Positions 1 through 64,000 of a stretch of 64,000 bases of DNA are shown here, one piece after another. The notes beneath the pieces are model-generated. The model saw nothing but the letters and a program-made list of their open reading frames with translations, was not told where the DNA came from and did not search any database. Numbering within the stretch: the stretch's first letter is position 1; every line of letters starts with the position of its first letter. Source of the stretch: Tubulanus polymorphus (taxonomy: Eukaryota; Animalia; Nemertea). The translations under genes were made by a program, and so were the position numbers. Where the stretch lies: NCBI RefSeq assembly GCF_964204645.1, contig NC_134031.1:186001-250000 (forward strand), given 5' to 3'.

Positions 1-164
1 AGCATTCGAGTCACCGATGATTGGTTTAGAGAAACTTCTCCTGAGGAAACCACAGCAACAGCAGCAGCAGGTGCAACAATCGGCAACAATGAATAAATCA
101 CATGATTAACGCGATACTTTCCTCCTGCGGACACCGAGCACCAAACATGACACATTGACGTCGT
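1..164 (-). CDS. Possible exon of a neighbouring minus-strand gene running off the window edge
   Basis: Minus-strand acceptor-like ttataattatctgtAG precedes 164. An ATG at 155 opens a frame to the edge (MCHVWCSVSAGGKYRVNHVIYSLLPIVAPAAAVAVVSSGEVSLNQSSVTRM). No homology recognised. Confidence 0.25.
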
Positions 165-1357
165 CTACAGATAATTATAATTATAATCATGTGATATTTA
201 TAAATGTAATTTACATATTTTAATAATCATTCGTTTATGACAAAAAAATGCAAATCAGGGTCAATTTTTAAAATGTGTTTTTAATGAATCATGAATATAT
301 TGATGTGTTTTGGAAATTATATGAATATTTGAATATTATTTATAGATTCGACTAGGCTTAGTAAGGATCAAAATAAGATTAGTTTGGAGGGAGGATTGAG
401 GGAATGTTGTATTATGGTAATTTGAATAATGTTTGGATATTTTGAATAATTGATAATTGTGAGATGGTAAGGGAGGGAGGGCAGAAGTTTTAGAATCACT
501 TTATATTATCACCAGAGTTAATATTATTTCACCTCAATATTAAATATTATAAAATGGCTTCATTTAATCAATGATTTATTTAATGATCTAATTTTCGAGT
601 GAATTCAATTATTATCAGATTTCTAATTTTGGCTGTCGATCGTTTTGTTAATTGTGATATCATGTATTGAAATGTTTGAATTTGATGAATAAAATAAACC
701 TGACAGTTTTTACTACATAATTATAACTTATTGTCAGTCTGGTTAAATTGAATAAGGAGAGTTCTTTGAAGACGTCCCCGGTCCAGCTGGGTCGACTCCC
801 GCGCCAGCTCTAGTTCGGTTCAGCTCAGAAGTCCGCCGGCCCAGACAGTACGGGTTAGCTCAGTCACTGAGCTCTGCTCTGCCAAGTTGGATGCAAATTG
901 CTAGGAAAAAACCCTAAATCAAACCAGATCTATTAATCAGATAGTTAATGGAGACAAATATATCAAAAAGAGAAATATCCAATGCTGTCCGGCCCGCTTT
1001 TTTTATTTTTGTCCGGTTCGTTGCCACAATCAATTCCGTTACTCAGTCCGCGCATCCTCCTGCCATCTTGCGGCAAATCAGTGAACTAACTCGTAAACAC
1101 GGAAGTGAAAAGTTGGAAAAACAACCGAGAAAAAGTTTTTAAAAGTTTGTTACTTGGTAGAGAATTGCTTTAACTTTAGTAAACGGGTGGAATAGTGTGG
1201 ATGAGTGGATAGCGATGTGTTTTATTCGCTGAGATTGAGACCGGCTCCGAAATATGCGCGCTACACACGGAAAAAGTTCGTTGACATTTTTTGAAGAAAA
1301 GGCGAAAAAGCCCAGATTTCTTGACAACTGATAAGATTAAATGAATTCTGAGGTAAA

Positions 1358-3025
1358 ATGTCTGGAGATGATAAAACTGGGACTGGTACAGCTCCTCACG
1401 AGGGCAGCAGTAGAGCTGTGCCTTGTACAGCTCCTCACGAGGGCAGCAGCAGAAATGTTCAAGATTTAGTGAAGAAATTCTCTTCAGAAACAGATATCTA
1501 TGAAGATGATAAATTAACGACGTCAACATTTAAACAACAACAAATCAAATATTCTACTACAACAATAGAAACCAGTAGTACTAGTACTACATTCATCGGC
1601 ACGGCAACCAGATTAGGATCTCCGCAACAATCGATAAGACGACCGTATAAACAACATTCAATCGGTAGTATCCGTAGAAAGTTTGAGAACTCAGCAGCAG
1701 CCTGGGACCCAGCCCGCGACGCAGCCCGCAGCCCAAGGGCTGATTTACCATCTACCAGTACAGTTGTTAAAAATCAGACAACCACAGAAACGAGGAGTAC
1801 AGAGATATCAAGTGTAGCAGAGGTAGCTGAAAGCAGTCAGGTGCGCACTGTACTTGTTGAGGTAGCTGATAGTCTGAGTCAGGTACCCACTGAGACAACT
1901 GAAAGGAAGCAGGTGCAGGTGCCTGCTGATAACTCTTCAAATCGTAAATCTATTGACCTAATTCCAAATAAAAGTTTTTTACATTTCTCAAAACCGAGAC
2001 TGACTCCAAAACCAAATATAGAGAAACAGAAAGTAAATCAGAATAGCGACGCTTGTGAATATTCTCTAGAGCGGATAGTTTGGGAATCCCCGGAGTGTAG
2101 AAAAGGGGAATCCCCGAAGCAAATAGTTGGGGAATCCCCGGAGGAAGATGAGTTATACACAGATGCGACTAGTTATCTGATAACTGATGATATTTACAGT
2201 GATGCAACAAGTTTAACAATTCCCGGACTATCGAGTTTAGGGGACGAAAACCTTGAAATATCTTACGCAGATAATGTCAAGAGTGAAGAGGAAGGAAGCT
2301 GCTCCAGGGAGGAGGAGGAAAAGAGCAGCTCCAAGGAAAAGGAGGAAGATTACTATGAAATAGTGAAACTAAGAGAACAAAATAAAACTCAGTTGATAAA
2401 AAGTGAAGATAAAAATGAAGAAGAGAATGAAGAGGATATATATGATGATGTAATTATTGGTGAACTGATTCCTGCTGAAGGTAAACAGAATCGTTATTTA
2501 GATTCCTGATGTTCAGATTCATTGATTCAGTTTGTGATTGATTCATTGTGTTTGTGTGTTTAATAGAATCCACTGAAACTGGAGAAAACAATGAAGTTCG
2601 GAGGAAATCGTTTACCGGAGGGCTCCGGAAAAAAAAATTCGGTTCGAATCGTAGAAAAATGTTATCAACTCAAAGCGAACCAACGCAATCAGTAAGTGAA
2701 TCGGAGAATCAGTGATTCATTGATTGATGAATCTGTATGTAAGTCCGTAAATATAATCTGTAAAATCTCTGCACACTAGGAATAATTACTATAGGGTGTG
2801 AAATGTTTCCTAAAGCTTTTAGTTTATTCTACGTTTCAACTATATTCCTGTCATCTTCAGGAATACTTCTTTGGAGACCGTTGACAATCTAAGTCCGTGT
2901 TGTAAAGATAAATCCCTGCACGATGAGAAATGAATTTGAAATGTTTCATGGACCTCTCTGATAACACAGGGGCTCGTATTAGAATTTTGTGGGTGAACCG
3001 TAGGTTAGATCATCCATTATCCCTG

Positions 3026-3092
<67 letters not shown>

Positions 3093-6000
3093 ATAGTACC
3101 AGGGATACTATGCTAGGGACAACAGTTCACCTCCAAACTTCTAATGCGAGCCCCTGTGACTGATAATAAATACTCAATAATTGCTAGCACATTATAACTA
3201 GCTAGAAATACTTGCTCAACTCAAGGAAACATTTCAAATTTTTGTATCACGAATCTGCTGTATTTGTTCCAGGATGAAGAAAGTTTAAGTTCTGACGATG
3301 GAGAGTATGAACCTGTTGATGTCGTTCCCATGACGATCGCTCAGCTAGCAGACGTTACTCCGGATGAACAGATTTACTCCGATGTAATTTACTCCGACTC
3401 CGTGACGCAATTAAACAACAATCGATCATCATCCACGGCGACAATTATTGATAAACTCACGGCTAAACATCAATTTGATTCATCGGAGAAAAAATCAAAA
3501 ACGTCCTGGTTCATGAGTCGATTTATGAGAGGTGATATAAACTCATCGAGTTCCAGATCGACTGGTATAAACTCATCGAGTTCCAGATCGACTGATATAA
3601 ACTCATCGAGTTCCAGATCGACTGATATAAACTCATCGAGTTCCAGATCGACTGATAAAAACTCATTGAGTTCAGAGACTGAAATACTGAGTAAAACTCG
3701 AAGTTCATCTGTGCCAAATATATCTCCATCAGTTTCACCTCGATTGGATCATCATACAGCTCCAGATCAGTCCCCTTCTTCACCCCCTGATCAGCCCCCT
3801 TCTTTACCCCCTGATCAGCCCCCTTCACCCCCTGATCAGCCTCCCTGTTCACCCCCAGATCATTCCCCTTCTTCACCCCCTGACCAGTCATCTGATCAGC
3901 CCCCCTGTTTGCCCCCTAGAGGTGCCCTAACTGCTGAAAATAGCCCAAAACTTCCACCCCGTAAATCTAGTCCTGATGCATCTCCACTGGACATCAGTCC
4001 GATAACGACCCCGTGTGCGGGAACCAGTCCGAGCGGAACTCTACGTTCAGGAGGAACCAGTCCGATCCCTCCACTTCGGCGACCTAGAACATCGGATATT
4101 ACATCAAATACACTAGTGCCCCCTAGTGGTGGTTTAAATAGGTTAGTACTACATGGTTTATCTCTGTCTGTCTCTGTTTGTCAGATATAAATCTATAATA
4201 TTTGAATTTATTACAGCTGTTTTAAACTATTGGTGGCTGGTTATAGATGAATGTAAGGCTCAATGTTGCATGTTGTTTTATCATCACAGTGTGTATTCTG
4301 TTGTATTTACTGTGCAGGGTCTGGGATCGATACGAGATTTTTGTAATTAATTTATTCTGGAACAGTGAAATAGATCTCTCAGAATCCAGATTCTTGTGTT
4401 AATATTAGTTATACTTGTTTTGCATGATGATTTAGTATTAAACACTGTAGTGAGACTCAGTTTAATGTGTCCGTCCATACTGTAGTGAGACTCAGTTTAA
4501 TGTGTCCGTCCACACTGTAGTGAGACTCAGTTTAATGTGTCCGTCCACACTGTAGTGAGACTCAGTTTAATGTGTCCGTCCATACTGTAGTGAGACTCAG
4601 TTTAATGTGTCCGTCCACACTGTAGTGAGACTCAGTTTAATGTGTCCGTCCACGCTGTAGTGAGACTCAGTTTAATGTGTCCGTCCATACTGTAGTGAGA
4701 CTCAGTTTAATGTGTCCGTCCACACTGTAGTGAGACTCAGTTTAATGTGTCCGTCCACGCTGTAGTGAGACTCAGTTTAATGTGTCTCTTTCACCTGAAG
4801 AGTTGCACTGTTTACTGGTTTCAACATGCATGTTATATCAGGCAGATAATTACGGCTTATTTTGTTCATATTTCGTTTGGTTTTATATTTGTGAATTGAC
4901 ACAACTGACTGTTGATTGGACTGGATTAGCTAAATACTAGTTTTTGATAATCTGTAGTGAGAAGAGGATCTCCAGCACCAGCAGCAGCAGCAGTACTGGT
5001 ACCGGTACCGGTAATATTGATATGTTATATTTATCTCCACCAGTTCCACCTAAAACCAGTAAAACCAGTGAGTTTTCCATCTTAATTAATATTAATCATC
5101 AAACTCTGAATTACATATCGTATAATTTGTGACCCAACTATTTCAGGGCCGTCGCTGAATAGTGTGCCACTAGCTCCATCTATAGTTGGTAAGTTAAACC
5201 TCTACGTCTATCTGTCTCCGTGTACACTATAGGGTTACGATATATGATTGTGTTTGGATGTTTCAGTAGATGAAAGATTATACTATGTTCCACCTGATGG
5301 AGGAGTATCGGTATTTGTTGATAAACATGGATATATTGATATGGATCAACAAAAACCCGACAATGATGAATACCTGGACATGTGTGGAGCAGGTCGACAG
5401 GCTGATGAGTACCTGGACATGTCTGGAGCAGGTCGACAGGCTGAAGAGTACCTAGACATGTCTGGAGCAGGTCGACAGGCTGATGAGTACCTGGACATGT
5501 CTGGAGCAGGTCGACAGGCTGAAGAGTACCTAGACATGTCTGGAGCAGGTCGACAGGCTGAAGAGTACCTAGACATGTCTGGAGCAGGTCGACAGGCTGA
5601 TGAGTACCTAGACATGTCTGGAGCAGGTCGACAGGCTGAAGAGTACCTGGACATGTCTGGAGCAGGTCGACAGGCTGATGAGTACCTAGACATGTCTGGA
5701 GCAGGTCGACAGGCTGATGAGTACCTGGACATGTCTGGAGCAGGTCGACAGGCTGATGAGTACCTAGATATGGATCAACAATCAAAACTGAACAACAATA
5801 AACCGATAAATCTCCATGGCGACGATGGTTATATCGATATGGATGAAACGGTCAGGAATAAACACAACAGGTGGCGCTCATATCTATATTACTAAAACTA
5901 AACCGATTGATTTTAGACACTACAGTGTTTTAATTGAATGTTTATAATGTTACAGCGGGAGCAGTGAGGATTATATACATCCTGAATGTATCAACAATAA

Positions 6001-9000
6001 ACAACCGTTATCTCCGACGGCAACCACTCAACGTCCGTTTACCGGTATCTGGTCGATGCCTAAAACAACTGCACCAGCTGCTGCGGCTGTGCATGATCAA
6101 CAATATCTAGAAATAGTAAGTTGTACATGTGTATTTACAAATCTTTATTCTTTACGTGTATCTGTGTGATACATGTATCTGTGTGATACATGTATCTGTA
6201 TCTGTATCTGATTTATAGATTAATGATGTAAAGAGAATCAAGAGAACGTCGCGGTATCAGTCTAAATTCGGTGAGAGGGCACCGCTGTATCAGATGTATC
6301 ACGAAGACTACAGCACGCGGAAAACTCTAACGCGTCGTCCAATCAGTGAGTACCTCTCTCTCTCTACAGTGCTGCCACCTTTAATATCATCGTGCTGCCA
6401 TCTATATATCTATTATAGATTTAAAACCATCTGGTCTGATATCTGACAATTCAATTTACACCGACCCGACAATACTAGTTACTCCTGGATTACCAGTTAC
6501 TCCTGGATTAGACGATTACGACGACGTCAGTTCTAGCGATTCAGATGATTATCAATTAACTCCTGATTTAAATAAATCCACGTCTAGCGCCGATAGATTC
6601 TCTAAATGTACCGGATCAGGGTTACGTACATTATGGGCCGAGATGCCCGAGGTAGGTATAATCGTATTTAATTCGGAGTAATCGCTTGGTGCTGATTGAG
6701 TGAGGTTTAATCCCGGTTTATATTATACTATCAGGTGAAGAGCAGCGGAGTATTAACGAGTGTTGATTCGGTAAAACGTAAACTCCAGGAGTCGATGTTT
6801 GAAGTGATAACATCAGAGGCGTCTTATCTAAAGAGTTTACACATATTCCTCAATGTATTCATGTGTTCTAATGAGTTCTCTAACGAGCGTTCGTATTCCT
6901 GTATCATCAATCAACGAGATCGACACGTTTTATATTCTAATATCATCGCTGTCATGGAAACCAGTGAACGGTTCGTATTGTTAAAACCGGTTTGAATAAT
7001 CCGTCGAAGAATCCATATTTGATTTATATCGATTTACATAATTTTACAGCTCAGTACATGTTATTGCTATGCTAATTCAATGTGATTTTGATGTCAACCT
7101 CTTGTATAATGATGTAATTGTTTTATTTGCAGAATGTTGTCAGATTTAGAAACGAGATGGATAAAGGAGAATCCGGTATTATCGGATGTCTGTGATATTA
7201 TCTGTGAACACGCCAGTAAACATTTTGATGTTTATATTAAATATTGTACGAATCAAATTTATCAGTTACGAATTCTGGACAAGTTGATGTAAGTAGCAGC
7301 AGTCTGATGTCTGATGATTTAACACAATGTCTGATGATGTCTGATGATGTTACGCGATGTCTGATGATGTCTGATGATGTTATGCGATGTGTGATGATGT
7401 ATGAAGTATGGGGAGTTAATGTGTGTTTTGTCCTATATTTTAGGGATGAAAGTAAAGTATTTGCGGAGACGGTGCGCAGGTTACAAGCTCATCCCGATTG
7501 TCAGTTTCTACCGCTCAGATCATTTCTAACATTACCGATGCAACGGATTACTCGCTTGCCACTGCTGATAGATGCCATACTGAAGCGCACGACAGAAGGA
7601 ACGTCATTGTTTGAATCGGCCAGTAAAGCATTTCAAATTGTACAAAATGTAAATAGATTCAATTCTAATGTTGTGATAACATTGAACTCTGAGTTAAAAA
7701 CAAGTTTATTTTCCATGAATTAACTCTGAATCAAATCATGTTCTTGTATCTATTACTCAGAAGGTATCAATCTTAATGATACCTTGATACTAATTCGTAA
7801 GCAGTGTTTGAATGTTTAAACTGGATTTATTTATATATATTGTGTAGATTGTTCTACAATGTAACGAAGGAGCTCGAAGCATGGAACGCATGGAACAAAT
7901 GCTCGAAATTGATAAACAGCTTAACTTTTCCAAACAAAAGGTAAAAATTGACACGAAATCTTTAACAAACTGATGCTAATAATTCTGTAATTGCGATACT
8001 GAATTCTGTAATGATTTATATCGTTTAGATGATTCCATTGATTTCTTCATCGAGATATCTGATAAAGAAAGGAGAAGTCACTCGAATTCTTACCGAACAA
8101 AGATCGAAATTTGGAAGTTTATTAAAGAAATCAACGCGTACCATTCATCTGTTTCTGTTCAATGATTTACTCGTTATTGCTACCAAGAAAAGGTCGGTAT
8201 CAATGTGGCTGTTACTATAGATTCCTATCAATGTGGCTTCTTCTTATAATATCGTCATCCAATAACTTCATAGATATCGCTATTCAATTCAATTTGTTCA
8301 TTTCAACAATAACAACTACAGTTGTGATCCTTCAAGATGGCTACCTCCATCCTTTGTGACATGGTTATATGTCTTATGTGTCCTGCTCTTTTTTCAAGAT
8401 GTCTGCCTCCGTGATTCCCCCTATGACATCACACTGTGTTTTATTGTATATTTCAGCGAGGAGTCGTATTTAGTATTTGATTATTGTTCGCGTATATCTC
8501 TACACACTGAACTCATTGATGATCCCGTTAATGATCCACGTCTGCCGAGCCATCTACCGAGTAACTGCACCGAGAATCTGTTTATTCTCGTGTTACTGGA
8601 GAATCACGACAATAAAACTGTAGAATTCATCGTCTCCGTCCCGAGCCCGTAAGTTTTATCACTGTTACCTCCCCCCCCCCCCCCCCCCGTCGATCCCGAC
8701 CCTGACTCTAACCGACGTGTCTGTTGTTCGTTGCTAGGAGCGACCGAGCGAGATGGATCGAAGTTTTATCTCCGGCTGAAGAGGAGAATGAGGATGAGAA
8801 AATCTATGAAACGTGGGGTAAGATTCTATTGTTAATACGAATAGTGTTCGTTGTAGAATATGAATAATAGGTGGCTCTGTATGTTATAATTGATAGATTG
8901 TCCTCAAGTTCAAGCTGTTTACTCTTATGAGGCTCAACAACCGGATGAGATCGGTCTAGAACCATCAGACGTCATTAAAGTTCATAAAAAGATGGCTGAC

Positions 9001-9724
9001 GGTGAGTAGATTGTGACCGGTCCTGTCCAAATCCTCGTTTTAGTTTTAGTTTCCTAGCCATCTCATCCTCGCTTGCCAGGGTTTGTTTGCCTGCTGCAGC
9101 TCACTTTGTGTTTGTATGAGCTTGTGAGGGAGGCACCCCTGGCGAGGGATTTCGAGATCGGGGCTAAACATAAATTGATTCTATCCCTGATATAATTTAC
9201 AGCAGAATAAGAAATCCCAGGGGTAGGTTGTAAAATATATACCTCATTTACTTTTATCACTGCATGGAATTTGTCTAAATAAATGAAATCGAAAATTCTC
9301 TGATTTCAGGAAGATTTTACACATTTTTCTTCATGATTTGAATATAATATGCAAATATTTTATCCATCTTTGAATTAATGATATTCAAATGAACTCCACC
9401 TGTTTCAACACCCCCTGACAAAACCACCTCCCACTTCCCTTTTTGTTACCTCCCTCTCCATCTTATTATATTATTTGTTCAACATCTAACTACTGAAAAT
9501 TTACAATTTTAGTCAAAGTAGAACTGGAGATATATTAAGATATTGATTGTGTGTGTTATCTAGGTTGGTTTGAAGGAGAAAGAATCCGCGATGGTCAGAG
9601 AGGTTGGTTCCCTTCGAATTACGTCACAGAAGTCTCCAATCCGCGGCAGCGCAGACGCAACCTCGTTCAGAAACATCGTCTGCTTAACTTGGCAATGAGC
9701 CATTTAAATACTAAATATTCTTAG
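1358..9724 (+). CDS. Ephexin/SGEF-family Rho guanine nucleotide exchange factor (DH-PH-SH3; ARHGEF26/ARHGEF16/NGEF-like) with a long disordered N-terminus
   Basis: In-frame GT-AG exon chain: 1358-2480, 2567-2691, 3273-4141, 4958-5067, 5147-5188, 5267-5870, 5956-6115, 6219-6345, 6419-6651, 6735-6970, 7133-7288, 7444-7648, 7848-7940, 8029-8192, 8457-8648, 8738-8817, 8897-9001, 9564-9724 (TAG). Ephexin hallmarks: LYQMY, LWAEMPEV, KLQESMFEVITSEASYLKSL, SFLTLPMQRITRLPLL, CNEGARSMERMEQM, PH domain (LISSSRYLIKKGE, LFLFNDLLVI), SH3 domain (DCPQVQAVYSYEAQQPDE...DGWFEGERIRDGQRGWFPSNYV). The N-terminal exons rest on frame and splice signals only. Confidence 0.93.
2965..3158. mobile_element. MITE-like foldback element with central (TA)n
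   Basis: Terminal inverted repeats cacaggggctcgtattagaattttgtgggtgaac / gttcacctccaaacttctaatgcgagcccctgtg. An inner inverted repeat tatccctggtac...gtaccagggata flanks a (TA)n tract. Confidence 0.7.
4443..4785. repeat. 35-bp intronic minisatellite, about 10 copies
   Basis: Unit cactgtagtgagactcagtttaatgtgtccgtcca. Confidence 0.95.
5365..5772 (+). repeat. Coding 39-bp tandem repeat encoding (D/E)EYLDMSGAGRQA; 11 YLDM motifs
   Basis: Tyr codons every 39 nt from 5371 to 5761, inside exon 5267-5870. Confidence 0.95.
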
Positions 9725-10429
9725 ACGTTGGTCAGGATCCAGTTCTACAGTTGTGGGTCCAGTTTCTGTGATTTAGGTTTAACTGAGTTAAAATCATTTA
9801 ATTGTTATAACTGCGAAGTGAAATCCTGTAGGGTTCTCCTGTTGGGTTTTCCTGTAGGGTTCTGTTGGGTTCTCCTGTAGGGTTCTCCTGTAGGGTTCTC
9901 CTGTTGGGTTCTCCTGTAGGGTTCTGTAGGGTTCTCTGAGTAGAGATCAGGATGTTTGTTCTGTTTATACATACATGTACCGTATATAGGCCGATCCTCA
10001 CATACAAATATTTATTGATTTGTTATAAAATGTATTAAAGTCTAAATAATTCGAATCAATTGTAATTAATTTATCTCTGAAACTATTGATGAAAGTATTA
10101 ATGTTATATTGTGATAAACATTGATTAAAGATGTATAAATATAGATATTATTGTAATGTATGGGGGATTGGGGTGAGAGGGGAGGGGGGGGGTTGAATGC
10201 CCCACTGTAATCTATGGGGGGAGGTGGGTTGATTGTTTTGGAAACAGTAATTCAAATTGATCCTAGGTTCAAACCCAGTATATTTTGTATATTTTTGAAA
10301 TCTATTCAAATCTATTTTAAAAAATATTTCTAGATTTTTCTATTTTAGATTTAAGTATTATTAATTTGCACTTTGTGTGTTTTATATTGGATGATTTTAT
10401 AAATAAATTCTAAATACATTTCAATTGTT

Positions 10430-13350
10430 CATTTGAACCCAGTTATTACTGACACTAATTCATTCAGAGTTGATCCTGATGCTGAATAGAGGATGTACAG
10501 GGGTGTCCCTGGTTCGAACCCAGAAGTTACTGATACTGGTTCAGAGTGATACTGATGCTGAATAGAGGATGAACACACGTGTCCGACGAGGAGAGGATAT
10601 CAAGATTTCCTAACGTTATCGCCATCTATTGGAATTTTGCTGAACTGACTAGTTAGCTCTTACTCGTCTCACTGAGTCTTCTTTAATCCGTTAGAATCAC
10701 ACTCGCCATCTGGTGGATATAACCATCATTAAACTGTAGTAGCATAGAAATACACCAGATGGCGAGTGTGATTTCAACCCACTGAAGAAGACTCAGTGAG
10801 ACGAGTAAGAGCTATCTATTCAGTTCAGCCAAATTCCAATAGATGGCAATCATAGCATTATTATTCTATGCAGTAGAGTAATAAAATTATCTTATCTTAT
10901 CTTATCTTATCTCATTAAAGAAGACTCAGTGAGACGAGTAAGAGCAATCTAGTCAGTTCAGCCAAATTCCAATAGATGGCGATCATAGCATCATTATTCT
11001 ATGTACCAAAAGTTTTGGTTAGAGTGTAATAAACTATTTTATCTTATCTTATCTTATCTTAAACTAAGCGGATGTCCCGGGTTCGAACCCGATAATTACT
11101 GACACTGATTCAGAGTGGTCCTGATGCTGAAAAGAGGATGTACAGGGGTGTCCCGGGTTCATACCCAGTAATTACTGACACTGATTCAGAGTGGTCTTGA
11201 TGCTGAATAGAGGATGTACAGGGGTGTCACGGGTTCGAACCCAGAAGTTACTGATACTGGTTCAGAGTGGTCCTGATGCTGAATAGAGGATGTACACACG
11301 TGTACAACGAGGAGAGGATATCAAGATTTCCTAACGTTATCGCCATCTATTGGAATTTGGCTGAACTGACTAGTTAGCTCTTACTCGTCTCACTGAGTCT
11401 TCTTTAATCCGTTAGAATCACACTCGCCATCTGGTGGATATAACCATCATTAAATTGTAGTAGCATAGAAATACACCAGATGGCGAGTGTGATTTCAACC
11501 CACTGAAGAAGACTCAGTGAGACGAGTAAGAGCTATCTAGTCAGTTCAGCCAAATTCCAATAGATGGCGATCATAGCATTATTATTCTATGCACCAAAAC
11601 TTTTGGTTAGAGTGTAATAAACTATCTTATCTTATCTTATCTTAAACTAAGCGGATGTCCCGGGTTCGAACCCGATAATTACTGACACTGATTCAGAGTG
11701 GTACTGAAGCTGAATGGATGATATAGAGGGGTGTCCCGGGTTCGAACCCAGTAATTACTGACACTGATTCAGAGTGGTCTTGATGCTGAATAGAGGATAG
11801 GATGTACAGGGGTGTCCCGGGTTCGAACCCAGAAGTTACTGATACTGGTTCAGAGTGATACTGATGCTGAATAGAGGATGAACACACGTGTCCGACGAGG
11901 AGAGGATATCAAGATTTCCTAACGTTATCGCCATCTATTGGAATTTGGCTGAACTGACTAGTTAGCTCTTACTCGTCTCACTGAGTCTTCTTTAATCCGT
12001 TAGAATCACACTCGCCATCTGGTGGATATAACCATCATTAAACTGTAGTAGCATAGAAATACACCAGATGGCGAGTGTGATTTCAACCCACTGAAGAAGA
12101 CTCAGTGAGACGAGTAAGAGCTATCTAGTCAGTTCAGCCAAATTCCAATAGATGGCGATCATAGCATTATTATTCTATGCAGTAGAGTAATAAAATTATC
12201 TTATCTTATCTTATCTTATCTCATGAAAGAAGACTCAGTGAGACGAGTAAGAGCAATCTAGTCAGTTTAGCCAAATTCCAATAGATGGCGATCATAGCAT
12301 CATTATTCTATGTACCAAAAGTTTTGGTTAGAGTGTAATAAACTATTTTATCTTATCTTATCTTATCTTAAACTAAGCGGATGTCCCGGGTTCGAACCCG
12401 ATAATTACTGACACTGATTCAGAGTGGTCCTGATGCTGAAAAGAGGATGTACAGGGGTGTCCCGGGTTCATACCCAGTAATTACTGACACTGATTCAGAT
12501 TTATCCTGATGCTGAATGAGGATGTACAGGGGTGTCCCGGGTTTGAACTCAGTAATTACCAGAGTGTGATTTCAACACAGTCCCTCAATTAATTAATTTT
12601 TAAAATATACAATTAACAATTAACTATTTAAAAAAAGTTTCTATTTCCCTCATTGTGAACTTAGGTAATAATACGTATCGATGAGACCCATTCCCAGAAT
12701 TAGGCCCAGTTACACAGGGCCAAATTCTGACTATCTTACGGGAACTGCTGTTAGACTCAAAGCTTTTTTATGACAATATATTGTTTTTAGAAATATGGAT
12801 ACTATTCTGTATTGTTCAACGAATTTGTACTATACTCTATTCAAAAAAAGTTTATATTTTCCTCATTGTGAACTTAGGTAATTCATCTACATCTGTCGCA
12901 ACGCTACCGAATAAAGCGGCGTGTACCGGATAAATAAACGATTTGTGTAAAAAAAACAACAATTCAGCAGTCAACTAATAAAAGAAAAACCTTTGCAATC
13001 ACTGTATGAACACCTCAGCGGCCGCAAAAATATACCCGGCGGGATTCGATCCTGCGACCTGCACCATGGTAGTCATGCACGCTAACCACTAGACCACTGA
13101 ATTGTAACGGTTAGGATAGTTTGTGAATACGTCCGGTCAGTGTGCTGTGCTGACCAGTCGATACCATAATTACCAAGTTATTCTTTATTACACGTATCGA
13201 TAACATGTCATTGCACGGCATTCCGGCATTCCCTAGTGATTCAAAATTATCCTGATGCTGAATAGATGATGTACAGGGGTGTCCCGGGTTCGAACCCAGT
13301 AATTACTGACACTGATTCAGAGTGGTCCTGATGCAGAATAGAGGATGTAA
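10430..13350. repeat. Composite higher-order repeat: 76-bp B-box-containing units, three 233-bp palindromes and (TTATC)n tracts; 1309-bp periodicity
   Basis: 76-bp unit gtacaggggtgtcccGGGTTCGAACCCagtaattactgacactgattcagagtggtcctgatgctgaatagaggat. Palindromes at 10618-10850, 11339-11571 and 11927-12159; extra right arms at ~10920-10983 and ~12229-12292. Block 10571-11170 recurs at +1309. Confidence 0.92.
13034..13103 (-). pseudogene. tRNA-derived sequence (SINE head or tRNA pseudogene)
   Basis: Minus strand reads aattcagTGGTCTAGTGGttagcgtgcatgactACCatggtgcaggtcgcaGGATCGAATCCcgccgggtat. A box and B box are at tRNA spacing, but the acceptor stem does not pair well. Confidence 0.7.
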
Positions 13351-13515
13351 AAGTGTTATTAAAATTCTCCCGTGCGGCGCAAATGGGAGGAAAATGCATC
13401 AAAGAAGATGATAAGTGTCCCGCTGCCCGGGAGGCCGGTTGATCGGGAGATGCTGCCCTCTACTGGCGAATTGGTTTTTTATTGTGGCTTCAGCTGAAGA
13501 ACTTTGCTTTCCAAG

Positions 13516-16500
13516 ATGTCAGCGACCATGGATGACGAAAATGTACAGGAAACAGATTTATATGGGTGTTTGGGTATATTTAAAGAGGTAAAGGTGTTAA
13601 AATGTTACTTTCAGAAATCTATAGATAGTTATGAATTACAATATTGACGGTTAAAACCGATGATCGCTATGGTAACGCCTATCGGACACCTGTCAGTGTC
13701 GATTATCAATCAATTCAATGTCGATCAAGATTTATTTATTCTCAAACTTTGGTTTAGGCTTCGACTGAAGAAATCAATAACGCGTTTCGTCGTTTGAGTC
13801 GAATGTATCATCCTGATAAACACATAGAACCAGATCGCAAACAGAAAGCTGTTTTAATGTTTAATAAAATCAAATACGCTCATGAAAGTAAGTAAAGTCT
13901 GTCCGTCTGCCCGGCGTCCTGCTGGGTGAGTCAGGGAATGATCACTAGGGGGCAGCACGTATATCTCTCAGTCTATTCTCTATTGTAGTATTAATGGACC
14001 CTTATAAACGAGCGATCTATGACACCCTCGGATTGAAAGCATTAGAAACAGAGAGTTGGGAGGTATGTTTTACCGCGGCACCCCCCTTCCGGGATAGCAG
14101 CTAACAGACACCCTCCCCCTTCCGGGATAGCAGCTAACAGACACCCTCCCCCTTCCGGGATAGCAGCTAACAGACCCCCTCCCCCTTCCGGGATAGCAGC
14201 TAACAGACACCCTCCCCCTTCCGGGATAGCAGCTAACAGACACCTTCCCCCTTCTGGGATAGCAGCTAACAGACACCCTCCACCTTCCGGGATAGCAGCT
14301 AACAGACACCCTCCCCCTTCCGGGATAGCAGCTAACAGACCCCCTCCCCCTTCCGGGATAGCAGCTAACAGACCCCCTCCCCCTTCCATGATAGCAGCTA
14401 ACAGACCCCCTCCCCTTCCGGGATAGCAGCTAACAGACACCCTCCCCCTTCCGGGATAGCAGCTAACAGACACCCTCCCCTGGATAGCAGCTAACAGACC
14501 CCCCAATACCAGATAGGGGCTAACAGACACCCAACCTCCACCGGTATGTCATGCAATAAAACAATTGTTTTTTCAGATTGTTGCTAGGCGACAAACTCCG
14601 CAGGAAATCCGAGAGGAATACGAAAGATTATTGATTGAGAGAGAGGAACGAAGATTAAATCAACGAACTAATCCTAAGGTTTAATTCTAATCCTAGTTTA
14701 ATTCTAGTGTTTATAGTGTATTTTACTGTAAGGTAATGATGTATGATTTCAGGGTTCTATAACAGTAGGAATCGATGCTACCGATTTATTTGATCGTTAC
14801 GTCGACCAGTACAGTGGCGCCACCGCTGCTGCAGGTTCTGAATTACCAACTATTGAAGTCAGTAGTATGTCTATATCACAGTCTATTGACTGTCCGTTAA
14901 CCAATCAGGATACAGCGATTTTAGGAGGCAATTTATCCACTCACAACGGAACTGGTTCAGGAACGATAACGGCTTCAAGCAGACGCATTCTATCTGATAA
15001 AGGATGGGCCGAGGTTAGTGAGAGATTGAGATATCTGATGAGAGTTTGATCGAGATATCTGATGACAGGTTGATCGAGATATCCGATGAGAGTTTGATCG
15101 AGATATCCGATGAGAGTTTGATTGAGATATCTGATGAGAGTTTGATTGAGATATCTGATGAGAGTTTGATCGAGATATCTGATATTTATTATTGATATTG
15201 ATGAATTATTTGTCCACAGTTAGAAGTATCGGCTGGTAACGGACCTATGATTCATTTAAAAGGTTTTCGGACATTCACTAAACATCTGTAAGTTATAATC
15301 GATCAGATTTACGTTAATTATTGAATATTTAACGAGTATTGTTAATTGTTGTAGTTAATTGTTATAGATTTGGAACGATGTCAGGATTTTTACAGTTTTC
15401 TCGAGGTGGAATTCAGCCCGGTGTTTCTACCAGTAAGTCGTCCACACTCCGTTCAATCTTCAATTCTATAAGGAGTAATAAATCAATGAATTGTGATTTG
15501 TTATTGTTTCAGTGTTCGCCGCTCAATTAGATAAATCTCTTCAAGGTCGAATATCTATAAATCTAGGATTAATGACCTCTATAACGACGACTGTTGTTCA
15601 TGATTATAAAGATAATCATTTAGTTTTTGGAATTCAGGTAAAAATCAATAATCCCCAAATCACTGTTATAATTATACGCCTTGTTGGTAACTATAGTAAC
15701 CATCTGTTACAGTTAGGAATACCGAATTCATTTGTAACGGCCGGATATACCAGACGATTCCCGCAACAAGAGGCTAAGATTAAACTAGCTTTAAAGTAAG
15801 TGAAAGTTAACTAAATTGTCGGTTTGAATTCTGTGATACCTGATTGTTTAAACGGTCGTTTTGTTAACGCGATTGTTTGAATGGTTGTTATGGCAACACG
15901 ATTGTTTAAGCGGTTGTTATGGCAACACGATTGTTTAAGCGGTTGTTATGGTAACTCGATTGTTTAAGCGGTTGTTATGGCAACACGATTGTTTAAGCGG
16001 TTGTTATGGTAACTCGATTGTTTAAGCGGTTGTTATGGTAACACGATTGTTTAAACGGTTGTTATGGTTACTTTAGATTCGGAACATTCGGAGGAATAGT
16101 TGAATACGGAGCTGAAAAGAAAGTTTCACAGTTTAGTGTTTTAGGAGCTCATGTTGTTATCGGAGTCCCCACAGGAGTTCTACTGAAAATCAAGTACAGT
16201 TTAAAACTTCACGTTTCACCGCTGTCCGTCGTTGATATGGTTACCGGTATAACTGTTTATATTGTTGTAGATTACACCGTGGAAACCAGACGTATAATTT
16301 TCCGATTCATTTATCGGAATCAATGAATCCGACGGCGATCTTCTACGGTACTCTCGTCCCATTGGTCGCTTTCATAGTCGTTAAAAATCTGCTGATTAAA
16401 CCGTTTTTAGAACAACAACGTGAAAGGTACGACTAGTGGCGCAGTACTGTGGCGGTATTGTGAACTAGAAAACAGCCTGCTTCATGCGTTTCACTTGTGT

Positions 16501-17748
16501 TTCTCTTCAATTTCAGAGATCTTGAAAAGAAAAGACAAACAAATTCAGAAATGATGGCGGAAAAGAAAAGGGAGGCAGAGGCAGCAGTAAGTGTTATTCT
16601 CATGGGGTAGGGTGTGTGAGGGTGTGTGGAGAGGAGTGTCAGGGGGTGTGTGGAGAGGAGTGTCAGGGGGTGTGTGAGGGAGGAGTGACAGGGTGTGTGT
16701 GGGGCTGTGCTGTCAGGGTGTGAGGGGAGTGTGGGGTAGGGGTATCAGGGTGTGTGTGGGGGAGGGATGTCTAAATTAACTGTCACTTTCTCTACTTTGT
16801 TATAGAGAGATTTAATGAAAGAATCAGTGATAAGAATTCGTGAATTTGAAGAAGGAAGAAAAGGTTTAGTTATTGTTAAAGCTGTATTCGGAAAACTGAT
16901 ATCTACTGAAACTAAGTAAGTTACTGACCACTGGTCACTCACAACTGGTCACTCTAGACTGGTCACTGACCACTATGAAACATCTCTGATGCGATTAATT
17001 ATGTTTCAGACCAGGAATATTTGTAAAAGTTTTATTAGTTCCCAAGAGAAAGAGGTATCAGTCATCCCACACAAAACTCTGTTTGTTCAAGTTCCTTTAT
17101 TTCTGAATTTTGTTGTGTTTTTGTGTCAGTTTTTGACTTTAATTCGATATTTTACGATTGATTATAAACTCGAAGAAACGGAAACATGTTTAACTCGTAT
17201 CTATAAGATCCACTGGCTCCAGGTGCACTATCGAGACTCGAGTCCACAAGTGGTCGGACCACTTTTGGACTCGAGTTTGGATTTGAGACCGTCTCAAATA
17301 TCAAGACTAATCTTAAGTGTTAGATTTAGAACTAGGATGGTTTTATACTGGTCTTAAATCTAAGCTATGTTAGTTTTTCACGTGATATTAGATTGCTCAG
17401 TGTATTGTATGATGTATATATATTGTAGTGATATAGATGAAAGTGTATGTGTTGATGTAACTGATCCGATTCAGTCACTAGTGAAGAACTCTCAGTTAAT
17501 TATACCCGGAGATCAGTTAAAGAGCGGTTTACCGGGATTCTACGATCCCTGCATCGGAGAGGATAAAGTATTATACATCAGATATAGATTCAGACAACAA
17601 TTACATCACGTAACGGTCGGTGAAATAGAGGAACTACGCTGCCCTCTACAGAGTAAGTTTCATATCTAGATCCCTCTCATGGTTCTAGTATCACTGGTCT
17701 ATATTCAATTTTCTATTTTCAGGGCATTTAATAACAAGTGAATCATAG
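13516..17748 (+). CDS. DNAJC11: DnaJ homolog subfamily C member 11
   Basis: Exons 13516-13587, 13758-13887, 13989-14062, 14577-14678, 14753-15013, 15220-15287, 15368-15432, 15513-15637, 15713-15795, 16077-16193, 16271-16426, 16517-16586, 16806-16915, 17429-17652, 17723-17748 (TAG). J domain with YHPDKH; [12 protein letters not shown]...[21 protein letters not shown]; C-terminal [22 protein letters not shown]. These match DNAJC11 as I recall it. Confidence 0.96.
14084..14530. repeat. 33-bp intronic minisatellite, about 13 copies
   Basis: Unit ccccttccgggatagcagctaacagacaccctc. Confidence 0.95.
15028..15184. repeat. 24-bp intronic minisatellite
   Basis: Unit gagatatctgatgagagtttgatc. Confidence 0.9.
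15872..16070. repeat. 29-bp intronic minisatellite whose unit contains an RFX X-box match
   Basis: Unit GTTGTTATGG(C/T)AACacgattgtttaagcg at 15884, 15913, 15942, 15971, 16000, 16029; degenerate at 16058. Confidence 0.9.
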
Positions 17749-18812
17749 CATTTAGAAGTAGGATTAATTGAATGGATTTAGCTGGAGTAGAGGAGAGAGA
17801 AGAGACAAGTGTTTAATTCAGTTGGTGCCAGTTTTAATTGTTAATAAGTAGTAGGACATTGTTATAATGAATTCCACTGACAGTAAACAATCGTTTGTTT
17901 CAGTCTCTTTTGTTTTTCTAGTGTTTGTAAAGAAATATGTAAATATTAAACATTGAATGAAGAGGATTTCAGTTAATTTTATCAAATTATACTCTTCAGA
18001 CTTATTTATTTGATGGGTCACTCTACTACTGTTGCAGCTGCTGCTGAGAGGTCTCTGCTGCAGATAGGTAACTATTGTAGCTGCTGCTGCTGCCGAGGGG
18101 TCACTCTGCTGCTGCTGGGTCACTGTACTGCAGCTGAGGGGTCACTCTGCTGCTGCTGCTGATGGGTCACTACTGCTGCTGCTTCCGAGAGGTCACTGCT
18201 GCAGTAACTGCTGATAGGTCACTATTGTAGCGGCTGCTGCTGCTGCGGCATCTGGGTCACTCTGCTGCAGCTCTCCCACAGGACTCCTTCGTCCTCCATC
18301 TCAAGATATAGCTGAATATGAGTTCGATATTTCAACCGTCTGCTGTTGCTATGGACTGTATCCAATCTTGTGGTAGCTATGGTGATATCATTACAGAAGA
18401 TCCGATCAAATTAAATAAAGATTTTATTTTTCGTGTATATGGAATTTATTCAATAAGGGTCTCACTATCTCCCCTTGTTTAACATTCTTTGTACAAGCTT
18501 CAAGCTAAATCAGAAATGAGTCCGAAACAAATCAAACACCGACCCTGGCAAGTGAGTTTACCTCACTCATATACATCACCCACTTCAACTCTAATCAACC
18601 GAGCATCAACAGAAAGTGACATAGATGGCGCTAGTATCAAACGACTGATATTTGATCGGACACATTTAGATTTTAACGATGATTATTTTCAGCGGCGCGG
18701 CTGAGCGAGCGAGCGTTCTCAGTTAGCTTGGATATAGAATAACTATATAGAGAGGTCACTATGCATTGATTAAGCATCGCAGTTTGTTGAACACTATGTT
18801 TTACAATGAAAG

Positions 18813-19188
18813 CCTAGCAGACAGTACTGCCTAGCAGACAGCGCTGTCTAGCAGACAGTACTGTCTATCTGACAGTGCTGCCTAGCAGACAGAGCTGCCT
18901 AGCAGACAGCGCTGTCTAGCAGACAGTACTGTCTATCTGACAGTGCTGCCTATCTGACAGTACAGTCTATGATGTGACAGTGCTGTCTAGCAGTGCTGTC
19001 TAGGAGACAGCACTGCCTAGCAGACAGTGCTGTCTATCTGACAGTGCTGCCTAGGAGACAGTACTGTCTATCTGACAGTGCTGCCTAGCAGACAGTGCTG
19101 TCTATCTGACAGTGCTGCCTAGGAGACAGTACTGCCTAGCAGGCAGTGCTGCCTAGCAGACAGTACTCTCTATCAGACAGTACTGTCT
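18813..19188. repeat. 17-bp quasi-palindromic minisatellite
   Basis: Unit ctagcagacagt(a/g)ctg(c/t). Confidence 0.9.
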
Positions 19189-19422
19189 ATATTCACACCT
19201 AACATACACGATATATCGCTGCTTACTTTTAGCGTGCTTTCAACTTCTAAATGAATTTTCATGAGAATCTAAATGAAATACATATATATCTTATATGACT
19301 AGAGATTAAACAATAAGCCAGCTAGTGCTTCCCTCTAGTGGTAATAATATACAACAATAAAACCGTAGGCATACTGATACACAATGATTTCAATTCAATG
19401 AATAAATAGTGAAACTAGAACA

Positions 19423-19790
19423 CGACCCTCAGACCCTTACAGGACCCTCTGAACCTTACATGACCCTCAGACCCTTACAGGACCCTCTGAACCTTACAGG
19501 ACCATCGGACCCTTACAGGACCCTCAGACCCTTACAGGACCCTCTGAACCTTACAGGACCCTCAGACCCTTACAGGACCCTCTGAACCTTACAGGACCAT
19601 CAGACCCTTACAGGACCCTCAGAACCTTACATGACCCTCAGACCCTTACAGGACCCTCTGGACCTTACAGGACCCTCAGACCCTTACAGGACCCTCTGAA
19701 CCTTACAGGACCATCAGACCCTTACAGGACCATCAGACCCTTACAGGACCCTCAGACCCTTACAGGACCATCAGACCCTTACAAGACCCT
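19423..19790. repeat. 20-bp minisatellite
   Basis: Unit gaccctcagacccttacagg with variants. Confidence 0.92.
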
Positions 19791-20962
19791 TTGAGTCTCA
19801 CCAGTGAGACCTACTAGAACAGGACCCTTTGACTATCACTAGCTCTCAATATACAGAAGCCTGCTATAGGCCTACATAACTATGATCAGTGAGTTGAAAC
19901 AGGAAGTGAGTGAATTGAGGGTTATATGATTATAAATATATTCAAACCAATATTGTGCGCAATTCCTACCAAACAATACACCAGAGGGCGGTTGGGGGGG
20001 GGGGGGTATTTAGTGGGGGTATTCCTGTAGTTAACTGGGGCCAGTTACATTGGCCTGGGCACAATTTACCTAGAGGTCAAATTCACTGACCCTATGTTGG
20101 ATGTCTGGGTCTGGGAAAAAGATCCAGCATTATCTCTAGGAAACTGGGTGTCTGGGTTCCTCCCTACTAACCCCTCCCCAAAACCCCCTCCCCCCATTTC
20201 AATGTTACGTAATTTATACAAAGATAATGAATTCAATGTTTTTAGATTCAATAAATGAAAAACAAAAAAAAAGTAAGGTGTAAAATGTAAAGGAATGACG
20301 AACTGCGATTTGTCTTTTGATGAAATAATCAGCTTGCGAACATATCACACATCAAGGTTTTATAAATATTAGTTTGTTATTTTTACTGATCTGTTTTTTT
20401 CACCAGTTCAAATACCTTCGCGAGAAGAAAATTCCGTTGCGAATTTTTTAAAGGAATGCGTTTCCAACTTGATCTGATCAGAGCTAAGTAAACTGTCAGT
20501 GAGTTTAAACGAGGGCTGCATTCATGAACTGGTTAAAAAAAATCAGTTTCTCTAATTCTTTCAAACAAAGTTTCAAACAAATTCAAATTGTTTACAATAA
20601 TACCGGTAATACATTTCAGTTGAAAGGTCATCGTCGTTATGATTACAAAAACAAACAAAAAACAAATTATCAACAAAATAAAATTAAAATTTTAACAACT
20701 AACTTTTTAATAAGGAGACTTCTGAATTCAGTAGATTCACATGATTATAGCAATAATTAAATGTAATTTGGCGACTGATTGTTTCAGTTAACTGACTGCT
20801 AACAGGGAACAAATTTTTCAATCAAAATTTTGAATGTTCAATTTAGAGTAACCGGTTTGTGGGGGGGGGGGGTTAAGGGGGGCTGGTATGATGTAAGTAG
20901 CTAAGCAAACTATGAAACCATCAATAAACGTAACAACAAAAATATACATGATTTAACAGAAA

Positions 20963-20998
<36 letters not shown>

Positions 20999-22109
20999 TC
21001 ATTATTGATTATTCAATTATGATAATTATTAATTGATTAGACTTTTAAAAACGTTGTCCAAAGAGAAAATAAAGAAAAGCTTTTTTCTTTGATACCCGCT
21101 TGAAAACACCTTTTTAAATTCAGTGAATTTGATTTTGAAAAATGTCTTAATTATTCGAAATAACAAGAATAAGAGTGCGAACAATAAAGACAGATATAGA
21201 AAGAGGGAGAGAGAGAGAGAGAGCGGAAAGAGTTGGAGGAAGAGTGCGACTGCTACTGCGTTTAACAATACTAACCGTTATCGCCATGGTTTCAACCGTT
21301 GGCACACTTCCAAACAAGTGAATATTTGAATATTCTTTGCTTTCAAAACCACACACAACATTCAAATGCAAATTGAAAACATGTTTTATGTAGATGTAAT
21401 GTTTAAATGAGCCATATTTTAACCCTTCGATATCCGAACCATTGACAGCAGATCAAAAACATATATAGTCACAAATATTGAAATTATTTCCCTCCGAAAT
21501 TATCGGTAAAATTAGTTGAAGATTCTGGTCAGGCGAGAGAGACGGAGAGAGATTGGGAAGATGGAGATGAGATGTTGATGATGCAGTATTTACAGTCAAT
21601 CTATGACACCCTGATAACCTTGTATAATACATGAAGAGAATAGTAGTAGTAGGCTGTGGCATGCAAGTATTAACAATATTTCTAGAAAATTCATCAGTTT
21701 TTTATTTGGTTCGAAAAAGAACATAGTTCTAAATCGCCGTGGATTTCACCGTTATATTTCAAACGGTTGAAATTCAAATTTTGAAAATAACCAATAATAG
21801 TCCGGAGAAATAGATAAATATGTCAGTTGTGTCAGTTGAGTTTGAAATTCGAAATGTTCGATATATTTCGATAATTAACTCTCGTCGTTGTTGAAAAAAA
21901 TTCAATCGAAAAAATCACGAAATTACGAGAAATAAATTAACATCATCGTTACGATATAATATTCATCGTCATGGTAACAACACGTCCAGACGCGAATCGA
22001 TCGGTCGAATTAGAAACGAAATATAAACCTCCCTCGCGTTAATGAGAGGGAGAACGAAATCATTCTAATTATTCGCTTATTAATTAATTACCTAATTATT
22101 TAAATATCG

Positions 22110-24146
22110 TTATTTATATCGATATTTTTTAACGCAGTCGTTGCCGAGGTCGACAACAATGACGTGTCCGTCGCTAAGACACGATAATCCGCTCGGTCGT
22201 TTCAGTTTATCGTCGTTACTGTCGATATTAAACGCGTGTTTCCCGTCCGAACCAAACACCTGAACGAAACTCCGCCCCTTTTCTGTACGAGTGGCTAAAA
22301 CAGCTCCCGATTGGTCGACGGTTACTCCTCCGTATTGACCTTTAGTATTATTAGACTCTGATATTATTTGTTTGATATATTTACCGTCTCGTGTAAACAC
22401 CTGTAATCTGTTATCGGCAACAATGATCTCGTCTCTAACGGTTACAGCCATCGAACTGATTAGTTTAAATTGTCCCGGTTTATCTCCTTTGATTCCTATT
22501 TTACTGATTAAACGACCGTTAGGTGTAAACACCAGTAATTTACCGATACCGTTATCAGCGACTATAATCTCACCTCGACTGCTTACGGCTACGTTTATCG
22601 GCTCCACAAATTCGGCAGACGTGAATCTCTGAATTTGTTCTCCGTTTCGCGAGATCTCCGTGATATGTTTAGTACGCCAGTTGACCACTAGGAGGTTACC
22701 GGTAGGTGTCATGGTGATACCCGTACCGCTCTGATGTTCCAGTCCGGTATCCGTGATATGATGTTGAAATGTTAATTCCGCGTTCAGTATTTTGATACGA
22801 CTGTTACCCGTATCTAACACGTATATATTATCGTCGCTATCGGTTACCACATTAACCGGTTGTATAAAGTTTAAACCGTTCGATCCTCTCGTTCCTAGTT
22901 TATAAATCGGGTTGTTATGTTGCGATATATTGATAATAAACGGACTTTCTTTAATCGGTCGATCGAAGATATTGATATTGAGAGTATGTTTACCTCCCGC
23001 TAGAGGAGTATAACAGATTTTATATGTTCCGTCGTCGCAGTCCGTTACTTTCACCGGAATCAGTTCATTTCTCTCGTTTCTTAATTCTACGACGATCGGA
23101 TCACCGCCGGTAGTACGAGGGTTACCGTGGTAATCTACCGTCGATACGTGTACCGTTGATCGTAGATGCGTTACGGCTGATCTGATTTGAGCGAATGAGA
23201 GCGCCGGGTAAGTTGTACTGATACGGATACGACCGAACGAGTTTAAACCGGTTATAATTCCCTGTAACGCCGTATTGTGTTTAAACTCGAATCGTAAGAA
23301 CGCGTTCTCGCGAGGTTCCGATAATAAACTCAACGCGTCCAGTTTCTCGTTTAAATCTCCGATTTTCTTCGTGATATTTCGAACTTCAACTTGATATTGC
23401 AAACCTTCGCATTCGTTTTGAACTTTAGATTTTTCGGCTTGTATCAAATCGAGTTGTTCTTTCAGACATTTTTTCTTGTCTTCGCGTAGTTTTCGACACA
23501 TTTGTAAAACGTCGTGACGTCTTTTATCGACCGTGTTGATTAAATCCTGAAATGTGCGATCGATAGCTTCCATCGTTTTATCGACGTTCGAGTCTAATTT
23601 CGTCATCTCGTCACTAACTATTTCACACGCGTTGTTTAAATTATGGATACATAAATGTGCTTTATACAGTAATATTTCCGACATACGTTTAATAGCGATA
23701 GAGAAAGGAATAACGGTATGTTCGAGGGCTCCGCGTCCGTTATGAGTTCCGCCCGTACATAGCGTGCAGAATACAGTATCGCACGACTCGCAGAATAATA
23801 ATTCCTGATTAGAATGATTCGAACATTTCGGGATGACGTCTCGTCGCTGAGACGCCATTAAATCTAGTAGTTGATTAACGATGAAACTAGGGGGCAGCGC
23901 GGTCACTCCTCCGCGAGGTATCGTGATAGTCTCGCGACATATCGGACATCGAAACGTTCCCGTATCTCGTACCTGTGATTCGGCGATACGAATTAAACAG
24001 TTTTTACAGACGGTGTGCGAACACGTGAGTAGTTTAGGCGTGTGCTCTCCGCTATCGTACTGACATAAACACGTTCCGCACGTCAGGAAACTATCGTTGA
24101 AATCCTCATAGTTTATGGACACGGTTTCTACGAGCGTAGACGACAT
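22110..24146 (-). CDS. TRIM-NHL E3 ligase (RING, B-box, coiled coil, filamin, NHL repeats), TRIM2/3-like invertebrate subfamily; 678 aa in one coding exon
   Basis: Uninterrupted ORF from ATG 24146 (MSSTLVETVSINYEDF). RING CGTC...CSHTVCKNC...CPIC; B-box CSNH...FCESCDTVFCTLC...H; filamin-type VDYHGNPRTTGGD...DGTYKICYTP...HTLNI; NHL repeats (PVNVVTDSDDNIYVLDTGNSRI, PSGLSCLSDGHVIVVDLGNDCV). An acceptor (tttcAG) precedes 24154, so upstream exon(s) exist. Confidence 0.95.
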   Translation of the reverse strand: MSSTLVETVSINYEDFNDSFLTCGTCLCQYDSGEHTPKLLTCSHTVCKNCLIRIAESQVRDTGTFRCPICRETITIPRGGVTALPPSFIVNQLLDLMASQRRDVIPKCSNHSNQELLFCESCDTVFCTLCTGGTHNGRGALEHTVIPFSIAIKRMSEILLYKAHLCIHNLNNACEIVSDEMTKLDSNVDKTMEAIDRTFQDLINTVDKRRHDVLQMCRKLREDKKKCLKEQLDLIQAEKSKVQNECEGLQYQVEVRNITKKIGDLNEKLDALSLLSEPRENAFLRFEFKHNTALQGIITGLNSFGRIRISTTYPALSFAQIRSAVTHLRSTVHVSTVDYHGNPRTTGGDPIVVELRNERNELIPVKVTDCDDGTYKICYTPLAGGKHTLNINIFDRPIKESPFIINISQHNNPIYKLGTRGSNGLNFIQPVNVVTDSDDNIYVLDTGNSRIKILNAELTFQHHITDTGLEHQSGTGITMTPTGNLLVVNWRTKHITEISRNGEQIQRFTSAEFVEPINVAVSSRGEIIVADNGIGKLLVFTPNGRLISKIGIKGDKPGQFKLISSMAVTVRDEIIVADNRLQVFTRDGKYIKQIISESNNTKGQYGGVTVDQSGAVLATRTEKGRSFVQVFGSDGKHAFNIDSNDDKLKRPSGLSCLSDGHVIVVDLGNDCVKKYRYK

Positions 24147-24899
24147 TCCAGATTCTGAAACGATACAAAATATAGAAAACAATTAATCATAGAATGAGCA
24201 CATCGGGCACACCTCAGAGTACACGCCCTAGTATTCAGGGCACACGCCCTAGCATTCAGGGCTCACGTCCTAGTATTCAGGGCACACGTCCTAGTATTCA
24301 GAGCACACGTCCGAGTATTCAGGGAACACGTCTTATCACTCAGATCTGCACACCTCAGGTTCAGTTTTAAATGAAACCACATTTTTGAAAAGAGGTTTTT
24401 GATACAGTAGCGTAGGATAGAAGAATGTGTTAGCAGGAATGTAATTATATTTGATTGAGGAGATGGTAAGGGGTAGAGGGAGGGATAGCACACAGTGAGA
24501 CAGGTGTAGAGGGAGGGATAGCACACAGTGAGACAGGTGTAGAATACAAACAGGTTATTACTGTACACAGTGAGAAACTGTTTAAACACCTACTCAGTAT
24601 TGATAACAATCGCATGAGGAGCTCAAGGAGGATGAGGAGCTCAAGGAGGAGGAGGAGCTCAAGGAGGATGATGTTGACGATGATGTAGAGGATGACAAGG
24701 ATGAGTTGGTTTTGATAATTCACCAGTAGCTCCCACCTCCTCGTCGCCGACCCAAGTCAGAGATAGTACGCTGGATTCATACAATGTGTGCAATCTGATT
24801 TTATTTTGTTTATCAATAATTATTTGGTTTATTCTATTTCATTGAATTAATGTTTAGAATTTCAATCAGCTCAAACAGTCAGTCAAGCTAGTGGTCAGT

Positions 24900-25247
24900 G
24901 TTTGTTGACATCAGGTGACCAGTTCCACCAATCACAGCTAGGGTTAGGGTTAAGGGCTGTTTGTTGATATCAGGTGACCAGCTCCAGCCAATCACAGCTA
25001 GGGTTAGGGTTAAGGGCTGTTTGTTTACATCAGGTGACCAGCTCCAGCCAATCACAACTAGGGTTAGGGTTAAGGGCTGTTTGTTTACATCAGGTGACCA
25101 GCTCCAGCCAATCACAGCTAGGGTTAGGGTTAAGGGCTGTTTGTTGACATCAGGTGACCAGCTCCAGCCAATCACAGCTAGGGTTAGGGTTAAGGGCTGT
25201 TTGTTGACATCAGGTGACCAGCTCCAGCCAATCACAGCTAGGGTTAG
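24900..25247. repeat. 60-bp minisatellite containing TTAGGG-type repeats, a CCAAT box and CAGGTG; about 5.5 copies
   Basis: Unit tgtttgttgacatcaggtgaccagctccagccaatcacagctagggttagggttaagggc. Confidence 0.93.
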
Positions 25248-25857
25248 TGCTGATTATTTCAAATTAGATGCCAGCTCGTGTTGTATAGCTAGTGTTGTTT
25301 AGATTAGGTGACTGGTATAGATAGAGAATTACTGATACCACGTATAAAAATATTATTATGTAAAATAATAATTGCACACTAGGGGCTGATAATATAATAC
25401 ATGTATACACAAATATATAGAATAGAGATAACAATACAATATAACATCAATACATCATCTATACATCACACATCTATACATCAATACATACATCTATACA
25501 TCATCTATACATCATCAATACAACAAAACATCAATACATCATCTATACAATATACATCTATACATCATCCATACATCACACATCTATACATCAATACATC
25601 ATCAATACAACATAACATCAATACAACAAAACATCTATACATCATCAATACAACATCTATACATCAATACAACATCTATACATCACACATCTATACATCA
25701 ATACATCATCTATACATCATCAATACAACAAAACATCAATACATCATCTATACATCAATACAACATCTATACATTTTAAAGTGTTGAGATATTTCACTGT
25801 CAGATCAAATTAATTGAATGATTCAACTTCATGTCACAATAGATTCAGTACAGAGTC

Positions 25858-26877
25858 CTTTACCTCTCCTAACTCAACCTCCCTCTTTACCTCTCCTAAC
25901 TCAACCTCCCTCTTTACCTCTCCTAACTCAACTTCCCTCTTTACCTCTCCTAACTCAACCTCCCTCTTTACCTCTCCTACACTCAACCTCCCTCTTTACC
26001 TCTCCTACACTCAACTTCCCTCTTTACCTCTCCTAACTCAACCTCCCTCTTTACCTCTCCTAACTCAACCTCCCTCTTTACCTCTCCTAACTCAACCTCC
26101 CTCTTTACCTCTCCTAACTCAACCTCCCTCTTTACCTCTCCTAACTCAACCTCCCTCTTTACCTCTCCTAACTCAACCTCCCTCTTTACCTCTCCTACAC
26201 TCAACTTCCCTCTTTACCTCTCCTAACTCAACCTCCCTCTTTACCTCTCCTACACTCAACCTCCCTCTTTACCTCTCCTAACTCAACCTCCCTCTTTACC
26301 TCTCCTAACTCAACTTCCCTCTTTACCTCTCCTAACTCAACCTCCCTCTTTACCTCTCCTAACTCAACTTCCCTCTTTACCTCTCCTACACTCAACCTCC
26401 CTCTTTACCTCTCCTAACTCAACCTCCCTCTTTACCTCTCCTAACTCAACCTCCCTCTTTACCTCTCCTAACTCAACTTCCCTCTTTACCTCTCCTAACT
26501 CAACCTCCCTCTTTACCTCTCCTACACTCAACCTCCCTCTTTACCTCTCCTACACTCAACTTCCCTCTTTACCTCTCCTAACTCAACCTCCCTCTTTACC
26601 TCTCCTACACTCAACCTCCCTCTTTACCTCTCCTAACTCAACCTCCCTCTTTACCTCTCCTAACTCAACTTCCCTCTTTACCTCTCCTACACTCAACTTC
26701 CCTCTTTACCTCTCCTAACTCAACCTCCCTCTTTACCTCTCCTACACTCAACTTCCCTCTTTACCTCTCCTAACTCAACCTCCCTCTTTACCTCTCCTAC
26801 ACTCAACCTCCCTCTTTACCTCTCCTAACTCAACCTCCCTCTTTACCTCTCCTGGCTCAACCTCCCTCTTTACCTCT
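25858..26877. repeat. 27-bp pyrimidine-rich minisatellite, about 1 kb
   Basis: Unit ctttacctctcctaactcaacctccct. Confidence 0.95.
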
Positions 26878-28087
26878 TCTGATTTAACCTCCTCCCTGAG
26901 AACCCATTCCCCTCGGTCTGTCTGTATCTGTCTGTATACTGCAAACTCATCAATATTACAGACTAGTTTAACTGAACAAACAGTGAACTTTACATCTGAC
27001 CAAATTCTAAACTCATTCAATTAGACTCATCATATAAACACTGAAATCTGACAGCAGACCGGGAGTGAAAGGGGAGTCACAGGGGAGTGAAAGGGGAGTC
27101 ACAGGGGAGTGATAGGGAGTGAGGGGGAGTGATAGGGAGCGAGGGGGAGTGATAGGGAGTTATAAGGAATGATGGGGAAATTGGGATTGAGGGGGAGTTA
27201 TAAGGAATGATGGGGAAATTTAAGGTTGGCACAATCTCGTGACTATTGACACAGTGGTTGTAGGGTTACATAAGCGGGCATTGCTGCTGCTGCTGCTGCT
27301 GCTGCTGCAATATCATCACGCAATAACCAATCATTCTCCAAACCCCCCACATGTAACAAGGAGGGAGGGGGTTAACCTGTTGGGGAGGGGGTAACCTGTT
27401 CTTACCTGTACTACAGAACCTCTGCATTCTATTCCTGCCTCGTTCTAGACGTAACCGTGGAAATGTATCTCCTCGTTTAGATAGAGCCATTGTTGGAGAG
27501 ATGGTAGATGAACCGGTCGGGAGAGCGCTGGGGTTTTAACCTGGTTTACCAGGGCCTCAATGAGTCACTGTATTAAATACCCTCGATATTCATCACAGAT
27601 TAACCTATAAAATTCACTTCTAGAATTCGTGAAATTTGTCGACAGTTTCACAACCTTGACCCTTATATTCACGCGGAAACCTCGACCTCGAGACCACACG
27701 AGCGACCTTGACCTTGAGACTGAGAGCAGACGTCAGCATCGATCGAACGAGAATTATCGGCAACACACGAGATCGGAAAAAAATATACCAGTATCCACGG
27801 TTACCGCGTAATAATCAGTCGTCACGGTAATATCCTGTAACAATTAATCGTCACGGTTACGATAGCCGCGAACAATCCATCGTCACGGTAACGATATCCT
27901 GTAACAATGTTTCATAATCAAGTGCCATGACAACGATCTGTTTCAACTCTTACTTGTTGAATCTGATCAAAGAAAGAATTTCAAAATTAGAAAGAGGAGA
28001 GAGAGGAGTAATACCAGACTAAGAGTTGAAACAGTGGCACAGTGACTGACTGACTGACAGTACCAGCAGTAACAGCAGCAGCAGTAA

Positions 28088-28118
<31 letters not shown>

Positions 28119-28794
28119 TACCACTGAGAGAGCTAGTACTGACTGCCGTACAAACACTAATACAGCTCTCAATCTATTTTTATATCTCTCTTCCTCCCGA
28201 GAGAAAGACAGGAAGAATTCATAACAGCAATCAGCAGCAAAAACCAACGAAACCTCCTCAATTCATTCCAACAGTCAGAAAATCAGCTAGTCCTGAGGAG
28301 GGGGCTAGTCGTAAGTGGGGACGAGGGGGGCTAGTTGTGAGGAGGGGGGCTAGTCGTGAGTGGGGACGAGGGGGCTAGTCCTGAGGAAGAAGGGAATATA
28401 GCGTCCTCTGAGTGAGGTATATCCAAATCACAAAGAATCCTTTATATCCTAGATATTGATGAAATAGTGAAGAATATTTAGAATCCTGTGTTAGTGTCGT
28501 TATTGCGCAGTAACTCACACACACACGAGACACACACTGAATGGTGTTTGTCAGGGTGATCTATCGCAACCCCACAGTACTGTACTGTACTGTACTGTAC
28601 TAACACAGCAGATGTCTCCAATCAAATATCGATAATCAATACATTTATATCATATCAAATATATCTATCAAACTGATGATTCAAAAAAAAATAATGAACG
28701 GATCATGAAAAAGCATTCTCTCTTAAATATAATCGAATAGAATTCTATAAGAAATCAAACTATCCTCATTTTGACGTCAATGTGTCAACTATAT

Positions 28795-29067
28795 TCAGTC
28801 CAGGGGGTTCAGTCAGGGGGGTTCAGTCCAGGGGGGTTCAGTCAGGGGGGTCAGTCCAGGGGGTTCAGTCAGGGGGGTCAGTCCAGGGGGGGGGGGGGGG
28901 TTCAGTCAGGGGGGTCAGTCCAGGGGGGGGTTCAGTCAGGGGGGTCAGTCCAGGGGGGGTTCAGTCAGGGGGGTCAGTCCAGGGGGGTTCAGTCAGGGGG
29001 GTCAGTCCAGGGGGTTCAGTCAGGGGGGTCAGTCCAGGGGGGGTTCAGTCAGGGGGTCAGTCCAGGG
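28795..29067. repeat. G-run repeat
   Basis: Alternating ttcagtcaG(n) and tcagtccaG(n) units. Confidence 0.9.
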
Positions 29068-29582
29068 AAGGTTAAGATTTTAATAGAATTCAAACCAACC
29101 TCATTTTTATCCATAGTCGAGTTATGGTCTATTCCGAATTCCAAGCAGCACCGAATTAAAGAACAGCTTCAACAAACAAACAAACAACAAACAAACAACA
29201 CACAGATATAAACAGAATTCTACTCACGAGAATCTGAACAGAGAATCGGAAGCAGCGAATCGGAAGAGTCAGCATCGATTCCGTCTCAAGATTCACAACT
29301 AGTTATTATCAATGATTACTTCAATATTTCCCATCAGTGTCTATTACTCACTAAACTAAAATACATCGTCTGAAATCATGCTTCCAGTTTTATATCAATA
29401 AATATTCAACATTCTTTCATACACGGCTTAACAAGAATTATAACCTTTCATAAAAAACTATTTATTCTCGTTACAAACACGAGAAGCTATTTCCAGCGCT
29501 GATCAACGTTGAATATTTCCTCATGTTTGAAAATATCAATGCTTTAAAAAAAATGTAAATATGGAACATATCATTGATAATA

Positions 29583-30362
29583 AAAAGGTTCCGATATAGC
29601 GTACGGATATAAAAAGGTTCCGATATAGCGTACGGATGTAAAAAGGTTCCGATATAGCGTACGGATGTAAAAAGGTTCCGATATAGCGTACGGATGTAAA
29701 AAGGTTACGATATAGCGTACGGATGTAAAAAGGTTCCGATATAGCGTACGGATGTAAAAAGGTTACGATATAGCGTACGGATGTAAAAAGGTTACGATAT
29801 AGCGTACGGATGTAAAAAGGTTCCGATATAGCGTACGGATGTAAAAAGGTTCCGATATAGCGTACGGATGTAAAAAGGTTCCGATATAGCGTACGGATGT
29901 AAAAAGGTTCCGATATAGCGTACGGATGTAAAAAGGTTCCGATATAGCGTACGGATGTAAAAAGGTTCCGATATAGCGTACGGATGTAAAAAGGTTCCGA
30001 TATAGCGTACGGATGTAAAAAGGTTCCGATATAGCTTACGGATGTAAAAAGGGTCCGATATAGCGTACGGATATAAAAAGGGTCCGATATAGCGTACGGA
30101 TGTAAAAAGGGTCCGATATAGCGTACGGATATAAAAAGGGTCCGATATAGCGTACGGATGTAAAAAGGGTCCGATATAGCGTACGGATGTAAAAAGGGTC
30201 CAATATAGCGTACGGATATAAAAAGGGTCCGATATAGCGTACGGATGTAAAAAGGGTCCGATATAGCGTACGGATATAAAAAGGGTCCGATATAGCGTAC
30301 GGATGTAAAAAGGGTCCGATATAGCGTACGGATGTAAAAAGGGTCCAATATAGCGTACGGAT
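29583..30362. repeat. 29-bp minisatellite, about 27 copies
   Basis: Unit aaaaagg(t/g)tccgatatagcgtacggatgt. Confidence 0.96.
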
Positions 30363-30611
30363 GTTAAAAGAGAGGTCGTGTGGATGATAAAGGGTTAATA
30401 ATGTTTACCAGGTAATTCACAGACTGATGACTAATACAAACAACAGCTTGCTTAAAAAATTCACAATCTGTCAAATAATTTTGATGGATGATATTTCTCC
30501 AAACGAGTCATCGCTGCTCATTTAATTCAAATTCAACCATTTCAGCTGTTTAATGTATAAAAACAGCACTGCCAGTCTGGAAACCTGTACACTGTAAACC
30601 TGTACACTGTG

Positions 30612-31372
30612 GAGAGAGTGGGGGAGAGAGAAGAGAGTGGGGGAGAGAGAAGAGAGTGGGGAGAAAGAAGAGAGTGGGGGAGAAGAGAGTCAGAGAGAGT
30701 AGAGAGTGGGGTAGAGAGAAGGGGAGAGAAGAGTCAGAGAGAGTAGAGAGTGGGGTAGAGAGAAGGGGAGAGAAGAGTCAGAGAGAGTAGAGAGTGGGGG
30801 AGAGAGAAGGGGAGAGAAGAGTCAGAGAGTGGGGAGAGTGGGGTAGAGAGAAGGGGAGAGAAGAGTCAGAGAGAGTGGGGAGAGTGGGGTAGAGAGAAGG
30901 GGAGAGAAGAGTCAGAGAGAGTGGGGAGAGTGGGGTAGAGAGAAGGGGAGAGAAGAGTCAGAGAGAGTGGGGAGAGTGGGGTAGAGAGAAGGGGAGAGAA
31001 GAGTCAGAGAGAGTGGGGAGAGTGGGGTAGAGAGAAGGGGAGAGAAGAGTCAGAGAGAGTGGGGAGAGTGGGGTAGAGAGAAGGGGAGAGAAGAGTCAGA
31101 GAGAGTGGGGAGAGTGGGGTAGAGAGAAGGGGAGAGAAGAGTCAGAGAGAGTGGGGAGAGTGGGGTAGAGAGAAGGGGAGAGAAGAGTCAGAGAGAGTGG
31201 GGAGAGTGGGGTAGAGAGAAGGGGAGAGAAGAGTCAGAGAGAGTGGGGAGAGTGGGGTAGAGAGAAGGGGAGAGAAGAGTCAGAGAGAGTGGGGAGAGTG
31301 GGGTAGAGAGAAGGGGAGAGAAGAGTCAGAGAGAGTGGGGAGAGTGGGGTAGAGAGAAGGGGAGAGAAGAGA
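30612..31372. repeat. 46-bp purine-rich minisatellite
   Basis: Unit gagagaagagtcagagagagtggggagagtggggtagagagaaggg. Confidence 0.95.
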
Positions 31373-32412
31373 AAAGGGGAGAGAGGCAAAAAAGCCACCA
31401 GTAAAACTCTCAGAATTAAATTCAAATTGTTTTTATTGGTAGTGTTTTGATTACATCACAAGAGACTGTAATAAATAACTATAAACTGGTGAGACGGCTG
31501 TGCTCCATGACGCACAGCGCTGTGCTCCGAGACGCTCAGCGCTGTGCTCGGTGACGCTCAGCGCCGTGCTGTGTGGTGGCCCACCGATCAGTCTGACAAA
31601 CATTATCATTACCATGGTAACAGTATTGCTGTCTGTAGGGTACGATAAAAAACCGATAATCACCACCAAAATGAGGCTCTCTTTAATTGATCATTTCACG
31701 CTTCACTAATTTCATTCCTCGCAGTTTTTTTACAAATTTTAAACGATATCGATATAAAATCCACGGTGGAACCAGGATCCAACTGTGGAACTGGGACCAG
31801 AAATGTGGAACAGTGACAGTGTAGAGAGAGATGAGAAGATGTAGTTTGTATAATGATGATTTTTTCTAGGTGGATAGAAACACGTGGATACAGCACACAC
31901 ACAGGTATGTAACGCACTATAGTGTGAGTGAATGGAAGATCAGGTGATGTTAGAATGATCCGATGTTTAAAACATGTTTAACACTATTTCTATCTTCAAA
32001 CAAAACGATGTCTTTTTCTTGTTGTTTCCTCTTTACACAACGTAAAACATTCAACAATTTCTCGGTAAAATGTTAACTTTTAAAATCTGAGAATCGTAAA
32101 CTAACAATGTGAAGGTCACTGAACTAAAAATTGGATACATTTCTTCACCAGGGTAGAATTTGATTTGAAGGTCAACAAGTTGTGGGAGAGCAGAACGTGG
32201 AAGAGTGGAACGTGGAAGAGAGAAACGTGGAAGAGTGGAACGTGGAAGAGGGGAACGTGGAAGAGTGGAACGTGGAAGAGTGGAACGTGGAAGAGGGGAA
32301 GTTTGATAAGTTGAAAAGAGTTTGAAAAAACCACTGTACAGTGCTGCCATCTAGCAACGGTCTTACAGCTTACATGTCAGTGCAAATATGAATGGCTAGA
32401 ATCACATATGTT

Positions 32413-32727
32413 GGGCTGGTCAGTTGACTGGTCACTGTGGGAACGGGCTGGTCAGTTGACCGGTCACTGTGGGAACGGGCTGGTCAGTTGACCGGTCACT
32501 GTGGGAACGGGCCGGTCAGTTGACCAGTCACTGTGGGATCGGGCCGGTCAGTTGTCCGGTCAGTGTGGGAACGGGCTGGTCAGTTGACCGGTCAGTATGG
32601 GAACGGGCCGGTCAGTTGTCCAGTCAGTTGTCCGGTCAGTATGGGAACGGGCCGGTCAGTTGTCCGGTCAGTGTTGGAACGGGCCGGTCAGTTGTCCGGT
32701 CAGTGTGGGAACGGGCCGGTCAGTTGA
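32413..32727. repeat. Approx. 32-bp minisatellite
   Basis: Unit gggccggtcagttgaccggtcactgtgggaac with variants. Confidence 0.9.
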
Positions 32728-33236
32728 CTAGATTATCTAATCTAAATCTAATGAATACTTACTCTTTTTTTGCTGTAGTTTAAGTAGAGTATGAAGAGGG
32801 CTGGGAGCAGAAACTACAGCTGTGACAGGGCTGCCGACGAGGCTGCTGACAGGGCTGCTGACAGGGCTGCTGGGATTCACTGTGTCACTCGACATTGAGA
32901 TCTGATAATACAACTACTATCAAATAAATTACTGAAAATACAGAAAATAAAGCAAAAGCTGTACATTCATCGGCAACATTCAAAGCAGAAAAGGTTCAGT
33001 GGGTATAAACAGCAGCGGACGCAGCTCAGCACAACTGTTGTGGAACTGTGGAACTGAGTCCTAAAATATAACAGTTTTATAAAAACTTCGAGGCATTCAA
33101 ATTTCATAGCAAATAAAATGTATTTGTGTGATAGAGATTAAGAGTGTGAGGGAGGATTCAACCATTAATTATAAAAAACAAATACATTTCTGTCGATGGA
33201 AATTACATGCATCATGCTAGGTATATACATACATCA

Positions 33237-33716
33237 CCCTCCCCAACTCCCTCTCCCCCTCCCCAACTCCCTCTCCCCCTCCCCAACTCCCTCTCCTCAA
33301 CTCCCTCTCCCCCTCCCCAACTCCCTCTCCTCAACTCCTCTCCTCAACTCCCCTTCTCAAACCATCTCCCCTCATCAACTACCTTTCCCCAATTCCTCCC
33401 CTCAATTCCCTCTCCCCTCCAACTCCCTCTCCCCAACTCCCTCTCCTCAACTCCCCTCCTCAAACCATCTCCCCTTCTCAAACGATCTCCCCTCTTCAAC
33501 TCCCTCTCCCCAACTCCCTCTCCCCCTCCCCAACTCCCTCTCCTCAACTCCCCTTCTCAACTCCCTCTCCCCCTCCCCAACTCCCTCTCCCCAACTCCTC
33601 TCCTCAACTCCCCTCCTCAAACCATCTCCCCTTCTCAAACCATCTCCCCTCATCAACTACCTTTCCCCAATTCCTCCCCTCAATTCCCTCTCCCCTCAAA
33701 CTCCCTCTCCCCAACT
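33237..33716. repeat. CT-rich low-complexity repeat
   Basis: Variants of ccccaactccctctccccct. Confidence 0.9.
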
Positions 33717-34404
33717 CAGTTCATGCACAGTTTTATTTATGTAATGAAAGGCAAAAATCTTCAAAGCATCTTTTTTCACATCTGTACAAATTATTATCAC
33801 AATAACAGCAGCAATAGCGGCAAGCAAATGTTGGGTGTGGTGTGGCGGGGGGTGTGGTGTGGCGGGGGGGTGGGGTGGGTGGGGGTATGGCGGTGTGTGG
33901 TGTGGCGGCGGGGGGGGGGGGGGGGTGGTGGTGGGAGGGCTTTACGTACACATACACGCATGTTTATCCCTACAAGTAAATTCTCTGAGTTCTCAGAGTG
34001 TTTCACACTTAATCAACACGTTTAAATCATGTCTAGACCTGACTCCTCAATGACTCCTCAATGACTCCTCAATGACTCCTAGATGATACTAATTGTTCGA
34101 GAGTACTAGAAATTATATCCATAGAAATTTATTCATAATGAATAAACGCTTTTATATTCTGAAAACCAAATCACATCAACTGGATGCCTCTTTATCTGAC
34201 AGAAAAATGTTCCATAATTCAGTATTTTTGAGAGGAGAGTGAGAGTAGAGAGTGAGAGAGGAGAGTGAGAGAGAGAGGAGAACAGCATCTATTATTGGAA
34301 AAATGTCACTAGATGATTTTTCTGTTGCTGCTGCTGATGATCATCTTGTTATAATCAGTTTTTGCTGATTCGCAGAATAAGTGGAACGCAAGAGTATTGG
34401 ATAC

Positions 34405-35232
34405 ATACAGAATACAGCAGCCCCGCGGGCAGTCCAGTTACAAATACAGAATACAGCAGCCCCGCGGGCAGTCTAGTTACAAATACAGAATACAGCAGCC
34501 CGGCGGGCAGTATAGTTACAAATACAGAATACAGCAGCCCCGCGGGCAGTCTAGTTACAAATACAGAATACAGCAGCCCCGCGGGCAGTCTAGTTACAAA
34601 TACAGAATACAGCAGCCCCGCGGGCAGTATAGTTACAAATACAGAATACAGCAGCCCCGCGGGCAGTCTAGTTACAAATACAGAATACAGCAGCCCCGCG
34701 GGCAGTATAGTTACAAATACAGAATACAGCAGCCCCGCGGGCAGTATAGTTACAAATACAGAATACAGCAGCCCCGCGGGCAGTATAGTTACAAATACAG
34801 AATACAGCAGCCCCGCGGGCAGTATAGTTACAAATACAGAATACAGCAGCCCCGGGGGCAGTATAGTTACAAATACAGAATACAGCAGCCCCGTGGGCAG
34901 TCCAGTTACAAATACAGAATACAGCAGCCCCGCGGGCAGTATAGTTACAAATACAGAATACAGCAGCCCCACGGGCAGTATAGTTACAAATACAGAATAC
35001 AGCAGCCCCGAGGCAGTATAGTTACAAATACAGAATACAGCAGCCCCACGGGCAGTCTAGTTACAAATACAGAATACAGCAGCCCCGCGGGCAGTATAGT
35101 TACAAATACAGAATACAGCAGCCCCGTGGGCAGTCCAGTTACAAATACAGAATACAGCAGCCCCGCGGGCAGTATAGTTACAAATACAGAATACAGCAGC
35201 CCCACGGGCAGTATAGTTACAAATACAGAATA
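34405..35232. repeat. 39-bp minisatellite, about 21 copies
   Basis: Unit acaaatacagaatacagcagccccgcgggcagtatagtt. Confidence 0.96.
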
Positions 35233-37132
35233 TAGTGGGGAGTCCAGCTCCAGATTGAATTGCCCACCAAGCACAATCCAGTTACAGTAAGAGTGCCTCA
35301 GCTCAATCTCTTACAGGACGGGGATGGAGGGCGGGGGCGGGAGGGGGAGCGTGGGATCAGCTACTGTTGTCAGTTGATTGAATCTAAATATAATCAATAA
35401 ATGAATGAATATATAACTGATATGAGAGTGATTGATTATTGATTGATTATTGATCTGTTTAATGATGTATAACAGGTATCCATGATGTTACAGCATTATA
35501 TGCACCTAATATAACACTGGTACTGACCACTACTGACCATCATTAACCACTATTGGCCAGTAAACCAGCACTGACCATCACTGAACACTACTGGCAATCA
35601 CTGACCACTACTGACCATCACTGACCAGTACTGACCAGTACAGACCAGTACTGACCATTACAGACCAGTACTGACCAGTAGAGACAAATACAGACTAGTT
35701 ATGACCAGTATGGACCAGGGGGGGGGGGGTTCAGGGGACTAAACACACAGAGCTGTGTACAAGTTATTTTCATGATGGAAAATTTCTTTTTTCTCCTCAT
35801 CACAATTTCATGATCTGTTGCGCAACAATCAATGACACTTTGTTGTTGCCAAGGTCTTATAGGGCGCGAATGGCCGGCGCGGGACGGGGGAGGGGGGAGG
35901 TAATCACAGCTGACACACAACATCATCATCATCATCTAGACCGCCTGTCCGTTACCGTAGTAACGCAAATACAACTATCGAAAAGAGAGAAGAGTATAGA
36001 TACAGGGTGCTTCAAAAACCTCATCACGTCACAGATTTATAAGTATAATTACGGGGTGCTTCAAAAACCTCATCACAATTACATTTACAATTGTCGGTGT
36101 ATGTTATAGAGGGTTATATAGATATTCAGGTCTTATAACTTAGATTCATTTAACTGTGAAAATTGAAGTTATAACTGTCAATGAATTGCTCATATCATGA
36201 GACACAATGGATGAACAAGGTGAACAAGTGACCTAGAACAGCCAGATCAGCTGACCACCTGTGACATCATAACCCTAACCCGAGCCAATCAGAAACCCTA
36301 ACCCTAGGTCACCTGACCATCTATGACATCATATCCCCAGGCATCCGACCACTAACCCTAACCCTAGGTCATCTGACCACCTGTGACATCACAAGCCTAG
36401 CCAGCCAATCACAGCTAACCCTAGGTCAGGTGACCACATGTGACATTTAGCTGACAGGTGATCATGTGATGTAAACAACATGTCAACTGCACAGCGACAG
36501 TCACAGAATAGAGATACAATAAAATACTGGAGTAGAGAGTGGAGAGAGTGGAGAGAGTGGAGAGTGGAGAGAGTGGAAGGTGGAGAGAGGAGAGAGGAGA
36601 GAGGGAGAGAGTGGAAAGAGGAAGGAGAGAGGGGAGAGGGAGAGCGGCAACACTTATTGACAGACATATGATATGTCACCAGCAGTAAGTGGTTATACTG
36701 TGACCATTAACCCTCTCTCCCTTACCTAGAACTCTCCTCCCTGTCTCTCTCTCTCTCCTGGCTCTCCCGCTCTCCTTTCTCCTCCCTCTCTCTCCTCCCT
36801 CTCCCCTCTCTCTCCCCTCTCTCTCTCCTCCCTCTCTGTTGTGTGTCTCTGTTATCACACTGCTCCACTGTTATATTGATCTATAAATACATTCATTGTG
36901 CAACTCTGTCTCCTCTCTCTCCATCACATACACAATCAATGATTATATAACACTCTCACTCATCACAGATACAGAACACTCTCACTCATCACAGATACAG
37001 AACACTCTCACTCATCACAGTTACAGAACACTCTCACTCATCACAGTTAGTTCACCATCTCAAATATCTTCAATATTCACACATACACTCAGTGACAACA
37101 GTTTCACATCTACACCAGTACCCCAGTATCAG

Positions 37133-37532
37133 CCCGATTGGTTTCACCAGTAACACCCCGATTGGTTCACCAGTTACATCCCGATTGGTTTCACCAGTAA
37201 CATCCCGATTGGTTTCACCAGTAACATCCCGATTGGTTCACCAGTAACACCCCGATTGGTTCACCAGTAACATCCCGATTGGTTTCACCAGTAACATACC
37301 GATTGGTTTCACCAGTAACATACCGATTGGTTTCACCAGTTACATACCGATTGGTTCACCAGTTACTGTCCGATTGGTTCACCAGTTACATCCCGATTGG
37401 TTTCACCAGTAACAGACCGATTGGTTCACCAGTAACAGACCGATTGGTTCACCAGTAACAGACCAATTGGTTCACCAGTAACAGCCCGATTGGTTCACCA
37501 GTAACACCCGATTGGTTCACCAGTAACACCCA
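37133..37532. repeat. 22-23-bp minisatellite with an inverted CCAAT box in each unit
   Basis: Unit ccGATTGGtt(t)caccagtaacat. Confidence 0.92.
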
Positions 37533-37899
37533 TAATGGATATGATCCCAGCTGTTTGTTATGATTCTCAGGAGTATAGCAATATAACAATTCATTTCATT
37601 TTGAAATGAATATTTCTATTGATATTAAAAGTTTTTAATGCTGATTAGAATATAACATTGAGTCTCATTAAAACATTCGAACGACTGCCTGCTATTTTAT
37701 AAATGAAACTAGATTAAATTCAATGAAAATGTTTCTTGGAAAATTGCGCTGAAAGCTTGTAGTCGATACTGAGTGAGTTGTATGACACCAGTGAGCTGTA
37801 TCACTAGAATCTGCTACATCCAGACTAACGTAATAAAAATGATTGAATGACTGAAACAGTGAATTTATGAGTGAGTGATAAAAACTGTACTGAGCTGAG

Positions 37900-38608
37900 A
37901 GCAGTGAGAGAGAGCAGTAAGAGTAGTAAGAGCAGTGAGAGTAGAGAGAGTGGTGAGAGTAGAGAGAGTGGTGAGAGTAGAGAGAGTGGTGAGAGTAGAG
38001 AGAGCGGTGAGAGTAGAGAGAGTGGTGAGAGTAGAGAGAGTGGTGAGAGCAGTGAGAGTAGAGAGAGTGGTGAGAGTAGAGAGAGTGGTGAGACTGGAGA
38101 GAGTAGAGAGAGTGGTGAGAGTAGAGAGAGTGGTGAGAGTAGAGAGAGTGGTGAGAGTAGCGAGAGTGGTGAGAGTAGAGAGAGTGGTGAGAGTAGAGAG
38201 AGTGGTGAGAGTAGAGAGAGTGGTGAGAGTAGAGAGAGTGGTGAGAGTAGAGAGAGTGGTGAGAGTAGAGAGAGTGGTGAGAGTAGAGAGAGTGGTGAGA
38301 GTAGTAAGAGTGGTGAGAGTAGAGAGAGTGGTGAGAGTAGAGAGAGTGGTGAGAGTAGAGAGAGTGGTGAGAGTAGCGAGAGTGGTGAGAGTAGAGAGAG
38401 TGGTGAGAGTAGAGAGAGTGGTGAGAGTAGAGAGAGTGGTGAGAGTAGAGAGAGTGGTGAGAGTAGAGAGAGTGGTGAGAGTAGAGAGAGTGGTGAGAGT
38501 AGAGAGAGTGGTGAGAGTAGAGAGAGTGGTGAGAGTAGAGAGAGTGGTGAGAGTAGAGAGAGTGGTGAGAGTAGAGAGAGTGGTGAGAGTAGAGAGAGTG
38601 GTGAGAGT
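37900..38608. repeat. 18-bp purine-rich minisatellite
   Basis: Unit gagagtagagagagtggt. Confidence 0.96.
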
Positions 38609-38703
38609 AGCAGGCTGCTGAACAGTACTCACTGAAATCAGTTCACCTATATCTACTGTACTCAAATGACTCTCATCACAATGTGACACCGGTACAAACT
38701 ATC

Positions 38704-39162
38704 ACATTACAAACACCCCTCCCCTCCTCCCTATACACGCTGCTGTCACGTTACAACACCCCCTCCCCTCCTCCCTATACACGCTGCTGTCACGTTACAA
38801 CACCCCCTCCCCTCCTCCCTATACACGCTGCTGTCACATTACAAACACCCCCTCCCCTCCTCCCTATACACCCTGCTGTCACATTACAAACACCCCCTCC
38901 CCTCCTCCCTATACACCCTGCTGTCACATTACAAACACCCCCTCCCCTCCTCCCTATACACGCTGCTGTCACGTTACAACACCCCCTCCCCTCCTCCCTA
39001 TACACGCTGCTGTCACATTACAAACACCCCCTCCCCTCCTCCCTATACACGCTGCTGTCACGTTACAACACCCCCTCCCCTCCTCCCTATACACGCTGCT
39101 GTCACGTTACAAACACCCCTCCTCCCCTCCTCCCTATACACGCTGCTGTCACGTTACAACCC
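38704..39162. repeat. 44-45-bp minisatellite
   Basis: Unit ccctcccctcctccctatacacgctgctgtcacgttacaacacc. Confidence 0.93.
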
Positions 39163-39582
39163 CCTCTGACAAACTGTCACATTACACCCTACCCCCTGAC
39201 ACACTGTCACATGACCCCCCCACAAACCGCCCCAAAGTGTCATTCCCCAAACTGTGTCTGATAAGCGTTCAAAAAGTTTCTGAATTGTAAAAAACACGAT
39301 AAAACTAAAACTAAGGGCTCAACTACACGACTAAAATTCCTCTGTGTAATAAAAATAAATACTATTTTTTCCTGATGATATTTGAGGCCATAAAATAGTG
39401 ACTACAGAATATGATACTTACTGAATAAATCAGTGATCAATAAACTGATTAATCCTTGTAATGGTTAAATCCTTATCTAACTAATATCCATCAGACAGAC
39501 AGAGAGAGAGAGACTTCAATCTAGTGAAATAGAAAATGTTTTAAATTTTGTAGAATATTTTGAACTGGTGTTTACTGCAGTA

Positions 39583-39617
<35 letters not shown>

Positions 39618-39957
39618 AACAGTAGCGCGTGTCAATGTGACATACACATCGTACATGCATTGATTTTATACTCAGTACTCGCGCGCGCGAGCGAGCGGTA
39701 GCACGTGACTCACCAGAGAGAGAGAACTCACCAGTGAAAACTCACCAGTGGAACTCACCAGCGACAACTCACCAGCGACAACTCACAACCGTCAACTCAA
39801 ACATAGCGTAACGCCCTCTAGTGACAGGAATGGTGGGTTCCCTCCAGCAGGACACTGATGTATATGTACATTATGTTCATATCTTGTTGTTATGGGAATT
39901 TCTCTGAAATATTTTATTAAGTATGACTATTCTAGAACCCCTCACAGCCCACAGGTG

Positions 39958-40150
39958 GTAGCCCGTAGCCCGCAGCCTACAGCCCGTAGCCAACAGCCCG
40001 TAGCCTACAGCCCGTAGCCTACAGCCCGTAGCCTACAGCCCGTAGCCCATAGCCAACAGCCCGTAGCCTACAGCCCGTAGCCTACAGCCCGTAGCCTACA
40101 GCCCGTAGCCTACAGCCCGTAGCCAACAGCCCGTAGCCTACAGCCCGTAG
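39958..40150. repeat. 14-bp minisatellite
   Basis: Unit agcccgtagcctac. Confidence 0.9.
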
Positions 40151-42463
40151 CACACATCTGTTAGTTCATTCTAAATTCACTGTAATAATTATCATTTAGA
40201 AACAGCTGACTATTAAAACCAGCATGTGTTACACTGCGTTCTGAATGCAAAACAATTTGAACCCCTAGGAATTAATTTCTACATAAAAACTGAATATGTA
40301 ATTGTATAAATAATGTGCGGGTTGTTTCACATTTCCTTTCGTAATTCAATAGTCACTAAACAAATTTTCATAGTAACCTAAACAAACGACTGAGAACTTA
40401 AAATATATCGCAACTAATTCACATATTTAATTTCATATTTCAAAAATGAATTTCCTCAATAACAGAAATAAATGGAAACAGTAAAAGTTTAATCGATGCT
40501 ATCATCCCCTAACACGACCTCGTATAAACAACTAGTGAACCTAGACCTATAGACCAAAACCCTAGACGTGTCCTTTTAACCGTCAAAGAGCTGAAAAAAC
40601 AAACGTTAACAGAACAGACTGTAGCCAACATACGATGGATTAATGGAAAGTAGATTCTCTAGAGAGATTAACAGCAATAATTCATTTTACTCAGACAGAC
40701 CTTTTACCAAAACTATTAGCAAACAATTCTAACATCGTTTCCCTTTATCATTGACTGTTTTAACAGTTAATTCCCCTGGGAATAAACTCATTTTAATTCC
40801 TGGAGACAGAACTGTGGAACTGGGTCCGATATTGTGGAACTGGATCCAGAACTGCAGGGTACAGATCTGTGTATCTGTGTCTGATGTGGTAGAAGTTTAT
40901 ATCTATACAACTAATTAATAATAAAAGAATAATTTCAGGGTGATCAGAGAGAGAGGAACAAGTTCTTATCACAACTCAGCAAAACAAACAAAATATGCAA
41001 TATACTTCACTGTGAAGAGTGGGTAAGAAAATATTATAAATAGAGAGAGAGAGAGAGAGAGAGAGAAACATTGATTAATTATTGAAGAGGAAATGTTAAC
41101 CCCCACCACAACCATACCCCCCTCCTCCTCCTCCCCCCTCCCCCACACACACACACCCGAGATGATCAGCTGATTACTGATACTAGTTTTTAAATCATTA
41201 ATTATTTACGCCTCAGAAAATGCATGAAGTTTCTTTCTAAAAATAGGATGAAGATAATTGATGGATCCCAATAGAGGCATTCATCACTAACCTCAATCGT
41301 GACCTCAATCGTGACCTCACTCATAGCCTCACATTTGGGAATCATTTCTCATAATGTTTTTGAATCAGTTTTTATCAGATTTTCTCAGAATTTCAGTCTT
41401 TAAGGATTTCAATTAGCGCGATATTTACTGTTTAAATCTATGGATCCCTGAACGCACAGTTCATTAATTTGTTTGGATAAATCTAAAGACTGAATATTTT
41501 TGTTCTTTCAGCTCAGACATCAATTACATCAATTTAGTCCAGTCACGCGTACATGATTTAATGTCAAAGATGTCTCCTCGAAGTCTGATTCGATCTTAGA
41601 TGTGTCCAAACAACTCAGATATCACTCTCTTGAGTCGGACTAATCTCGCCCTGTCCAAAAATATCAGAGTTAACAGTATAACTGTAGAATTATCTCAAAC
41701 TACATTCAAACTAGACCTATACGTGTAGGCCTTCCACACGTATCCACAGTTTGACGTTAGTGGCAACGTTCACCCTCATAGAGGCTTCAGATATTTCATA
41801 AGGGGTCACTGATTGTCAGAAGGGTGGATGTAAAAATGAAAGGAGAATAGTGACTGCAGATAGAACTGGTAGCTCCACATCCACAGTTCCACACAGTTCC
41901 ACACATTTCAACTTTAAATAGTTAAAATATCAGAAATGCACTGATTGAACTCATGTGGAATCAGATAAATCTGATGTGACTGCGGAGCTGGATCCTGAAG
42001 GCGATAGTTTTGTGTAAATATTTATAACTCATTTTCGTCGTAAATCTCGTAGTGAGTTTCAAGCTGTAAGAACTCTTTAAGAACTCTTTATCGAGAGATG
42101 AAGTTAGCAGTTTTTACTACGAACAGTTAAAAAATCAAATTTACAATTCACTCCAGAAATGTGTCACAGTCATTAAACTAAATAAATAGAAAACTATTAT
42201 TTGCTGCAGTTTCTAGATTTCAGTTTATCTGAAGGAGGCTTCATTCATACGGTACTACAGTCACTGAGCCTCACGGAGGAGAGAGAGGAGAGAGAGGGAG
42301 GAGAGAGGAGAGGGAGAGAAGGAGAGGAGAGGGGGAGAGAGAGCCCTCATATTTCAGAATACACAATGATGCCTGCACTAGTTGTGACGTTTATTATGTT
42401 GATGACTTATCAAAATGATGAGTTAAACTTTGTAAATTCAATTAGAAAACCATAAATCATAAA

Positions 42464-42770
42464 AAGATGACTTCGGTACAATACATGTGACGACTTATCA
42501 GAGATGACTTCAGTACTATGTGACGACTTATCAGAGATGACTTCAGTACTATGTGACGACTTATCAGAGATGACTTCAGTACTATGTGACGACTTATCAG
42601 AGATGACTTCAGTACTATGTGACGACTTATCAGAGATGACTTCAGTACTATGTGACGACTTATCAGAGATGACTTCAGTACTATGTGACGACTTATCAGA
42701 GATGACTTCAGTACTATGTGACAACTTATCAGAGATGACTTCAGTACTATGTGACGACTTATCAGAGATG
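42464..42770. repeat. 33-bp minisatellite, about 9 copies
   Basis: Unit gagatgacttcagtactatgtgacgacttatca. Confidence 0.95.
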
Positions 42771-44364
42771 ACAAGTTAAAGCATGAGTATATATTTAGAA
42801 TGAAGCTAATGGATGTCTTACCTAACTGGATAGGCAGGCCAAAACCTGCAAACACTGCTGACATCTTCAATACACTGATAGATCCCTGACCGGCTCACAG
42901 AACAACCACAGTCAACGAATACTAGTACGAATACCAGTACGAATACTAGTACGAATACTAGTACGAATACCAGTACGAATATGTGAGAATAGTCTGAAAT
43001 TATATCATAAAAAAACCTCATACATTATCAATCAACTACGAGACTCAGTTAAATTACAATCTTTAGATTTAATTCAACTACAGTTTACAGGGAGTATTTA
43101 TAGGGAGGGGATGTTTAGGGGAGGGGGTGTTTAGGAGGAGAGGGTGTTTAGGGGGAGAGGGTGTTTAGGGGGAGGGATGTTTAGGGGGAGAGGGTGTTTA
43201 GGAGAGGGTGTTTAGGGGAGGGGGTGTTTAGGGGGAGAGGGTGTTTAGGGGGAGAGGGTGTTTAGGAGGAGAGGGTGTTTGTAAAGAGGAGGTTAAAGGA
43301 CGTGTTTATTCTAAGGTCATTGATCTGTACTAAGTACACAGTAAATAAATATAAATATAGTTAAATATATTTATCAATATTCAATATTTATTGTTATTAT
43401 AAATATAAAGAGACAAGTTCAAACACAGCTTAAACTATTAATCAATTACTGCGCTGTATGGTGTCAGGGGAGGGTCACGGGGGTCAGGCAGGCATGAAAT
43501 CATAATCTATATTCAAATCCCTGTCGATTTATTAATTCAAACATATGTTTCACGGAGCAGAATTTATTAATCCAGACACACACAAAATATCATGCTTAAA
43601 TTCTGAACGCTTAAAACTATAATTTATTGATCCACACTTTATCTGTATCAGAGGCTAAATTAGGGTTTTTCATGGAATTGTACAAATCATAAATCTCTTA
43701 AATTTTAGCTTTTAGAAATGAGATATCAAATATTTTATTACATCAAAAGTATTTACAAAAAATGTCTAATTGAAACATCTAACGGAGATATGAAGAACAC
43801 AGAGATATAAAGGCTGTAATCGCTAACACTGAGTTTAAATAGTGTTAAACAAGCTACTGGTTTAGATATACAACATTAGTTTGAACAGTAGGACACCGAG
43901 CCAGCCAGCAGCCAGCAGCCAGCAGCCAGGTAACCACTGCCTCTATTTTTATCTATGCACCTACCTGGCTTCAAATGACCTCTAAATCCAATCTCTGAAC
44001 AGCAGTTCGACAGAAAAAAAACACCTGAAAAAATACCGAAAATAATCAGACGTTTACAAAAATAAACACAAATTCCGATGTAACGTTTGTGATCGGGAAT
44101 CGATATTGTTTCTATGAGAATTTCTCGAAACGCGACAAGTTGTAAGTTGTATTGAGTGTGAGGAATACAGTCCAGTCACACGTGATGTTTATAGATCTAT
44201 AAATAATCAGCAGGTATCAAAAACTGGAAACTCTTATCAATAAGAGTCAATACTACATTTATATTTACTCAGTCAATAATATAATATAGAAGTTGTATTG
44301 CACTGGCAAGTGAGGGAGAGAGGTGGTGGCGGTGTGATAACTGGAACTGGAACAAGCAGTCTCT

Positions 44365-44366
<2 letters not shown>

Positions 44367-44451
<85 letters not shown>
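44367..44451. repeat. (TA)n microsatellite
   Basis: Long pure AT dinucleotide tract. Confidence 0.97.
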
Positions 44452-44456
<5 letters not shown>

Positions 44457-46147
44457 TAGATCTCCATAAATAAATAGAGTATCATTGAAAAGTTTTTAAC
44501 AATAACTGAAATATTCTTCAAATGACCGAATTATCAGAACAAATCTATAATGCAGTCTCTAAAATAAACAATAGTTTAATATTCATTTCAGAAAATCACA
44601 GTTTTCTATAGATAAAACATTTAATTCTGTAAGAATACTGACCTAATTATTAAATAAATCCGTTATTATAATAGTGAATTAAAGATAGCTGAAAGGAACG
44701 CACGCACAGTGGTATATAGTCGACTAAGTGTACTTTATCCATAAAAACCTCAATTGTATTTTAATAATTCATTTCAATCAATAATTATTTTCATTTATTC
44801 AAACTCTTTCAAACAATTCCATTTTTTACGACGCAGATGACCTAAAAATTCTCCGAAACTCTTTTCATTTAAAGAAGAATCTTGTAAGGATTGATTTCAA
44901 TCGGTCGTCATAGTCAAGTATTCATTGTGTTTATAAACACTGTGTCATAGAAACCTTCACATTCATACGACCTTGACCTACGAGTAAACATACTAAATCA
45001 GCTGATAATGGATCAGGTGATTCCTAGCGGTATTCAATAAAGAGCTGTCCACCGCCGGGCGGAGTGGAGTGAGAATCTGCTGTTCACCCATATCTGTTTG
45101 GTGTCATCACAAAAACAACTTCAAATTCCACTCAAATAAAAACCTCCACAATCTAGACTCGAACAGTGATGAAACAGACTATAGTCCTATTTAGTGAAGA
45201 TGATTATTAGGATAAAGTTGAAATATTGAATAAACTACTATTAACTCAAGGAAGATCATTTCACACTCATCTTAACTCTCAGTGTGTGCAGGGATTCTAT
45301 ATAATCTAGACAACACGGACTCAGGTTCCGTCCTGGGATCACAATTATCATATCAAATCATCTTCAAATATCATTGAGAAAAAATAAATCAATTATTATG
45401 AGCGAAAATTTTATTCGGCCGAATAAAAAATTAATAAAAATGTTGTAGGTCTCTTTTTTTACGGAGCAAATTTACACAATCGATTTTCAATAAATGGCTG
45501 AACATGAGTCGAGTCGAGAATTGGCTTCGTTCCCACATAACGACCACGGCTTTCAATGTGACATGACAATAATCTCTATCATTCTCTATTCATAAACAAC
45601 AAACTGTGGAAATTATCATTCTATAAAATTTCCGAAAAACCACTGAATTAACCATTTGATTCCGATATAAAAATTTATCTAAAAAATTATAATGAATATT
45701 TGTGAGGGAGATGATAGGAACAGTAAAACTCAAACCTGTCAAACACTGCCATATTTGTTTAAGCCTCTCACTTTTCAGTAAACCCATTGTTTAGGTTTCT
45801 GTAGGATTAAAAAAACAGCACCGGGAGTTTGAGAGTAGACAGGTAGACCTTGAATAATAAATCATATTCCATTAAAAAATAACAGATTAATGAGCCTATA
45901 TTAACTGAAGCTATTTGAGGCGTCAGCTTGGTCCAGGTACCCGGGCCCGCTGTATCTCTGGTTCACCCACGCCCAGGGGCCTGATACCACTCTCCTCCCT
46001 CTCCATCCTCCTCTCTACCCGTATCACTAGACAACAACGATGAAAATGAAACTAATGATAAGAGAAATAAAATTTAATTGATGTAAAAATAGACGATATT
46101 TATTTCACACAGCAACAAAAAACTGAAACAAAGAATGAATGAATTAC

Positions 46148-47011
46148 CTGAATTCAAACGGCGTTCAATAATCCTTCAGTTTCCTCAATTACTGCTGTCT
46201 ACAATAAAATATCGAAATGTTTCAGCGAAAAAACTCAATGAACCTGTCAAGTCGTGTCGAGTCACAGTGTTAGGTCCGGTGCCGCGCCGGGGTGGTCCGG
46301 TGCCGCTAGTCCGGACCGTAGTCCAGTTGGGGCCTTTCGTATACGAAATACACTACTTAAACACTTTTTGATAATAGGGAAATAATCAATGAATCCGTAT
46401 TGATGCTCGCAGAAGTTTGGAGTCGAAAAGAGATATTTCTTATTCGTTTCGTCGTTTCAGTTCGTTTAGAACCTAGAGGGCAGCACCGGACAGTGAATGC
46501 AATTCAATTCAAAGAATTTATTACAAATCAATTTACTTTTATTGACAGCTGACAGGAGTTTAGGTTTAAAATGATATTTCTACGCATGCAGTCGAGGTAA
46601 TTATTATAACCCCATAAAAGCGTGATCCTCCTCACTATAAAGTGTAGTTTGTGACAATGACTGCCCAAGTTTTACACGCGCAGGGACCAGGCAGCACTGA
46701 CCGGCAGTGACTTGGATGAGGCGGCGAGCTGCACTGTGGTGATGTCTCACTCCTTTTACAGTGTGACAGTTGTGGAGTTGATTCAATCAGGAGCCTTGAT
46801 AGATAAAAGGGGCCCTTGTTGATTGCCGCCAAAAATGCAATAACACCTGCATTCTGTGTGGACGTGTGAAATGTTACGGTCCAAGTTGTAAGTCACATGT
46901 TGTAACACTTCATTGCCGTTTACTTTTACAGCCTAATGTTAGGGTCATAGGGAGCAGCGAGTTTTATATCGAAGACAACGGGAGCAGCGAGTTTTCACTT
47001 ACACAGTAATA
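46148..47011. promoter_or_regulatory. Candidate bidirectional promoter region between REV1 and a minus-strand non-coding first exon (probably of the TRIM-NHL gene)
   Basis: Minus-strand donor CAG|GTAATT at 46148/46147, a GC-rich patch at 46275-46335, a CTCF-like acctagagggcagcac at 46471, and the REV1 ATG at 47012. The link to the TRIM gene is inference. Confidence 0.4.
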
Positions 47012-50000
47012 ATGTCATCCACTAGTAGAGGAGGACGAGGAGGAAAGAAAAAGAGGAGAGATGACAACGGTTGGGAACAATTTGTAAGTTTATAAGTTAG
47101 AGAATACCGGTTTATATCTCCCCTGATACCCCCCCTCCCCTGATACCCCCCTCCTAGTTAGTATCACGAGCGGATATTTTCACAAACCACATCTGATTAT
47201 AAAAGCTTACCAACAACGATTAGGTGATTAACAAGAATCCCTCCCCAAATCCTGTGATCCCTCCTGCGACCCTGTGATCCCGACCCTATGATCCCTCCCC
47301 GACCCTGTGATCCCTACCCCGACCCTATGATCCCTCCCCCGACCCTATGATCCCTCCCCGACCCTGTGATCCCTCCCCCGACCCTGTGATCCCTCCCCCG
47401 ACCCTATGATCCCTCCCCCGACCCTATGATCCCTCCCCGACCCTGTGATCCCTCCCCCGACCCTGTGATCCCTCCCCCGACCCTGTGATCCCTCCCCCGA
47501 CGCTGTGATCCCTCCTGCGACCCTGTGATCCCTTTCCGACCCTGTGATCCCTTTCCGACCCTGTGATCCCTCCCCGACCCTGTGATCCCTCCTCCGACCC
47601 TATGATCCCTCCGCCGACCCTGTGATCCCTCCCCCGACGCTGTGATCCCTCCTGCGACCCTGTGATCCCTTTCCGACCCTGTGATCCCTCCCCCGACCCT
47701 GTGATCCCTCCCCCGACGCTGTGATCCCTCCTGCGACCCTGTGATCCCTTTCCGACCCTGTGATCCCTCCCCCGACCCTGTGATCCCTCCTGCAACCCTG
47801 TGATCCCTCCCCCGACCCTGTGATCCCTCCCCCGACCCTGTGATCCCTCCTGCAACCCTGTGATCCCTCCCCCGACCCTGTGATCCCTCCCCTCCCTCCC
47901 TCCCTCCCGCGACCCTGTGATCCCCTCCCTCCCCACTGATACAAAGTTATATATTTACAGGGTGGCTATATGGCTGCGAAGATTAAAAAGTTGGAAAATC
48001 AATTTACATCAGAGAAAGAAGAAACTTCTAAAAGTCATATATTTAAAGGAGTTTCTATATTTGTGAATGGATATACAAGTGAGTATTATACAGATCGATT
48101 TCACACGGTTCAACAATCACTCAATAGAGGGAGTTATCGTTGTTTTATATAGATCCATCGTCCGATGAATTGAGACGTTTAATGACGACTAACGGCGGCA
48201 GATTTATTCATTATTACGATCGTCTCAAGGTCACTCACATCATAGCCACAAATCTACCAAATAGTAAGATTAAAAACTTGAAACGTGAATTAGTGGTGAG
48301 TCCGAACTGGATAACAGACAGGTCAGTCGCACCCAGACCCAGCGTGGGTAATCTTGATACTAGATTAGATTCAATTGATATTTCAATCGATTGTTTTGTA
48401 TTTATTGTAGCGTTAAAGCAGGGAAACTGCTGCCTTACAGTGACTATCTACTCTACCGTAAACAATTTAAAAAATTAGATGTCATCAGCGCGAAAAGTAA
48501 TCCATCTAAAACTGACAACGCAGAGGACCGTGTCGTTACTACTGCATCAACTGGAAATCCTACTGTCAAATTAGACGATTCACAAACCACCAGTGTTAGT
48601 TCTAAAGTTCAAACTAGGAATCTACCGGACTCAGAAACCAGCGGTGTTAGTTCTAAAGTTCAAACTAGGAATCTACCGGACTCAGAAACCTGTGGTGTTA
48701 GTTCTAAAGTTCAAACTAGGAATCTACCGGACTCAGAAACCTGCGGTGTTAGTTCTAAAGTTCAAACTAGGAATCTACCGGACTCAGAAACCAGCGGTGT
48801 TAGTTCTAAAGTTCAAACTAGGAATCTACCGGACTCAGAAACCAGCGGTGTTAGTTCTAAAGTTCAAACTAGGAATCTACCGGACTCAGAAACCTGCGGT
48901 GTTAGTTCTAAAGTTCAAACTAGGAATCTACCGGCCTCAGAAACCAGCGGTGTTAGTTCTAAAGTTCAAACTAGGAATCTACCGGACTCAGAAACCAGCG
49001 GTGTTAGTTCTAAAGTTCAAACTAGGAATCTACCGGACTCAGAAACCAGTGGTGTTAGTTCTAAAGTTCAAACTAGGAATCTACCGGACTCAGAAACCAG
49101 TGGTGTTAGTTCTAAAGTTCAAACTAGGAATCTACCGGACTCAGAAACCAGCGGTGTTAGTTCTAAAGTTCAAACTAGGAATCTACCGGACTCAGAAACC
49201 TGTGGTGTTAGTTCTAAAGTTCAAACTAGGAATCTACCGGACTCAGAAACCTGTGGTGTTAGTTCTAAAGTTCAAAATAAGAAAACAACGGCCTCAGAAA
49301 CCTGCAGTGTCAGTTCTAAAGATACGAGATTTCTCTCAGAATTTTATGCTAATTCACGTTTGCACCATCTGTCCACTTGGGGCGCTGAGTTTAAACAATA
49401 CGTCAATAAACTACAGACAGAAAATGATCAATTCCCGGGACGTGATAAACTCAATGAGTTTGTACAATCAACTGCTGGAGAACCATGCGATAAACTCAAT
49501 GAGTTTGTACAAACAGCAGTGGCTGGAGAACGTGTTATAATGCACATTGATATGGATTGTTTCTTTGTGTCAGTTGGATTGAGATCTAGACCACATTTAA
49601 AAGGTTTGTATCTCGCTATCTTCACTTAACAGCAGGATCCAGTTTCACAGTTGTCTCTGACTCAATTTAATTCATTTGAAATAAACCTATAAGTGAACCA
49701 GTAGCAGTTTTATTGTATTTATAGGTAAACCAGTAGCAGTCACTCATTCTAAAGGAAAATCTGAATTACATAAACGAGAAGGAACAGATATTCAATATGA
49801 ACGAGCTTTATGGCAACACAGGTAGATTTAGAAAGAGCTGGAACTGAATTCCAGAGAACAGACTGAATTCAAACTGGTTTATTTTCACTGCATGTTGTTT
49901 ACTTTCAGGAAACGTTCTCGATTGTCAAAAGGTGGCGCTGCTGCTGCTGCTGTATTTGTTAATGATAATCTAGATGAAGATTCTGAGGATGAATTTCAAC

Positions 50001-53000
50001 AATCTGAAACCAAACGTCATCACAATTCTGCTGCTGCTACTGCTGCTGTTTCTGATACAACAGCTGAAAAAATTCCTTCATTTGCTGAAATAGCATCGTG
50101 TAATTACGAAGCAAGACAGGTATTAACAAATACCAGACTGGCCAGGCTAGGGTAGGCTAGGGTAGACTAGGGTAGACTAGAGTTCAGAATTTGTGATGTT
50201 TGATATTGTGTTTATCGTTCAAGGCTGGTTTAAGGAATGGAATGTTTATTGTTCAAGGCTGGTTTAAGGAATGGAATGTTTATTGTTTAAGGCATGTTTA
50301 AGGAATGGAATGTTTATTATTCAAGGCTGGTTTAAGGAATGGAATGTTTATTATTTAAGGCTGGTTTAAGGAATGGAATGTTTATTGGTGAAGCGATGAA
50401 ATTATGTCCGAATCTCGTCACAATTCCGTATGATTTTGACAGTTATAACGAAGTATCTCGACAACTTTATGATATAGTTGCCAGGTAACAGTAGCAGAAT
50501 GAAACCGATCTGTCTGTTGTAAGAAGCACATACTGTTCATATTGAACTGTCTCTATTTTTAGTTATACTCATTGTATTGAAGCTGTAAGCTGTGATGAGA
50601 TGTTTATTGATTGTACCGATTTATTAGAACACACCAGCGCGACACCTGATCAATTCTCTTCGATGTTACGTTCTGAAATACAATCATCTACTCATTGTGC
50701 GGCATCATGCGGTATGGGTAAGTGTTGGTAAGTGGGGGTAAGTGTTTATCCACTTCCACAGTGGAACAGCCCTTTCACGATGCAAGTTATTGTAAATTTT
50801 GAATCTATTTATAGGTACGAATATATTACTAGCCAGAATGGCGACTAGAATTGCTAAACCAAATGGACAATATTATCTACCTTCAAGTGATGTTCAAGAA
50901 TTCATTGTTAAACAACCAGTTAAACATTTACCAGGCACGTACAGTAACCGAGACCAGGGGCTACTGGACCCAGTTCCACAGTTCTGTGTACAGTAACCGA
51001 GACCAGGGGCTACAGGACCCAGTTCCACAGTTCTGTGTACAGTAACAGAGACCAGGGGCAACAGGACCCAGTTCCACAGTTCTGTGTACAGTAACAGAGA
51101 CCAGGGGCTACAGGACCCAGTTCCACAGTTCTGTGTACAGTAACAGAGACCAGGGGCTACAGGACCCAGTTCCACAGTTCTGTGTACAGTAACAGAGACC
51201 AGGGGCTACAGGACCCAGTTCCACAGTTCTGTGTACAGTAATAGAGACCAGGGGCTACAGGACCCAGTTCCACAGTTCTGTGTACAGTAACAGAGACCAG
51301 GGGCTACAGGACCCAGTTCCACAGTTCTGTGTACAGTAACAGAGACCAGGGGCTACAGGACCCAGTTCCACAGTTCTGTGTACAGTAACAGAGACCAGGG
51401 GCTACAGGACCCAGTTCCATAGTTCTGTGTACAGTAACAGAGACCAGGGGCTACAGGACCCAGTTCCACAGTTCTGTGTACAGTAACAGAGACCAGGGGC
51501 TACAGGACCCAGTTCCACAGTTCTGTGTACAGTAACAGAGACCAGGGGCTACAGGACCCAGTTCCACAGTTCTGTGTACAGTAACCGAGACCAGGGGCTA
51601 CAGGACCCAGTTCCACACTTCTGTGTACAGTAACAGAGACCAGGGGCTACAGGACCCAGTTCCACACTTCTGTGTACAGTAACAGAGACCTGGGGCTACA
51701 GGACCCAGTTCCACAGTTCTGTGTACAGTAACAGAGACCAGGGGCTACAGATGCTCAACAGTTGGTTAAAGATAACCGGCGGATATATACAATAATAACA
51801 ATGAACTTGTCACTAGTCAACTAACCACTTGTAAACTGTAACCAACTTTTGAGCAACTGCAGCTCCAGAGGTCTTATGTCCTGTGAATAATCCTAAATTT
51901 CAGTTGATCTGATTTGTTATATTTTCTAGGTGTCGGATCGGCTACAAATGTAAAACTAAGAGAATTAGGTGTTGAAACTTGTGGACACTTACAGCAGATC
52001 GGTTTATCAACTTTACAGAAAGAATTCGGCCCAAAAACTGGACAATGTTTGTATAATTACAGTCGCGGTGAGGACAGTCGCCGACTTAGAGTCGAACATC
52101 AGAGAAAATCAATATCGGCAGACGTTAATTACGGTATTCGTTTTACTGAGGTAACTTTAGATAAATCTGGATAGAGTTTACATTGATATTCTGTATGGAG
52201 ATCATTGAATCAGTTTTCTGATCATTGAATCAGTTTCCTGATCATTGAATCAGTTTTCTGATCAATGAATCAGTTTTCTGATCGTTGAATCAGTTTCCTG
52301 ATCATTGAATCAGTTTTCTGATCATTGAATCAGTTTCCTGATCATTGAATCAGTTTTCTTATCAATGAATCAGTTTTCTGATCGTTGAATCAGTTTCCTG
52401 TTCATTGAATCAGTTTCCTGATCATTGAATCAGTTTTCTTATCAATGAATCAGTTTTCTGATCGTTGAATCAGTTTCCTGATCATCGAATCAGTTTTCTG
52501 ATCAATGAATCAGTTTTCTGATCATTGAATCAGTTTTCTGTTGTATATTCGTAGAATTCAGACGTTGAGAAGTTTATATCTGAACTTTCTACGGAAGTCG
52601 AAGCTCGATTAAAGAAATTAAACTCAAAAGGGAAAACTATAACGATAAAACTGAAAATCAGGGCTTCAAATGCACCGAAAGAAACTGCAAAATTCATGGG
52701 TAAACAATTCATAACTGTTATAGAATCTCTATCTGTCACTATCTGTCACATATGTCTGTCTGACGTCTATCTGTCACTGTCTGACGTCTATCTGTCACTA
52801 TCTGTCACATATGTCTGTCTGACATCTATCTGTCACTGTCTGTTTGTCTGTCTGTTTGAATGTTTTCTATTTTTCTTCACAGGTCACGGAGTTTGTGATA
52901 ACGTTACCAAATCAGTAACATTACCGATAGCAACCGACGATAATAAGATTATCAGTTCGAAATGTATGGATATGATTCGACCGATGAAGATATCAGCTGA

Positions 53001-55555
53001 AGATTTCCGTGGGGTAAGAACTCCTTCCCCGGGGGGTTACTGGGTCCGGACTCATCTTAAGGAATTTGAGATTGCAATGTTTTCTATGTTTTGTAGGTTG
53101 GAATTCAGATTCAGAAATTAGAAACTCAGAAAAATCGATCAAATATTACGAGCATTTTGAACTTTACTAGAAAATCCAGTGAAATCCCAGCTACAGCAGG
53201 TAGTGATACTAGTGGTAAACCGGTATCATCAGAATCAGATAAAACTCCCAGCAGCAGCAGCAGGAACAGCAGCAGCAGCAGGAACAGCAGCAGCAACAGC
53301 AACAGCAGCAGCAACAGCTGCAGGAAGAAGGGAATCCTGAAATTCACTACAGACAAACAACAAATAAAGTCTCATATGAAGTAAGTTTTATATTTTCATA
53401 TTAGGTTCACAAAATTGTGCAGGGGCTGCAGTTTGAAGGAATACTGCAGTAATTCACTATATCAACGATCCACTGTTTAACTGTAACTGCTGCCCCTGGT
53501 ACACACAAACCTGATTGTGTGTATTTCTGTATGTATATTTATAGAAATTCACTGCCTCCACTTCCACAGTTTAATCCACAAACTCCACATGTATCGACAA
53601 AACCTCCAACTACAGACTTCCTACTCTCTCCATCTCAGGTAATTAATCATTACATGCGCCTGTGTGACTGACATGTGCCTGTAACATGGAGTATTATATC
53701 TCTAACTAGGTCGATCTCGATGTTCTAAAAGAACTCCCTCCAGAAATTCGTCGACAAATTGAAAACGATTTGAAAAAATCGAAAAAGAATCAAGTAGAAA
53801 AATCATCGCATGAAAAACCGGCTACAAAACGTGGACTGATTCGGGATTACCAGGAAACTGCGGCCAGTGATAAACCGGGCTGTTCTCATTGGCTAACTAC
53901 ATCAACCAATCAGCAACCAGATGATGAGATCGTTGTATTATCAGAAATCGAGGAACTACCTTCATTTTCACAGGTATCCATTACACTCTGTTCTACAGCT
54001 ATAGCTGTCTATATTAGTGATGTCATAGGGGGAAATCTGTTACATTATTCATAGATCGATCCGGATTGTCTAGCAGCGCTACCTGGTGACATTCAGAGAG
54101 AACTAAACGCAGCTTACAACAATAAACAACGGTCGTCATCGGTAACTACATCAGTAGCTGGAACAGCAGCGGGAACGGGGAAGATGCAGAAATCACCGGC
54201 GAAAACAGTACAGTTACTATGGAAACCAAATGCTGAAAAATCACCCATAAAAGCTGGAACAGGAAAACGAACGACATTCAAATCACCTTCGAAGGTTCGT
54301 AGAAATACAACAATTAAAACCGGTATTTAATTTGAGTGAGACAGAGAGATGTGTTTATATTAGGGTTCACCGGGAAAGAGATACAAATCACCGAACAAAT
54401 ACAAGGTTAAAACCAGTCCGAATAAACCTGTAGAAAGAAGACGCTTTGAAGATGATCTGATGGAAGGGACAGCAGTACCAGAAGTTATCCAGCATCCTGG
54501 AGCAGTCCTCCAGCAACCTGATACTCGTCCTCCTGTTAACATATGTGGTGCAGTTACTTTGCAAGAAGTGAAAGATTTAACTTTAGAATGGATTTTAACA
54601 TCTCCTGGTGAGTTAGGTTTTTAGCTATCTGTAGAAACTCTCCGTCTCCTGGTGACTTAGTTAGGTTTTTAGCTATCTGTAGAAACTCTCCGTGTCCTGG
54701 TGAGTTAGTTAGGTTTTTAACTATCTCTAGAAACTCTCCGTGTCCTGGTGAGTTAGTTAGGTTTTTAGCTATCTGTAGAAACTCTCTGTCTCCTGGTGAG
54801 TTAGTTAGGTTTTTAGTTATCTGTAGAAACTCTCCGTCTCCTGGTGAGTTAGTTAGGTTTTTAACTATCTCTAGAAACTCTCCGTGTCCTGGTGAGTTAG
54901 TTAGGTTTTTAGCTATCTGTAGAAACTCTCCGTGTCCTGGTGAGTTAGTTAGGTTTTTAGCTATCTGTAGAAACTCTCCGTGTCCTGGTGAGTTAGATAG
55001 GTTGCTGGGTATCTGTAGGAACTCTCCGCAATATATTTAAATGGAGTTGTTTATATTTGTCAGTTCCAGAAGTTGAAGATGTTGTGAGATATCAGTGCTA
55101 TCTGGATGAACTTGTGAATGACTGTAATTTAGAACAAGTTGATCTTCTATTGCATTATCTATACAGGTAACTCTTTCTCCTCCCTCTCCCTCCCTCTCCC
55201 TCCCTCTCCCTCCCTCTCCCTCCCTCTCCCTCCCTCTCCCTCCCTCCCTCTCCCTCCCTCTCCCTCTCCCTCTCCCTCTCCCTCTCCCTCTCCCTCTCCC
55301 TCTCCCTCTCCCTCTCCCTCTCCCTCTCCCTCTCCCTCTCCCTCTCCCTCTCCCTCTCCCTCTCCCTCCCTCTTGCTCATCTCTCTTTTCATCAGTTGTG
55401 TAATGATTATTATCTATTTTAGGAGATGTAGTCGGCTTGATTCTGAGGTGTGGATTCAGTGTTTAACTGATATCATTAAATCAGTACAGAACAGTGTTCT
55501 TATTAAACATGGTGCTAAATTAAAACTCAAATTTAACTCATCAATCGGAAATTAA
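47012..55555 (+). CDS. REV1: DNA repair protein REV1 (Y-family deoxycytidyl transferase)
   Basis: Exons 47012-47083, 47961-48078, 48153-48321, 48411-49603, 49725-49821, 49909-50119, 50360-50484, 50563-50717, 50815-50934 (GC donor), 51930-52150, 52555-52699, 52883-53013, 53097-53380, 53545-53638, 53710-53973, 54055-54294, 54364-54607, 55064-55166, 55423-55555 (TAA). Motifs: [19 protein letters not shown] ([29 protein letters not shown]), N-digit [31 protein letters not shown], catalytic SCDE, two UBMs ([18 protein letters not shown]) and the C-terminal domain. Confidence 0.97.
47250..47930. repeat. 20-21-bp intronic minisatellite
   Basis: Unit cgaccctgtgatccctccccc. Confidence 0.94.
48580..49320 (+). 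repeat. Coding 51-bp tandem repeat in REV1 ([15 protein letters not shown][S/C]G), 13 full copies plus partial
   Basis: Period 51 nt from 48601 to 49264, in frame within exon 48411-49603. Confidence 0.95.
50212..50386 (+). repeat. Five 34-bp tandem copies of a REV1 intron/exon (acceptor) junction
   Basis: Unit tttattgttcAAG|gctggtttaaggaatggaatg; AAG at 50221, 50255, 50289, 50323, 50357. Confidence 0.93.
50942..51750. repeat. 49-bp intronic minisatellite, about 16.5 copies
   Basis: Unit cagtaacagagaccaggggctacaggacccagttccacagttctgtgta. Confidence 0.96.
51739..51868. mobile_element. Approx. 130-bp MITE-like element
   Basis: Inverted termini caggggctacagatgctcaacagttggtta / taaccaacttttgagcaactgcagctccag. 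Related sequence at 55746 and 58016 (ggggctgcagttgctcaaaa...aacaatgaactt...gtcact). Confidence 0.7.
52200..52540. repeat. 20-bp intronic minisatellite, about 17 copies, ending at the acceptor
   Basis: Unit gatcattgaatcagttttct. Confidence 0.95.
54601..55029 (+). repeat. 48-bp tandem repeat of a REV1 exon/intron (donor) junction; 9 donor copies
   Basis: Unit tcctg|GTGAGTtagttaggtttttagctatctgtAGaaactctccgtg; GT at 54608, 54652, 54700, 54748, 54796, 54844, 54892, 54940, 54988. Confidence 0.93.
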
Positions 55556-56047
55556 TTTTGTATTTATTAATTTATTGTGAAATAAATCAGTTTATTTTAT
55601 TTTATTTTATTAATATTGAGTCTAGTTCTACAGTGGTTTGGAGTATGTTGGACAAGTTGCAGTATAGCACTAGGACTCTGGAGTCAGAGTGCAGCCTCGG
55701 ACCCCAGTCACTGATCAGCCAATCCTGACCAGTCCATCACTGAACCGGGGCTGCAGTTGCTCAAAACTGGCAGATAAATACCACAGAAACAATGAACTTT
55801 TAATTGTCACTGTGTCAACTGTTTACAATTCAATAGTGATTTGGCTTCAAGCAAAATGCGGGAGTCAGTGGTGGCCCCTTTGAATTGGCGTCCCGTCGAC
55901 TGTAGTAATATCTACAGACTCCGAATCAAAGATCGTCTGAAAGAAAAGTGAGATTCTCATCTATGAATGGTGGCTTTAAAGTCTTAAATCAAGAGAATGG
56001 TTTTATTAGCATTTGAAACAATACAGCCCGCCACTGAAAGAATAGTA

Positions 56048-56532
56048 ATCTCAACCGTCTAGTGCTGCCCCTATGTATAACGATAGCGGAAAAAACGTGA
56101 ACTAACATAATACTCGCTTGCCAGACACTTTTTACGGCCGTACTGGACAAACTATTTACCGACTTGCGGGCCGGAATCAGAGAAAATTCTCAAACTCTTT
56201 GAAAACAGCACTGAAACTAATCAACTGGTGATTCTTATATAAAAGAAGAGTTTTAAAAGAATAAATTTGTATCAGGGTATTTCTAGTGAGGTCGGCGATG
56301 ATATAATGATAATTCATTGGTAAGCAATGGTTTTTGCTAATAAATAGAATAAAGTAACCCAAAAAGATATAGAAATACCATCTAAAATTCATTATATCAT
56401 ATTGTATTAGAATAAGGCGACAAACTGATCCGTATTGTAGGAAATTCATATTCCTCCGGCAGTGCATTATTATTTTAGTTCACAGAAATTCCACTATCGT
56501 TATTCATAGGGGCAGCACCGTACGGTTGAGAT
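56048..56532. mobile_element. Approx. 485-bp MITE-like element with 44-bp terminal inverted repeats (second copy ~58318-58813 inside the duplication)
   Basis: atctcaaccgtctagtgctgcccctatgtataacgatagcggaa versus ttccactatcgttattcataggggcagcaccgtacggttgagat. Confidence 0.75.
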
Positions 56533-57021
56533 CTAACACAGCCTAGCCATTCTACTGTGGCATGTGAGTAGTACAGCTATTTTTTAAATGTCAAAATTCA
56601 TGTATTATTCAACAGAAATGAAAGTTCAAAAATAAAAAAGAGCACTTTTCAGCACTAATTGACATCTTAATGGAAACAAACTGTCGATGATCGAATACAG
56701 TTATTCGCTATGGGTCTAGAAACCACTGACCCTCCCCAGCTGGACCTGATACAGCCATGAATCCATCAAATAAAAGACATTGTTTTTTTACATATAACAA
56801 TTTATAATTCAGTGAATTCCATACATTATTATGATCAATGTTTTACAGTTTTTGTGTTTCTACCACAAACAATTATTTAATTACATTTAATTTATTTTTT
56901 ATCTTTTTTTTAAATTATTATTTACATGATTAATTTTACACATGATATCAATTAATTAATATTTTAAAAACATCACTTTCTCAAAATGAAGGAAGTGATT
57001 TATTTCTATTCTATTCCAATT

Positions 57022-59305
57022 GTTAGTTAGGTTTTTAGCTATCTGTAGAAACTCTCTGTGTCCTGGTGAGTTAGATAGGTTTTTAGCTATCTGTAGAAAC
57101 TCTCCGTGTCCTGGTGAGTTAGATAGGTTTTTAACTATCTGTAGAAACTCTCCGTCTCCTGGTGAGTTAGATAGGTTGCTGGGTATCTGTAGGAACTCTC
57201 CGCAATATATTTAAATGGAGTTGTTTATATTTTCCAGTTCCAGAAGTTGAAGATGTTGTGAGATATCAGTGCTATCTGGATGAACTTGTGAATGACTGTA
57301 ATTTAGAACAAGTTGATCTTCTATTGCATTATCTATACAGGTAACTCTTTCTCCTCCCTCTCCCTCCCTTTCCCTCCCTCTCTCCCTCCCTCTCCCTCCC
57401 TCTCTCCCTCCCTCTCTCCCTCCCTCTCCCTCTCCCTCTCCCTCTCCCTCTCCCTCTCCCTCTCCCTCTCCCTCTCCCTCTCCCTCTCCCTCTCCCTCTC
57501 CCTCTCCCTCTCCCTCTCCCTCTCCCTCTCCCTCTCCCTCTCCCTCTCCCTCTCCCTCTCCCTCTCCCTCTCCCTCTCCCTCTCCCTCTCCCTCTCCCTC
57601 TCCCTCTCCCTCTCCCTCTCCCTCTCCCTCTCCCTCTCCCTCTCCCTCATCCCTCTTTTCATCAGTTGTGTAATGATTATTATCTATTTTAGGAGATGTA
57701 GTCGGCTTGATTATGAGGTGTGGATTCAGTGTTTAACTGATATCATTAAATCAGTACAGAACAGTGTTCTTATTAAACATGGTGCTAAATTAAAACTCAA
57801 ATTTAACTCATCAATCGGAAATTAATTTTGTATTTATTAATTTATTGTGAAATAAATCAGTTTATTTTATTTTATTTTATTAATATTGAGTCTAGTTCTA
57901 CAGTGGTTTGGAGTATGTTGGACAAGTTGCAGTATAGCACTAGGACTCTGGAGTCAGAGTGCAGCCTCGGACCCCAGTCACTGATCAGCCAATCCTGACC
58001 AGTCCATCACTGAACCGGGGCTGCAGTTGCTCAAAACTGGCAGATAAATACCACAGAAACAATGAACTTTTAATTGTCACTGTGTCAACTGTTTACAATT
58101 CAATAGTGATTTGGCTTCAAGCAAAATGCGGGAGTCAGTGGTGGCCCCTTTGAATTGGCGTCCCGTCGACTGTAGTAATATCTACAGACTCCGAATCAAA
58201 GATCGTCTGAAAGAAAAGTGAGATTCTCATCTATGAATGGTGGCTTTAAAGTCTTAAATCAAGAGAATGGTTTTATTAGCATTTGAAACAATACAGCCCG
58301 CCACTGAAAGAATAGTAATCTCAACCGTCTAGTGCTGCCCCTATGTATAACGATAGCGGAAAAAACGTGAACTAACATAATACTCGCTTGCCAGACACTT
58401 TTTACGGCCGTACTGGACAAACTATTTACCGACTTGCGGGCCGGAATCAGAGAAAATTCTCAAACTCTTTGAAAACAGCACTGAAACTAATCAACTGGTG
58501 ATTCTTATATAAAAGAAGAGTTTTAAAAGAATAAATTTGTATCAGGGTATTTCTAGTGAGGTCGGCGATGATATAATGATAATTCATTGGTAAGCAATGG
58601 TTTTTGCTAATAAATAGAATAAAGTAACCCAAAAAGATATAGAAATACCATCTAAAATTAAGGGAAGATTCATTATATCATATTGTATTAGAATAAGGCG
58701 ACAAACTGGTCCGTATTGTAGGAAATTCATATTCCTCCGGCAGTGCATTATTATTTTAGTTCACAGAAATTCCACTATCGTTATTCATAGGGGCAGCACC
58801 GTACGGTTGAGATCTAACACAGCCTAGCCATTCTACTGTGGCATGTGAGTAGTACAGCTATTTTTTAAATGTCAAAATTCATGTATTATTCAACAGAAAT
58901 GAAAGTTCAAAAATAAAAAAGAGCACTTTTCAGCACTAATTGACATCTTAATGGAAACAAACTGTCGATGATCGAATACAGTTATTCGCTATGGGTCTAG
59001 AAACCACTGACCCTCCCCAGCTGGACCTGATACAGCCATGAATCCATCAAATAAAAGACATTGTTTTTTTACATATAACAATTTATAATTCAGTGAATTC
59101 CATACATTATTATGATCAATGTTTTACAGTTTTTGTGTTTCTACCACAAACAATTATTTAATTACATTTAATTTATTTTTTATCTTTTTTTTAAATTATT
59201 ATTTACATGATTAATTTTACACATGATATCAATTAATTAATATTTTAAAAACATCACTTTCTCAAAATGAAGGAAGTGATTTATTTCTATTCTATTCCAA
59301 TTGTT
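57022..59305 (+). repeat. Tandem segmental duplication of the REV1 3' end, including intact copies of the last two exons (57238-57340, 57693-57825)
   Basis: Near-identical to ~54850-57024. Offset is 2270 after the CT microsatellite and 2281 after an 11-bp insertion at ~58660. One S-to-Y change (DSEVW to DYEVW). Confidence 0.95.
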
Positions 59306-59526
59306 TTTCTATGGCTTGAATTCAGGTGCAGCAAACAGCAGTTATTAATATATTGTATAAAATGTGTCCATAGATATTCAACTTAGAAGAATCTAATTAT
59401 ATGAAGGTTCAGTCAGACTTGTTGAAACTCGGGAGTTGATGAGCCCAGTTTAGTGTGGAACTAGGCCTACTTTTAATTGTTGAGCCCAGAATCCAGTTCC
59501 ACAGTCCCGGACCCAGTTCCATATGA

Positions 59527-59869
59527 ACTGTAGAACTCGACTGGTTCCTGCTGAGGCCCTACTGTAGAACTCAACTGGTTCCTGCTGAGGCCCTACTGTA
59601 GAACTCGACTAGTTCCTGCTGAGGCCCTACTGTAGAACTCGACTGGTTCCTGCTGAGGCCCTACTGTAGAACTCAACCGGTTCCTGCTGAGGCCCTACTG
59701 TAGAACTCGACTGGTTCCTGCTGAGGCCCTACTGTAGAACTGGACTGGTTCCTGCTGAGGCCCTACTGTAGAACTCGACTGGTTCCTGCTGAGGCCCTAC
59801 TGTAGAACTCAACTGGTTCCTGCTGAGGCCCTACTGTAGAACTCGACTGGTTCCTGCTCAGGCCCTACT
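59527..59869. repeat. 34-bp minisatellite, about 10 copies
   Basis: Unit actgtagaactcgactggttcctgctgaggccct. Confidence 0.95.
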
Positions 59870-59984
59870 GCTGATTATGTGAATTGATGTCCTGCATTTA
59901 TCAAATCTAACAGAAAATAAAAACTTGAAACAAAAAAAAAAACAAACGACGACAATAGAAATTACAATACATAGCCTCAAACAG

Positions 59985-60161
59985 CAGCCTCACATAGCGG
60001 CCTCAAATATCAGCCTCACACAGCGGCCTCAAATATCAGCCTCACATAGCGGCCTCAAATATCAGCCTCACACAGCGGCCTCAAATATCAGCCTCACACA
60101 GCGGCCTTAAATATCAGCCTCACACATTGGCCTCAAATATCAGCCTCACACATTGGCCTCA
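59985..60161. repeat. 26-bp minisatellite
   Basis: Unit cagcctcacacagcggcctcaaatat. Confidence 0.9.
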
Positions 60162-62186
60162 TGAGCAGAAAATAACAAAACATATCATTAGAGAAAATAT
60201 CTACATTAGACAGCAACGATTTCTTCAAAATAACCTCACCTTAATCAGGGGCAGGGTAGGCGTGGGTGGTGGGTATTCCCAGTTCAGTCTGTTATAACAT
60301 ACAGTCATCATTGATACCAATTAGTATTATAGGTGTTGCCAAAGTAACGCTATTATTTACTAATTAAGAATTAGCCAAACCTTGATCAAACTGAACAATA
60401 ATTCCATCGTTTAAAATGGCCATTTCATTGTCACATCATAATTTTTGGATGTTATAACAGACTAACTAACTGTATAGGGCAATAACTAGTGATCAGACTA
60501 TAACTGCTGTAAGTGAATGAAGCCCCTAGAATTCAATATCAATCTTACAGTGATTCTGTGCGCTGTACGAACACGACAGACTTCAGCTGCCTTACAATAA
60601 TCATTATTATATCAATAATTAGCCTCATAATTAATTATTAATCAATTAAACATTGACACAAAAAACTAAAACTCCTTCAAATTGCGATTGACGAAGTTTT
60701 AGTAAAATAATAATAACTTAAAAACAAATATTATCTTGAATTAACTAATAATAATCTATTGGATATTAAAATTACGTTTCTAGGTCGCGGTGACCTATAA
60801 AATCTGTATGAATTACCCGCAAAAATTCAGGTATAACATCAACAATTCCCCGATTCCCCCATCCCTGGTTTACTATTACCCTCTTCCCCGTATTACAACG
60901 TTCTCCGTGCCTGTTTTACAATTACCCCTTCCTGCATCCCCGCTTTATAAGTGGGACAGCGTCCTCTAGAATAGGACCCGTGACAACTAGTGCTCCCCCC
61001 TTCCCCATGTGTTAACCCCTAAACTCAGCAACACTTCGCTTAATCCTCTCAGTTCCTGAGGAGCCTGATGTCTCTCAACCAGAGCGCTAGAATCTGGTGA
61101 TCTAACATTGATCTTAGGTCTATCCGTGTTTAAAACTATCCAACCCATACCAAAAAACAGTTAATTCCTAAACAGTTGTTATTGTTGTGTGATTATTTAT
61201 AAACACATGTAACATGTGAATGTGTTATATAAACATGTGATACACAGTAATCAATAATAAAACAACTGTGAATAAAACTGACCAGAATGTTATCAAAAAC
61301 CCGTCCGTCAAAAACTATCCATCCATGCACTTCTACTGTGTGTCAGTACGTCTGCCAGTGCAGGGCCAAATCTTGGAAAATAGGAAGGCAGGATTCTTCG
61401 AGAAAAGGAAGGACATCCTCGCATCACGCAGCAACGCCGAGGGCCACAAACATCTATTTTCTCGAGGATGAGTTTCAAATTTATACCCGGTCTGGACCCC
61501 TGAAACGACCCCTAGTTGTGGACCCCTGAAACGACCCCTAGTTGTGGACCCCTGAAACGACCCCTAGTTGTGAACCCCTGAAACGACCCTTAGTTCCACC
61601 CCTGCAGTATTTAACGCTATGATACGCCGGCAGCACTAGTGGCGCCGCCGCTGGTGAATTCAATCATCTGTCTGACTCCGAGGTACCACGACGCCACATC
61701 TACATATATCATCTCGTAATGTAAAATAAACCCGTGCTCCAATAATTTACGATATTTCGGTCGTTTGTGAAAATCTTTCGTTAAACTGAAAAATATTCAA
61801 AATTCAAATCCAATTATTGTTAACTGTTTATCGATGGATTTGAATGTTATTTCAACGGGACTCGATTCTTACCAATCAGTGACGAATGAACAGAAATGCA
61901 ATGAAAAACCTCGACCCGCCGGTAAAGATGGCGGATCTTCCTGTAAAACTCGCGTTAGCACCTCAAAATCTGTTTTACAATTTTTATATGGAAATTCACC
62001 AGTTGCGAGTTCCACCTACAATTAAACAGAATATTCATTAGGGGCAAATGGAGACGGAGTTCTTTGGGGCATAGTTGAGTTCTGTGGGGCATAGTAGTTC
62101 TGTGGGGCTGCTAGGGGTAGTTGGGCTCAGTGGGCTGCTGGGTTTAGTTGCCCTGTAAGGCCCAGTGAGCCACTAGGTCCATTTTG

Positions 62187-63818
62187 GCCCTGTAGGGCCT
62201 GGTTGAGCTCTGTGCAGCCCGTGGGCTGGTGGGTCCCTGTAAGGCTTGGTTGAGCTCTGTACAGCCCGTGGGCTGTTAGGTCCCTGTAAGACCTGGTTGA
62301 GCTCTGTACGGCCTGTGGGCTGGTGGGTCCCTGTAAGACCTGGTTGAGCTCTGTACGGCCCGGTGGGCTGGTGGGTCCCTGTAAGGCTTGGTTGAGCTCT
62401 GTACGGCCTGTGGGCTGGTGGGTCCCTGTAAGACCTGGTTGAGCTCTGTACGGCCTGTGGGCTGGTGGGTCCCTGTAAGACCTGGTTGAGCTCTGTACGG
62501 CCCGGTGGGCTGGTGGGTCCCTGTAAGGCTTGGTTGAGCTCTGTACGGCCTGTGGGCTGGTGGGTCCCTGTAAGGCCTGGTTGAGCTCTGTACGGCCCGG
62601 TGGGCTGGTGGGTCCCTGTAAGGCTTGGTTGAGCTCTGTACGGCCTGTGGGCTGGTGGGTCCCTGTAAGGCCTGGTTGAGCTCTGTACGGCCCGGTGGGC
62701 TGGTGGGTCCCTGTAAGGCTTGGTTGAGCTCTGTACGGCCTGTGGGCTGGTGGGTCCCTGTAAGGCCTGGTTGAGCTCTGTACGGCCCGGTGGGCTGGTG
62801 GGTCCCTGTAAGGCCTGGTTGGGCTCTGTACGGCCCGGTGGGCTGGTGGGTCCCTGTAAGACCTGGTTGAGCTCTGTACGGCCCGGTGGGCTGGTGGGTC
62901 CCTGTAAGACCTGGTTGAGCTCTGTACGGCCCGGTGGGCTGGTGGGTCCCTGTAAGACCTGGTTGAGCTCTGTACGGCCCGGTGGGCTGGTGGGTCCCTG
63001 TAAGGCCTGGTTGGGCTCTGTACGGCCCTGTGGGCTGGTGGGTCCCTGTAAGGCCTGGTTGGGCTCTGTACGGCCCGGTGGGCTGGTGGGTCCCTGTAAG
63101 ACCTGGTTGAGCTCTGTACGGCCCTGTGGGCTGGTGGGTCCCTGTAAGACCTGGTTGAGCTCTGTACAGCCCGTGGGCTGGTGGGTCCCTGTAAGACCTG
63201 GTTGAGCTCTGTACGGCCCGTGGGCTGGTGGGTCCCTGTAAGACCTGGTTGAGCTCTGTACGGCCCTGTGGGCTGGTGGGTCCCTGTAAGACCTGGTTGA
63301 GCTCTGTACGGCCCTGTGGGCTGGTGGGTCCCTGTAAGACCTGGTTGAGCTCTGTACAGCCCGTGGGCTGGTGGGTCCCTGTAAGACCTGGTTGAGCTCT
63401 GTACAGCCCGTGGGCTGGTGGGTCCCTGTAAGACCTGGTTGAGCTCTGTACGGCCCTGTGGGCTGGTGGGTCCCTGTAAGACCTGGTTGAGCTCTGTACG
63501 GCCCTGTGGGCTGGTGGGTCCCTGTAAGACCTGGTTGAGCTCTGTACAGCCCGTGGGCTGGTGGGTCCCTGTAAGACCTGGTTGAGCTCTGTACAGCCCG
63601 TGGGCTGGTGGGTCCCTGTAAGACCTGGTTGAGCTCTGTACGGCCCGTGGGCTGGTGGGTCCCTGTAAGACCTGGTTGAGCTCTGTACAGCCCGTGGGCT
63701 GGTGGGTCCCTGTAAGACCTGGTTGGGCTCTGTACGGCCCTGTGGGCTGGTGGGTCCCTGTAAGACCTGGTTGGGCTCTGTACGGCCCTGTGGGCTGGTG
63801 GGTCCCTGTAAGACCTGG
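62187..63818. repeat. 47-48-bp minisatellite, about 34 copies
   Basis: Unit gggtccctgtaagacctggttgagctctgtacggccc(g)gtgggctggt. Confidence 0.96.
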
Positions 63819-64000
63819 TAGGTGTACGTACCAATGAGATACCTAAACTCCAAACATCAGCTCTGATATCATAATCTGGTTTAGTTGGATTTGGGGGATC
63901 AATTCTTTCAGGCTGAAAATAAACAAAAATATTTCATCAAATATCTCACAGGGCAGATAATGTCCTAGTCCTAGTCCGGTATTTACTCACAGCCATATAC

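Follow-up and report, generated by a model that had tools for sequence, protein, structure and literature searches.

Does the repeat array that separates two neighbouring genes near the end of a nemertean chromosome, and that is studded with motifs resembling the binding site of CTCF, constitute a boundary assembled for these genes, or is it one copy of a repeat family in which such motifs are built in? The array lies on chromosome C7 of Tubulanus polymorphus, within a stretch of 64,000 nucleotides (C7:186001-250000, hereafter the window) located 0.2 Mb from the chromosome end. As the original prediction had it, the array is preceded by the 3' end of a RhoGEF gene, recognisable by its RhoGEF and SH3 exons, and followed by the start of DNAJC11, whose beta-barrel exon is found at 14867-15049; the whole intergenic gap between the two is occupied by the array. 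The window also carries a TRIM2/3-like ORF.

The structure described for positions 10430-13350 was re-found from the sequence and comprises three 233-bp palindromes, two extra arms (both of them right arms), about 11 units of a 76-bp satellite (sat76), and 14 CTCF-like sites (Table 1). Each palindrome is composed of 101-nt arms, complementary to each other at 89-92 %, around a 31-nt loop, and the single-stranded fold, computed for one hairpin, reaches -103 kcal/mol (z = -24.5 against shuffles). Pairwise identity among the three palindromes amounts to 98-99.6 %, which indicates that the array is very young. The higher-order units measure 721, 588, and 722 bp, and as the first unit matches the third at 98.5 % identity, the last growth step was a duplication of ~1.3 kb. 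The proposed origin by tandem amplification is thereby borne out, both by the repeat structure and by the near-identical higher-order units. A degenerate tRNA-like piece (minus strand, ~13020-13100) was seen in the patchwork of other repeats that interrupts the array; its identity as a tRNA was dropped, as ARAGORN and Rfam found nothing.

Table 1. Features of the array between RhoGEF and DNAJC11, in window coordinates (strand of individual CTCF-like sites in brackets).
Position	Strand	Feature
10432-10575	+	Partial sat76 unit and one sat76 unit; B-box-like word 10511-10521
10576-10617	+	42-bp linker (Y flank), precedes the hairpin at almost all family loci
10618-10850	.	Hairpin 1; CTCF-like sites 10620-10632 (-), 10704-10716 (-), 10752-10764 (+), 10836-10848 (+)
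10851-10913	+	Short tail; (TTATC)5 microsatellite at 10887-10912
10914-10983	+	Extra partial right arm with one outer site, 10969-10981
10984-11072	+	Tail (X flank) with (TTATC)n, runs into satellite
11073-11296	+	Three sat76 units
11297-11338	+	Linker (Y flank)
11339-11571	.	Hairpin 2; sites 11341-11353 (-), 11425-11437 (-), 11473-11485 (+), 11557-11569 (+)
11572-11654	+	Tail (X flank) with (TTATC)n
11656-11880	+	Three sat76 units, period 76-81
11885-11926	+	Linker (Y flank)
11927-12159	.	Hairpin 3; sites 11929-11941 (-), 12013-12025 (-), 12061-12073 (+), 12145-12157 (+)
12160-12222	+	Short tail; (TTATC)5 at 12196-12221
12223-12292	+	Second extra partial right arm with one outer site, 12278-12290
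12293-12381	+	Tail (X flank) with (TTATC)n
12382-12560	+	sat76, ~2.4 units, ends mid-unit
12561-13246	.	686-bp patchwork of other subtelomeric repeats, interrupts a sat76 unit; outside the hairpin/satellite family
13247-13349	+	Rest of interrupted sat76 array, ~1.3 units; B-box word 13287-13297

Each hairpin arm contains two blocks built around CCANNAGATGGCG. The outer site reads CCAATAGATGGCG, while the inner word takes two forms, CCACCAGATGGCG on the minus strand and ACACCAGATGGCG on the plus strand, each present three times; CCAATAGATGGC occurs 8 times in the window against 0.01 expected. The sites were judged by consensus matching only, without a position weight matrix, and the strict consensus CCASYAGRKGGCR is matched by 3 of the 14, namely the minus-strand inner ones, the remaining 11 being one base off. 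Every motif count far exceeds the shuffled expectation; however, the copies are repeats of one another, so that the independent events come down to one hairpin design and one satellite unit instead of 14. The divergent orientation of the sites is an automatic consequence of the palindrome.

An 11-finger CTCF orthologue, the gene on whose presence the original prediction depended, was located in the T. polymorphus genome with a 33-place degenerate pattern. It lies at C3:3430661 and is colinear with residues 267-376 and 380-520 of human CTCF; when its second exon was compared with the PDB, CTCF came out on top with one uninterrupted match of 204 bits. Genome-wide, the strict CTCF consensus occurs 3,915 times compared with 35 for the reversed control (~110-fold) and is carried by several repeat families, and CCACCAGATGGCG is found 633 times, mostly as scattered single sites, versus 0 in the control. 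Since the inner block of the arm is identical to one of the most over-represented CTCF-type words of a genome that also encodes the CTCF orthologue, binding of the blocks by CTCF seems probable, and on balance we lean towards regarding them as putative CTCF sites. The conserved blocks span 25-37 nt, exceeding the length of the CTCF core, and may be read by another or an additional factor. As a lead only, TCAGTTCAG, situated 7 nt before the outer core, resembles the upstream module of the vertebrate two-part CTCF motif.

Within the hairpin, conservation is highest in the motif blocks, whether loci are compared or a ~70%-identical subfamily is considered. Across loci, where copies within arrays are not independent of each other, divergence is 0.018-0.021 per motif column compared with 0.060-0.063 for the remaining hairpin columns (permutation p = 0.003-0.005), and common variants are ~4-fold depleted in motif columns (p = 1e-46). 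In the subfamily, 46 of 52 motif columns are kept, versus 116 of 186 others (p = 1.6e-4). Furthermore, in 15 arms from 10 single-copy loci, the choice of which ignored the inner motif, the mismatch rate is 0.041 in inner-motif columns and 0.126 in the mid-arm, whose divergence is partly subfamily polymorphism (p = 1.9e-4); the strict consensus is still fitted by 11 of these 15 arms. Singleton mutations, only 51 events in total, hit motif columns about as often as other positions (0.42 versus 0.53 per column, p = 0.31), and hence the constraint seems to be mainly a property of amplified lineages. It looks as if it acts chiefly on the lineages undergoing amplification and gives individual copies far less protection.

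The suggestion of a genome-wide repeat cassette was borne out by the genome search, which returned at least 119 candidate hairpin places and at least 807 of the 76-bp satellite, with 317 matches to the terminal 19-mer of the hairpin arm against 1 in the control. Full-length hairpin copies of 88-94 % identity reside in arrays on C1, C4, C5, C10, C11, and unplaced contigs. The order satellite-linker-hairpin-tail-satellite is fixed at every array examined, the hairpin was never seen without its constant flanks, and its orientation within satellite arrays is always the same. Less than 1 Mb from a chromosome end lie 20 of 52 hairpin loci (8.8 % expected, p = 6e-9) and 17 of 35 satellite loci (p = 1e-9); short arrays and single copies are also present inside chromosomes. 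At several loci, the satellite forms head-to-tail arrays with shared units, the higher-order periods of which vary from ~370 to 750 bp. Single copies lacking satellite arrays have in common a ~600-bp unit, 74-80 % identical, one end of which coincides with the hairpin and the other lies ~370 bp away, and the family also includes centrally deleted mini-hairpins. No target-site duplication was evident around the hairpin, nor around the ~600-bp unit in the seven single copies examined, and the family yielded no terminal repeats beyond the palindrome. Likewise, the edges of the arrays have no non-satellite termini in common, as arrays start and stop at varying points of the unit.

We therefore consider it likely that the array is a local expansion of a composite repeat family enriched near chromosome ends, in which CTCF-type motifs are built in and the B-box is a passenger. 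The family consists of the 233-bp palindromic cassette with its constant flanks, embedded in short arrays of the 76-bp satellite, and the ~600-bp single copies within chromosomes represent an older, dispersed form. Unequal crossing-over may have enlarged the array, and exchange between chromosome ends may have spread it. The motifs would then belong to the repeat itself, as opposed to forming a boundary put together for RhoGEF and DNAJC11, and a chromatin effect at this locus, if any, would be a by-product. As judged from its sequence, the array is a repeat-borne cluster of probable CTCF sites.

Repeats of this kind have mammalian counterparts. DXZ4, FIRRE, and D4Z4 are macrosatellites carrying CTCF sites, and in these as well as in the rodent SINE B2, the CTCF-type motif is part of the repeat consensus and is multiplied by copying, as we propose here. 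Mammalian CTCF-bearing repeats also form clusters in tandem arrays, some of them near chromosome ends. In contrast, the carrier in T. polymorphus is a 233-bp palindrome within a 76-bp satellite and belongs to a nemertean. Head-to-tail units, variable higher-order periods, and enrichment within 1-2 Mb of chromosome ends are shared with subtelomeric composite satellites, from which the T. polymorphus family differs in that its higher-order unit holds a long palindrome of the perfect type in which protein-motif blocks are conserved, and in that it extends to the inside of chromosomes as short arrays and single copies.

A further-reaching possibility, which we regard as rather doubtful, is that the palindromic repeat disperses CTCF sites as pre-formed divergent pairs across subtelomeric DNA, where CTCF would shape domains or protect neighbouring genes. 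If true, this would represent an independent invertebrate parallel to the rodent SINE B2 wave, and the 25-37-nt blocks would correspond to the complete footprint left by the 11-finger protein. CTCF and 3D genome organisation have hardly been explored in Spiralia, and no orientation-dependent CTCF looping has been demonstrated in this group (PMC10658182).

The blocks built around CCANNAGATGGCG could instead be terminal and subterminal transposase or recombinase sites of a MITE- or foldback-like element, their likeness to CTCF sites being coincidental. The outer block indeed sits at the extreme end of the arm, and a second, subterminal copy points the same way, an arrangement known from hAT- or CACTA-type ends; where the interior differs between subfamilies, the blocks persist, and the constraint is seen in shared, not in private, variants. 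Long inverted arms, dispersed single copies, and centrally deleted derivatives are equally typical of MITE and foldback non-autonomous elements, and the adjoining microsatellite and tandem core repeats recall the satellite-carrying elements of bivalves, namely the pearl/Helentron-associated repeats. However, the family differs from all of these in that neither a target-site duplication nor a terminal signature was found, and its hairpin is always accompanied by constant flanks. The inner word, moreover, recurs across the genome mostly as single sites outside the family, the whole degenerate CTCF consensus is ~110-fold enriched, and of 7 variant inner sites in single copies, 3 remain compatible with this consensus (CCACTAG..., ...AGGTGG..., ...GGCA). 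A transposon signal thus appears unlikely.

It is more improbable still that the array was retained as a host insulator, in which a cluster of divergent CTCF sites, alone or together with TFIIIC, keeps the RhoGEF 3' end apart from the DNAJC11 promoter. Complete occupation of the intergenic gap, a CTCF gene in the genome, conservation of the motif blocks, and divergent orientation of the sites would all agree with such a role; yet the divergence comes automatically with the palindrome, units of 98-99.6 % identity point to a very young array, and the motifs show no deficit of singleton mutations. The claim that the array was purpose-built for the RhoGEF/DNAJC11 pair finds no support, as the same composite is found at dozens of unrelated, mostly subtelomeric loci with any neighbours. 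In addition, in the only spiralian for which chromatin accessibility has been profiled, CTCF motifs stand mostly alone and at promoters and are devoid of a directional pattern (PMC7854359).

Even less credit can be given to a Pol III/TFIIIC element, in which tRNA-derived 76-bp units would be bound by TFIIIC at their B-boxes and serve as a boundary in the manner of tRNA genes and ETC sites of yeast and mammals. The B-box word GGTTCGANNCC is present in 8 of the ~11 sat76 units of the window, in accordance with its predicted occurrence in most units, and was scored on both strands, as GGGTTCGAACCC is its own reverse complement. Many units hence share the B-box consensus word with these TFIIIC-dependent boundaries; the unit also has the length of a tRNA, a partial A-box-like word (CAGAGTGG) was spotted by eye ~47 bp upstream of the next B-box, and in older single copies a T-run follows a related T-arm-like word. 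Nevertheless, ARAGORN returned 0 genes and Rfam no tRNA, whether the gathering threshold or a cut-off of E <= 10 was applied, so that sat76 differs from tRNA genes and ETC sites in that no tRNA-like structure was detected. Nor is the B-box preferentially conserved: at 0.930 compared with 0.942 for the rest of the unit, it ranks only 51st among 76 windows, and 108 of 250 monomers (43 %) retain it genome-wide. The Pol III/TFIIIC half of the original prediction is not upheld, and we read GGGTTCGAACCC as a passenger word of the satellite. Weak matches to miRNA precursors, the only ones that Rfam gave, were rejected, since any long hairpin produces them. Finally, although assemblies are prone to errors at palindromes and in subtelomeric repeats, a long-read mis-assembly as the source of the palindromes and their repetition is very improbable, given that the hairpin occurs with its own substitutions at >50 separate places on 10 chromosomes and unplaced contigs, including old single copies of 74-80 % identity.

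For the RhoGEF/DNAJC11 locus, our analysis calls for caution, as it harbours a young copy of a common repeat and no evidence of a purpose-built boundary. At the level of the genome, the presence of a CTCF gene, the ~110-fold excess of its consensus, and the several repeat families carrying it make T. polymorphus a natural system in which to ask if sites of architectural proteins can be seeded by repeats outside mammals. Within this system, the palindromic family is a clean test object, offering two kinds of sites in known orientation and in dozens of near-identical copies, while its older single copies let the decay of the motifs be measured.

The array between RhoGEF and DNAJC11 is probably a composite subtelomeric repeat that has expanded locally and recently, and the repeat's palindromic cassette appears from its sequence to carry built-in motif blocks that CTCF probably binds. 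Three palindromes and two extra arms had been claimed at 10430-13350, and repeat finding recovered them all. In each 233-bp palindrome (hairpin), which bears two inner and two outer CTCF-like sites, the arms are 89-92% complementary; pairwise identity among the three is 98-99.6%, and one of them, folded as single-stranded DNA, reached -103 kcal/mol (z = -24.5 against shuffles). Tandem Repeats Finder and a component map delimit ~11 copies of a 76-bp satellite unit (sat76), which surround and separate the hairpins. The array units measure 721, 588 and 722 bp, and the 98.5% identity between the first and the third shows that the latest step was a tandem duplication of ~1.3 kb, which bears out the amplification proposed in the original prediction.

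Features of the array, its surroundings and related loci (plain coordinates count within the window; C1, C3 and C10 are T. polymorphus contigs)
Feature	Position	Strand	Details
Strict CTCF consensus match	4117-4129	-	
RhoGEF and SH3 exons	upstream of array		
Minisatellite	9824-9936		13-bp unit; after RhoGEF stop
Palindrome 1	10618-10850		101-nt arms, 31-nt loop; repeat finding
Extra right arm	10914-10983		repeat finding
Palindrome 2	11339-11571		101-nt arms, 31-nt loop; repeat finding
Palindrome 3	11927-12159		101-nt arms, 31-nt loop; repeat finding
Extra right arm	12223-12292		repeat finding
Unrelated subtelomeric repeats (686-bp patch)	12561-13246		splits one sat76 unit
sat76 array after patch	13247-13349		continuation
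Strict CTCF consensus match CCAGTAGAGGGCA	13454-13466	-	single, non-repeat
Minisatellite	14082-14499		33-bp unit, 12.8 copies; inside DNAJC11
DNAJC11 beta-barrel exon	14867-15049		
TRIM2/3-type gene	22110-24182	-	intronless, 690 aa; RING, B-box, filamin, NHL repeats
CTCF orthologue (L043)	C3:3429161-3432192		11 C2H2 fingers, three exons
Regularly spaced CCAATAGATGGCG	C1:274954-277590; C3:1958845-1964934; C10:11723437-11727760; C10:12079074-12088984		

Both flanking genes named in the original prediction were confirmed by exon matches, and the window (C7:186001-250000) lies ~0.2 Mb from a chromosome end in a 268-Mb genome. Minisatellites abound throughout, with many more farther downstream, and the long ORFs of the six-frame list are mostly their translations. 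The TRIM2/3-type protein shares 76% identity with that of Lineus longissimus and ~65% with those of molluscs, brachiopods and annelids. Within the 686-bp patch, a 106-bp piece (~13039-13144) overlaps a minus-strand degenerate tRNA-like sequence with a T-run behind it; copies of this piece with 76-79% identity occur at >25 places, mostly near chromosome ends (C10 13.7-14.2 Mb, C4 27.1-27.3 Mb, C7 21.2 Mb, C1 31.8 Mb); furthermore, a relative of a patch piece adjoins the hairpin copy on C66.

As for a genome-wide cassette, which had been raised as a possibility, genome searches placed the hairpin at at least 119 candidate places and a sat76 dimer at no fewer than 807. Full-length hairpin copies (88-94% identity) form arrays on C1, C4, C5, C10, C11 and unplaced contigs, and the arm-terminal 19-mer gave 317 matches against 1 for its reversed control. 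Every mapped array has the same order and orientation, namely sat76, a 42-bp linker, hairpin, a tail with, in many cases, (TTATC)n at its end, and sat76, with higher-order periods of ~370 to 750 bp; no common non-satellite terminus was found at array edges. The family is concentrated towards chromosome ends, with 20 of 52 hairpin loci <1 Mb away (8.8% expected, p = 6e-9), and sat76 loci lying within 1 Mb in 17 and within 2.5 Mb in 31 of 35 cases. Regular spacings of the outer word CCAATAGATGGCG (~287 bp, 1.5 kb, 1.4 kb) at loci on C1, C3 and C10 suggest more tandem arrays with the hairpin arm or a related repeat.

The terminal 19-mer also uncovered single hairpins deep within chromosomes, free of surrounding sat76 arrays. 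Seven single-copy loci share a ~600-bp unit at 74-80% identity; a hairpin forms one of its ends, and the ~370 bp to one side of the hairpin take in a single sat76-like unit as well as a T-run preceded by a T-arm-like word. Centrally deleted derivatives occur as well, with 76 or ~146 bp between the outer sites. In single copies L045-L060 (on C1, C2, C3, C4 and C11), the 31-nt loop sits, with respect to the constant flank, in the opposite orientation to that in the subtelomeric array subfamily, so that this flip/flop tracks subfamily. No target-site duplication was seen around the old single copies, among which no autonomous partner came to light.

All 14 predicted CTCF-like sites are present in the window, but when judged by matching to the strict consensus CCASYAGRKGGCR, only three conform, these being the minus-strand inner sites (CCACCAGATGGCG) among the six inner ones; the three plus-strand inner sites read ACACCAGATGGCG. 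The outer sites (CCAATAGATGGC) occur eight times against 0.01 expected; since the sites are all copies of one another, their excess over shuffles reflects repetition rather than 14 independent motif events. A CTCF gene, on whose existence the prediction depended, is present: a degenerate conserved-finger pattern hit one place in the genome (C3:3430661), where the first exon encodes a long low-complexity N-terminal stretch and then fingers 1-4, and the other two encode fingers 5-9 and 10-11. Exons 1 and 2 align to human CTCF residues 267-376 and, in one stretch, 380-520, and the top Protein Data Bank match for exon 2 is CTCF (204 bits, E = 1e-59). Comparisons of individual fingers with fly and human CTCF, and the resemblance of the motif blocks to the two-part CTCF motif, we take as presumptive leads only. 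Genome-wide, there are 3,915 matches to the strict consensus against 35 for its reversed control, 633 to the inner word CCACCAGATGGCG against 0, most of them isolated sites dispersed outside the family, and 382 to the outer word against 4. Given the gene and the excess of consensus and inner word, the inner sites are, as sequences, good candidate CTCF sites. The outer count is close to that of the terminal 19-mers, so that most copies appear to belong to the family and related arrays; we regard the outer sites as family-specific variants and candidate CTCF sites of uncertain competence. On C1, strict-consensus sites are ~3-fold denser in the first megabase (21) than over the next 12 Mb (~6.5 per Mb). 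The CCAGTAGAGGGCA site precedes the start codon of DNAJC11 (13517) by ~50 bp. CTCF orthologues have been published for molluscs, annelids and rotifers (PMC10658182); most CTCF motifs of the annelid Dimorphilus stand alone, at promoters and without directional pattern (PMC7854359), and the one promoter-proximal motif before DNAJC11 matches that pattern.

The motifs vary less than their surroundings. Across 55 full hairpin copies from 15 loci, those within arrays being non-independent, divergence per column was 0.018-0.021 in motifs and 0.060-0.063 elsewhere (permutation p = 0.003-0.005), the outer sites being the least variable 13-mers. A subfamily at C7:3.54 Mb (~70% identical) kept 46 of 52 motif columns versus 116 of 186 others (p = 1.6e-4), its identical runs of 10-20 nt being motif-centred. 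Ten old single-copy loci supplied 15 arms, picked via the outer word and thus unbiased for the inner motif; here mismatch was 0.041 in the inner motif and 0.126 mid-arm (p = 1.9e-4), and the strict consensus is still matched by 11 of the 15 inner sites, as it is by three of the seven variant ones. Among 128 arms, shared variants are ~4-fold depleted in motif columns (p = 1e-46), whereas singleton variants, the best reflection of mutation after copying, are not depleted (0.42 in motif columns versus 0.53 in the others; p = 0.31, with just 51 events). We read this as motifs required in, or strongly favoured among, lineages that get amplified, while any protection of individual copies would be at best weak. 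Sites for a transposase would likewise fit this split between shared and private variants and would suit the terminal position of the blocks, but they leave the abundance of the inner word and of the whole degenerate consensus outside the family unexplained, and we consider them improbable.

Somewhat less probable still is an insulator selected for the RhoGEF/DNAJC11 pair, given a ubiquitous cassette, a young array, and the fact that divergent sites arise automatically in any palindrome. A Pol III/TFIIIC boundary is decidedly unlikely: the B-box word GGTTCGANNCC is indeed found in eight sat76 units of the window (scored on both strands, as GGGTTCGAACCC is its own reverse complement), but the TFIIIC half of the prediction went unsupported. 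Only 108 of 250 full-length monomers keep the word, B-box columns are no better conserved than the rest of sat76 (0.930 versus 0.942 in 314 monomers from 26 loci, the B-box segment ranking 51st of 76), and neither ARAGORN nor Rfam, even at E <= 10, detected a tRNA. That the array is an assembly artefact is very unlikely indeed. With the local expansion of a subtelomeric cassette as the favoured reading, a boundary effect at RhoGEF/DNAJC11, if any, would be a by-product of repeat expansion.
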